DNA from: Acanthopagrus schlegelii
Lineage: Eukaryota
Length of the DNA: 64,000 nt
Assembly (NCBI GenBank): GCA_041753875.1
Contig: CM085480.1
Coordinates: 5,671,958-5,735,957 of the forward strand
Reading direction: 5' to 3'
A program made the position numbers and the translations under genes. Under the pieces are notes generated by a model. The model worked only from the letters and a program-made list of their open reading frames with translations. It made no database searches and was not told where the DNA came from. Positions 1-64,000 of the stretch are shown in pieces (the stretch's first letter is position 1; each line of letters begins with the position of its first letter).

Positions 1-1640
1 GGATCACCTGGTAAGTTATGGAAATATGTCCCAGCACAGCATAGCAGTGATCGACCCAAACTCCATTCAGTGAACAAGCATTTTAAAAGTTGAGCCACAT
101 GAATCCAGGCTTATTATAAGGCGGCATTATGATGTTTTTATCTCACTGTCCCTTTGATCCAGTCAGATTACAGAGAAATTGCTTTATTTTCAAATGTCAG
201 TCAATTTAGAGTACTTTTAAGACCGCAGGCAGTCAGTCGGGTAGTGTATTTCCTGTTCAATTGGCCATTTTTTGCTGTTTGTTCTATGTAAAATGAGCTA
301 TTTGTGAGGAGTCTTTCTGCAAACTGAATCATGTGCTCTTTTTTTTAGTTTTACTGGCTTAATGTCAACAAGATTTAACTTCATCAATTATTTATTTCAA
401 ATTATTGATCTTGTATTTTTACTCCTACATTTAACTCCTTGCCAGAAGGCTCTACAGTTGAGAGCTACTTTCCTAGTTGCAATGTCTCTGTTGTCCTGTT
501 TTCGGTGTAGACTGTTCACTTACTTATTTAAGTCATGGGCTCTCCAGAAGTTCACCTTTAGCTCATATTTGTCAGAAACAGAATCAGAAAATAAACAAAC
601 TGGCACAAAGTTTTCATCTTACTCTCTTTGTCTCCTCGACCAACTTAATGTCTTCTGTCTTTTCATTCCTCCTTTCTTTCATTCCCTCTGTTATTTCTTT
701 ATAACTCTCTTTGTTATATTTTTTTTATTCTTTCGTTAAAGAGTAAACCTAGTGGGCACGTCAACTAATAAAAAAAAGAATCCAAATAGGATCATGCAAA
801 ATACCAAAAACAGAAATTACAATATTGCAATTACAAAGCTTTTCTACAGTATGAAAGAGAAACAATCTCAGACAAATAAGTGCAACGGGTTGCTATACTG
901 GCAGCAGTAAAGCAAGTCTTTAACTATTGGATAATTCAAAACACATTAAGTGACTTACTTTTTTAGGAAGGGAGAAAAAAAAGAACCATAAAACCAAGGC
1001 ATGTTTTTGAATAAATTAAAAGACTGCAGCATGCCTGCTCTATTGACACATGAGGGATAATTATCTTTCTTCTGTGTCTCTAAACAAAATCATTAGTGGG
1101 CTTCTGTAGTCTGTGTAATAGGGCCACTGATTACTTGTTTTGGTGTTAGCAAAGACATCAGCCTTGGAAGAGTATTGGCATCAGTGCTGGGCAGAACCAG
1201 ACCTGATCAATTTTCTGTTAATGACTTCTCCACCTCTCTCTTCTTTCTTCATTCCTCTCTGCTGTCTGCTGAGCTTGCTCTTCTGCATCTTTGCCGGAAA
1301 AGAGAAGAGAGAATGGAGGGGAGCCAAACTGACTCATCTGTGAACCTTTAAAGGTCACATAATATCTTAGCAAACATCCACAGAGCATTAGCCACTCCAG
1401 TTGCATTGTACTTTTCGTTTTCCTGTGTCAGGTTGATCCACCGAGGACGAGCGGCTTATGCGCAGTATTTTACTGAGTGATCATTGTTTGAAATAGTGTT
1501 TGTTATGAATAATGCACCCTCTGAAATTCATGATACAAAATATGAGCCTTTTTTCTTATGAAAATATTATCCAGGGAGCATCATTTTTCATATGTTGACT
1601 GGTTATTTTCTTTGAGAAATGAAAACCTGTGGTCTTGCTC

Positions 1641-1686
1641 GCTCTCTCTCTCTCTCTTACACACAGACACACACACACACACAAAC
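1641..1686. repeat. Compound (CT)n/(CA)n microsatellite
   Basis: Direct read: ctctctctctctctc followed by acacagacacacacacacacacaaac. Confidence 0.9.
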
Positions 1687-1842
1687 CCGGCAAAGAAGCA
1701 GGTGTAATCTATGACTGAAATGCATGCTGCATACTTAGTATTCATGGTGTCAGGAGTTTAATACCATCCAGCTCCACTTTAAATACAACGTTGAGGGTTT
1801 TTTTTCTATTGCTTTTTTATCAGCTCAAGTTTTTTTTTTGCT

Positions 1843-1848
1843 TTATTT
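1843..1848 (-). terminator. AATAAA polyadenylation-signal hexamer on minus strand, about 20 nt downstream of the candidate ORF stop
   Basis: The forward strand reads tttatt. The region is T-rich, so the hexamer could occur by chance. Confidence 0.2.
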
Positions 1849-1865
1849 TTTTAGTTTTTCCTGAC

Positions 1866-2167
1866 TTACCATATCTTACAGGTGTACATGACACAGTAGC
1901 TGTTTCCCCAGCCTTCCGTACAGTGTGATGTGTGGAGTGCCGCGGGCTGCTGTAAGCAGATTTCGCCGGTGATACATGAACAGCAGCTCAGCAGCAGCCT
2001 GCTCTGAGCTCCTGCAGCGTGTGTCCACTGGGGGAAAACAGATGAGGTTGACTCAGGGGTCATCAGCTCCTCCTGGGCAGGACGCAGATGATCATCCTCC
2101 TCCTGCGCCGCTCCGTTGCTCAACAATCGCAGCACAATACCAAAAACCATGAGGTGAAGGAACATGG
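1866..2167 (-). CDS. Candidate single-exon ORF for a small secreted cysteine-rich peptide. About 99 aa from the internal Met: MFLHLMVFGIVLRLLSNGAAQ... ...HCTEGWGNSYCVMYTCKIW
   Basis: The minus-strand ORF has a hydrophobic, signal-peptide-like N-terminus after the Met at about 2167 and 8 Cys in its C-terminal half. The stop codon overlaps a GGTAAGT-like motif. A TATA-like motif lies upstream and AATAAA downstream on the same strand. No family recognised. Confidence 0.25.
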
Positions 2168-2242
2168 CAGCCCTTTTCCTGCCTGCAGTATGGTAGCACT
2201 GTGAAACTTTCCTGTGCTGCTTGTACATTGAAAAGTTACATG

Positions 2243-2251
2243 AATATAAAC
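2243..2251 (-). promoter_or_regulatory. TATA-like box (TTTATATTCA on minus strand) about 75 bp upstream of the candidate ATG at 2167
   Basis: The reverse complement of tgaatataaa reads tttatattca. The spacing fits a short 5'UTR. Confidence 0.2.
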
Positions 2252-3614
2252 ATGTAATACATTCATTTGCAGCTGACACTGCCATATTTTCCAGCACTGT
2301 GGTCATTTCCAAAGAACAACCCAGTGTAAATAATAATTCATGTTAGTGCACATCTGAAAATGGGTGTTCAGTGGTTAAAAGAATGTAGCTTTTATTTATT
2401 TTTCCTCTGGTCAACAGTGTTTTTCTGTGCTAGTAAGAAAATACAGCTTAAATCCCCAGTGACAGCAGACTGCTGCCAACTGCCGCCATGGGTCAGGAAA
2501 GGTTAACTTTTTCCCTCAACTCCGCACACCTCACTGCTACGCACTGTGGGCTGGTTAAGCTTCTTCAACTGAAAACACAGGCTCCCATGCTGCCTTAAAT
2601 TTGTGAGTCTTTGGGTTGTGAAAATGTAAAATCAACTGAGGTAGGTTCACTGAACTCGTGCTCCATTCAACAAGTTCAATAACTCGAGATGTTAAGTTGG
2701 ATCAACAGCTGTTCAGCCACTCTGATGCCTGTTTATGTGGCAGACTGAATCCCAATATCCTTCCTCTGGACTAATGGTGCCTCCCATTGCAAGTCACAAT
2801 TTCAGAGTCAGTATTTGTGACTCCCAATCTAAAAGCGTCCACGTGCATTTCCTCTGAAAAACATGGAGACATGGACGTGGAGATTTACTGCACGTTTCAC
2901 TGTTGAAGAGGTAAAAATTAATTGTCACCATTGGCGCCACCATACTGCTGCGATGTCATGTGTATTAGAATTCCGACTTGGATGACCATTTCATTGCACT
3001 TTTCTGTGTCGGAGGTCAGTACAATGGAAGTTCAACAATGTCATGTCTGTATCGCAATGAATTGTGGATTATCAAATCAGTGAAGTCCAATTTAAGTCTG
3101 CAGCCCAAGAGGACTCCCTGGAATTCTGCAAGTACGGTGAAGTCCAGATATTTGTGATCAGCCGTAGAAAATGCACCTTTAATGTCGGTGAATGGTGTGT
3201 TCAGTGTTTCTGAACGGAGTCACTGGCCTGACTCCTCCTCCACCCACTCCACCTAATTAGTGCCAGGTTATAACAAGCTCTTGTTTATTTTAACTCTCGA
3301 ACACTACATAATGGTCTGATCAAGTTTCTTTTCACGTAGTTTAATGAGATGAGTGAACATGCGGGAGTATATTCATACAACTCATTTCAAGTCGAGGAAC
3401 TTATAGTTAGAGCAATTTATGTTTAAGTTTGGCAGCGGCCCGAAAATACGAATTAGAAGTTTCAAGTTGAATTAGCTTGAAATTAAAACTGAGGAAAAGT
3501 TGGTGGATTCATGGATCCCATGTGATTTTTGTCCAAACCACAAAAAAAAAAAAAAAGTCAGCTCCCTGCATCCTAAATCAGATATAGCATCAAACCAAGC
3601 GTCATCCTCTCATT

Positions 3615-4408
3615 TACAGTCCCCTCCAAAACTATTGGAGCAACAAGGCCAGATTCCTTTATTGGCGCTGTTCACTAAAAACATTCGGTTTTTGACACCA
3701 AAAGAAGAGTATGAGACAAGAGATCAGCATGTCAGCATCCATTTCCAGGTATTTACATATAGATTTGGTTAAAAAAAAACAAAAAAAAAACAACAAAAAA
3801 AAACATAGAAGATAGCATCGTTTGAACCCACCCTTTTTTTAAGTGAGCAAAATTATTGAATCATGTGACTGACCATGTCTTTTGCTGCCCGGGTGTGTCC
3901 ATCAATAATTCAAACAATAAAGCGCTGAATGTCTGCTCTCACTTTCAGCTTTGGGTTTTGCCTCTGAAGACTGCGTTTATAGTTAAAAATGTGTAACCAA
4001 CATGAAGACCAGAGAGCTGTCTGTGGGAGCAAAGCAAGCAATTTTTCAGCTGAGTGAAGATGGAAAATCAATCAGAGCTATTGCACAAACATTGGCCATA
4101 GCCAGTACTACCATTTTGAATGTCCTGAAGAAGGAAGAAACCACAGGAGTACCCACCAGCAGATGTCGAGCTGGTAGACGAAGGAAAACATCAGCAGTTC
4201 GGGACAAAACATTGTGAGAGCTGCAAAGAAAAACCCTAAAACAACTGTCAGTGACATCAACAACAACCTCCAGAGTGCAGGAGTGAAAGTAACACAATCC
4301 ACCAGTGGCAGCAAACTTCAGCAACAAAGTACAGTGGCCACACCAGAAGATGAAAAACCGCTCATTAGCAATAAGAATAGGAAGGCCAGACTGGAATTTG
4401 CAAGTTTT
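3615..4408 (+). mobile_element. Tc1/mariner (Tc1-like) DNA transposon, 5' portion only. It has a 5' TIR, an UTR of about 380 bp and an N-terminal transposase fragment, and is truncated near 4408.
   Basis: The TIR TAcagtcccctccaaaactattggagcaacaaggccagattcctttattggcgctgt matches the characteristic fish Tc1-like TIR. The downstream ORF has Sleeping-Beauty-like paired/HTH-domain residues. Confidence 0.75.
4002..4408 (+). pseudogene. Tc1-like transposase N-terminal DNA-binding region. It is frameshifted near 4214 and truncated before the DDE domain.
   Basis: MKTRELSVGAKQAIFQLSEDGKSIRAIAQTL...GRRRKTSAVRDKTL then (frameshift) VRAAKKNPKTTVSDINNNLQSAGVKV...NKNRKARLEFAS aligns by eye to the Tc1 transposase N-terminus. 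Sleeping Beauty, for comparison, has ...GRRRVLSPRDERTLVRKVQINPRTT...KKARLRFA. Confidence 0.75.
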
Positions 4409-4566
4409 TTTGTTTTCATTTTTTTTTACATATCGTTTGTATTGTGTATGTATTTTGCACTTGGTATAACAGCTCACAGCCACAACAAAGACAGTAAATA
4501 CACATCAAATATAGCAATAAACACATGTACTGAAGTAAGGTACAATAATGGTTACAATGAGGTGTG

Positions 4567-4568
<2 letters not shown>

Positions 4569-4652
<84 letters not shown>
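4569..4652. repeat. (GATA)n microsatellite, about 21 units
   Basis: Direct read of uninterrupted gatagata repeats. Confidence 0.95.
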
Positions 4653-4653
<1 letters not shown>

Positions 4654-6375
4654 AATAAATTACTGAGGTATAAAAGGTAAGTGGATCATATAGTGCGGGT
4701 GGATGAGTTGTGTTTACAGGAATAATAATTCAAGCGCATTAGTAGTGTGTTGTGGAGTGTGTTATCACGGCAGGATCATTGGGGTATGAGAGTGCGTGAA
4801 TGCAGCGGCTAATAACCGCACACCTACAGGGCTGCAGACAGACACGGCTGTTTCGTCTCACATGCTGGCTGTGAGCTTCACACCAGACAGAACACATCAG
4901 TGGCACATAAGCGCCAGTGAAAGCTCCGTCCATTTAACCGTCCATTAAACACAGACACCGACCTCATTATGGGCCGTTGCCGTCCGGAGTACAAGTTCCT
5001 GTCAGCAGCACAGCTCCTGAGACTTTTTACCGACCAGGCTGTTGACAGAAATACGAAGGATGAGAACAGTTTTCAAGTATGCTTGATGATGACCATAGAG
5101 GACAAAAATGGCATTTCCTGCACCCAGCGGAGCTCCGATACAACACTCTTAAAGGTGTTTTTTTTTTTCCTGAAAACCGAAGACACATATATGCCAGGAG
5201 AGCTTGCACAACACGACTGTCACAGTTAAAATTGCTACATCTGGCCATGCTTTCATGAAGAAGTTCTCTTCCTCTATCTGTAAACAAAATCAACTGCTCT
5301 GCATCACCATGCAGTCACATTCTTGCCACTGCGACCATCTACAACGCTGTGGTTTCATCCACAGGGGAATAATCTTCCAGTTAGAATATGTGAGAAAAAT
5401 GTCTCTTACAATTGCTGGCTGTACAGAGAAACACTGAGTGTTTGATCATAATTTAAATAACTGTGAGAATACTTTATGATCCAAGGCCAAAGAGATGCAT
5501 AAGAGCTACATATCCATATTCATATGGTAGTTAGAATAGTTCAATCAATGCTCTTTCATCTGCAGAGCTGAAAACAATTCAAAGTGCAGAGCAGGACTGA
5601 AGACGAGAACACATTACAGAAAGACAAAGGCTGTCAAATGAATGGCTGCAGAGGCAAGGGAACTGAAACAAGTCAAAGAAAATCATTTCTACACTATAAT
5701 TATAATCCCTATGGCAGATTTAGTGTTCTTTGTTCTTTTTATGTACTCATTCCTACTTGTCTGATACCAGCATCTGGTACTCTATGTGCTTTATAGAGGT
5801 CTCTAAGACGGTTGATTCTGTTATTTTTGAACACTACATCAAAACATTTACACATGCATTTTACAGAAGTTCCTCAACCAACACTACTAACGGTTAAGTG
5901 GAGTTTGATGTTGCAAAGGTGAATGTTCTAAACTTAATGACTACTTGATCTTGAATTCAGAACATAATGTTCCTCCCCCTAATTTAACTACTTGGTACAT
6001 CAAGAATAACTCAGTGATTAAGTGTCTCTTATACTGCAGCAGGGTCTAAAGTGGTAGCTTGAAATCTCATCGACACCTGCACTCGGCTGGAGAATGTGCT
6101 CTGCTCCAGAGGCGTTATCTGTGTTCCCAAACCTCCCTCACGAGCTACAGCGAGTCCTGCTGCCTCAGTGTCATCATCCTGACACCCAGGTCTCAAAGCT
6201 CTCACATTTTAGCGCTAACAAGATAAAAAATGCATCATGCGAAACAACACTAAACAATTTTTGTGCTTTACCGTTGACAGCTGTTGGTTTCATACTGAGA
6301 TTATTTTATAACTCTTGTTCACTCTGTTCTGGCTGCTACGTAAAGCCATGAATAAATAAATGGTAAATGGCTGCA

Positions 6376-6384
6376 TTTATATAG
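6376..6384 (+). promoter_or_regulatory. TATA-like box (tttatatag) about 105 bp upstream of the candidate ATG at 6491
   Basis: The sequence is gctgcatttatatagcgc, with (CA)n between it and the ATG. Confidence 0.15.
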
Positions 6385-6490
6385 CGCTTTTAAGCAAAGC
6401 TTTTTGCAGTTTCTGTCCCATTCACGCACACACACACATATCCACGGCAGCGTGCTACCGTGCAATGTGCAGATCTGACCATCGGGAGCA

Positions 6491-6612
6491 ATGCAGGAGC
6501 TGTGGTCTGGTTTGACTATCTTGGCGTGGGCATCCTTAGATACTGTCTCTACTTTGTGTGTTACACAAGCTGAGCACTTCCGCACTGACAGAGAATGGAG
6601 GCAAGAACGCAA
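6491..6612 (+). CDS. Candidate first coding exon MQELWSGLTILAWASLDTVSTLCVTQAEHFRTDREWRQERKG, ending at a GTGAGT donor
   Basis: The ATG is followed by a hydrophobic signal-peptide-like stretch. The ORF ends at aaag|gtgagtat (6611-6618), a consensus 5' splice site, and a TATA-like motif lies upstream. No homolog recognised. Confidence 0.2.
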
Positions 6613-6887
6613 AGGTGAGTATCACATAGTTCGTCCTGGTAATGTAGTTTATTTGGGGCTGTTAGCAAACCTCCAAAGAGCTTGACAGAGGAGAGGGTGA
6701 AAAAAGAGAATTGGTAGCTTGTGAGACGAACTGGTACATACAAAAAAAGTGCAGGCACATAGTGCTAATAACACAGGGGAAAGGCTGAATTATCAGCTGG
6801 GTGAAGTAGGCAACTGCTTAAGCACCTACATTTCATAATTGGCTAAATGCCCATTTATCTGAGAAACTACAATATCAATACATTACA

Positions 6888-6911
6888 TAATAATAATAAT
6901 AATAATAATAT
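6888..6911. repeat. (TAA)n microsatellite
   Basis: Direct read. Confidence 0.9.
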
Positions 6912-9142
6912 ATAATATATCAATATCATATTTCTGCTGCATTATTTATGTAATCTTGTGGCTCAGCCTTATTTCTGGACAACAGTCTTGTCATTTGTCA
7001 ATTGTGTAAGAGTATTCACAGATCCAAAGAGGGCATTAAGAGAATATCTTAAAAGACATCTTTCATTATTTTGTAATAACATATCTGGCAGCACAGTGTA
7101 TGCCACTACACCAGTTACACTACACTGCAGGAGACTGAATGAACATGATGTCGTCCTGACACCACTTAATCAAAGACGTCATCTCAGATAGGACAGACAG
7201 CTCTGGCCCCTCTTGTAGATCAGTGTTGAAACGTAAAAACATTTCTGGGTTATTGTCAGTGGAATGTTTTATAGCCTATTTACTTGAGTGCACATTTGAG
7301 GTACTTATGTAAACTGTGCTACTTGTACTCCACTACATTTATGTCTCTTTATTATGACATTAGATAAAGATTGATGTATTACTTTATATTATCTACGTTG
7401 TACATTATGTTGTACATTAAACTCAACAGTCTATATAAAAGTTAAAATCAGCTCAGCCACCCAGCCAGATTCAAACCTTGAACGTTGCAGTTCAATGGTG
7501 TGTCTTTACCACCTGGCAAGCAGGACACCCCCAGGATCTGGAGATTTTAAATGGAAATGACGAGCGAAAGGGGGATCAGGGAAAGACGGGGCTGCTGGCA
7601 ACGTGACATACTGAGTCTGTCTATTTTCTTAATCCAGAGCGAATCATCCATAACTGATCAGTACAAATTCCACAGTAAATTATCTTTCATATTTCTCTGA
7701 ATTAACTGAAATTAGTCCCCTATGAGTCAGCATCCATTAATCTGTTCTTTTTTTTTTTCTTTTTTTTTATCCAAAGCATTTCCTTTGCTCAACGCTCATG
7801 TTCAGGGTAAAGTGTTACCCTTGATTAGCAACGGTGTGTTTCAGTGCATACATCTGAGTGGAACATGCAGTACAACAACCATCTGACAGCAGGGGACTAC
7901 ACACTGCAGTGTGTCCTAGTGTTCCTGCTCTGTGTTAGAAACACTCCATTGGCTGCATACCATGTAATGACTTCCGTCCACACAAACATTAAATCAACAA
8001 ATACATACAAGCTCGGCGTTTAACAAACCTATCTTGGTTTAATCAGCAATACAGACCAAATTTACCAACAGATTTTACTTTAACCACCCATGTTTTTAGA
8101 TCTACAATTCACTTTCTCGGTGGTGTTTCCATCATTTCTTTACCACCGACACAAACAGTCCATAAAAAGGTTTCTGCAAACCCTTTACAATTACCACACA
8201 ACCCATACTGGAAATAAAAATTGTATGAAGAGTGCAAAGTTTTATTCCAATACTTTCTTTTTATGGCCATCGGAATGTTATTTACGCTTCAAAGCAGAAG
8301 GCTTTCAAATACTCAAATGAAAAAAAAGAAAAAAAAACACAGAAAGAGAGACAGCTGGACATCTCTATTCTGCTGAAATAAATTGTAGCTTTGAAGGAAC
8401 ATTCAGAGGGACTCGCTCAGTGGCTTCCTGTCTCCTCCACAAAGTATATTTGCCTATTCACTTAAATACATATGAGGTCTTGAAGCCATTACTCTAACTT
8501 CCAACATTTTTTTTTAACTTGAATTTCACAGCCTTAACATGGAAAAAAGCCGGACTAATATTTAACAGAGAGCCAAAGAATACAAGCATAATGATGGGCT
8601 AAATGTTCCCGATTGCCTCCAGGTCAACATAACTTCCTGGAGTGTTGGCGTTTTGCACCACTCATAACGTATTGTCAGAATGAATACCTTTCTCCAGCGG
8701 TGTCTGGGCACTTACACTTACAAGGCTCGAGGTTGCTGGTAGATATCAGCGATGAATCCCAAGAATAATAAATGTTCATCCATCATTAAATACTTTTTTT
8801 CCATTATAATAGCCCGTATGATTGGACGGAATTCGAAACAGGGGGCTGATTAAACTCAAACAACCCCTTCACTACAGTGGAAATTGTCACTTCTGGTACA
8901 CCGGAGATTCTTCTTCAATTCTCCCTCTGTAGAATAACAAGTGTTAGGCCAGTAGAATATTCTCATTGTCAACAAATCCCATGAAAAACCAATACCAACA
9001 ATTGTTGCTCTAATCTAATCTACTGCCAAAAATTGTGAAGTATCCTGATCCAGTAGAGTTTCACAGTTGTCTAAAACGGATTAAAAATATAAAGCCACGT
9101 TGTCTCACTGAATGACACGTTCATCACCTTCATCATTATGAA

Positions 9143-9147
9143 CACAG
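9143..9147. other. Target-site duplication CACAG (5' copy). The matching copy lies at 12560-12564.
   Basis: The 5' junction reads aaCACAG|TGTCATGA. The 3' junction reads GTGACA|CACAGacactg. Confidence 0.6.
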
Positions 9148-9806
9148 TGTCATGACTCCTGTTTTGTTTTGTCTTGTGTCATGTTTTGATTTCTCTATGT
9201 CTTGTCTCATGCTTTGATCTCTATGTCTTGTGTCTCATGCTTTGATCTTCCATGCCCTCATGTGTCCTTTAGTTCTCCCCTCTGGCTCCCTCTGTCTGTT
9301 GTCTTGTTCCCTCCTGGTCTGTTCCTCTGTGCTCCTCCCCCTCGTTATCTCACCTGGCTCCCTTCCTCCTCTCTCTCCTCACCTGTTCCTCGTCATGTCA
9401 TTAGTGTCTGTGTATTTAGTCTCTGTGTTCCCCTCACTCCTTGTCTGGTCATTGGATTCTGTCTCGTGTATTCTGTCTTGTGTGATAGTTGTTTCATGTC
9501 CACGTTCCATGCTCTTTGTTCCTTGCTCCTTGTTCCATGTTCCATGCTCCATGTTCCTGCCCCGGTTTGGTATGTTTGGTTTCAAGTTTTTTCATGTTTA
9601 AGTTGAACTTTGATTTTTTTGTTTTGTACTTTGTCTGATTATTGTTTGCTACTTTGCCTCTGCCTTTGTTTTGTCTACTTTTGGTTTTTGTGTCAGCTTT
9701 AATTAAAGCTCGCTTTTTGTTCCACGTTATCCTTGACTCCCTTGTGTAACTGCGTCTGGGTCCACCTTCTCCTTCCATAGTTTTCCCCTTTTACCCCAAC
9801 CTGACA
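9148..9806 (+). repeat. 5' LTR
   Basis: It matches 11880-12559. The ORF-track translations 9202-9606 and 11934-12338 are identical (134 aa), as are the 9230-9601/11962-12333 and 9379-9585/12111-12317 pairs, so at least 405 bp are 100% identical. The last ~200 bp differ by T-rich indels. Confidence 0.85.
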
Positions 9807-10032
9807 GAATGACCAGACCTAATAGAAAGGACCCAGCAGATTACAGCCTACAGCTTTGTAGGCAGGGAGATAAACTGCTGGAGATTTTGAGTGGTGAGGC
9901 TGACACCGAGGATAAGCTAAGAGCCATATCAGGTTTTGATAACGAACTGATTATTAGGCCTTGGTTAAAAAAAAATCCCATTTATCGCACTTTTTAAATC
10001 AGAGCTGGATAACCTCAGAAAGGCCTTGGTGG

Positions 10033-10214
10033 CAACAGCCACAGCCAAGCTACCAGCCCATGCCTCAGCCACAGCCAAGCTACCAGCCCATGCCTCAGCC
10101 ACAGCCAAGCTACCAGCCCATGCCTCAGCCACAGCCAAGCTACCAGCCCATGCCTCAGCCACAGCCAAGCTACCAGCTCCAGCCTCAGCCCATGCCACAG
10201 CTCCAGCCTCAGCC
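10033..10214. repeat. Tandem array with 30-bp period (cagccacagccaagctaccagcccatgcct, about 5-6 units)
   Basis: Direct read; near-perfect copies. Confidence 0.9.
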
Positions 10215-10449
10215 GAAGTGTCTCCGTTTTGTGGAACCCGGCTGGCCTACAAAGTGCCCCCACCAAGAAAGCAACGAGCACGTCCACGTCCTGGCTCCTT
10301 GAAGTCAGGCTCAGAAGCTACAGCCACAGCCACAGCCACAGCTAAGCTCCCAGCCCAGGCCGCAGCCTCAACCGAGCTCCCAGCCCAGGCCTCAGTCTTA
10401 ACCCTGTCGACACCTGCCAGTGGTCTTCAGTCAGCGGACCAGATGAGGC

Positions 10450-11150
10450 CTGTTCCTGCACCTCGGTCGGAGGACCGGCCGAGGCCCACGCCAGGTCCAG
10501 CGCCTGTTCCTGCACCTCGGTCGGAGGACCGGCCGAGGCCCACGCCAGGTCCAGCGCCTGTTCCTGCACCTCGGTCGGAGGACCGGCCGAGGCCCACGCC
10601 AGGTCCAGCGCCTGCTCCTGCACCTCGGTCGGAGGACCGGCCGAGGCCCATGCCAGGTCCAGCGCCTGCTTCTGCTCCTCGGTCGGAGGTCCTGCCGAGT
10701 CCCACGCTAGGTCCAGCGCCTGCTTCTGCTCCTCGGTCGGAGGCCCGGCCGAGTCCCACGCCAAGCCCTGTGCCTGCTCCTCGGTCGGGGGTCCGGCCGA
10801 GTCCCACGCCAAGCCCTGTGCCTGCTCCTCGGTCGGGGGTCCGGCCGAGTCCCACGCCAAGCCCTGTGCCTGCTCCTCGGTCGGAGGTCCGGCCGAGTCC
10901 CACGCCAAGCCCACTGCCTGTCCCTCGGTCGGAGGCCCGGCCGAGTCCCACGCCAAGTCCACTGCCTGCACCTCGGTCGGAGGCCCGGCCGAGTCTCACG
11001 CCAAGTCCACTGCCTGCACCTCGGTCGGAGGTCCGGCCGAGTCTCACGCCAAGTCCACTGCCTGCTCCTCGGTCGGAGGCACGGCCGAGTCCAACGCCAT
11101 GTCCACTGCCAGCTCCTCGGTCGGAGGCCCGGCCGAGTCCAGTGTGGCCT
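10450..11150. repeat. Tandem array with 48-54 bp periods (cctgttcctgcacctcggtcggaggaccggccgaggcccacgccaggtccagcg and variants, about 13 units), GC- and CpG-rich
   Basis: Direct read. Unit lengths are 54 and 48 bp, both multiples of 3. Confidence 0.9.
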
Positions 11151-11321
11151 CCAGTGGGTCTCAGCCCACGCTTTTGCCGTCAGCCTCCAGAGGAACCCAG
11201 CCCACACCTACGCCTTCGCCTTCGTCTACGTCGCCAGCCTCCAGCGGGTTCCAGCCCGCACCTTCACCTTCGTTACCAGCCTCCAGGGGGTTCCAGCCCG
11301 CACCTTCGCCTTCGCCGTCGT

Positions 11322-11645
11322 CGCCGGCCTCCGGCGAGTCTGAGACCGCGCCTACGCCTTCGTCGCCGGCCTCCGGCGAGTCTGAGACCGCGCCTACGCC
11401 TTCGTCGCCGCCCTCCGGCGAGTTCCAGGCCGCGCCTACGCCTTCGTCGCCGCCCTCCGGCGAGTTCCAGGCCGCGCCTACGCCTTCGTCGCCGCCCTCC
11501 GGCGAGTTCCAGGCCGCGCCTACGCCTTCGTTGCCGGCCTCCGGCGAGTTCCAGGCCGCGCCTACGCCTTCGTCGCCGGCCTCCGGCGAGTCTGAGACCG
11601 CGCCTACGCCTTGGTCACCGGTCCCCAGCGAGTCTGAGACCACGC
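11322..11645. repeat. Tandem array with 42-bp period (gcgagtctgagaccgcgcctacgccttcgtcgccggcctccg and a gagttccaggccgcg variant, about 7.5 units)
   Basis: Direct read. A 2-unit 39-bp repeat follows at about 11745-11825. Confidence 0.9.
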
Positions 11646-11865
11646 CTACGCATTGGTCATCAGGTTCCAGCCTGCGCCTTTGCCTTTGTCCCTGGTCTCC
11701 AGTGAGCTCCAGCCCTTGCCTCCACGCTCTTGTTTGTTTGGACTCTGACCCTCCTCCAGACCCCCTCCACCCTCCCGGCTTTGACTCTGACCCTCCTCCA
11801 GACCCCCTCCACCCTCCCGGCTTCACTTGGATTTTTGTCTTGAGGGACATCTGGGAGCTGTCCCT

Positions 11866-11876
11866 TAAGGGGGGGG
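11866..11876 (+). promoter_or_regulatory. Polypurine tract (AAGGGGGGGG) just upstream of the 3' LTR
   Basis: The sequence is cccttAAGGGGGGGGctc|TGTCATGAC, the canonical PPT position for plus-strand priming. Confidence 0.5.
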
Positions 11877-11879
11877 CTC

Positions 11880-12559
11880 TGTCATGACTCCTGTTTTGTT
11901 TTGTCTTGTGTCATGTTTTGATTTCTCTATGTCTTGTCTCATGCTTTGATCTCTATGTCTTGTGTCTCATGCTTTGATCTTCCATGCCCTCATGTGTCCT
12001 TTAGTTCTCCCCTCTGGCTCCCTCTGTCTGTTGTCTTGTTCCCTCCTGGTCTGTTCCTCTGTGCTCCTCCCCCTCGTTATCTCACCTGGCTCCCTTCCTC
12101 CTCTCTCTCCTCACCTGTTCCTCGTCATGTCATTAGTGTCTGTGTATTTAGTCTCTGTGTTCCCCTCACTCCTTGTCTGGTCATTGGATTCTGTCTCGTG
12201 TATTCTGTCTTGTGTGATAGTTGTTTCATGTCCACGTTCCATGCTCTTTGTTCCTTGCTCCTTGTTCCATGTTCCATGCTCCATGTTCCTGCCCCGGTTT
12301 GGTATGTTTGGTTTCAAGTTTTTTCATGTTTAAGTTGAACTTTGATTTTTTTGTTTTGTACTTTGTCTCGTTCGTTTTGTTGCTACTTTGCCTAGTTGAT
12401 TTTGTTTTGCTACTTTGTCCCATTGCCTCATCTGTTTTGCATTTCGGCTTTGATTATTAAAAGCTCGCCTTTTGTTCTCTTTATCTTTGACTCCCTTGTA
12501 TAACTGCGTCTGGGTCCACCTTCTCCTTCCATAGTTTTCCCCTTAACCCCAACGTGACA
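11880..12559 (+). repeat. 3' LTR
   Basis: As for the 5' LTR. It starts tgtcatgactcc at 11880 and ends ccccaacgtgaca at 12559. Confidence 0.85.
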
Positions 12560-15500
12560 CACAGACACTGAAGTATATTTTGAATAGACCTACATACACC
12601 ATCCTGCTGCAGTAAGTCATCTGTGTGGCATCAAATGTGTATTAGTCCACATTAAAAACTGCACTCAAAAATGCACAAATGACTCCTGTTAGACTGATGT
12701 CTGCTAAAGGTTACAGAGCCCGTCCATTTTGGGAAATTATTTAACCTTTTGAATAATTGAAAATACATACCAGTTACCTGCATTTTGGAAGAGTCTCTGT
12801 GTTTATAGAGGGCGGCACAAATCAATTATATCATATGAATTTAAAATAAATTAAGCTTTGTGTAAAGTTAGCTTTGAGTAATGATCCCATGAGCTGTTGA
12901 TGGGACACTTCATATCAAACACCGATAATTACACTTCTTCTGTTTATATGGTCATGATTACACTAACCTCCGCAGTTGCAAGAAATTAAACAAGAAAAGA
13001 TAAAAAAGAAAAAAAGAAACTTGCTGCATTACTGAACTACTACTCTCACAGGCAGTGTTGCGGCTACAGCGCAGCTCCTGCCTGCCCTGTCTGTTACCCT
13101 GTCAGGACTGTCAATAAATATGATGACATGAGTTCCCCTTATCCCCATTTAAACAGCTAGAAGTTGGAGGACTGTTAAGAAATAAAAAGAGAGCGCACAG
13201 GAGAAAATAAACTGGCCTTCACCTCATGTGTGTATTCTCTTCGTGTGTGATATATTCTACACAAACAGTTTTCAGGTCTATTTTTGAGAACCACACGCGT
13301 CACGGTAAAAATAGGCACAATTCCAAATCTTTAGAACAAGTGCCTCGCTTGACTTGACACCTGTGTGAAAAGCATGCATGCAGTGGGCCTTCTCTCAAGT
13401 GTTAACATGGACGCAGAAATGAAAAGGGGGGCATTCTGCCGAGCAGACATTGCTCATGCAGCCAGTGTGTCTAGCCCGTAACTCTACAATAAAGTAACCT
13501 AGTTCACCTACTTCTTCCTAATTCACATTCTTTTTTCATGACAGCACCCCCAGCAGGGTTGGTATTGTAGTGATTAGACTTACTGTGTTGCATCCCCCAA
13601 TTTCACAAGACCGTCTCAGGAATGAACAGAAACCTTGCTGTGTTCACCACCACTGACTGACTGGACCACTGAACAGTGCTCCCGCCAACTCTGCACAGTG
13701 GACAAAAAAGGAAAGAAACTGAAATCCACCAGCTGTACACCATCTACGAAACACCTCCGACCCTGTGATTTTCTCATTGGCAGACAGAGGCTTCCACCCT
13801 GACACTGCTCGGATATCAGCAGACCAGAAACCTGTGATTCTCGACACAAGGGTTTCACTTGTTAAGCTACTGAACGAGGATTGTTCAAGGTACAATGGAC
13901 AAAACATAACATTCTGCAAAAATGAATCAACAACAGGCTACAAATCTTGTCTAATTTGGAACGCTTCAAACACCTGATAGCTTATAACAGAGATGGAACT
14001 TCATCATGGCTTCATCATGAGGACCCAGTCAATCAGGAGATGTTAAACATTACAGTTCTTATTTTTCCAACAATGAACTGAAAACAGTTGCTCACTCACA
14101 GAAGAAAAGCCGAATTCTCCCTTGATAATTTATACCTTGACAGAGAGTTCTTTTGTGACAATGAGCTCACCACCTGCTTATCTATTCCAATCTGCTAAAA
14201 GGAAGAAGAAAAAAAATATGCAGTTATTCAAATGCTCCTCAAGGACATTCTGGGACCATTACATAAACTCTCTTTGACCATTTGTCTATATAGTTAGTCT
14301 GTATAGTAGATGCACTCTTGTCATTTTCAGTGCACACATGATTTTGCATACATCCTGAAAGTATTCCCATCTCCTCTCCCCCTCTCGCTCTCACTCACGC
14401 ATAAACCAACACACCCATGGATATTCACACACCCGGGTGTCTATTTCCATCGCCTCTTCACTCGATGCCCTGTGCAGATAGCGTCACAGGTACACCAACT
14501 ATGCATGCATATGCAGAATCCAAAGGACTTTAATATTGAACATGTCAGTGAATTCCTGAGCATTACAAACAGATCATATCTAACAGAGGAGGAACAACAC
14601 AGTTACTCCATGTGGAACTTTTCAACACCTGCTCAACCTTTAACTGACGGCTTCCCTGCTGAGTTCTGCAAACATTTGGGCTCATGGATATCCTTTGTGC
14701 TCAGCAGAGTTGCACTGAAACTCTACCTCCAGTCTTCCTCTAATAATGAAAATATTGCTCTTAATTCCTCATTAAAGATATAATGACCTAATTATAAGAC
14801 GCTCAATGTCACAATTTGTATTTGGTGACCAGACTGTGACATGATGAGAAAAAATACACCTACACCATCTCTCTCTGTTGGTCTCTGGGTTTCCCTCATG
14901 GGCCTTTACTTCAGAAAAACTTTCAATGTTAGTTTGAAAGACTGAAAATGTGTGATTATAAAGACTACACAGCCAACAGTCACATTAGTGACATTCAAAT
15001 GAGGCTGTCAGGCATTTTGCTTTCAAAAGCCAATGGCAATGTTGAAACATAGCATACATAATGCACAATGTATGCTTTACCTACCAACAAATAGGCCTAA
15101 ATTACATGTGCTTTATCTCCCAAACACCAATCTGTACACTATAGAACATGGGCGGGTGGTGCTTTGCTTCTATATCACTGTTCAGGTTCCAGACTATGTG
15201 TATTATATTTGTATAATATATTTCACAGAACTGGGAATTACAAGCCCACTATAAATGTATGATTTATCTGAAGGTCATTGTCCTTCACAGAGTTTGCAGA
15301 AGAAACAACCTGTTTGAACCATTGCAAATGTATCCACTTTAATGATGAACAGAACATAACAACAGAGTCTCATGCCCAGCTCGTCAAATACTGTTCAGGG
15401 CCCCTTGTATGTTTCAACAGTCATCAATGTATAGCACTCCAGCCATACCTTCAGTCTGGTATTGACTCTGAAATAACAGAAAAAACATCAAGATTTATAT

Positions 15501-15605
15501 GTGCTGTTCTTTATATCTTTATAACATTATGTCTCTATGTCCCATTTATTATTTTCTTGTTAAACCAGCTCAGTTAGGAGAACCAAAGACACTTTGCCCA
15601 CTAAG

Positions 15606-15607
<2 letters not shown>

Positions 15608-15645
<38 letters not shown>

Positions 15646-15649
15646 GTAC
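15608..15649. repeat. Poly(T) run, about 40 nt
   Basis: Direct read. Confidence 0.95.
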
Positions 15650-16260
15650 GTACGTTTAAAAAGTAAATAAGACCTCATGTTGTGTCCGTCATGTTAAAAT
15701 CTAAATTTGTGCTTTAATGAAGCAGTACTTAGCCTTCTGGAATTTGACGTGTGAATGACAAGTTCTCATGCTGCAAGTAGGACATTTAATATGAAAATTC
15801 AGCTGAAACCGGTAAGTTGTTGAGTAATGAAAATGATTACGTCTTTGTAAATGCACATAGAATAATATTGTTTTTGTCTTTTCAGATGGTCTTACAGTCC
15901 CTTGCATGGCTCCAATCAAAACACAAAGTATGACAGTGACACAATCAACCTCATCTCGGGGTTTTTCAAGCCTTTGTTGAAGGGGGCACATGTTTTTTAA
16001 GCAGTTCAAATGTCTAGCATAAAGACCAAACAAATTAAATAAACTTTATATATTGTTTTTATGTTTATTGTTTTATTTTCTTTATGTTAGATCGAGCATC
16101 TTAAAAGGGTTTTGCAGCAGCTTTTGAAGTTATGGGTCAGCTTGGAGGCGCCATCCAAAACCCTCAAACTAGACCAAACCACAACAGCAGTCATTTAACC
16201 CTAAATGCAGACCCTCTTCATTCAGCTTGGAAAATTAGGCAGCAAGGCTGATACAATGGC

Positions 16261-17332
16261 CTATATCACAATAATTAATTGGTCCATTAGGGGGAACAGG
16301 AACCCATTAGCCTCCTTCTTCTGGAACCTAATGTAGCGCTTGTAGGCAAAGGATGAACAGCAACCATGGGATTTCAATGTGGAGGTAGGTAGGTGGAGAA
16401 CTGCAGATATATCTGCTTCGATTCTGAGGGAGTGATGGGGTAGCGTCCAGGGGCCGACTGTAGTTCTTCTCAGAACCAGGATCTCATCATGGGGTTGGAA
16501 CAATAAAGGAAACACATTGGGGCCGATCCATGGGATGGGGGACGGTGATACAGGAATTTGGTCATGGATAAAAAAACAACAAAAGGTTGAGTTAGTTTTT
16601 GCAATGATAATTTGAGTGCCTTGGCAAGATCTGTAAGTGTTCTAAGTTAAATCAGAGAGGGTGAGATTGTGCAGGGGATTGAAGGAGACAGATCTGGTTA
16701 TATGTTCACTGCACCTGAGAAAACCATTGAAAGCCATTAGCAAAACTGTTTCTAACATGGAATCAATACATGGTGAACAATACCCTTGTCCTATCCTTGA
16801 CACCAAATTGTGCACCGGTAAAATAGTGAGAGGCATTCTTTTATCATTGCCTGAAGGACCTGCCTTTTCAAGGCCACTGAGGAGCAGCTCAATGGAAGGA
16901 TTCCCAAGAAAGCCCTGGGATGCTGGGTCTTGGTATCCAATGTGAAATTGGATCCCTGCCAGCATGGCTTCGAAACTGCATTTGAATATGATGTGATTCA
17001 AATGAGAATACAATAAATGCACACATTACAGAAATATCTACTAGTAGAGGACTAAAGGGGAGGCTGGCACAAAAAGAAGAGTACAAAACCAAGCTGAATC
17101 ATGGGCTTTACTGATGCTTTTGGATAAACCCAGTCACATGTACTTTGAGGTAGGGCACAGAAGATCCAGCAGGGGGTTGGACATAATTGAGAGTCATCTG
17201 ATTGAGTGGAGGGCCTGGCAGGCTGGAGGGCTTGACCCGAGGGGGGCACATAGTTTTGAACTCCTGAAATGTAAAGTGAGAGAGAGCGTCAGCTACGTGG
17301 TTTACATGACTGGAAATGAACAAAGCGCGCAA
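16261..17332 (-). pseudogene. DIRS/Ngaro-like retroelement pol 3' fragment: the end of an RNase H domain followed by a tyrosine recombinase (YR). It is degraded and split across at least 3 ORFs.
   Basis: The minus ORF 17108-17332 contains ..HVNHVADALSHF.., the N-x-x-ADALSR motif that ends RNase H in Ty3/gypsy, BEL and DIRS pol. The minus ORF 16642-17022 has a YR N-terminal SAM-like pattern: MLAGIQFHIGYQDP...IELLLSGLEKAGPSGNDKRMPLTILPVHNLVSRI. DIRS YRs read ..YLAGIRHWQIERGYPDP...RGVRR...RLPIT..IL. The minus ORF 16261-16515 has HSLRIEADISAVLHLPTSTLKSHGCCSSFAYKRYIRF, close to the YR catalytic consensus HSxRIGAAT...GRWxSxAYxxYIR. The order RH then YR is the DIRS/Ngaro arrangement. Confidence 0.55.
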
Positions 17333-17949
17333 GATGTTTAGAACCTATGACCAAGTTAAACTTCATCGAACCCTCATCTGCATGGCACGTGTGAGTAGCT
17401 GTGTTGGGGATAATGCTGAGTTTCCTCATATGCAGGTGACTGGTGTCTGTAGATGTATAATTTTACAGATAATGCCCCTGGTGTCCAAATAAAGTAAATT
17501 GCATTTCCTAATGGATGGATAAAAACTACCCGTGTAGCCATGGGTGAAAAGCTAATTCTGTCTGTTCTATGCCACCCCCTCATGTGGAACATTAGGTTGG
17601 AGCACTACAGTGACGAGACCAGTACCAATAATGTTAGCTAGTTAGCAGCCTGTTAGCTAAGTTAGCCTACTTTCTCTATCGCTCTGAAACCCGCCACAAA
17701 ACTAACTTTTTTGAGAGTACTCAAGGCAAATTCCAGACCAAAATATTAAAGAGGGGAGGGGTTTAACTGGCACATTGGATATCTTGGAGATTCCCATAGG
17801 AATAACCGGGTTTCCCCGTTAAAGATTTTATTTTTAAGTATCATCCCGATTGTTATTGATCAGGATGATGATGATGATGAGCAGCAGCGCTCCTAATATC
17901 AGTGCAGTGTTGAGTTGTTAATGGGACAGATGATCGTGACCAGTGATAG

Positions 17950-18750
17950 GAATAACGGCATTAAAATAAACAGCGTTATTTTTTTTCAGTAACGGGTAAT
18001 CTATAACTAATTACTATTCCCATCATTACAACGCCATTATCGTTACCGGCAATTAAATGTGGCACGTTATAAACTGAAGCTGTCGTCATCCAACTTGGCT
18101 CTCAGCTGCAGGAGCTGCAAAGTTGATTTTTCCCTTTGGTGAGGAAGGAGGGAGGGGCAAGACAACTGCATAAGTGATGACAATTGGCTAAGGTAGAAAT
18201 TAGTAAGAGCTCGTAAGCCAATCCGAAGCAGTGATCAGTTTACACATAAACCACACGCGCACACAGCAGCCTCACACACACAAACTAAGAGAGGTAAGCT
18301 GCAGCAATGGTGAGTCCAGAGGAAAAGTTGCTGTTTTCAAAGTGGAAGTACAGACACTACTTTAATCTCCTTCAGGTAAAGGCAAGAACGTACATCTGAA
18401 GTGTACATTATGTCCCAGAGCGGAGTGTTTGTCCATGTCTGTTGTAAGCAACTCTAATCTAATGAAGCATCTCTCAGTCAATCTACAAAACTAGTGGCCA
18501 AAAACACCTTTGTTGACACAGCTGATGATGATGACAGCAGGCCAGGTGTTTCTAACGTGAGCTCTGCTAACAAAGGACACGGAGCTGTCCAAGCAGCTAC
18601 AGCTGGATGTTTCTGCTCCAGCTTCACAAAAACTTGTGACACAGACTGAACTGAATGCAATGATACACATGCTCCTGTTATCAACAGTTGACTCAGACTA
18701 CTTTATAAAAGTAACTTGCCCAACACTGATTGTGACACGGCAGGGCAGAA
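17950..18750 (+). mobile_element. hAT-superfamily DNA transposon remnant, copy 1. It has a 5' terminal region with aacggcRtt subterminal repeats and a transposase N-terminus with a BED zinc finger.
   Basis: About 150 bp at 17950-18120 match the 22551-22700 terminal region. The internal ORF fits the hAT BED-finger consensus. Confidence 0.55.
18307..18480 (+). pseudogene. hAT transposase N-terminus with BED-type zinc finger (frameshifted)
   Basis: MVSPEEKLLFSKWKY.. then (+1 frame) GKGKNVHLKCTLCPRAECLSMSVVSNSNLMKHLS matches the hAT BED pattern ..SxVWKYF...KAKCKLC....S...STSNLxKHL. Confidence 0.55.
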
Positions 18751-20639
18751 GGTCCAGCAGCAGAGGACCACATCCCTATCCCTCAGTGAAACACACAGGG
18801 ATACACTGTTGGCTAAATACACTGTTATTACTTTAGAGAGCCATTACATGCGCCACAGGCAAGGACGTTTAACTATATCTGGACACAGCCATGGAAACTG
18901 AGCCCCGTTCATTCCTATGAAAGCTGTTCTCTGTTCATTGGAATGAATGAAGCCAAAATGATGCTCGATAGAAATACCCAGATCTTCCATGTTGTAGGGC
19001 CCATTGAGAGTGCACACGAGAGACTTCAGCTGGCCAAGACCGCAAGCTTCTGGTTTAGCATCCAGCTACCTTGAACTCTAATTATGACAGTTAAACAATT
19101 CATTTTGTGGGGGTTGTGATGCTCACCAAAATGTATCCACTATATTGCAGATGCCTCTTTTGCAATGTTGCTCATGGGACAAAGTCTTCTTGGGGCCCCC
19201 CCTGCATCAGCTGGAGCAGCAGCATCCTCAGCTAGCCTTGTGCAAAGAGTCGAAGGATGTATCTGAGAGAAGATGGCTGCAGGTAATAGGAACACAACTT
19301 GAGGTTCATGTTACAAAAAATGATTAGTGACTACAAAATGAGGGTTTGTCTGATTGTCATATATGGTGCTTGAAACACTGCTTCTTACAGTTTTGTTATG
19401 TTTGGATCACTCTTGCTGGAGCACTGAATGAGGTCCTGGAAATTATTAATTTCGTGAGATTAATGCTAAATATTGACCAACCTGCCTGTGCAGTTACACC
19501 ACTAAAGAGCAGGTTTTGGCAGAGTTAGAGTCCTCCCTTCATTTCTCTGATGTATGTACTATTTGGACATGAGAAATATAAATCATCAAAAATCATCTAG
19601 GCATGGACTGCACTATGTACTTGTGTTTTGTAAGACATTCTATCTTTTTCTGGTCAATACTTTTGTTTTGAAAAGTCAAAAAAATCTATTGATCTATTTA
19701 TTTCTGCGCAAATTAATTGTTGCAAGTTGTTAAATTTGTTATTGAAGGCCAAAATATATTGCCACTACTATGTATTAATTTATATGTATATGTGTATGTA
19801 TGTATGTATTTACCCATACATTTTCCCTCCTCAGTTGCATTGTTGTATTCTTTTGTTACACAGTAAATGCTGAATAAAAATGGAGGTATACATTGATACT
19901 ACCATCTGAGCACAGCTCCTTCTATTGGTCTAACAAAAACAGGTCTGTGTAAGCAGGAATACCAAACAACCACTACAACCCACACTTGAGTACAGCTGAT
20001 ACAAAAGCCTTGGCATAAAGTTGGAATGTTTCATTCCAGTTATTGTCAACCAAACAAAAAGCTTCTCACGTTTTGTCTTTTATTGTAAAAGCTATAAGAA
20101 ACCAGCGGTAAATACAAATGCAGAAACAAAATGTCACCAGTGGACACCAAAAAGCCACTCCTTTTTTTCAGTCTTATTGAATGTCACATATGACCCGTGT
20201 GTCAGAGGAGGATCAACACAAAGGTCAAATGATAATGCATGACGCATGAGCGGTTATTATAATACCATAGCAGCATGATGCTGTGTTCAGATCAGTCGCA
20301 AGGAAAATATTGGCGTTGCGATACTGGTGCAGGTTTCCTCACAGGATTCTCACTTTTTATTCGCATTACAGACACAGCACCCAGCTCAGTAAATTTCACC
20401 GTCTGGAGTCACGTCTGGATGATTGACGTTTCCAGCACTACCTGAGGCTGACCGGTACCCTGTTCTCAGCTGTGGAGTGCCTGTCCATCTGTTTCCAGTG
20501 AGTGGCGGTTTCTTAATACATGTGTTAAAATCAATAAATAGTGACTGTGATCAGCAAGTGGACATAGGCTGAATTCATCTGTTTTACCACATTAGTTAAA
20601 CACAAATGCAGAGGTTTCTCTGAGATGTGAAGGGAATGA

Positions 20640-21600
20640 AGGGATCAGAGGGATGCCAAAATAACAACATTATAATGCCGTCGCGTAAAAAGTCTGAAGT
20701 CACGCACCTTCAGGTCTGTCAGCCGGATGACAAGAAAATAACTTTTAAAATGCTTGTTCCATGAATGGAGTTCGATGAATCAGGGCTATGCTGTGCTGAA
20801 GTATTCCGAAACTTAAGAGGAAGTCTGACTTCCTCCCAAGTAGATGTGTTATCGTACAGCTCTGGGGGTCCACAAACAGCTGCGATCAGTGATTATTCTC
20901 CCCTCGTCCATAGCTGCTCATGAATGTCTGGATATCAGCGACATTAACGTCAGTGTGAATGGCAACGCTGACAGGCTTTCGCATCACACTGTCCCGTGAA
21001 AAACTTGGCTGAGTTCACTATTTTCAACTCATGCATCCACTGCGCCGCCAGTCACATGTAGAGTGCATCTATTCACGTCTTCATTGAGTTTGTATGTAAT
21101 CTAGAAGCACAAATAACACATTTCGCATTTGGTCTGAACCGAAAATATCATTGCCATCAATGCTACGCACCGCTTTTGTAGATTGAGTCAAGCCTCAATT
21201 GGATCAATGTAAAGGGATCAGTTTCAGTTTCAGCGTTCTGCCTTGTGCTCATTTAAATTATATTTCATCAGGTAGAGCTGCCAAAAAACGTTCCGCCACG
21301 TGAACACACGTAAGGCTTCTTTCTGCTTCTCCACTGCTCTGGCTTTGTAGTGTCGTGTACACAATTTGCATGTTGTGCACGTGCAGTCGGAAGGACATTC
21401 ACTCCCGTGGCAGCACCACAAACTTGTTTAAACACATAAAAAATAAAAACAGGAGAAAGAGATCACAGAGCTGCAGCAGAGTAGGAAGGGGAAGGAGAGA
21501 AAAGCCTCATCAGCATCCAGACCCCCGACACTCAGACAGAGGTCACCGCCAGAGTCTTTTCAGAGAGGCAAGGAATATCCAGGTAAATACAGTGAAATAA
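20640..21600 (+). mobile_element. Dispersed repeat family B, copy 1 (second copy at 32990-33400). It is probably the 5' region of a DNA transposon and ends in a BED-like Cys/His motif exon with a GTAAAT donor at about 21583.
   Basis: About 250 bp match the second copy (aaaatgcttgttccatgaatggagtt...tgttatcgtacagctctgggggtccacaaa...). The ORF 21355-21600 contains CMLCTCSRKDIHSRGSTTNLFKHIK, a degenerate BED-like finger. Confidence 0.35.
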
Positions 21601-21701
21601 ATGAGCTAGTCAAACAGTTTAACACATCCAAATATTATATTAAGTCCATTGGAATATGCGATCTAAATGACAGCTGTAGAGCTTCACAAGAGGGCAGTCA
21701 C

Positions 21702-22370
21702 TTGGTCAGATTCTCTGATGACATCGCTCTGCTGTCTCTGCTTCACGATCCACAGCTGGATCATGGCTTGGCTCTAAATGATTTTATCAAATGGTGCGAT
21801 GACAACTTCTTGGATCTTAATGTAAGGCAAACAAAGGAGTTGATCACTGATTTTAGAAATAACAGTGCAGAGCCTAAAAACAGCCAGATACACGGTGAAC
21901 CAGTTGGAATTGTGGAAACCTATAAACATTTAGGAACCATATTTGACTCCCATCTTAAATTTGACAAAAACACAGAGTCACTTGTCAAACGGGGACAACA
22001 AAGAATCCACCTGATGCGGAAACTAAACTCTTTTAGTGTCTCTAAAACCTTTTTATGTTCCTTTTATCATTCTTTTATTGAGAGTCTTTAAACGTTCTGT
22101 TTTATTTGTTGGTTCAATGGTCTGTCAGTCTCAATGCGATCGTTAGAATCTGCTCCAAAATGATTGGAGTCCAGTTAACAGATCTGAGTGTGCTCCAGAA
22201 AGCAAAATGCATCCTGAAACAGGGAGACCATGTCATGTCCAGTGAATTTACTCTGATGCCCTCATTGTGACGCTACTCTGCCACCCTGAGGAAGACAAAT
22301 CGCCACTCAAATTCTTTTATCCCTTCAGTTATTAGGTTGATGAATGCCAATTTTAATGAGTAGGGTTGTG
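21702..22370 (+). mobile_element. L2/CR1-clade LINE, 3' end of ORF2 (RT C-terminal region and tail)
   Basis: The ORF reads FSDDIALLSLL...DFIKWCDDNFLDLNVRQTKELITDFR...YKHLGTIFDSHLKFDKNTESLVKRGQQRIHLMRKLNSFSVSKTFLCSFYHSFIESL. A continuing frame gives ...IVRICSKMIGVQLTDLSVLQKAKCILKQGDHVMSSEFTLMPS..RYSATLRKTNRHSNSFIPSVIRLMN. This is the highly characteristic fish L2 ORF2 C-terminus (FADDTALL..KTKEMIIDFR..KKAQQRLYFLRKL..SFFPSAIRLLN). Confidence 0.7.
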
Positions 22371-22550
22371 CTTGTTGTTATCTATTTATTTACTTGCATA
22401 CTTGCACGGGTACATGACATCGCTGTTTGGAACCATGAGCTGAACTGATTTACTGAAAACTGAGAGTTGAGTGTCAGAGTTGTATATCTAATGAATGATT
22501 GTTTTATATGTTGTGTTTTTTCTGTTCTAAACTTAGTTGAACTGGGAGCT

Positions 22551-23121
22551 GTAAACTGAATAACAGCATTGCTAACGGCGTTACTTATTTTCAATAACGG
22601 GTAATCTAACTAATTACTATTTCCATCGTTACACTGTTACAATTACCAACAATTAAATGTGGTGCGTTATAAACTGAAGCTACTCATTGAAGCTGTTGTC
22701 ATTCGACTTGTCTCTCAGCCACCAGAGGGAGAAGGGGCGGGCGGGACAACCACATAACTTAACGCAATAGTTACTTTCTCTGGTAACTAGTTACTTGTAT
22801 AGTTGAGTAATTCAGTTACTAACTCAGTTACTTGTTGGTAAAAGCAACTAGTAACTATATCTAATTACTTTTTAAAAGTAACTTGCCCAGTACTGATCAT
22901 AGGCTATAGACTTAATTATATTGGTGTTTAACCTAGGCAATTCCCCAAGAGCTCTGGATATTATGAGAAGCCTTGCAGAATTTTTTGTAAAGGATCTTCA
23001 GCCTCTCTCAGTAGTTGAAGATGACGGCTTTAGGAATTTTGTGAAGACCCTTGAGCCACGCCACAAGATTCTGAGTAGGAAAAGTTTAATGAAAGGGAAA
23101 GTAGAGGAGATGTGTGGATAA
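22551..23121 (+). mobile_element. hAT-superfamily remnant, copy 2. It has the same terminal region as copy 1 fused to a transposase fragment and is internally deleted.
   Basis: The terminal 150 bp align to 17950-18120. The aaaagtaacttgcccagtactg block matches 18706-18727. Confidence 0.55.
22921..23121 (+). pseudogene. hAT transposase fragment (region following the BED finger)
   Basis: ..FVKDLQPLSVVEDDGFRNFVKTLEPRHKILSRKSL.. matches the conserved hAT block DxxPFSxVEDxGFRxLLxxLxPRYxIPSRKTL. Confidence 0.6.
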
Positions 23122-23805
23122 TGTTGCTAAAAAAGTGAAGAAAACTCTGGATAGTGATTTTTTTACACTTTATATATTTTTTAAGAAATATATTTTTTTA
23201 ATCAAAAAGACAACCTTTTCGGTATGTTAGTTATTTGCCTTTGAAAACTGTTTTGTGTTTTTATAATGAATAAAATAATCTGTATCGGCGATATTGGCCT
23301 TGAATGACTTGGCACTGGAGCGAAAACCAGATTTTGTGGTACCGCCCACCCCTCGTCTGAACACACCGTGAGGAGGAGATGGAGCATCACATCATCACAA
23401 GGGCAGGTTAAGGATAAGGCTTACTGCCCCGGTGTTTGGTGCATAAAAATGAAAGCTAAGTACTGCACCAGTTGAGAACATATGTATAGAATACAGGAAT
23501 TACAATAAATTATGTATGTAGAAGTATGTAGAACGTAACTGTTAGACTCAGAAAGCTGTACAGCTGTGCAAACCTCTTCATCACTGTATGTGCTACAGTT
23601 CACAGTATAGAGAGTATGTGTGATGGAATGATAGTCAGTGATGTCAGTTGATGTATAGTAGAGGTCGTCTTATCAAATTATAATAAAGACAATTTAAGTA
23701 TGATGTGATCAGGCTAAGATGCATACAGTGTGAATAGATATATATATATATAAACTTGCAGGATCTTTATTCTAAATATTATAGACAAGATTTAGTCATT
23801 ATTTC

Positions 23806-24420
23806 TGTCACGGTGAAGCAAGGAAGGTGGACCCAACTACACCAGACAGCAGGCTGTAAGGGCAGTGGATGAGGTTTTAATGAGTGTAAGGTAAGGTAAC
23901 ACGAGGAAAGGGCAGACAAGATAGCAAGACCAGGGAAACTCAACAACAGGATCGCAGAAACTGAACGGGATGACGGAAACAAAAAAGACTGAACTAAAAT
24001 ACAAGCTAAACTAACGAGGGGCTGAGGTGCAGCTGGAGTGAGGCAGAGAAACACAGGTGAGAGAAATGAACGGGAAAAACACTGGAAGCAGGGAAGAGGC
24101 TGATAGGCCGGAAAAGGCTGAAAAGACACTGGAGGGAGGAACGGGCTAATGAGGGGGATGCAGTGCAGGTGTGGAGGGGAAGCAGACTGGGCAACGCTCA
24201 GGTAACAGGGCCGGGCTGATTAATCTCATAAAAGACCGGCGTGGAGGGAAAATCAGGCTCGAGAAGAAAACAGAAGACTGGAAAAAGGGGTAAAAGATAA
24301 CCGTAGAAACCCAGAAAACACACTGGACACAGACCCTGGAGCTGTAGTTTGAAGGGATGATAAAATTAGTTTTGCCAGGAGCTTCTGCATCTCTGTGTTT
24401 ACTACCCAACGAGAACTAAA
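23806..24420 (-). repeat. Solo or truncated LTR of the 9148-family, inverted orientation
   Basis: It starts tgtcacggtgaagcaaggaaggtggacccaac, the reverse complement of the family 3' terminus ..gggtccaccttc..gtgaca. The body is purine-rich and matches reverse-complemented LTR blocks. The far end is not well defined. Confidence 0.5.
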
Positions 24421-24739
24421 GCCGTAGCCTTCCCCTCTGGCCAGCTCGCTTTCTTCGTCCTCTCCTGCGGCGGAGTTACGAGAAGGGACGGTTACTTAGC
24501 AGTGGATATCACCTCACAAAGGTGTCTTTGCCAGGATTACCATTAATTCAGTTTTTTTTTCATCTCATTTTGTTTGTATTCGATCCTGTATGTCTTCCAA
24601 AGAGCACAGAAAGGAAAGAGCTTACGATACTAACATATACCAACATATCTGAACAAGCATCTGTACAAGATGCAAAAAATAGATAGATAAATAAATGGAA
24701 ATGAGCAATAACCATATAAAATCATTACATAATTACCTT

Positions 24740-25400
24740 ACTGGATCACTATGCACTGTATCTCCTGTGATCTTTCTGGGGTAGTCCAAAACAGTTTTCC
24801 AGACGATTTGCACTTTGCGGCACGTCCATGCCATATGAAAGAAAACACCTTTATCCTCTTTGCAGTGCCAACAGAGATCTTCAACTTGTTCTTCAACGAT
24901 TTAAATATCTCATGAGAGGTTTTCCATACGTGATTCCAAGGATATGCCTCTATCAATTTCCCAGTTTCTTTTAACTGCATTCCAATGAGTCTCTGTTGTT
25001 TTATTCATTAGTGTCTATATATATTTTTGATGCAAGTTTGACCTTCTGATCTGTAATTAATTCTAACTTAGACTCAGTTTCTGTTAATCCATATTTATAT
25101 GTATCTTTAAGTTGTGCAAAAATTCCCAGTTTACTATTATTTGGATTTCTCACATCGTCCATAGTTCTAATACCTTTTGGAATCCCAGTGATTCTCGATT
25201 TCTCAGGCTTGCCATTCAACCTAAACCTATGGTTGTTCCATGAGGGAACACGAGGAGAGTCACTGACCATTAAATTGATCAGGCTCTTAAATGTTTTGGC
25301 AATGGAGCAAGAAAATTGAATCAAAGTGTTGCTGATGTTCTTAGATACTGGGCTGTACCATAGGCCTTGCAAAGAGACCTTTTCTTTCAACATGTCTCAG
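24740..25400 (-). mobile_element. LINE ORF2 C-terminal fragment including the CCHC zinc-knuckle (degraded); it may extend to about 25900
   Basis: Minus-strand translation of 24781-24900 gives IVEEQVEDLCWHCKEDKGVFFHMAWTCRKVQIVWKTVLDY, a C-x2-C-x(7-8)-H-x4-C motif as in L1/Tx1-type ORF2 C-termini (CPLCxxxxETxxHLFxxCPxxQxxW). Adjacent minus ORFs (25001-25393) are frame-shifted continuations. Confidence 0.5.
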
Positions 25401-28400
25401 GCCTCCCATTCTATACTTTCCCAGTTCTCTTGAATTGAACTGCTTTTTACTGATCCTGCCTCATTTCAAAGGATATCTAGAGTTGAATGCAATGTAATAT
25501 TTGTATATATTCAGAATGCCAAGACCTCCCTTCTTCCTGTCTACATGGAAATTGTTTCGGCTGACCCTTGGTGTCTTATTGCTCCATATGAATACCTCTG
25601 ACTGATCTGTTGACCTCTTTGAAGAAACTTTCATCTGGGGAAAGGGGAATAGCTGCTATGGGGTAAGTAATCCTTAGCAGAACATTCATCTTTAAGCCAT
25701 CTATTTCACCAGTATATACATTTTCCATCTTCCAACGTCTTTTTTGACATAATTTACAAGCTTTTTCAAATCAAATGGGGCAGTATCAGGTATTTTGGAT
25801 CTTAGAGTCAATCCAAGACAATCTAAACTGGCAATATGTGACTTATGGCAGCGAAAGAATGCAAATGACTTATCCCAGTTAATCTTGTGTAAAGAAACAA
25901 CTCCAGATGTCTAGAATAAATCTGAGGGATGCTCTAATAAGTATGGCCAGGGGTTCTGATGATAAAACAAAGAGCATATGGCTCAAAGGGCACCCTAAGG
26001 AGTCCCTTGTGTAATTCAAATGTTTTTTTCAACCTATTTTTTTTTTTTTTTTACCCCATCGAAAATCCTTTATAATTTACTGTCTAATTTGGGTGGAAAA
26101 AGGTTTTATGAAAATGAACAGTGAAGCCGTGTTCACCAGAAGCCTTGCTACTGGCCATGTTGTTAATGGCAGCTAAAATCTCAGTTTGGAAATTGTTTTT
26201 TCAAGATTTTATCTTTGGGCGATGGGTTTTTGAATGTTTCGAACAAAAAAATGGTCCACAAATTGCTTCTGTAGAAAAATATTACATTTGTTTAAGAGTT
26301 TATCTAGAGCGGCCTAAAGGTTAGAGAGGGATTGTGAGTAGAATGAATTAGGTGGACATTTCATATGATTAAGTCCATTAACCTCAACTGTTTAGTGGCC
26401 AGCAGATGAGATGGAAGTTTTGTTTGGTAGCTGGATGTGTTGTAGATATACTGATTTAGATGAACATGTAGAAACACATTGATTGGAGAAAAAATATCAT
26501 ATAATGCAAAAACAATACTTATCCTGACTTGACTGATTACTGCTTAATCTTGGCCTCCATTTCTATTACGTTTCTCTCTCTTTGTCCACCTCACCATTGG
26601 ATCAGGTGCCGCTGCTTCCTCTTTTCTGCAGCATAACAAGCAAGTCATCAACGCTTTGGAGCTCATCACTGAGTTATCTCTGATTCATAAGCAGATCCTG
26701 GAGGTCTGGATCACTCATGGTGACAGGCAGAAGCACAGACAAAAATACTTGCAACAGAGATATGGACAGATGAACACAGAGGTAAACACAGTGATGGAGA
26801 CTAACAGGTGCACCACCACAACAACAGGGTAAATAAGACAGATGTGGCTTGAAGAAGTGTCTTTTGGTTGTGTTAGTTTTGGAAATACAAAGAGTGTTTT
26901 TTTTGTTTTGTTTTGTTTTTTTAATGATTAATCTACAGGACCTGTTGAGAGAAAATGACAAACGTAATAAACTCAGAAGTGAACATCCTACATTTGACAA
27001 CAGTGTTTGATTCATTTGCATCTCAAGTGGTGACTAACAAACTCTTATGAGCTAATGTAAGCTAAATAACCAGAAATACATCACTACTGGAAATTTCCCT
27101 GAGACTGAACCCTTTACATGTGACTAATAAAGGTACTATAAGACAGACTGATCTACAGCATGACAGCTGACATTAAGGAATGTTTACGACTGCTGTCATT
27201 CTCTCAGTGAACCCTAAGCCTATTTAAAATGGCATCATCTGCCAAATGGCACTGAATGACATCATTTGTAACGACTCTTTCTTTTAACATGTGTCATATC
27301 AGTTTCATGCACACCTCTTCAGTAAACTGCTCACTCACTATTACCTTACAGCAGATAGCTAGCATATCTCACGCATCAAAACAACATCAAAACTCTCGGC
27401 CACCATTTTTCATGGCTTAGATTTCAGGATCTGCTCTGTCTCTGTTACCAAATAATCAATTTACCTTTCAGTTTTCCGAGAGGATGGGAAAATAGCCTCA
27501 GGTTAATTGCATACGCGTTTCACATACATTTCTCATTAAGAGCAACTCCTTTTTTAATCAAAGGTTGAGGTTAAGTTACAAAAGTTAATATGTATTTGTC
27601 TCCCTGTAGGCATAGATGAGTACTGCATCCATCTTGTGCTGGTTTGTGTATTTAAGAGAATATTTTTGTTGCAGTAAAAACACCAAGAAAGCATAGACAT
27701 AGACAGAGAAATGTCTGCAGGCTGGGCTTCAGCCACAGCATATACAGATATAGAAGTAACACCTATAAGCCCATTGTGGCCCATTTCATTGCTAAAATCA
27801 TCTTCACACCATGCTCACTTTGCTCATGCTCGTATTACATGGTCTAGTCTGCATCATACAATATCAATTCAAAAGGGAGTACAATAAATATCAGATGCAG
27901 TTGGTATATAAACCCATCCGTGGCAGCATTAGACACTAAGGGGACGCTTGTGCACCAAAACTGTCGCCAAAGGGTCCTGACCACACGTCAGATTTTGACA
28001 AGGGGTAACGAGAATGTGGTGAAAATAGCAAAGGCATATGAGAAGCTCTCCAGCATCATTCAGAATATAACTCTGAGGGATATTAGTAAAATGAAAATCA
28101 AACCTCTTCTTTTGAGGCATACTGCAGCCTTGGTCTGAAGTTGTGAATCTCATTAACTACTTCACCTTGCTTTGCAGGTGAGCAAGGGCGATTTGTTATG
28201 TTTGATCACATCATGTGGTTGAATTTATCTTCAAATAATCCTTGATCTCAACTTCAGTGAGAAATTTCATATTTCATTTAAGTTTCAGACTGATTCTCGC
28301 TTCCATCAGTCAAAAGAAAAACCTCACAGGGTCATTTAGCTCTTTAAATTGTCTTCCTTTTACATTCAGTGTGTCTCTGTTATGTAGCAGTAGTGTTCCA

Positions 28401-31400
28401 GTTGTAAGAATGAATTTATTAGATTACTATTTTCCTCGTTAGAGGTCATATACAAAGAGAATATGTGTATTTCATTACGTTTTCTGTGTTATTTTTTTAG
28501 CAATAACTGTTCACCTTTTTTTTCAGCATATCTGAAGGATATTGCTCTGTGTGTATAGTCTCTTGCAATATTTTCTCAGTCTTCTATTCAGTCCATAGAT
28601 TTTTGTGATATAACTCCTTGTTTCCTGTTATTGTGGTCATATTCCTTCAGTCAGGGAGCTCGTCGCGAGGCGGCTTATTTGCAGATGGATTTTATCGGTG
28701 CTGATTGCTGTTTGAACCTCACCTGCAGTATATATTGTCATGTGTGCTTTTTGTGATTACGCTGATGACGACTTACAGCTGAAGCGTGTTCCTTTCTCGG
28801 CCATAAGGATTCTTTTTCATTTGCAGAGTATAGTTTCCACAGTTAAAGCCCAAGGGATTGTGTTTTCACATGCGTTTGATGTTTTGTTAGTTTGTTAGGA
28901 TTACAAGAATGGATTTCCCATTTAACCCATTTCTATTACACTGGGATACAGGATGGATCTTAGCCCAGAGTAGAAGATATGTGCTGTGGTGAGTGAGTAC
29001 AAAAGGGGATATTTGGACCTAGGCGTAGGTATGCACTCTACTAGGTGCCGTTGTTGTAGCAGTTGCTCAGCCGTTAACGGCGGAGAGCATCTGGAGAAAA
29101 CGATGCTTCTTCCTGTTGTGGTTGTGCAATGGAAGATGTTCTTTATTTAAGATGTACTTCCCAGTTTCTCTGGGACGAAATTCAGCAAAGTGGAAGAAGG
29201 AGTAGCAAAGTGAAACTGAGGTTTATAGGGACTGTGTCATTTGAATAGACTGTGCAATCAGTATTTATTTCAGAATGATAAGTTAAAGCAAAAATGTTGT
29301 CTGTGACCAGTTTGCCACACACAGAAGTAGACTACATCTGGCCTACTGGGTGAAGCTGTTGTGTTTGTTACCTCATTCTCCTCCCTATGAAGACTCTGTG
29401 GCTCTTTAGTCTACATGACCTGAATACCTCCCCTAGAGCTTACTTTATTACTGCGGCCACTAGAGGTCACTGCCTAACAATTATAATAAAAACCATATTA
29501 AGCTGCTTTTACGGTTGACATGCTGTATGTGGTTAATTCTAATGAAGCCAGTCTGAAATAAGCCGTAACATCTACAGTAACACTTAACTAAAAAGAAAAG
29601 AATAAAATAAAATACATCCTAAATCACGTTCTGTGCCAAATTCCCTCATTTCTTTTCAACATTTCAAGAACTTTAAGTGGACTAGCATTACAGCCTAAAC
29701 TCTGCCATCAACATGTGCCCAAGCCCAAACATTAGTACAATCCTCTTTGTCACTCACAGTTCTGTATTAGCCCTGCATAGTCTACTCAGTCGAGGGAAGC
29801 CACGGAGCCCAACCACACCATCATGCCTGGGTGCGCTCCATAATCTAAACCGAGATAATAAACTACACCAAAAACAAATTAGCAGAAAAACAGGACTTTT
29901 GGACCCATCACCCACTCAGAAACAAATAGCTTGTTAGCAAGTAGAGTAACAGGCTTTCTCAATAAGCATGGGCCACTCCTCTTTGGCCTCACCATGCAGC
30001 ACCAATCCCTTCTTGATAGCAAGGTTGCAAACTGCCCAGTCGGTGACAGCGACCTCACTGTTGCTGTGTCTTCAGCTGAATTTGAGTGTGTTTGTACTGA
30101 AAGCTCTGTTTTAAAAAGTGTCTGCGTTCAGCTCTCATTATTTCTGTGGCTTCCTAATTACCTCTCTGTGGTTTGGAGTTTAGTTTCCCTCCTGTGCTCC
30201 TGTTTATACTCTCCCCTATCAGCATTATTTCACTGTTTGCTGATTGCTCTCAGCCATTCAGAAGCTGTGTTACATTTAATGCAAACTGAACCTTTCCTGC
30301 TGTTGCTGCTTCACATTAAAAGCTTTCCATCGGTGGACCGGCGGGATGCAGGAACACAAGACGAGTGATTTACGGAGAAGAGATGTACGCTGTAGCCCAC
30401 AAAAGAAAATGCAATTTACCTTCAGTTGGACTTTAAATATTGCAGGGAGGCAAAAGAACGGCCACAGTGAGCTGAAAGGGGCTGCAGGCGACAGGCTCAT
30501 TCTATTTTGTGACCTCCAACGCGTCAAGGCGTCTTATACGTCGTGACCCAGCTCTGTCTCCTAGAAATTTCTTCTGTGAACGCTGCTAATTAGTTTTTCC
30601 AATTAAGTCACAGCCAGGCTCTGAGACAAAAATGGAAGAAAGACAGGTATACTAAATAAAATATTAGAAAAAAAATCAATACAGACAGGGGCACTTCACT
30701 GTCCATGAAATGAATGGAGCAAAAGAAAGCTACAGTTACCCACTCAGACTGCCCTTGGCGGCCTCATGCACTGTGTCGCCGCATTCTGACAGCAACTTCT
30801 CCCACAAGTTCAGTCCCCCAGATAACAAGAGGTGTCTGACTCCCTGGACTCTCAGCCACAACAGTGATGGGCTCCTACACAATCTGAGCTGACAGAAACA
30901 TGAGGCAGGGTGGCGAGAGGAGAGGAGGGTGACTGTAATGTCATTTACCTGGAGACTAGCTGCCTCCTTACAGAGTAAGCCTCAGTGCTCTCGTGGTGAT
31001 CGATGGCAACAGGCTTCTTTTTAAACACATTGCAGCTTAGAGGGTTTAAAAACAGTAGGGAACACAAAGAGATAAATCTAAAATACAGGCCTAAATGTGT
31101 GACATGAAAAAAAGTCTGTTAAATCACTGAAATACTGTGTTATTGGGCTGGGAACTATATCAATATAATGTCCTTATCGTGTGTATCAGAGTAAATATTC
31201 AGCTCGGTTGCCAAGATGAAATGTAATCTGATAAAAAAACAAAAAAACAACAACAACAAAAACAAAAACGAATGTTCAGTTTGTGTCATAAATTTTGTGC
31301 ATTATTATTTCTACAATACATGGCACATCACCTTCTCATTACAAGCTTATGACCTAATAATCATATCTGGAGGTCGAGGGGATGGTGGTGGTGGAGTTAC

Positions 31401-31697
31401 AGTGAGAAGGCCGCCAAGCCAGTGACCACAGTTTGAGACTGTGTTTCAACATTTTATGGCATTTCAATGATTTTGTACGTGATACCACAGGATATTATCG
31501 ATGAGAAGTCGGGACATCTTCATCGTGTTTTTTGCAGACCCAAACTTATATTTCAGGCCAAAATGTGATCTTTTACTGCCCCTAACCAAGTTGAGTTTGT
31601 GCCGAACCCGTACTGAGAACAGTCATAACGTCAAATTGAAAATGTAACTTTAAAGCACAAAATCTGTCTGTATCATTCTCTGTATGCTATTCTCCTT

Positions 31698-32575
31698 ATG
31701 ATGTCACATCACTTATTCATGCATCATCACTCAAGAAGTGATAAATACGGTGAAGAAACGCCTGCTACTGGACAGCACTCTGTCCCAGACTACATTTGTG
31801 CCTTTCTTGACCTTCATCTGACGACCACCTACATCTCCAACAGTGGCCAACTTCCTACATGGAAGAAGTTGAGAGCATCTGGGTCAGAAACAGAACAAGG
31901 GAAGTGGACACCTTAACAGAACACATACATGCTGTGGATAATAACATCAAGTTCACATGGGAAGACGTCAGAGGGGACAGTCTGCCCATTTTGGACTGTG
32001 CAGTACACATTGAAGAAGGCAGAAGCCTCAACAATGAGGTGTACAGAAAACCTACACACAGGGATCAGAACCCTCTGTTCAACTCTCATCACCCAATGGA
32101 ACACAAGCTGGGGTCATGAGAACCCTAATACATTGGACTGAGACCATGCCTACTAAGGCAGAGGGGAAGGAGAAGGAAGAGAAGCACATCAGAGGAGCAC
32201 CTTAAACCTGTGGCTACCCAAACTGGACCATTGTCAAAACCTGAGACTGAAAAATGTAACGCTGTCATTCTTTATGTCGCAGGAACACCTGAGAAACTCA
32301 GGAGGATCTTTAATAAACATCATATCCTTGTTCACTTTAAACCTACCAACACACTGAGGCAGAAAATTGTCCATACTAAGCACAAAACACTCAGGCATGA
32401 ACAGAGTAATGTAGGTTATGCTGTTCATTCAACATCAGTGAATATAAGCAGGAGCAGAAAAGTAACTGGATTAAAACCCAAAGATACAATGAGATGGATA
32501 CAATTGAAAATGGCTAAAACATTAATTAATGGTCATGATATTTATTGTACTGCAATTAAGTTAAAAAGACCATAA
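31698..32575 (+). mobile_element. Penelope-like element (PLE) fragment: RT C-terminal region plus a degenerate GIY-YIG endonuclease domain
   Basis: ORF 31859-32119 has ..NNIKFTWEDVRGDSLPILDCAVHIEEGRSLNNEVYRKPTHRDQNPLFNSHHPMEHKLG. The PLE consensus reads ..FT.E.E....LPFLDV.V.R...G.L.T.VYRKPTHTD.YL.F.S.HP...K.GV. ORF 32210-32575 has ..AVILYVAGTPEKLRRIFNKHHILVHFKPTNTLRQKIVHTKHKTLRHEQSNVGYAV.., against the PLE consensus ..LPYI.GVSEKL.RIL.KH.I.V.FKP.NTL...LVHPKDK....KSGVVYKIPC (GIY-YIG). Confidence 0.6.
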
Positions 32576-32989
32576 AAATTATGTTGTGAGCTGCTTACCT
32601 TTAGAAAAAAAAAAGAAAAGAAAAAAAGTCATGGCCCCTGAGGGACGATATGAAGATTTAAATGGCCTTCAATAGGAAAAAGGTTCCTCACTCCTGGGTT
32701 AGGTCAACAACCCACAAGTGGTGCTAACGACTCTGAAACTCAGAGCTCACATGTGTCCTTCATGAGTCAGTAAGGACACTCCCACACAGAGTTTAAAAGC
32801 CTGCAACTCACCTCCAGTTAGTTAGAACTGAAGAAGCCTCTTGGATGGAAGGTGAAACGTCTTCAACAAACTGAAACAAGACCAGTTTCTTATATATAGT
32901 ATATCTGTTAAGGAGGCGTAATGCCGCCTTCAGACCAAACGCAAATAAGAAAAATATGTGAACCACATTGGTAAGAATGAACAGATTTG

Positions 32990-33400
32990 TCTGTGATATG
33001 ACTGCAATAAATGGATCAGAATGTCATGACGACCAGCAAACAACTTCTAAAATGCTTGTTCCCTGAATGGAGTTTGGATCGATAAGAGCTATGTTGTGCT
33101 GTGCTGAGACGTATTTCCAGAACTCACCAGGTAGTCTTACTTTCCAGCTGACCTCCCTCCACAGCAGTTCCTTATTTGCTCTGTCTTGGTACAAAAAGAC
33201 ATGTTATCGTCCAGCTCTGGGTGTCCGCAAATGACCACGATTAGTGATTATATCCTCTCCTTCACTGCTGTTTATGAATGATGATATTAACCATCCCCAC
33301 TGTGTTGATGTGAAACTATCATTTTCTATAGTGTTTGCTTATGAGTGTGGAGTCTGCAGAGTGTGGGCTCTGTGATAGCAGAGAGGAGCTACGGAAAGAG
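32990..33400 (+). repeat. Dispersed repeat family B, copy 2
   Basis: It aligns to 20700-20950, with shared blocks aaaatgcttgttcc(a/c)tgaatggagtt, gttatcgt(a/c)cagctctggg, gatcagtgattat and ctcatgaatg. Confidence 0.4.
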
Positions 33401-36324
33401 CCTTGTTTGTTGTCACCACCTGCTGTAGCTGACAGACTGCGAGGACAGACTGAAGGTCTTGCACACTACAACAGACTGCATCTCAGTTCAACTCTGCAAA
33501 TCAGGGAGACACCTCCGCAACTCCTACGCCACTAAGGACAGTAGAAGCAAATCAAAACAATGGAGTGTGTTGGGAGATGCTCAAGTGTTTACAAAGGAAA
33601 CAAAGCGGGGCTTCAGCAATAGACAGGAGCAGACTGCAGCTTGGTTTGCTACATCTAAATCAAGGCAAAGATGCTTGAAATGTACAGAAAAAAGGTATTC
33701 AGACCTGCGTCGCACCTGAAGCTGCTCGAGAGCCTGGCACAGCACACTGTCGTATACCATCAGTTGCTGTGTGCCCACCCTGAACCCTGCTTACGTTATT
33801 TTCATGCTGTAGCCGTACAGCCGCTTGCAGTTTAAAATAGAAAACTTTTCATCTTTGCATTTTCTTTTTGCCTCACCAGCTCTGTCAACTTCATGATTAA
33901 TTCCCTTGAAGCTCATTAATCCTCCTGGGAGTGACATAAATAACTAACAGCTCTCTCACGTTCATCAACATTGTTAACAATTTCAAAAGTGCATTAATTA
34001 AAATTACCAGGAGACCTGAAAAAAAATTCAAGTCAAGATTTTAAATTATGATTAAAGCCAAAGGAGTACCAGCGTCAAGTCTTTTTTTTTTTTTTTTTCT
34101 AGTTTCAAAAAAAAGATCTTACATAGAAAACCTCTCAACTCCCAAGCATTTTTTGTTCTTTGTGAAACTTGTCATAATTCCCTCACCTCTCGTCAGCAGA
34201 GCAGGAATGCATTGCACGTCACTTCAGAGAAACCCGACAACTTTTATACACAGTGTTTACATCAATATTCTAAGCTGTTTACGTCTATCACAGATGGCAG
34301 TTGGCGTTGGGGTGTGAACGTAAGAGACTAAACATGAGGTCACTTCTTCCTTTAAGGCTCAAGAGTACGAAGGATTTTCAGTATCCAAATGAAACAAGGC
34401 TTATTTTCACCAAAATATACAAAGGCAAATATCCAATCAAATCACTGTACTCTCCTGTGCTCTCATGCGTTAATAAAGGATGGTGTGTTCCTCCTCCTCA
34501 TTTGGATCATTATACAGAGCTGGCTGTTCCTACAAAAAAAAAAAAAAAAAAAAGTTCCCTTGCAGAGGAACTCGAGCTTTGAGGGGAGGAATCTTGATGT
34601 GCTTTCATCTACTGTACACGAACACGCAAAAAATAGAAATGGAACATCAGGATGGGCCACTGACAAAGCCATGAACAAATAAAAGCAACCAGTGGAGCCT
34701 AAGAGAAAACGGGAAGAGAGGGATTGATGTCTGTTTTTGGTTCAGGCAGTTCCTGTCTCTGACTCACGGCGAGCACAGTGAGCGCTTCAATTCCCCCCAG
34801 ATTCCCACGTTTCTGATGTGCAGATTCTTATTATTCTCACCCGTGTTTTTTTCTAGATAAAAGTTAAAATTATGTTAATTCCATGTGGCAAGGACACTCG
34901 CACACTGAGTCACACAGTTCATTAAGCTTTCCTCCACATACTATCCTCCCACTCATCCGCCCACCCTCTCACGTACATGTACACACTGGCACAGGCATGC
35001 TGTTCATACCAGCATGGTGTCTATTCGTTCGTAGCAAACATTATGCCGTTGATTTGTCCTGAGAAAGAGTGAGAGAAATGCCGTGCGTTAATAAACACTT
35101 CACCCTAATGTGAAGGGGTGGGTCGCTCGTTGTGCCAGAATCAATATATTGACTTAAAGTGATGAAGTTGCCATTACAAACTATGACAGGAGCAACTCAT
35201 CAAATCTGATCCTGAACCTGTTTAGAAAGTCTTGCAGAGAGTTATGAGAGAAGAGTTAATGGTACAAATTCGTCTCTTGAATGAGTTTGTATGGACTCAT
35301 TGGCATTTACTGTTACCCATTACTTCCGCCATGTTCCTGGGTGGCGAGCATGTGAGTGGTCGGCTCCCCAGATTGATTAGTTTACCGAACGTCCCTGCGT
35401 TTCACCAGGCTCCTCGAATAGCATAGTTTGCAAAGACACCCAGATTAATTTCACTGTGCCACTTTCCGGTGTGACGCGGCCTTAGGGGTGTACGGCAGCT
35501 ATATATAGATAGTGACTGATTGAGGGGCAGGTGTGCAGGCGGGTACTGATCAGGTAAGTCAGATGATTAAAGGCAGAAGGAGCTGAAGAGGGACAGAGCG
35601 AGTACGGCAGAATCAGGACTAACAGGAGGGGTACAAACTGCCAGGCGTTGTAAATGGAGAGAAATGTCCAAACAGCACATAAGATGAAGCTGAAGGTAAG
35701 CTATGAAACTAACCAGGAGCATTTACCTGATTGTTGGACTGACATCAAAGTGAAATCGGTCAATTCAGGGGACATGGCATCCTCGTACCACTTTGCATCT
35801 GAAGAACACAACACAATCAGTGCTTGCTTTTTACCCGTGGCCTACTTTTTTGGACCTCCAAAGAAAAGAGTGCAGGAACCTTTCATCAGAGATCATGAGT
35901 GCAGAGCAGATTGAAGCAGAGTGCAACAGTCAAAGGACAAATTGAGACCCTCCAACAATGTCAGCCTGTATTAAATTATAATACATAATTTAATATATTA
36001 AATATATTTCCAATTATAAGACTGCAATGCATAGGGAATTTGACATTCCAAACTGGGAGAACACTGGGGAAAAAATGAAGAAATACAGAAACCCCCATTC
36101 AAATTGGATTTAGTGCTGGGGTTATTTCAACATTTCATGTTGCTGGTCAGTGGTTTTAATCCTGTCCAGAGTGAGTATGTGGATAATTTATCACGCACAC
36201 CCGAGTAATAATTACAGCTGCAATTACCTCATGTCTTCCGGTGAACTCGCTGATCCTCACATAATTTAATTCCAGCCAAGGTCTTAAAGCAACAAAATGT
36301 AACTTCCTGGAGAAAGACAATTGA

Positions 36325-36535
36325 TTCCGTTAGCTCAGGGGGAGAGCCAGTGTCTCGTTATCAGAAGGTTGCAGGTTCGATTCCCCTGGTCCTTGGGCAT
36401 CCTGATGTGCTGGTTGGCACCTTGCATGTCAGCTACCACCATCAGTGTACGTACAGTATGTACGAATTACTGTAAGTTGCTTTGGAGAAAATCTAAATGC
36501 CCTCAGTGTAAATGTAACAGATTCTGACATTTGGA
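36325..36535 (+). mobile_element. tRNA-derived SINE (tRNA-related head plus conserved fish-SINE central block)
   Basis: The head ccgttagctcagggggagagc...gaaggttgcaggttcgattcccctggtcc has A-box and B-box-like motifs (GGTTCGATTCC). The downstream block tgtaagttgctttggagaaaatctaaatgccctcagtgtaaatgtaacag matches the conserved ..gtaagtcgctttggataaaagcgtctgctaaatg.. domain of many teleost SINEs. T-rich runs follow at 36645-36700. Confidence 0.6.
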
Positions 36536-37145
36536 GTTCCCAGCTCAGGTTGTATGCCAATCCAAAGTGTTGTATTTGATGACAGTGTTCACCTCATTCC
36601 CCAGGAAGTAGCATTTTGCTGCTTTTAATTGCTGCTCCTGGTGGAGTTTTTTTTTTTTTCTTTTTTTTTTTTTTTTCTTTTTTTTTTTTTGAAGTGCTAC
36701 TTGTCTTGTCTTAGATGTGGTTTTATTAATCTGATATATAAACTGACACTGTCATTAAATTTAGGCCTATTTGAGATCCAGTACTTACCTGTGAGGCAGC
36801 TCAATTTGCAAGATCATGTGATCATGTGGTCTTGCGAATCAGTCTTGCTTCCAGACTTAACCCTGAAACACCCCTTTTCTTAAAATTACAGTGTTATCTT
36901 TAGCCATCCTAAAAACAGTATAACAGTCTGTTATATTGTATCTTATTTTTTACCACATGTACATAGTCATTGGGCCCTATTGATCAGTCTCACTCATCAG
37001 TCTCAATGATATTGGATAGTACATTTGTTTGTAAGTCCAGCCTAATGGTTATGAACTCACACAACCTCTCAAGATTAGGTTCGAACAGCATCTCTGTTTC
37101 ATTGGACTGGATTCATTAGATTCAAGTAAGTAAAATGTCTTTTAC

Positions 37146-38470
37146 ATGTTTGCTGTTATTACAATGTCTAAAACATGTACATTTGTAATTATTGTGGAAA
37201 AGAGTCATCTAATTTCATTTAGAGCTTGTTATATATGTGTTGTGATTCTACAACACTGGGTGAGTGTGGTAGTCAAAATAGCAGGCTTGTTGCAGTGGGC
37301 ACAAACAAGTTGTATTCCCTCCACTACACCAGTGCCTGAGAGTATTTTCTTTATACATGGAAAGTATACATACTACCCTTGTGTTGTGTTCTGGTCAAAT
37401 TTGACAGATTTAAAAGTTTTATCTCTAAAAACTGTTACTTTGATCAGTCTGACCTAAAATTCCATGACTTTGTCCACAAAGAGGACGTCAACAGTCAGTT
37501 CAGTTCTGGGAAAGGTGAAAATGTTCCTGAATGTGAGGTGTGAGTGTAAGTGGGGGTATGCATGTTTTGCTTTTAGCATGATAATTAGAGAGCATAACAA
37601 GCTGTACTGTCATGTCAAGGCAGTATTGTGTGGCTTAATGGCTGGTGATTGGGATGCATATTTCATTTAGCATGATAAGTAGAGAACATAGGCTAAGCCA
37701 CTCACATTTACAGTTAGGGCATTTAGCAGATGCTTTTGTCCAAAGCGATTTACAATGAGCAGACAGTACTGTCTGCCTGGAAAACATTTCTGATGAAGCT
37801 TGCTTTCACACTTCCAGAAGGTCAGAACTACAAAATTTATGCAGACAACTACTTCCCCTGTGTTCCATTATTAGTGAAGCTCCTTGATCGGGGAATTCAT
37901 CACATAGGAACATCCTTTGCTGGACCTGAACCCGTGCAAAAGATTCAAGACTGGGACAAAGCCATCTGAACCCACATTGAAGTTGAGAGGCCATACATTG
38001 TTGGTGCCTACAACAAGTACATGGGAGATGTGGATTTGTTGGACTCATTTACAGCCAAATATAAGTTCCCCATCAAATCCCGTCGCAGTACATCTCCTGG
38101 CACACCATCTTCCTCGCTGTGGTCATGCCTGGCTCCTCGACAAACAGGACTGAAAAGCTCTCAAGATGTCTAGCAAAGACACAATGAACAGGACACAGTT
38201 TCAGGCACGGCTAGCACTTTCTCTCATCCTGGCGAACACAACACTCCAAACTCCAAAGAGAGGACCTCCATCTTCAAAGGGGCCCAGCAACAGTGACATC
38301 AGGAAGCTCTCTGTATGCTCAGAAGAGACCAACCAAGAGATGTGCACACCTCCCATTGGCTGTACGCAAGGACCTAGATAAGCATTTCCCAGTGAAGACA
38401 GACAGGGGACGCTGCCGACACTGCAATAAAAGATACGCCAACATAATGCAGCAAGTGTGGTGTTCGCCTT
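37146..38470 (+). pseudogene. piggyBac-like transposase pseudogene (multiple frameshifts and a nested SINE fragment)
   Basis: ..NYKIYADNYFPCVPLLVKLLDRGIHHIGT.. is close to piggyBac ..ITCDNWFTSIPLAKNLLQEPYKLTIVGT. Next, ..EVERPYIVGAYNKYMGDVDLLDSF..KYKFPIKSRR.. resembles ..xxYNxxMGGVDxxDQxxxxYxxxRKTxRW. The C-terminal RGRCRHCNKRYANIMQQVWCSPF resembles the piggyBac Cys-rich tail. Confidence 0.6.
37700..37765 (-). mobile_element. SINE conserved-block fragment in minus orientation, nested in the piggyBac-like pseudogene
   Basis: The reverse complement of ctcacatttacagttagggcatttagcagatgcttttgtccaaagcgatttacaatgagc is gctcattgtaaatcgctttggacaaaagcatctgctaaatgccctaactgtaaatgtgag. This matches the SINE block seen at 36468-36520. 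Confidence 0.5.
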
Positions 38471-41400
38471 TTTTTTTTATTTTGATTGATGTGGGACTTT
38501 CATTGCCAATGAAAGTCAGTCATGAAAAGAAAAAAAGGTTGCTAGAAAAAGCTAGAGTTTTGTCCTGTTTAATTGTTTTCTTTAATAAACGACTTCATAA
38601 AATTCTGACTATGGTGTGATTATTACACCATTTCTCTAAAAACATACATATTTGTTTCTTTTAACTCTTTAATTTCTGCATCAGAGGCCTCCTACAGCAA
38701 CATCGGAAAGGTACAAAATGTTTTGCGTGGGTTCTGTGTTTGGGTCTTACAGGGTTAAAGCTATGACAAAAAACACCATGTACCCACCATTTTCAGCCAC
38801 ATATCATTGATATGAGCGAAGTCCTTCAGTGATTTAATGCGTACAGGAAAAAAAAACTGCAGAGTAAATGAAACTAAGATGGTGTGGGACAATCAAAAGA
38901 TCTCAAGGGCACTTCTCAATTTCAATGAGGTCACATTTGTGATGGACTAATGTAGCTCAGGATCAGGATCACCTTCACAGTTTATAAGAGCAGCCTTGAG
39001 GGAAAAAGCCAGCCGGAGTCAGCCGCTCTGTGGGCTTCAGGGAGGCCTGTGTGGGCCGCCGGCAGAAAGGGTGCCCTTCATTTCTAGACAGCGTGCCCTT
39101 TTTAAAATACAATCATAGATAGAGAGCGAGTGGCAGCCTTACTTTTGTCTGTCCCCATTGCTACATTCGCTCAGAAACACGGCCTGAAGGCAAAGGTGTT
39201 GTTTCAGCGAAAGCCAAGGTATAGCAATGTGATGATACATCGTAGGAGTACTCAGTGGTGCTGGAATCTAAAAAAAATTTGACAATGCCCAATATATGTG
39301 TGTAATGTATGACTTAGAGCAGGGTAAATGCCTTTCAGCCTAACTATTCTGGTGCATATTTCAGCACCATGGACAGAGAGTTTAGGTCTCATTATCATTA
39401 GTCTTGTGTTTAAACTTCAAGAAGAATAAAGAATCTCCAATTTAACCACGGGAGTTAACAACATAGCAGAAGTACTAAGTGTGCGTTTTGAATTCATTTA
39501 TTACCAGAAAAGGCGCCTACACTTGACACAGTTATAAATAACCTTGTTTCCTCCCTTTCTCACAAGTTGGAGTAAAAGATTTCAGACTTTTTTTGTGCCC
39601 ACACAATAATTGATTGTCTCAGATTTTGGGCAGAAATCTGTTAAAAATCTGTGTTAATGAGCCATGATGATCCATTAACCTGATGTGTGTGGAACATCAA
39701 GGTGCTGACTCAACTTCAGAATGAGCACACAAGCAGGGGCGGACTGGCAATCTGGTAAGCCAGGAAAGATCCTGGTTGGCCGCCGCATTGTTACGCCAGT
39801 CAGACTCTTTCGTTCACATCGGCCTCTTCACCGGCCTTCCCTCCTGCCAATTACATGTGTACAATCAATCAACGGGGTGAAAAGTTCCAAATGTATCAAC
39901 TTTTACAGGAATACGCACCCACTTTCCCTGGTTGTATTTTCACTATCACAGTTGGTTTTGAGTTACAAACTATTTTCTATCCATTTATATTTGGCCTTGA
40001 GCTATGGGAATGTCCAAAATGGCTCTTTCACAAACAAAAAAACGATCTCAAGGCTTAGGCTATCCACCTTTTTTCTTTTAAACGTAGTTGACCAGTGGCC
40101 TTGCTTGCCCCCTTCTGTGTTAAAAATCTAGAGACGTGCATCAACATTGGCAAGATCAGATGAAAATGTCAAAAAGTAAAAGAGGAGCTGAAAAGCTTAG
40201 AGGGAAAAGAAAGCGGGCATTAGAGGCTTAGGCTTCCGAGTACAGCGAAATCCACCCGCTGTTTGGCCATTATGAGCATCAAGTGACAAGCAGTGTGGAA
40301 TTGGAGGAGCACACACAAGCGGAAAAATCAACATTTAATTCATTTTCGGCAATTCCGGTTATGTGTTTGGTTAAAATGTGCTTGAGCTTACACAACAACA
40401 CCACTGAAAGTCAATTTGGTGTTAGCCTACTATTTAATGCATAGTGATGCGTTTCCTCTTCGGTGCCAAAGGAAATGTGTCCTGGAACACTGTTCCAAAT
40501 GTCTAGAATCACATGACAGTATTTGATTAGCAACCAGCAAGTGTTGCAATGCTGAAGCCTGTATGCTATGATATGTCCTTTAGAGTCTGTAAGTCTATGT
40601 ATTTAATCTGGCTGAGCATTGAAAAATCAAAATCATGCAATGGTCTCATTGAAAAATTGTGCAGGATTGACTGAATGGCCCTGTCTACACTCATGTTTTA
40701 CACTCACTTCATGTAAACATAACATAAACAAAAATACAGTAATGATGATAAATTGTGGTTCTACATTAAATGATATATGTCATAGATCTATATTGACTGC
40801 CTCTTTAGTCTGATCATGACAGGATGGCATTAATGTATTTATTTTAGGACATCTTTAGGATTAATGGGATCTTTTCAGGACAAAGGGGGTCGTTCCAGGC
40901 CTCTGCTATTGTGCATGCTCACTGTCTGGCGTGACTAAGTGGGACAATTAATAGAAGTAAATGGAGCCATTGTTAATGTTATGTGTTGCATCTGTGCTTC
41001 TCCTGCTTTGACAAGTCAAAATGGGTGCCGTGACACATTTGGGAGAACAATTAAATATGCAGTTGGGTGAATGTGTGCAAGACGGCGAGTATCAATATTT
41101 TGCTACTGACATACATATACTCTTCTAGAACCTAAGCTTGTGTTAATTTAATTCATCCAGGCAGCTTTATGTTCTTTATGTTTGCACTTGCAAATTACAG
41201 CTCCATGCTGTGATTGTGAAAATGTCAGTTAAATTGCCCTTTGCTGTGTAGATTCATAAAACAAGTAAATGCAACAAATGTGTTGGTCTTGGATTCTGAA
41301 TAATGCGTTTCAGTACATTAACAGTGTCAGCACATTGACCATTCATCATCTTGATTGTGTCTTTTGGTTTGTTTGAACTATTTAGTATTTTGCCTGAGAC

Positions 41401-43989
41401 TGAATAGGTTTGTAAATATGTACATACTCGATATACTTAATGAAAACCGTTTATGACTTGTTTAAGACAGTTTATGATTGCGATTATGATTTTCCACAAA
41501 GCTCCACAGCTGAATAAGTTACGGTAATTACATTGCTCCACGTTCCATAAAATGACGGCACATATATAATGACTAATTTGTCAATCTGGCAGGTTTTCCA
41601 ATGACAGAAGATCTCAGGCAGGCAGAAAGATTTTGGGACATTTTTCAGGGACAAAGCATTCTGGTGTTGAAATGTTCTCTCTAATTAAATCGCACACTGA
41701 TTTATGTTGTACAGTATGTTGTCACACACAGGTCTGTACTGACATTGGAAAGGAGGGAGATGTGTGGTCTGAGGTGGGCCTGTATGAGGCATTTATCTCT
41801 CGTCAGTGCAGTAGATGACTGCCAGTTCTCCCCCATCAAAACTAATAGTAGAGCATTGTACTAATAAACGGAATGAGAAGACGACATATTTTAACCACCT
41901 GCAAGAAGACACACCTAAAAATGTATATATCTGTTTTAGTGTGAGCGACATTTAGATTTTTTGGTGCTTAACATTGTTATCAGACAGCCCCTGAAAGTTC
42001 GACCCTAACGGCTGATCTGTGGCTGATGCAGACAGGCAACGTAAAGCACTGAAAAATGTTCAAAATATAGCGTACATTTAAACGGATACAGATTTTTTAG
42101 GTGGCTAGAATACATCTTCCTGTCAGTTCAGCAGTACATTGCTCTGCTTCCCTGTCGGTGCTACGAGCTGACGGTCATCTACTGCAGGTAACACACTGAC
42201 TGGAGATAAATACCTCATAAAACCCCACACCAGAAGACCAGAATTATCACTTTAAACTAACAGAGGCATGTGCATCAGTAACATCAGCGGTGTAGGTGAG
42301 TGCAGGAGTACAGAAGCATGAGCCTGTACTGCTGGTGCAGCAACACAAGCCAAACACCAACCAAAACCAAACGGATGTCTCAATTAGGAGAAAAACCAGC
42401 AGATGCTCTCCAGGAGGGTTTCTGAACAGGGACCGGTGAACCAGTGCTGCTGATGAGCCCAGATGTTGCCATTTTTCAGATGACCCAGTGCTATGCCCAC
42501 CTCCAGTACCTGGAAGGACAGAACCTCATTTGTTTGGGATGTGTTTTTCTCCCAAACATGTTAATTTATCTTGTCCATAGAAATATGTTATTATTTTCAA
42601 TTTCAACTTATAACTGTTGGACACAACATGGACATTTGGACCGGAATGAGGCTTGTTCTGACTTGATCCCAGGTTGCTCCGACGTCAGGCACACTTGGGC
42701 AACTACAATCTCACAAGACCAAGGCGGATGTAGTTTTTAGAACCAGTTGGCACAGTTGATCACAGACTGGGGATGGATGGGAGGCTCCTGGCTCCTGTCT
42801 GATCTAACAGCTCATTGGTTTAGATGTTGATTCAACAATAATATGATATCTTGAAACTGTGCTGTAAGGACTGACATATTTCTGATTTTGATGTATTAAT
42901 CTGTTAACAAAAAAAACATGTGGCTGATGTTTACTGTACCAAGGGCATACAATATATTTGTGGTCTATTGTATATTTACAATGGAATTTTTGAAGTATTT
43001 ACAAAAACGTCAGTGGGATGTGAAGAGACCTAAAATAAAATCTGACTCATAAATACTGAAACCTACTCTCTGATATTGTGCTGAATTTATGAAAATGGAG
43101 GTATAACCATGAACAGATATCGGATATCACATATTGCCCATGTAACATTTTAACAGGCTGCTGTGTCATAATTACCAACAACTGGAAACTGCCTTGCAAA
43201 CTGATAACATTTTAATAACATATCAAAATGAGATCTAACAGGATGTGAGTGTTTCGGTGACCTCCTGTATAGACCGAATGCTGCTTGAAAATTGAATGAC
43301 TGGACAGAAGCATTTAGCTTATAGCCCACAGCTGGGCCAGTCCATCCCACATGAGCTTATTGGCTTTCAAACATGTTGTAATGTCACAAATCAGATGACT
43401 CTTAAAATCATATTTTCAATGAGCACAGAAAATAAAAGTACAATTTCACAAATAAATGGGAACACATGTCAAACTCTGCACATATATAGTTTTTATACTT
43501 CTTTTCAACAAACCTTCGAGTATTACATCCAAACAGTACAACAAAATATGTTTAAAGTCTCCTCAAGCATGCTGGTTATATTGTAGGTATTGATCCCAGT
43601 GTGAGGGTGATCAGCACATTAGGCAGGCCAATGAGTGGATGAGCCCTGGACAAAATGAAGCAGAGGAGCTGTTAGGAGGAGACAGAGGGAAATACATTAG
43701 TAGAATATTACAATGATACATCATTCTAGCTTGGTCTGAAAGTGTATTTTTCAAAACAGATGAGACCTTGGTAAAGCTTCGGCATGAGTCACATCTACTG
43801 CACGGACTTTCCCGACAGAATTAGAACTTACAAATTGGCACATGAATAATGTTAATTGAATAAATCTAAAACATTACACTGTCAGTCTCTGTGCCAAAAA
43901 CTCAGATTTAAAAAGATGGATAAAACAAAAACTTGCTTTGTTCATATTGAATGGACTGGGGAGCTTTATACGGCACCCCGAGACACGAA

Positions 43990-44250
43990 AAGAGCAATAT
44001 TATTAACTTGATCCAGTAATTCTGAACCAAGGTCAGTACAGTCAGGAAACATGTTGTTCCCACCTCTACTGACATCAACCGGTGGGTTTCATGACGAGAA
44101 GCTATCTGGCTGATGGGGCCTGTTGTGCCTGAGGTCAGATTGACAGCTACTGTGACACAGTCCGACCTCCTCAGCAGGTCATCCAGGGTCTCGCAGTAAC
44201 TCGCTCCAACTGCCTGCATATCATCTATACTTCTGACTAGAAGAGTGAAC
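43990..44250 (-). pseudogene. Fragment resembling a D-isomer-specific 2-hydroxyacid dehydrogenase (GRHPR-like), probably a pseudogene with a frameshift
   Basis: Minus ORF 43908-44294 has ..DMQAVGASYCETLDDLLRRSDCVTVAVNLTSGTTGPISQIA... Remembered GRHPR reads ..[37 protein letters not shown]... In another frame ..NPPVDVSRGGNN.. resembles ..AVFINISRGDVVN... The similarity is short and comes from memory alone. Confidence 0.3.
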
Positions 44251-45309
44251 AGATGAACTTCTTTTTTTCCCTTTTTTTTTAGACTCCCACTCAAATTGTC
44301 AACAACAGTTATAAAGCGAGCGCATGCAGTTTTTCAAGGAATGGTAGCAACAACAATGAAAAGGCTACGGTTGGCACAATTTATCCTCTAAGAAAAGTAT
44401 TACCTTCATAACAGCTGGCAACCTTCAATGGCTACACACCTCATACACATTGTCAATTTAAATGCTGGCATAGACACTTTGACGCCACCCACAGGTTTCT
44501 AAAAGGGACCAAATAAAGCTGGTAAAGACAGTTGGCACCGTCCGTGGCCATCTTGACAGGTCCTGACTCCACCTAAGTCACCACACATCAAAGATGGGCA
44601 ACAAGGTGGAGCGTGGACGCTGAAGCTAGTGAACCAAGCCTACCAAGCTGGGAGCTACCAAGCTAGCAAAGGCTAACAAGCCATCACTCTAAGATCCCAC
44701 AGGATGCATGCCCATTGCATTCCGGCTCCGGTACAGTTTTGCTCCATCATCCATCAACCCCCACCTGCTGCTTTTTGAGTCTGGCACGGCACAGCATTGC
44801 CAGGCAGCTGGAGTTGCGAGACCGAGGAGTTCCTGCAATAATTACATAAATCACGCGGGACCGCAGTTGTAGGCACGTGCTAACAGGACAACGCAAAGTG
44901 TTCCCAACCAAAGGATTAGCAGTGCTTGTATTTGTCTTTTGTTTTAGATTTTCGTGCTGCCGTCAACACAGAGTTGTAGCCTTTTCCGTGCCACCGCACC
45001 ACTCTGTGCTGAATTGCTGCGTTGGCGGAGCCGTGACAGAGCGGAGCCAGACCGAACACGTATCCGGTGGAATCTAGCCAGCAGTGTTCACGCATAAAGA
45101 CGAGTTCAGTATCGTCTCTGATCAAAGTGGCAGCCATCGTATTCTGTTTCTTTGTGCTGTCCTGCAATGACTTTTCTTTTCCCACAACTCTGTTCTCTCC
45201 TCTGTTCAGTTCGTTTACTCCTCCTGAAGCTCTGGGCTCTGCTCGAGGCTGTCCCCTCCAGAGCTCGCCAGCTTAGCAGCTGTCTGCCGGTCACCAGGGT
45301 CACATATTA

Positions 45310-45914
45310 ATCCAAAACAGTGGCGAATATCAAGGTTTAAAGGGAAAACAAAAAGGTGAACCCAAACGCAGACTCAGGGGAGGCAGGATCGAGGGAACAA
45401 AAGGTGAGCTGTATTTGACAATAGCTGAGAAAAACAAAAACCAAGAGAACAGATGAGAATACCAAAAAAATTCTGAACTAAAACAGAGTACAACCAAAAA
45501 GCAAAGTTGAAATCAAAAATGCAAAATAAGAAAATCAAAATCCAAAACAGAGACTGGAGACGCATGAGACCCAAGGAACTCGAGGGGGACATCACTCAAA
45601 CACCAGCAACAAACTGACAGAGACTACGTGGGAAACCAAAGCTTAAATACACAGACACACTGATGAGGGAACGAGGAACAGGTGGGGAGAGAGGAGGGAG
45701 GAGGACACATGAGATAATGAGGGAAAGACACAGAGGAGAGAGCATGAAGGAAACAATACTGACAGACAGACAGAGACAAACATGCAAGGATGAAAATGAA
45801 AAGACAGAGGGGAGAACATAGAGGAAAGAACACTGAAGAGACACAAAAAGGGGACAAAAATAAAACATAAGACACAAGATGCAACACAAAGACATAGAAT
45901 CATGAACCATGACA
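45310..45914 (-). repeat. Solo LTR of the 9148-family, inverted orientation
   Basis: It ends ..catgaaccatgaca, the reverse complement of the family 5' terminus TGTCATG... The block aaatacacagacacactgatgagggaacgaggaacaggtggggagagaggagggaggaggacacatgagataatgaggg matches reverse-complemented 9148-LTR sequence around 9300-9420. The start region ggtttaaagggaaaacaaaaaggtgaacccaaacgcag matches the reverse-complemented LTR 3' end. Confidence 0.65.
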
Positions 45915-46795
45915 GCGTCTGTCTAAACCTAAACCTAACCAAAAAGTTTTGGTGCCTTCACTTAACCAAAGCTCAGTGTTTTCCCAACGTTAATAATGCT
46001 CCAGAAGTCACATTATATTGGATAGGAATTATTGCTAACTTGACAATGGAATCATTCATTTGCCAAACTGATGCTAGAGAGGCAGGAAGAGGCCACAGAC
46101 AGACAAAAAATATCTGTTAGTCATAATGAGTTCTTTTTAATTATTATTATTATTTACTTTTATCCTCTGAGATAATTATAGATGTAGAATTGAGTATTTT
46201 AGGCACATGTCCAAATCAATATCCAGTGAGTAATAAATTGTTCCCAGCTAATTTGATACACAAACAGTTAACACATATCGTTCTCTACTTGTACCGCCTC
46301 CCTAAACCAATATCACATGTGATAGGCTGGCTCATGAATGTGGGCTGGCTGTAGCCGCTAGCTACATCTTGGTTGAATTTATTTGCCTCAAAGCCATTCA
46401 GTTCTCCGTGGGAAAATAACATCATCACAGTAGCATACATTTGTGATTTTTGTGATTTTTGTCAGCGTCTTGAGTTTGGGGGGTTTGTCTTGCATGGCTT
46501 TTAAAATATGAAAGCTAGAAAAGTCTTACTCCGAACTCTGCCTCCATCAGGTGCCCTCTCCCTGAGATTATGAATGAAAGGTTTAGGGTTATATTAACAA
46601 GGCAGGGATGGGTTTTCATCTTAATTTAATTAAACAAGTCTTGGCTTTCATAATATTCAACTCTTGTCACCATATTCAGATGATTAATAAAACGTTGAAG
46701 GTTTTAAATGCATGATCACGGCAGAGAATGGAGTGACTGATTCGCCATGGATGAATGACATAAATGTAACACAGCAGGATCATTACAATAAGCTG

Positions 46796-46796
<1 letters not shown>

Positions 46797-46839
<43 letters not shown>

Positions 46840-46840
46840 A
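46797..46840. repeat. (CA)n microsatellite, about 21 units
   Basis: Direct read. Confidence 0.95.
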
Positions 46841-49800
46841 ACTTTCTTCCATGAGATGATCTTCCAAAGCTGATCCAAGACAGAAGTGCAGCCAGTGAAG
46901 CTATAGCAACCAGCCACCCTCCCTCAACGGGATTACTCATTTGTTCTGAGCTTGGTTAATTTAGGCTTGTGACAGTGGTTATGTAACTTGTGTAATTGCT
47001 CTCCTCTCTCTCTTTCTGCCCTTCTGGTTTCAGTAGACACCTAGAAAACCTCCCGGCAGGGCGCACTTTGCAAACGCTTCACATTTCAATATCTGTGGTG
47101 TATTAAAACCAAACCTACTTCCCTGCATATAAATATGATGAGTCAGGATCTCCGGATTCATCAGGTCAGCGGCTTCACTCCAAACTGTCTTTACTGTATG
47201 AATCTGGACAGTGTGTGACCTTCTGATGTGTAGAAGAACACAGAAGATTAATTAACTTGAAAAACTAACCAATCCTGTCGACGAGTCAGGAGTTTTAAAC
47301 AATCAATGGAGTGTATCAGCTGTTCCTCGAACATAAATGCGCATGTTAATGTAGAGATACCAATTTGTTTTCTACTGCTGGAGGATCGCTGCAGGTAATT
47401 TTATTAATATTTTTCTCACTAAGGACATATTTCACCCCTCTCATCCCAACCGTTATTGATCAGGATGATACTCTTTATGACCCATCCCACCTGATCCACG
47501 GACTAAGAATCCTGCACATACAGAGGTTAGAGCAGCAGCACTCCTCCTCCTCAGTTTAACATCTGTTATTTTTTATATGCAGTCAAAAAGAGTTGTTGAA
47601 AAGGACAAGATCATTTCAAAATGCTGGGGAAGAGTGTCCAGCAGCCGGGAATCACTTTCCCATCCCTTAGAGAAGAGAAGTGTCACTGTTAATATTAATG
47701 CTTCAGGTCCAGGCACACCTGGCTGTTAAAGGGAATGGGAGATGACACTCTGATTGGTTTAATTTATGTTCGGCCCAAAGCACACCCACGACCAAAATCA
47801 GAAATACAACCCTCTTGAAGCATGCGCCTTACTTATCCACTTTTTATCTACCAAAAGGGAACTGGACACACCCTAAAGGCACACATATCAGGCGCCACAG
47901 ATATATTATCTGCTCATTTATCTCATCAGTTACAAAGGAAGCCACTTTCTTTTCTGCGTTTGGCCATAAAGAAAATAACAACATAAGTAATTGTAAATAA
48001 CTGCAATTGTCTAAGTGAAGTAAAGTTTACTTTAAACTGACTTGACTAACACATGTAGAACAAGTTGGAAAAGATAGCAGTCTGGGACAGGAGTGTGTCA
48101 GTCTGATTGCATTCACAGCCTCACAGCTAAACACTCATGAAATTAAAGAGAAATGTTCCATGCAACCCACAACGCAACCTTACAGGACCAAACAACAGTA
48201 ATGTGGTAGCAGGTAGTGGCTTTATATGAGGAAATTAAAAAGACTGCAGTTATATGTGGAGAGGTGTCTATCATCCTGTCTGTCATCCTGTCTGTCCTAC
48301 AGACTCTTCATCACATTTCTGCCCGAAAAACATTGTCTGTTCCCGGCAGCAGAGCCAAGAGGGTCACGCAGTTGAATGGCGGTGATTATGTGACGTGATT
48401 CGGAGCAAAGAACTTTAACTCGTTATGTCTTTGACTCCTTTGTCTGGCAAAATCGCTGCAACGGTCAGCCCTCCCCACTGAGACTTCAGTGATCCCCCAG
48501 AAAACAGCATCCCTCCCCGAGTGAGAGCCAGAGAGCATCCTGTTTACTGATGGTGATTATGTAATTATGTAATTATATTATGTAAACTGGGATTATGAAT
48601 TGTTATACACATATACATGTTTAGATTAACAGGTGGAAACTGGAGGAAATACGTTAAAAACTAAACACAGATCTCATTGTCATGTTGTGCACCATCACAC
48701 CTCTTTTGGTTCGGCAGGAACACCTTTGAGGCAGCGCCGGTTCAGTGTGAACAAATGTGGCGTAAAGGCGAGTCGGCTCAAGTCGCTCACCTGCAATCCA
48801 TCAACTCCGCATTATATCAACTCTATTTTTCACTCATAACGAGATCCCCCCTTTTTCCCCTAGTCATTGAATTGTATTTCATGTTCTATGTTTACATACT
48901 AATGTGCGTTCCATCTGTAAAATGATCCAATCTGTCATTTGGCAAACAAAAGATTAATCTAAATGTTTCAGTTACCTCAAAACCTGACTGCATCTTCTGC
49001 AGTCTTCTGTTAACAATATGATGAAAGTGTTATGATTTACTCTCACTCTCAATTTGTCTCACAAAGATGTTTTAACACGCCTTGGTTTGGGGCATTTATG
49101 CATGGACATTGTTCATGTCGATGCCAGAAGCGGACCCATGGCAATATCTGCAGCAGTACACCTGACTGCACAAGGCATGTGCGGGTCACCTTCAACCCTC
49201 AGGTGGCCTATGCCCGGCCCTCCATTGGCTAGTACCTTCAATGAGGGAATGAGCAGGGAATGATCAGCTGCAGGGTAGCGGCCTCACACGAACATGGCCT
49301 GGATTTTAGGGCCCTAGCAGCTGGGGATTTTGTAGGAACTCTCTGCTGTAGATGATAAGAAAATGTTGCTTGTGTCACCTTATCAAGAAAACCTGGCTCG
49401 AGCCCCCTCTCTGATATCAAAGCCCATGGTTTGTCTTTTTCCATTACCTGCAGGGATGAAACACAAAGATACACCCATTAGAACTACTCAAACACTCTGA
49501 TGTATGTCAGTGACACGGAGGCGCAGAGATGGAGTACTCAAAATGCATCTAAAAGCTTTGAATGGCTTCTGTGACACAAAAATGTAATGTGGCCCAGTTG
49601 ACATCTTCTACGATATGTTGTTGGATATTGAAAGCTGTGTGTGGATTCCTGTGCTGAATGTGGGAGGAGGGGTGGTTGAAGGCATGCCGAGTCCTACGGC
49701 AAGCACTGCACATCTGATTTAATTATTGCATCATTCAGAGCGGTAATTAGGACCTTTTGTTACACCAGTTACCAAGACGCTTAAGTAATTCAGATCACCT

Positions 49801-52243
49801 CTAATTAATCATACATATTTAAGCATGACAATGACAATAATGAGATATTTAAAGGCAGCACATGAATAGAAATTCAGAAGTAGGAATGCATCATCCTGTG
49901 AACAGTGCGAATGGACACACATTATGCTCCTTGTTCGCTTTTCTTTCTGTATCGGAAGGACTGAAATTACTGTTTTTTTAATTTTTTCATTAGTTTGCTC
50001 ATTGACAGCTGTTACCCTAAACCAATCAGAGCTGTATAACTGGGATTAAGAATGGGGACGGCATCTTCTTATATTGCTAGGTTGCAAAATACATTAAAAG
50101 AAACAACAAAAAAAAGTTGACAAGCGTCAATGAGAATTAAGGATTTGAAACATAATGTGGCATCCCTTCCCCACCACAGCGAACACTGGGCACTTATTAA
50201 TATTATTCATTTAGAACAGTCTCAAAATACATGTATGCACTGGTGAATTTTGCTTCCAGTTACAATAAACATTCTTGAAGTTCATATCTAAAATGTACAT
50301 GCAGTAAAAGTCCCCAGACTAAATAGCTATATAGTTACTGAACCTGCCTCAACACTCTCCTCTGCCCTTGAGTGCACTTAGTATGTATGACCGGAGCTGA
50401 GGAGGAAATGAGGAAACGTTTTTACAGAGTCCACATAGAGAGGAGGTCACATGGATGTATCAGCGTTACTGCATACGGCACAGACACTCAGTCTCAATAC
50501 CAGTACATCCTTCACAGCAGACATTAGGACTCTTACAGCAGGAAAAGCACTAGTGGAATTTATGACATTAATGATGGCTGCATTCCATTTATGCAAGCTT
50601 GTTCCAAGACTCTGATACACGGCACGTTCACTAACTGTCTTGGCTTACTGGGACCCCAAACTGAATGGAGCCGTCATTAACATTACTGGTCTTACCTATG
50701 CTTCTCCCGCTTTGACAAGGTAAAATGTCTGCAGTGGAAAGCGTCTGTTTGTTCCAGGGTGGTATTGTGGTATTCAACAAAAATGTCTGCTGCGGCTCAA
50801 AAATCCCTTCCAACTGGAAACCAGGTCATTTTTTTTGTGTTTTTATCATGGAATTTTTATCCATTATGGTTTAATATTTGTAAAATGACCTGCTGTAGAT
50901 GACCGTCATCTCTCCCCGTGTGGAGAAGGAGTGCGTAGAATCGTCATCGAAGCAGAGCATTGTGCTGCTGAACAGCACTGATAGCAAGACATATTTCAGC
51001 CCACCTAAAATATATACATGTGTGAGCGCACACTTTGTTTTCAACATTTGTGGCACTTTACATATAAGTGCTAAAAGAAAGAAAGCAGACTTATTGCTAG
51101 TTGCAGTGTCTTATTTTGAGTTGCAGACTTTTTTAATTTTTGGTCTCAATGACTGTCTTTATTAGTACTTAATTTAATATGATTCACTGAATATAAAAAT
51201 GATTTGTCAAACTGAGTTCAATGTATCCATTAGTGCTTTTTTATTCAGAAAAAAACAGTTTTAACATCTACTTTGTATTTGTTTACAGGGCAGACCTGCA
51301 ACATCCAATATAGCGGACGCGCTCTCGTATTACAGAAACGGGGCAACATGGTTAATGCAGCATCTACGTATTCATGTCTATGGTGATAAGCGCCTCATAC
51401 AATCACACGTCGAAAGACCACAACCATCATTTTAAGTGTCATGTAGCTAGAATTCAAAGGTTCTTCCAAAAGCACATTAGTGAACTTTTTGACACTTACA
51501 AATGCATTTACAAACATGGTATGGAAGAACACACAAAGAACAACAGTCAGTGGAGTAACACTGAAATACACTGGCTGCTCCACGACTTAACACTGTGATT
51601 GGAGAGCCAGATAATTGCTCTCCAATTCTCATTCCTCAGTTTTAGAAAGTGTAATCACGCCTACGTGTTACCACGGCAACACACGCAGATCGGTTGGCAA
51701 TTTTCTAGACACGAAAATCGGATCTGATCACTGACAAATAATAGTGTGGACCCGCCATCTTTCAGATCTGATTTGAGAAACAAACCAGATTTGCATGCAG
51801 CACGTGGACTTCAAAAATTGCTTCCACGTCAGGGAGAGACCGCCACAGTTCCAGCAGCAGTTAAGCTGCCAATCATGCTTAGAGACCAAAATTATGCCGG
51901 CGTACAAACTGTGATCATTTCTTTGTTTTGATCCATTCATCGTTTAATGTGAGATAGATTTTAAAGGAAATAAGCTGTTGTCGTCATGCAATAGAAGTTC
52001 TAAATGATTTATGCATCTCTGCAGATAATTAAGGTTGGCCAATTTTATTCTTTTTTATGAACAAGTAAACAACAGTGGTGATCAAAATGGAAATCCAACA
52101 AACCTCTGCGCTGACAACCAAATAAACTCTATGCCCTACAAAAACACAAAACTGTGTCAGTTATTTTTTTCAACCATTTGTCAGATAATGACATTAATTT
52201 GTCTCGTTGCTCTGGTCTTTATGTTCTGCGCTCTCTTCCTCCA

Positions 52244-52331
52244 GCTCCCTTTGACCTCGACTGGATGAGGTGGCTGCAGATGTTGATGCCTGTGGTTCTG
52301 CAGGAGTTTCTGCAGGGTATTGATCAAAAGG
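52244..52331 (+). CDS. Candidate terminal coding exon (..PFDLDWMRWLQMLMPVVLQEFLQGIDQKDFT*) after a strong polypyrimidine/AG acceptor
   Basis: The acceptor tctgcgctctcttcctccag|CT precedes a 29-codon open frame that ends at TAG. No homolog recognised. Confidence 0.12.
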
Positions 52332-53264
52332 ACTTTACGTAGTCTTAGGTATATCCTCTCACACTGGCTATAAAGGTTCTTTCAGCTTTGTTTCTCATGG
52401 CACTGTGCGAGGCTGGAAAGAATTTCCATTCCGCAGCTGTTGCTTTCCCACCTTCTGTTCACATGCCAGCTTTCGGAGAGTCCGATCCTGTTCAAAGCAT
52501 TTTTAAAAAGGAGGCGACAGCAAGGGCCGGAATCACCAGTCATACAATGAACAGGATATCGGTGTACAATTTATATCAGTACTTTATATATTCTTTTTTT
52601 TCTTTTTACCCTGTATCTCATTTTCATGTTCTCCATTTCATTTTGGCTTGCTCACTAGAAACAGCAACATTAAGTTTCATTTCATGGAGAGAATCCAGAA
52701 ATGGCTCTTTAATTGTACTGCCTGCGATGCCAGGAGTCAGGATGCCCAGGTCCTAAACTTTGCCTGCTACTTGGCACGATTACACCCAACCCCGAACCCT
52801 GTCCTGCATGTGAGGGCCCTACGTCACTTTATCAAGCTGAGCTGAACCGAGCCCCATGGATAAAGGTCGCCTCCCAGCTCTGGCTCCAGGAGAGGGCTGC
52901 GGTTTCTCCATTCCTTTTCTTTTCATATGGAGTCTTCGCACCAATCTTAGTCTGTCCCCCCCCCGAGACCAACTGCCCTTGTGAGACCCTACCAGACTTG
53001 CTTATACCATGGTCACTGCTCGAAGAATATAAACAGTACGTTTTTATTTAAAGCTAAATGTTTTATATTCAATAGATACCAGATTATCACAAGGCTATAA
53101 TAGGGAAACAACCTTACTCTCCTCAAATGTATTTTGATGTACTTCTGTGGTCATTTTGGTGAAAGTAACATAAAAGTAAATGCCTAAACGTCCGTCTAAA
53201 TATTTATTCATCGTGATATGGCCAGTAAAGAATCAAGTAAATTCACAAACTGTTCATGTGACTG

Positions 53265-53793
53265 TTCTCACTGTTGGAATTTAGAGAGGAGGTGAGGACC
53301 CACATGCAGAAACACAAGGGAGACAGGCAGGAAAAGGAACTAAAGATAAGCTTTTAATGAAAACTCAAAACCATGAAATACAAAAAGGGGGCAAAGAAAA
53401 GCTAAGACAAAGTACCAACTAAGAAGAGCAACGTACAGCCATGGAAAACACAAGAAAATAAAGCAGAAAAATAATGCTAGGGATAAAAGAACAGAAAATA
53501 TATCATGAGGGGGGGAACGTGGGAGACACTGGAGGAAACAGGCTGAGGTGAAACACGATGAAACACAGGAGACAACGGAACGATCCGACAAAGACAAGAG
53601 GGAGCACAAAGGCTATATACACACCAACACACTAATGAGAGGATGAGGTGCAGGTGGAGGCGAGGCGGGGAACGGAACGGAACACCGCTTGAAGGAGGGA
53701 AATCACACGGTGGGAGGAACTGAAAAGCAACACCCGACACACGAGGGCACCATTTCAAAATAAAACAGGAACAACAAAGCCGCGATCATGACA
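53265..53793 (-). repeat. Solo LTR of the 9148-family, inverted orientation
   Basis: It ends ..gcgatcatgaca, the reverse complement of TGTCATGA. It begins ggaggtgaggacccacatgcagaaacacaaggg, similar to the reverse-complemented LTR 3' end. The block atatacacaccaacacactaatgagaggatgaggtgcaggtggaggcgagg matches the family. Confidence 0.6.
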
Positions 53794-56533
53794 CTCACAT
53801 GTACAGGAGATGCCATTACAGTGTCACTTCAGTCTTAACAGCTTTTGGTTCGGATGTGTGTGTACACCGCTATTAAATATTAAATAATTTAAATTTAAAT
53901 CATTTCCAGTAATGTAAAGGTTCCCATGTTTTCGCACAGCTGAAAGAAAGTGTCACGTCGGCACCCTCAGTTTTACTCATTTTACTCCCTCGGTCCATCT
54001 GTCATGCCCGGCTGTCACTAACCTCTCCTGTCATTGCAGAGCTTGCCATTCTGCACCTTTCCAGGGGTTGCACTCAAAGTATTACATTCGCCTGATCCCC
54101 ACACATGCCCCCTCATTAGTCACTCAGTATATTACCAGCCACTTTTCCCCCACTTCTCCGCCATATCACATTGTCCTCTGCAGTTCTAGTGCTCCAGTAA
54201 ATGTCTTTATAAACATCAAGTGATCTGTGCTTGAGTCCTGGTTTTGAATCCTCACATCTGGGTTCAGAAACATTACAGAAAGACTAAACTATGAACAATA
54301 ATGCAGCAAAGTCATCCACGCAGTCATTGTTCTGACTTAGGAAACGTCGGGCTTTCATCCTCACAGGGCGGCGGTGTCTTGTTGATCACGATTCCTTACA
54401 TGTCTCATTTCTAATTCTTTCTCTGTCGGCTTGCTATGGTTTCCCCCCCATTTATTATGCATCTCTTTTGATGAGTGCAAGTGTTGCTGATAGGGGACCA
54501 CACATTTCCATATCCCTCCCACTTTAATACGGAGTGAAAGAATGACTGCACGGTTCACTAATGGTCTTGTCTTGAATCTGCAGACACGCTGTACATTTGG
54601 ACCATAAAATCTTTGGATTCCATTTGCAATTCCCCACTGCTAAAGCCCTGCTGAGCTGACACACTTTCTCTGTTTTACTAATGAAAAGCGAAAGGCATGA
54701 AGTCCTATATGGACTCTAAATGGAAGAAGGATTGAACAATGTATTATCAAACTATTATGTGCATTGATAAAGTAAGGTTTTTGTAAATCCACCGAGATTA
54801 AACCATTCCTTTAAATATACTGTGTCAAAACACAATGCTGGAGGGGTGAAATAAATGATATAATTATGTATTCTGGAGTAACATGGTATTCAAGCTCGTA
54901 CTGGCCCATATTACTCTAATCACGAAACATTATGTGGAAATTACAGTTTCTCTTATTTCTAAGAGTTACTGACTATTTTTATGGTTGAGGCTGCTGATCA
55001 TTTTCACAGAATTGCTCTAATGTAGTTAATGTGTTCATCAGGGGCAGCAGGGCACGTTAATCTTTATAACGCAGGGACAAAGTTATCTGAGGCTATTTAG
55101 GTAATTCTTCATTTTACAGATCTGTAAATTCAGTGGGAAAGTGGGTGGTAGTGACCAATGACTCCCCAATTAAAACAATTTTACCTCAGAATGTACAAAA
55201 AATTACTCCAATATTTTCAATAGTGATAATGGGATGTTTTCTAACGAGCAATAAATAGCCGGTGATTTCTAGTTTCTGTCCAACTCCCCCCTCAGCGGGC
55301 CACTACATTGGACTGAGTCCAATTTCCCGCTAGTTAATTATTATCATTATTATTATTATTTTTAAGCCTCAATAGACAATAAGGAAGGAGACTTTTAAAG
55401 TGGGACATTAGTAAATTGGCTCTTCTTGTATTAGTCTGTAATTAGCTATTGAAAAGACACTATTTGGAATACATTTCTAAAGTTGGACTAACTGCTGAAA
55501 ATAATACAGAAATTGGTGAGAACTGTAAAAAAAAACATAACTTAAATTTAATGACCTTGACAGAAATAAGATGAAAATGATGTTGCGACACCTCACTTCA
55601 ATGTAGCGGCCTGCTGAGGGGAAGGGAGACAAAAAGTGGCTGGAAGTTTCCTCAAAATGTATTAAATAAATTACTGCTTATGGGAAAATAGAGGTACATT
55701 ATTGCAGCAACATTATGTATCCCTTTTACCACAAAATAACAGCTTCAGATTCTTGTTGATAGTACAGTGTCTTGTAAGAGGGTGAATCACAGGCTGATAT
55801 TGAACTAAGAAAACAGAAAACACAAGTTCTTCGTGCCAAAGGCTGGTAAAACTTCTAAGTCTGAAATTGATAGGGTTGATCAGACATTGCTAGATTTGTT
55901 ATTCATTATAAAACTATTAAGAGAACAGTGTCAGAGTTAAGCTTCAGATCAATGTTTTTAATCAAAAGGGTAAAAGACCTATTTTTAACAAGGTTTTAAT
56001 TGACTTTAATGGATAGACTTAAGTTGGCTATCCAGTGGGAATTTTCATTTATCACGAGTGCCAACGCACATTTCACACAGATGAAACTTGCACTCGTGAA
56101 AAGGTACATTGAGTGTGACGGATCCTCATTTCAGCCAAGTAGTCGATCAACCCTAATGACTACCATGACTTCATGATGCCAGATAGCATGGCAATGAATT
56201 CAGTCGCTGCAAAAACATATCAATGGTGGCCATGAATGTCAACCTCACAGTGGTGCAACACAGTAAGTCAGGGGATGAGTCTGTCAGACGAATCCGTACA
56301 ATTTCTCCAGTCGTCTCTACTCAAGTTTAAATGGCAATCCATCAGACTGTTGTTGAAATATTCAATCGTATAGTGGTAGTGGACTGGCTGACTGTCAGAC
56401 AGACAGACAGAGAGAATATTGACAGGACCAGGGCAACATGAGGAAAACAACACAACAAGTACAGGACAGTTTAAAAAGGCCCAGCCAGAGCATAAAAGAA
56501 CAAGGTGACATTAGGAGTCTGGTGGCGTGTTGT

Positions 56534-56534
56534 G

Positions 56535-56570
<36 letters not shown>
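56534..56570. repeat. (TG)n microsatellite
   Basis: Direct read. Confidence 0.9.
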
Positions 56571-56571
<1 letters not shown>

Positions 56572-59500
56572 CTTGTTTGACTGAGTGTGTGTGAGTGTGT
56601 GTATGGTCATGGTTAAAGAAACCACATCAAATGTCCATAATAAAGAGGAAACAGAGACTTTGACACAAGTAATGCAGTCATGCTTTTCATTCCCTTCAGG
56701 GTTTGTGGTGCTCTTAGCAACATCACACGACTTCTACACATTATTGTTCCTCCACAGACGATAATTCAGTTTCAGCTCATGCTGCGGCTAGAGGTCGTTC
56801 TCAGGTTAAAGTAAATATAGGTCATACTGAGGTTATTGAGGGCTTTGAACAAAGAAGAAATGCTGTTTCTGTTTGGTGAGGTAACTCTGGCAGCTCCATG
56901 TAGTAAGTGCATCTTTGAGATTGCACATTTTCGTACAGTTTCCACATGCACGATGTTACTGAATTTTGAAAAAAAGTATTTAACCAGAATAGGCAAGACG
57001 GTTTCAAACAGGATCAGTGAACATGGTGCAGTAACACAACAGAGGAGGAAAAACACCTCTCTGGAGAATGGCTGGGAAGAGAAAGATTTCAGATGCCTGA
57101 TCTGAGAAAAATAAAATACAAAAACATGAGATCAGGAAATAAACCAAGAGCATCTGAACAACAAACTGTAAAAACCAAACCTGACTCCAACCACACGAGC
57201 CAGAACTTTTTCATACTTTACTTTCTTTAGCAGGAAAAAAGGTTACCGCTCAGTTGAGTTTGCTCTTTGTTCTTGCAACGTGGGAACTCGCGTCTCAAAG
57301 TTGAACCATCTTGAAATGTTTTACAAGGTACCTTTTATGAGCCCAGAAGAACTCTATCAAAGCACTCCTCACCGTCTTTATTCTATCTTGTATTGTTTTT
57401 GCAGAAAAGAACCTTCGGAGGTAAAATCCCACTGGAAACTGCAGGAGTTTAGACGTGCGTTATTAAATTTGCCTCAAACCTTTGTAGAAGAATTAAAAGG
57501 AATCAACTGGAGGAATTCCTCTGTAGGGAGATTTAACTGAGATTTGTAGGTAATATTTGCTGTAAAGGCAAATCAAAGTTACAGACATAATAGCGTCTGC
57601 ACGCAGAGACCCTGGGGATCCACGGCTCCCAGATCAGTTTGTACCACTTTGATACCACTAGAAGAAGACAACCTGATTGTGTTTAGTCTGAGAATTCAGC
57701 CCTGTGTGTTCACTTTGAAGACAAAATAAACACCGAAATCAGAGAGGTCTCATGTTCTGTACAGTGTATACAGCGACAGTCTATTTCCTTGTGAAACATA
57801 CAGGAACAAATGAGATACCTTTGCCTTGACTCTGATGAATCTAAAGTGTAATACAGTTTATTCTTTTATTATCTGAATGGTTTGTGAAATTATCAGAGGA
57901 TTTGTATGAGCCACTCTGACGGCAATGTGAAACGTCTCTACTATAACGGATGGATTGCTTTGAAATTTGGCGCTGCTCTCCAGCCAGGAGAGGAATTCTA
58001 ATGACTCTGGTGATCTCCTAACATTTCTTTTAGGACGACCAGACGGCCAGACGTTTTTGTTTTGTTTTTTCATCCAGCGATAAAACATCTCCAGACATCT
58101 AAACATCTAACCAATGATGATTTAGTCCAGAAATCCATGCTTCCTTGACTATGTATCCCACCAGACACCTTAAACTAATAACATTCCCATCATCCTCAGC
58201 AGCACTTGTTTTTAGCGCACGTTAGCAAATGTAAGCATGTTACACCACACGTGATGAACATACTAAACAATTATACCTGCTGTAACATCACCGTGTTAGC
58301 ATCAGTGTACTTCTATATTCACATTTATGAAAGCTTACAGAGGTGAACGAAATGGTGAAGTGCCACATTGCACCATGCAGTGTAGGCAATAGTGTACTGA
58401 AGACGTTTGAAAAATGTCTGTTGATATTTTTATATATCTTATTGGTTAAATGATATAACATTTGTTCATGTTCATCAAGTCCATAAACAGAGGCTCCATG
58501 TTGCTATGGTGAACATCATAGTTTACATGTTGTGCTAATCTGTTGTGCCACTATGATCCCCTAATGACACAAATATATATCAAGTAAAAGTTAAGACAGG
58601 AAATCAGGCAACAAACACAAAAAAACAGGGTGTACAGAAACCCGATCGTGCCTGCAGCTGTCCAAGTAAGCCTTGCTGCTATAAGCAGTTGCATGGTAGA
58701 TACACATCCATAGCTGCAGGGCAAAGAGGGATTTTTGTGGAAGTGTGTAGGAGGGCTGTTTAAAGGAGGTATGCTCTCGAGGTGAGGGGGTCGTGAGAGG
58801 GTGCAGTATTTCTTCTTTTAGCGCGTTCTTTTTAAAGCTTATGAAAAGGGACAGATCAGGGAAATGCTGAACACCACTCTCCAACATGCTGGATTTATCT
58901 CCGCTTCATCTCATCAGCCTGAGAGCGTCTGCGTGGTGAAGGCCGATATATAAAAAAAGGACAGAGCTCCTCTCCGAGGTTCGGGCACCGAAAATAAATA
59001 TTTCTAATATGGTTTAGTTTAATTCCCCATTTGCTGACCATATAATACACTTTGGTATGATATATTTCTTATCACCTCAGCTGTCATTGTGATTTATAAA
59101 TAATATACTGTAGTTCTAAGTCAGCAAGGTGCTGCTGGTCTGGTTTGGAAAATACTGACCTTGGTATTTGATATTAACACCACATCAGTGCTGTATATAA
59201 GGGCCTAATAGGGCCCTGTCTGATGATGAATAGCACTCACTGTTCACTGGGCTGACCTATAACGCGTTGGACACACTGGGGAGTCCAGAGAAGAGAAAGC
59301 TAACCTCCCAGCTCATTTACTGTAGCCTTAGGTTGCCTTCACACCTAACCTGTTTCGGTAAGCTTCAACTGAACTCGTACATTTTCCCATAGAGTTTTAT
59401 TCCGTCTGACGTGTGTGAGAACTCTGGTGTAGTTCCTTTGTGCTGTGAAAACACAGTGTGTATGATAATGGATGACTGCGCGTGTTTACCCCTTGTGGTT

Positions 59501-62500
59501 CATTTGTGATAAGTCAGACGAACTTAAAGGCAACACCGCGTCATTTTCTTTCCTTGGTTGAGCGCAAGTGACCCAAACTACAGGTGTGAAAGGCCCATTT
59601 AACAACCATCGCTCAGGATTAATTGGATCGACTGTGTTCAGAACATTAGAACCGCTGACAGGTAAAGTGAGTAACATTGATCATCTTGTTGCAATCAGCT
59701 GTTCTGCTGGGAAATCTTGGGTCCTGGCATTAATTTGAATGCCACTTGACATGCATCACCCACACAAACTCCATCACAAGCACATCCACACATGGCAGCG
59801 ACACTCTCCGATGGCGGCGGCTCCGCCATAAAACGCTCAGGAATGGCCAAAGAAACGTGACCAAGAGCTCGAGTTGTCGACACGTCTTCCGAATTCCCCA
59901 GATCCCAATCTGACTTAGCATCTGTAGGATGTGCCCGAACCAGTCCGATCCACTGCCGTGGGGGAGTTCTCTTGCCATGAGGGGATATACTGGGTCCATT
60001 TGGATGGATGGTGCATGTCACCCCAAGGTTTCCCAGGAGAACACTGCACTGTAAAAAGATGATCCATATTATTTACCTCACCGTCACATCAGTGGTTTGA
60101 ATGTTCTAGCTCATCAGTGTACATTTCTTATGATATGCCCACTGATCATTTAAGCAGACATGTTGCTCCCTGATCACAGCTGAAGAAAAAGTAAAAGCTA
60201 CCCATAAAAAATCCAGACACCAAAGGTAGACTTTAAATGATGATGATATTTGGGGGCACCATGAGGTTAAACTAAAGCTGTCGTTTATATTTACTCTGAG
60301 TGAGAATGTTCTTTATGAAACAGGAGGGACACACCAGTGAGTGCTTTGGTTTGAAAGAGATAAAAAAAAAAAAGAAGAAGAAGTGCTCTAATGTGTTCAA
60401 CAGAGAAATCCAGGCTTAATCGATTCGACTGAACTGAGACACTGGGCGGCTTTCGCACCAAACCACTGGGCTTTTTTTAGGGTCTGTTTATACAGTCGGG
60501 GCAGTGGAAGAACAAAAACAACTTGGTCAAGAGTGTTGCTTTTATTTCAGCCCGAGTTCAGATGAACTAAATATCTTGTGGCAATCAATGCGTATCGATC
60601 AATCCCCCGAAATGCTTTTATTTCAGGCGTAGTGTGGGCTAAATTGAACAGCGGTGTGTCGTTAATGGAGAGAAAGGGGGGAGAATAGGACACTGAGCCG
60701 TACGAGGCTGCTTTGTGTTTCTACCTGACCTCTCTGAACTCATAGTGCTGTTCTGCTTAATGAAACAGGGAATGCAAGAGGGCATGCTTTTAAGACTTAC
60801 GGCTTGTGGTTCGATAACATTTTTCAAAACTGTTCAGAACTATTGAGTTCACATATCAAGACTGAATCCCGCTGCTGTTTGTTTTTGTTGGCGGAGAGGC
60901 CACCAGCCAGGTTTGCTGCGGTTGTGTTTTTGCCAAATCAAAGCCGATTCTGAAAAATAAGAAGAGAGAAAAAGAAAACTCGTGGCATCGGCATCAACTA
61001 CTCAATTTCTTATTTAAAACACAGAGTTTAGTCCTTCAGCGATCACACCCCTTGAACGCCACAGGAGGCCTCCTGTACACCACAAGCTGAGGAAGACTCT
61101 GGCCCTCTGAACTCACTGATGTTCCGCTTTACTACTTTGTATCACAAGCGATCATCTGAAATCTCACCCACTGTTCAACTGGCTACTTCAGGCTGTTAAC
61201 TGGCCAACAGCACACATGGACTATTATTATTAGATCACATTGCTACATTATTTGTTCATTATAATTAATATTGATTTGGAGACAATGACATGTCTGGTCA
61301 GCTCGCTTGTCTTGTTCTTAAACATAGAAACAGATTTACTTTTTGCCAACCATACGCAATGATATTGACTTTGAATTTTGCTAGCATGACGTTTTTCGGC
61401 TCACAGCTATGACAAAAGGCTCAGCCTTTTACTTGAGTGGTGAAAGTTTCCATTGCATAAGAACCAAATAGTATGGTAATGATTGTTCAGGCTATTAGTT
61501 AAACCCTTAGCTGTTCCCAGGCAAAAAGCTTGAATATTTTACATTTCAATCACAAAACATATGAAAAGAAAATCAAATGGTCTTAATTTCAGTTTCCACA
61601 TCATCCAATAATTCCTCATAACAGACACCTCTTCAGACATTATCCTTTACATTTTTTTTTCTTTTTTGTCAAGTTCTTCGAAGAAATGGAATTGGTTCTC
61701 AAATTACACTACATTGATACTTTTTTTCCAATATTTATGGTGGTAGCTATGTAGAAGTTAGTTGATACAACAAATGCTATAAATGTTCTCTAACATCTTT
61801 AACTTAATGGCGTTTTGTCTCTCTTTGTCAAATGAATAACACTGCGAGAGCAGGAAGGTGGAGAAAGAGTCTGTGTAACCACAACTGTGCAAGAGTGTCC
61901 AAAAAGAACAGTTTCACTTAATGAATAGAGAAAAGTGAACCAGATGAAGTGATACAAAAAGAGCTTAAAGCCCAAACATCTGCCATAAATACAATGTCAG
62001 CTGAAACACAACCACTTGCTGGGAGCAGGGCACAGGGAGTTGGTGTGTGAGACAACTAACCACTCTGATGTCTGACTAGCACACCACTGACTCAAACAGC
62101 GTTAGCCCCTGATCACACACAGACATGTCGCTGTAGGCGCTTCAAACACACCTTGGAAAAAAGCGTGTTTTGGGCAGAACAGTGTGATGCGCCTGTGGAG
62201 CCAGGCTGCGTGTGCACCTGGGAAACTGTATGGTAATTAACAGAAAGCGAGTTCAGTCCGGTCAAAGACCAAGCGTGTTTATGTCATCTGCACAGTTAAA
62301 GAAACAAGTTTCCCTGTACAATGATGTTGTTCCTGTGACTTCCACTCTGAATGCTCTTTTACAATGAAAAACACCAATCAGACTTTCATTGTGGTGGTCA
62401 CTGTCCAGCTGGGGTGCCATAGAGTTTTAGCGCCGAGCTAACTTGGATGAGGATAAAATGATTTAATCAGGCAGTTCTTCTCGACTTTCCAAATGTGATT

Positions 62501-64000
62501 AGACTAAGTTGCCCAAATTCTGACATTAAAACTGATCATTTCAGGGGGGTTGTGAGGCTTTTATTACAGTTTTAAAGACGCATCTTTCACAATGTTAGCT
62601 TTTTGGAAAAAGTCCCCAGTGCATCATATGACGATGTAGTTACACTGCTTGGCCACGCCCCAAAACTAGCTTCAAGGCCAGGTGCTCTTTGCAGGGGCTT
62701 GATCTTGGCCAGCCCTTCTTTGTAGAGGAAGTTACGGTAAAGCCAACCACATTAAATAGTCCTCCTCCTCTTCTTTGTTGGTTTTGCCAGTGGATTAAAA
62801 AACAATATTCAAAAAAGTTGAACACTTCTAAGAACTACTAGAAAAATGCAACATGCAGTCCAAGAGAGGAGCACAGGCCTGGTGCGCTGTGATGAAAACA
62901 AAGTTTTACCAGCCATGCTTTTCTACACTTTGTGGATCAAATCCCTGGCTCTCTCCCACTTCTCTGACACTGAGGAACAGTTAACCAGGAGAGACAAAGT
63001 ACATCCGAGGCCATGATAACTAAGCTTTTAGACCTTAATATAACATTTCCCGTGTTAGAGCTAGCAAACTTCCTGCAGCCTGACCTCTATTCCTTGTCAA
63101 ATTGTGGTAGTTCCCCCTTCTACAGTTCCTGTTGATCAGTCTCTTCCATCAGCTGACCTTTTCTATGGAATCTCAACATCTCCCACACTGGCAGGCAAAC
63201 TCTTTGCGGGTGCTGGTTGCGCATCTCGTCTGGTCTGCAGGCTCTGACATGACTTTGCGATGCAGTAATAAATTATGCAACGTAGCCACACACTGTAGTA
63301 TTAACTAGCTCGCTAACTGTTACTACATTGTCTTTTTTTGTCTGTTGTATGCCGGAATCAAGGTGCAAGGTTGATGTGATTTTTTACACAATGTCACTAT
63401 TTATTCTCACAATTATCGTCAATATCAGCTTTTTTGCAACACCCCAAACTGATACATTCAGTATTTTGCAGTTGGGTAGATTTGTTAATTACTAACACCT
63501 CCTCGTGGTTTTTGGATGCCACTGCATTTCGATTTTAGATGTATTTCCTGTTGTATATGAGTCTTATTCCTAGTAAACAGGGTTGACCCTGAAGGCGAGT
63601 TCAGACAGACAGTGAACCGAATTAGCTGGAAACTAGCTGGAAACATTCACACCTACTATGTCTGGTTGTTTTCTCCCCCAGTTTTTCTCCATACGTTTAT
63701 GAAGCAGATTCCCAAACCCCTGGGATAAGAGCTCAAGGTAAATCATTTCACAGACACGTTTTTCATATCAGTTTGCCCAGCCTGGGGAAATCCACATCTA
63801 ATCACATCTTTCCATTGAATTTGTATGCAGTCACGCCACTGGTGAAATCGGCCTCGCGTTTTGTCTGAATACCTAGTAAAAATGGGGCATCGATGGCATC
63901 TTTCAAGACAACATAGACTTACAATTATTCATCCTCTCAAATAGAAAAAGTTGTGCAAACATGCTTAATAAGTAAACTATAAAGCAAGTACAATAGAAAA

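Follow-up and report, generated by a model that had tools for sequence, protein, structure and literature searches.

What is a 3.4-kb stretch of DNA that is bounded by long repeats and lacks any recognizable transposition gene, and how could it have been copied into its present place? This question is raised by positions 9148–12559 of a 64,000-nucleotide stretch of the Acanthopagrus schlegelii genome (hereafter the window). The analysis indicates, with a probability of about three in four, that these positions represent a single insertion of a non-autonomous long terminal repeat (LTR) retrotransposon from a teleost family that also occurs in Acanthopagrus schlegelii. A 3.4-kb copy of this kind in a teleost genome is an ordinary type of genomic parasite.

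The anatomy of the segment, which spans 3412 bp, can be read from the DNA itself (Table 1). Two direct LTRs of 659 and 680 bp, each running from TGTCATGA to TGACA, enclose an interior of 2073 bp, which agrees with the roughly 660–680 bp and 2.07 kb proposed by the initial annotation. The perfect CACAG target-site duplication described there likewise lies exactly at both junctions, and its length falls within the 4–6 bp sought for LTR retrotransposons. Directly downstream of the 5' LTR there is an 11-nt primer-binding site (PBS) of the self-primer type, and directly upstream of the 3' LTR there is a polypurine tract, which does not abut the LTR as had been stated but is separated from it by three nucleotides. 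Two direct repeats 2732 bp apart could also have arisen if a 2732-bp unit had been duplicated locally in tandem, giving an A-B-A arrangement with no transposon involved; such an event would leave the exact target-site duplication, the TG..CA termini, the polypurine tract and the PBS without explanation, as well as a solo LTR in the window and relatives in other assemblies that have target-site duplications of their own. These dispersed relatives effectively refute the tandem duplication, which we regard as next to impossible.

Table 1. Coordinates of the element's features and of related copies in the window (TSD, target-site duplication; TRF, Tandem Repeats Finder)
Feature	Position	Strand	Basis or remark
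5' TSD, CACAG	9143–9147	+	Read directly; identical to 12560–12564; exactly at LTR junction
5' LTR, 659 bp, TGTCATGA...CCTGACA	9148–9806	+	Alignment with 3' LTR
Inferred U3	9148–9442	+	Boundary from TATA box and self-primer position; transcription only predicted
28-bp tandem repeat, x2.9	9170–9248	+	Inside inferred U3
TATA-like box, TATTTAG	9413–9419	+	First T 30 nt upstream of 9443
Predicted RNA 5' end and self-primer, GTCTGGTCATT	9443–9453	+	Start of R; exact 11-nt complement of 9808–9818
Divergent 5' LTR tail (distal R and U5)	9636–9806	+	Begins in T-rich minisatellite
Polyadenylation signal ATTAAA, 5' LTR copy	9702–9707	+	Read directly
PBS, self-priming type, AATGACCAGAC	9808–9818	+	Begins 1 nt past 5' LTR end
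Broken family-ORF remnant, 62 codons then stop	9809–9997	+	Versus L001/P0003, P0006, alignment A2
30-bp tandem array, x5.8	10036–10208	+	TRF
Family-conserved segment, EVSPFCGTRLAYKVPPPRKQRARPRPGSLKSGS in frame of 559-codon ORF	10215–10313	+	Conserved in L001, L002, L003
30-bp array, second block, degenerate	10321–10395	+	
54/48-bp tandem array, x13.7	10455–11140	+	TRF; GC 73%; CpG observed/expected 0.81
42-bp tandem array, x10.4	11217–11658	+	CpG observed/expected 1.28
Two extra 42-bp units	11741–11823	+	
Polypurine tract, AAGGGGGGGG	11867–11876	+	Read directly
Spacer CTC, polypurine tract to 3' LTR	11877–11879	+	
3' LTR, 680 bp, ends TGACA	11880–12559	+	Alignment with 5' LTR
TATA box, 3' LTR copy	12145–12151	+	
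Self-primer, 3' LTR copy	12175–12185	+	
ATTAAA, 3' LTR copy	12456–12461	+	
3' TSD, CACAG	12560–12564	+	Read directly
23.8-kb relic	ends 23806	minus	Short motifs only; below blastn and nhmmer thresholds
c45 LTR copy	45914->45328	minus	Best block 75–78% identity
c53 solo LTR	53793->53272	minus	Own 5-bp TSD, GTGAG

The copy in the window carries no coding domains for its own mobility. Specifically, six-frame translation of the interior matched no Pfam family at E<=0.1, which upholds the earlier statement that reverse transcriptase (RT), integrase (IN) and protease are missing there, and the sole match at E<=1 was DUF1376 (0.28). The gag and pol functions of an autonomous element (protease, RT/RNase H, integrase) are thus not encoded; elsewhere the window is without a long ORF, and proteins related to the interior contain no Pfam gag or pol domain. 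Because the copy encodes none of them, RT, RNase H, integrase and capsid would have been supplied by another element, and mobilization would have occurred in trans through an autonomous partner. Neither the window nor the interior-related proteins yielded such a partner or any RT/IN-bearing relative, and for this reason neither trans mobilization nor membership of the Tf1/sushi lineage is proven.

Reverse transcription also needs a primer, and here the element appears to use the 5' end of its own RNA, in the manner of Tf1/sushi elements, rather than a tRNA. This self-priming mechanism has been described from fungi to vertebrates (PMC4600332, PMC6317226), and its operational definition is a complement of at least 10 bp that begins 0–5 bp past the 5' LTR (PMC6317226). 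The window element pairs at 11 of 11 positions, starting 1 nt past the LTR, a complement length that was reached in only 9 of 5000 LTR shuffles. In the folded RNA, most pairs between 5' end and PBS form with a probability of ~0.95, a value that the last three pairs do not reach. The self-primer is predicted to form the first nucleotides of the transcript, with a start at about 9443, as a TATA box that the subfamilies have in common begins 30 nt before this position: the motif is kept at the aligned position in c45 (TATTTAAG), c53 (TATATAG), L004, L007, L009 and L010. The motif aligned to ATTAAA is the canonical AATAAA in L003, L007, L008 and L009.

Comparison with relatives extends the complementarity to covariation, both of which are shown at the level of sequence. 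Among five distinct copies from public assemblies, 92.7% of primer/PBS cells pair, and 3 of the 11 pairs carry compensatory two-sided changes (UA/CG/AU, GC/UA and AU/GC), several of the changes being CpG-type transitions. The resulting covariation score of 0.345 compares with 0.172 for shuffles, 4 of 500 of which reach it, and with 0.04–0.10 for slid controls. In L009, both 11-mers are unchanged though its LTR is just 75–82% identical, and in L010 pairing between the 3' LTR and the PBS of that copy is again perfect (11/11). A single mismatch is found in L004, in the 5' LTR of L010 and in L011, while L007 has three G-U pairs and one mismatch.

These data bear directly on the proposal that the element derives from an endogenous retrovirus, a BEL/Pao element or a Copia element, is primed by a tRNA and has its 11-nt complement by coincidence. 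No single superfamily is marked by a 5-bp duplication and TG..CA ends, and there is no pol by which to classify the element, so that its structure would tolerate such an origin. However, direct reading of the first ~70 nt past the 5' LTR finds no TGG and therefore no PBS with which a tRNA 3' end could pair, and coincidence would have to produce a complement that is rare in shuffles, falls where the transcript is predicted to begin and covaries across subfamilies. We consider this proposal very improbable. The window contains no tRNA genes.

The two LTRs, which might be expected to date the insertion, are a mosaic. Their first 488 bp are identical (9148–9635 and 11880–12367, pairwise alignment), more than the at least 405 bp claimed initially from the matching translations of 9202–9606 and 11934–12338; these translations are indeed identical, as are those of 9230–9601 and 11962–12333 and of two minus-strand pairs. 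The first mismatch falls at 9636/12369, beyond which the last ~170–190 bp differ by 15 substitutions in 165 positions and 12 indel events over 31 gap columns. The alignment that the initial annotation had suggested as a check is therefore clean over its first part (0/488 mismatches) and not over the tail, where the asserted restriction of differences to T-rich indels is wrong. Overall, the pair is 93.1–93.6% identical (blastn). The Jukes-Cantor (JC) distance of the tail is 0.097, whereas the preceding 488 bp show no difference at all (Fisher p 6.5e-10); a tail divergence of ~10% plus indels is not what a single clean and recent insertion would be expected to leave.

It follows from this divergence that a single recent reverse transcription cannot have produced both LTRs in their present form, and recombination, gene conversion or an assembly chimera must accordingly be added to the account. 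Under the favored reading of a single insertion, the last ~170–190 bp of one LTR would have come to differ from those of the other, be it after insertion or by recombination with a cDNA or a further copy. Polarization with relatives assigns 9 derived differences to the 5' LTR and 19 to the 3' LTR, with 4 ambiguous, and a repeat unit absent from the 5' tail is kept in the 3' tail and also in L010, a copy of another subfamily. An old insertion, in which the LTRs diverged in place and a recent gene conversion homogenized the first 488 bp, would account for the sharp switch between the two parts, for derived states in both tails and for the broken family ORF of the window copy. It would sit poorly with the intact target-site duplication, polypurine tract and 11-mers and with the CpG content of the interior arrays, whose observed/expected ratios of 0.81 and 1.28 exceed those of the window as a whole (0.44) and of an old relative (0.42); the repeat unit shared with L010, moreover, could be explained equally well by different lineages or by decay in place. 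Such an old insertion is unlikely, albeit worth serious consideration.

Two further explanations concern the position of the break. A collapse, polishing error or mis-joining of reads from different repeat copies might place a sharp boundary where a T-rich minisatellite lies within a repeat, as is seen here, but junctions, target-site duplication and interior are coherent, the element is just 3.4 kb long, and the sequence shows neither Ns nor other anomalies; an assembly artefact is thus improbable. Alternatively, the LTRs may have been non-identical at birth, owing to two different co-packaged RNAs, minus-strand jumps in R and an intermolecular plus-strand transfer that brought together two LTRs unlike in their distal R-U5 segments. 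The break at LTR position 489 does lie within the inferred R (296 to about 580), and the relative L009 has a structural junction at nearly the same place, near position 491. Yet this scenario requires two rare events, retroviral plus-strand transfer being overwhelmingly intramolecular, and nothing separates it from ordinary gene conversion; its probability is very small.

For the age of the single insertion, these observations have two consequences. LTR identity is unusable as an insertion clock because the tails differ by ~10% plus indels. The insertion is probably fairly recent: the label "very young" given initially draws support from the 488 identical bases, the intact duplication and the retained CpG, and is contradicted by the diverged tails.

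The interior is richer than the minisatellite arrays of which it had been said solely to consist. Tandem arrays make up ~72% of it (Tandem Repeats Finder), and every unit of the 54/48-bp array carries a GC hairpin of 8–10 bp, 9–10 bp in most units. Among the remainder are a leader of 229 bp and a segment of 99 bp that are conserved throughout the family, and the 5' end of the interior is a broken copy of an ORF. Against L002, the 99-bp segment has, on a small sample, a dN/dS of 0.26 in frame, while the shifted frames give 2.11 and 1.19. The family-wide orphan ORF begins MDPADYS and yields a confident predicted three-helix model; Pfam and fold searches find no likeness to Gag, capsid or zinc-knuckle proteins, and Foldseek returned nothing at E<0.1 in PDB or BFVD. 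On this ORF there are signs of past purifying selection. In the window copy, its start codon is replaced by AAG at 9827–9829 and a 1-nt frameshift lies at or beside the A-run 9967–9975. Both the self-priming PBS and the broken family ORF had escaped the initial annotation.

A bolder and doubtful extension would see in the element an undescribed vertebrate LTR type: a self-priming parasite of a sushi-like element, devoid of gag and pol but with an orphan gene of its own under purifying selection and with recombinant LTRs. If this were true, the gene product would have a confidently folded domain of three helices at its N-terminus, followed by a basic PPPRK-type motif and a long tail of proline-rich repeats, and could have been retained as, for instance, an adaptor in packaging or nuclear import. 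In that case, subfamilies would have recombined at an R-internal junction that recurs in relatives, and the mosaic LTRs of the window copy would be the trace of this exchange.

A life cycle can be proposed for the single insertion. Transcription by RNA polymerase II would begin ~30 nt past the TATA box of the LTR, and polyadenylation past the ATTAAA of the 3' LTR would give an RNA of ~3 kb with a long R (~280 nt). The first 11 nt of this RNA would fold back onto the 11-nt site just past the 5' LTR, and an RNase H cut, as in fission yeast Tf1, would free the 5' end to prime the minus strand, making a tRNA dispensable. Subsequently, the polypurine tract would prime the plus strand, and integrase acting on the TGTCA/TGACA ends would produce the 5-bp duplication.

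The element can be compared with several known systems. The Tf1 self-primer complement is also 11 nt long, and Tf1/sushi elements share with the window element priming by the RNA 5' end at a PBS adjoining the 5' LTR, TG..CA ends and a 5-bp duplication. In contrast to them, the window element has no gag, pol or chromodomain, and hence no phylogenetic placement, its R is inferred to be long, and its interior consists of minisatellites and a broken orphan ORF. The zebrafish BHIKHARI family, non-coding LTR elements transcribed in early embryos, resembles it by description as a few-kb teleost LTR element that lacks gag and pol and presumably depends on another element. Among plant non-autonomous classes, TRIMs measure <1 kb and LARDs >4 kb, leaving 1.5–4 kb undefined, and ten sugar-beet families carry internal satellite-like arrays (PMC13570524). 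Such plant elements likewise keep LTRs, PBS, polypurine tract and target-site duplication, have lost transposition coding and have interiors expanded by arrays, whereas the present host is a teleost and the PBS is self-priming rather than tRNA-type. With 3412 bp, the element exceeds the ~1–1.5 kb total and the short LTRs of a TRIM (PMC13570524), falls short of the >~4 kb of a LARD and lies within the undefined range. TR-GAG elements, non-autonomous LTR elements that retain a gag ORF alone (PMC13570524), share with this family a single ORF, no pol and signs of past purifying selection; here, however, the ORF is not recognizably Gag and is broken in the window copy.

These results may have modest implications beyond the locus itself. 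Specifically, they provide covariation-backed sequence evidence for Tf1-type self-priming in a teleost LTR family without any coding capacity, and LTRdigest-style searches for a PBS matching tRNA 3' ends would wrongly call the element PBS-less. They further illustrate how dating by LTR identity can mislead when 488 identical bases lie beside a tail diverged by ~10%. The element also brings a 1.1-kb block of CpG-island-like composition into its surroundings.

Finally, the relatives delineate the family. The initial annotation counted three further inverted LTR copies in the window and considered the same family locally abundant; relatives are present on the minus strand, but they are strongly diverged, and their sequences attest to the presence of an old related lineage rather than to a local abundance of the same family. 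Own 5-bp target-site duplications also flank L009 (CAACT) and L003 (GTGAG). In an NCBI gene model of Acanthopagrus schlegelii, a butyrophilin-like prediction, the tail is an exonised copy of the arrays, and on this sequence match the family is present in Sparidae. Such an exonised copy matters for the quality of annotation and may also matter for gene regulation.

The family of the LTR retrotransposon copy at 9148-12559 probably uses self-primed reverse transcription (about 0.8), the best-supported mechanism because of the covariation between primer and primer binding site (PBS), together with where the primer lies relative to the TATA box. Downstream of the 5' LTR no sequence resembles the complement of a tRNA 3' end, and TGG is absent for ~70 nt. 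Read as its reverse complement, the PBS matches GTCTGGTCATT (5' LTR, 9443-9453) at every position, and this partner begins 30 nt downstream of the initial T in TATTTAG; a complement of such length to the first 20 nt past the LTR arose in only 9 of 5000 LTR shuffles. When an RNA starting at 9443 was modelled, its 5' end paired with the PBS, with probabilities of ~0.95 for most pairs and lower values for the last three. This primer/PBS layout is the Tf1-type self-priming architecture, a mode implicated from fungi to vertebrates (PMC4600332), and the pairing falls within the operational definition of self-primers in plant elements, which asks for 10 bp or more with an onset 0-5 bp past the 5' LTR (PMC6317226).

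Features of the element and of the other LTR copies (positions in the window)
Feature	Position	Strand	Size or copies	Remarks
5' LTR	9148-9806		659 bp	direct repeat; starts TGTCATGA, ends (C/G)TGACA
3' LTR	11880-12559		680 bp	direct repeat; starts TGTCATGA, ends (C/G)TGACA
Target-site duplication CACAG	9143-9147 and 12560-12564			exactly at the LTR junctions
Putative U3	9148-9442			
Putative R	9443 to about 9725			
Putative U5	to 9806			
TATA-like motif TATTTAG	9413-9419			same aligned position in the window's diverged copies and in relatives from other assemblies
Poly(A) signal ATTAAA	9702-9707 and 12456-12461			5' LTR and 3' LTR
PBS AATGACCAGAC	9808-9818			starts 1 nt after the 5' LTR
Purine run AAGGGGGGGG	11867-11876			3 nt from the 3' LTR
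Interior array, 30-bp units			x5.8	
Interior array, 54/48-bp units			x13.7	
Interior array, 42-bp units			x10.4	
Interior array, second 42-bp block			x2	
c45	LTR 45914->45328; partial element 45150-45914	minus	LTR 587 bp	LTR, then decayed leader
c53	53793->53272	minus	522 bp	solo LTR, duplication GTGAG
23.8-kb relic	ends at 23806	minus		only promoter, poly(A) and U5 motifs in common

Handles on related DNA were obtained by protein searches with the translated interior; ORFs called on public assembly contigs led to eleven related loci (L001-L011), of which one is from a Logan run and ten are from ENA metagenome assemblies that evidently include DNA of a fish host. A 21-mer from U5, scanned as an exact pattern, had no match among JGI metagenome contigs, and neither the Acanthopagrus protein nor two window ORFs had a record when looked up exactly. 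Among the relatives, the primer and PBS 11-mers of the window element recur unchanged in L009 (4983-6142), a derivative of 1160 bp that has a separate 5-bp duplication (CAACT) and an LTR of just 75-82% identity. In other subfamilies the pairs differ from these yet still match: L010 has GTCCGTTCATT in its 3' LTR and AATGAACGGAC as PBS, with one CpG-type change in its 5' LTR, and L011 has GTCAGTTCGTT and AACAAACTGAC; L004 and L007 show one-sided changes. Across the five distinct sequences, a small sample in which several changes are CpG transitions, 92.7% of cells are paired and 3 of the 11 pairs have changed on both sides. The covariation score is 0.345. Shuffles score 0.172 (0.345 is attained by 4 of 500), and offsetting the partner by 1-3 columns gives 0.04-0.10.

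The direct LTR pair and its CACAG duplication, both described in the initial annotation, were borne out, as was the identity of the ORF pairs on which it had relied. The purine tract does not abut the 3' LTR as it had stated, and the LTRs do not differ merely by T-rich indels. Specifically, the first 488 bp (9148-9635 and 11880-12367) contain no difference, whereas 15 substitutions and 12 indel events fall in the 165 aligned positions that follow (Jukes-Cantor distance 0.097), so that the differences behind the whole-LTR identity of 93.1-93.6% (blastn, 5' vs 3' LTR) are unevenly distributed. One rate cannot explain the divergence of both head and tail (Fisher p 6.5e-10).

The element had been called very young. 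In favour of youth are the 488-bp identity, the intact target-site duplication, PBS and polypurine tract, and arrays without CpG loss (CpG observed/expected 0.81 and 1.28, against 0.44 in the window and 0.42 in the old copy L001); the diverged tails speak against a simple young insertion. Both LTRs are copied from one minus-strand template, and the tails must therefore have diverged later, for which ectopic or cDNA-mediated gene conversion would provide a route. The reading we favour, at even odds or slightly better, is that the insertion took place fairly recently and that a tail was converted. An old insertion in which the first 488 bp were converted within the element, leaving it partly homogenised, would likewise yield identical heads and diverged tails, but sits less well with the marks of youth and appears unlikely; otherwise, a chimeric assembly would account for the mosaic. 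When the tail differences were polarised with outgroup copies, 9 were derived in the 5' LTR and 19 in the 3' LTR, with 4 ambiguous. Identity breaks at LTR position 489, in a T-rich minisatellite inside the putative R, and a structural junction of L009 falls at the same place (~position 490), which suggests a recurrent recombination point. Three related elements, L009, L001 (~170-1943) and L003 (885-2615), have a 3' LTR without U3 and proximal R, and two of the three retain intact 5-bp duplications; the two ends of L009 have only their last 169 bp in common.

The absence of gag/pol was upheld, and the label 'non-autonomous' stands. With stops masked, none of the six frames of the 2073-bp interior had a Pfam match at E<=0.1, and DUF1376 (0.28) was the sole match at E<=1. 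Outside the element, no retroelement-like ORF was present among those of at least 130 aa in the 64-kb window, and neither Rfam families nor tRNA genes were detected in it. Tandem arrays make up ~72% of the interior. It had been described as minisatellite only, but it also contains a leader of 229 bp and a segment of 99 bp (10215-10313) that other family members conserve. The 54/48-bp and 42-bp arrays form ~1.1 kb of CpG-island-like composition (GC 72-73%, CpG observed/expected 0.8-1.3). All 14 units of the 54/48-bp array (10455-11140) can form a GC hairpin of 8-10 bp, mostly 9-10 bp, of the form CTCGGTCGG-NNNN-CCGGCCGAG (-12 to -20 kcal/mol); because the stems are invariant, they provide no evidence of selection on the structure. 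At the aligned position of the poly(A) signal, four relatives have the canonical AATAAA.

The element is of an already known kind. Like plant TRIM and LARD elements, in which internal satellite arrays are known (PMC13570524), it would depend on another element for proteins, and its size lies between the two definitions. It resembles Tf1/sushi elements in priming and, though without pol, may belong to their lineage. Its main value is as a clear case, from a vertebrate, of an apparently self-primed element that is non-autonomous, and as a warning on dating insertions by LTR identity.

The family also seems to carry, or once to have carried, an orphan gene, as judged from domain conservation, dN/dS, a structural model and the lack of any link to Gag, RT or integrase among the HMMER matches. 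The 62-aa leader ORF had no homologue in a word-indexed protein search; an exhaustive HMMER search starting from the gene call P0003 returned 38 proteins, many of them short ORFs starting exactly at MDPADYS..., which align as a ~75-aa domain (alignment A2). Long matches were rejected as autonomous partners: they are host proteins (of GPCR, Roc-COR and zinc-finger types), and their similarity is confined to the proline-rich repeats. For intact-frame pairs, dN/dS was 0.19 (window-L009), 0.34 (L001-L009) and 0.68 (window-L001), the frameshifted copies L004, L007 and L008 being left out as too noisy, while shifted frames of the same alignments gave 0.93-1.48; for the 99-bp segment it was 0.26 in frame versus 2.11 and 1.19 shifted. 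Residues 1-78 of P0006 were modelled as a helical bundle with pLDDT >90 for 68 residues (AlphaFold2, 19-sequence alignment). The domain belongs to no Pfam family, and Foldseek against PDB and BFVD returned only non-significant helical bundles, none of them below E=0.1. In the window copy the ORF is broken: the family start codon position (9827-9829) reads AAG, and the frame that opens at an upstream ATG (9809) is ended after 62 codons by a 1-nt frameshift in or beside the A-run 9967-9975. The ENA gene calls P0003 (L001 333-1589) and P0002 (L002 5397-6500) cannot be translated from their own DNA with the standard code, the in-frame TGA codons of L001 being given as W in P0003; they contain hidden stops and are therefore not intact ORFs.

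The three further inverted LTR copies reported in the window are present, but with overall identity far below 80% they are older relatives rather than recent siblings. Decay has left c45 with no primer/PBS complement of its own; its primer-equivalent GTCAGTTTGTT is fully complementary to the PBS found in L011, a distant relative. Downstream of c45, at ~44060-44200 (minus), a translation containing ...ETLDDLLRRSDCVTVAVNLTSGTTGPI... gives a weak, sub-threshold Pfam match (E 0.037) to the D-2-hydroxyacid dehydrogenase NAD-binding domain and could represent a pseudogene or part of an exon. GTGAG followed by AACA flanks both c53 (53267-53798, minus) and the unrelated L003 element (880-2620), which may reflect a weak target-site preference or else coincidence; the duplication of the main element stands in the context CACAG then ACAC. 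In L001, the sequence that cuts off the 5' LTR (1-170) resembles a fish Tc1/mariner-type transposon. Finally, residues ~315-460 of P0001, an NCBI protein of Acanthopagrus schlegelii named 'butyrophilin subfamily 3 member A2-like', are the translated 48-bp and 42-bp arrays of the family, so that its C-terminal tail is a piece of transposon that was exonised or else an error of annotation.
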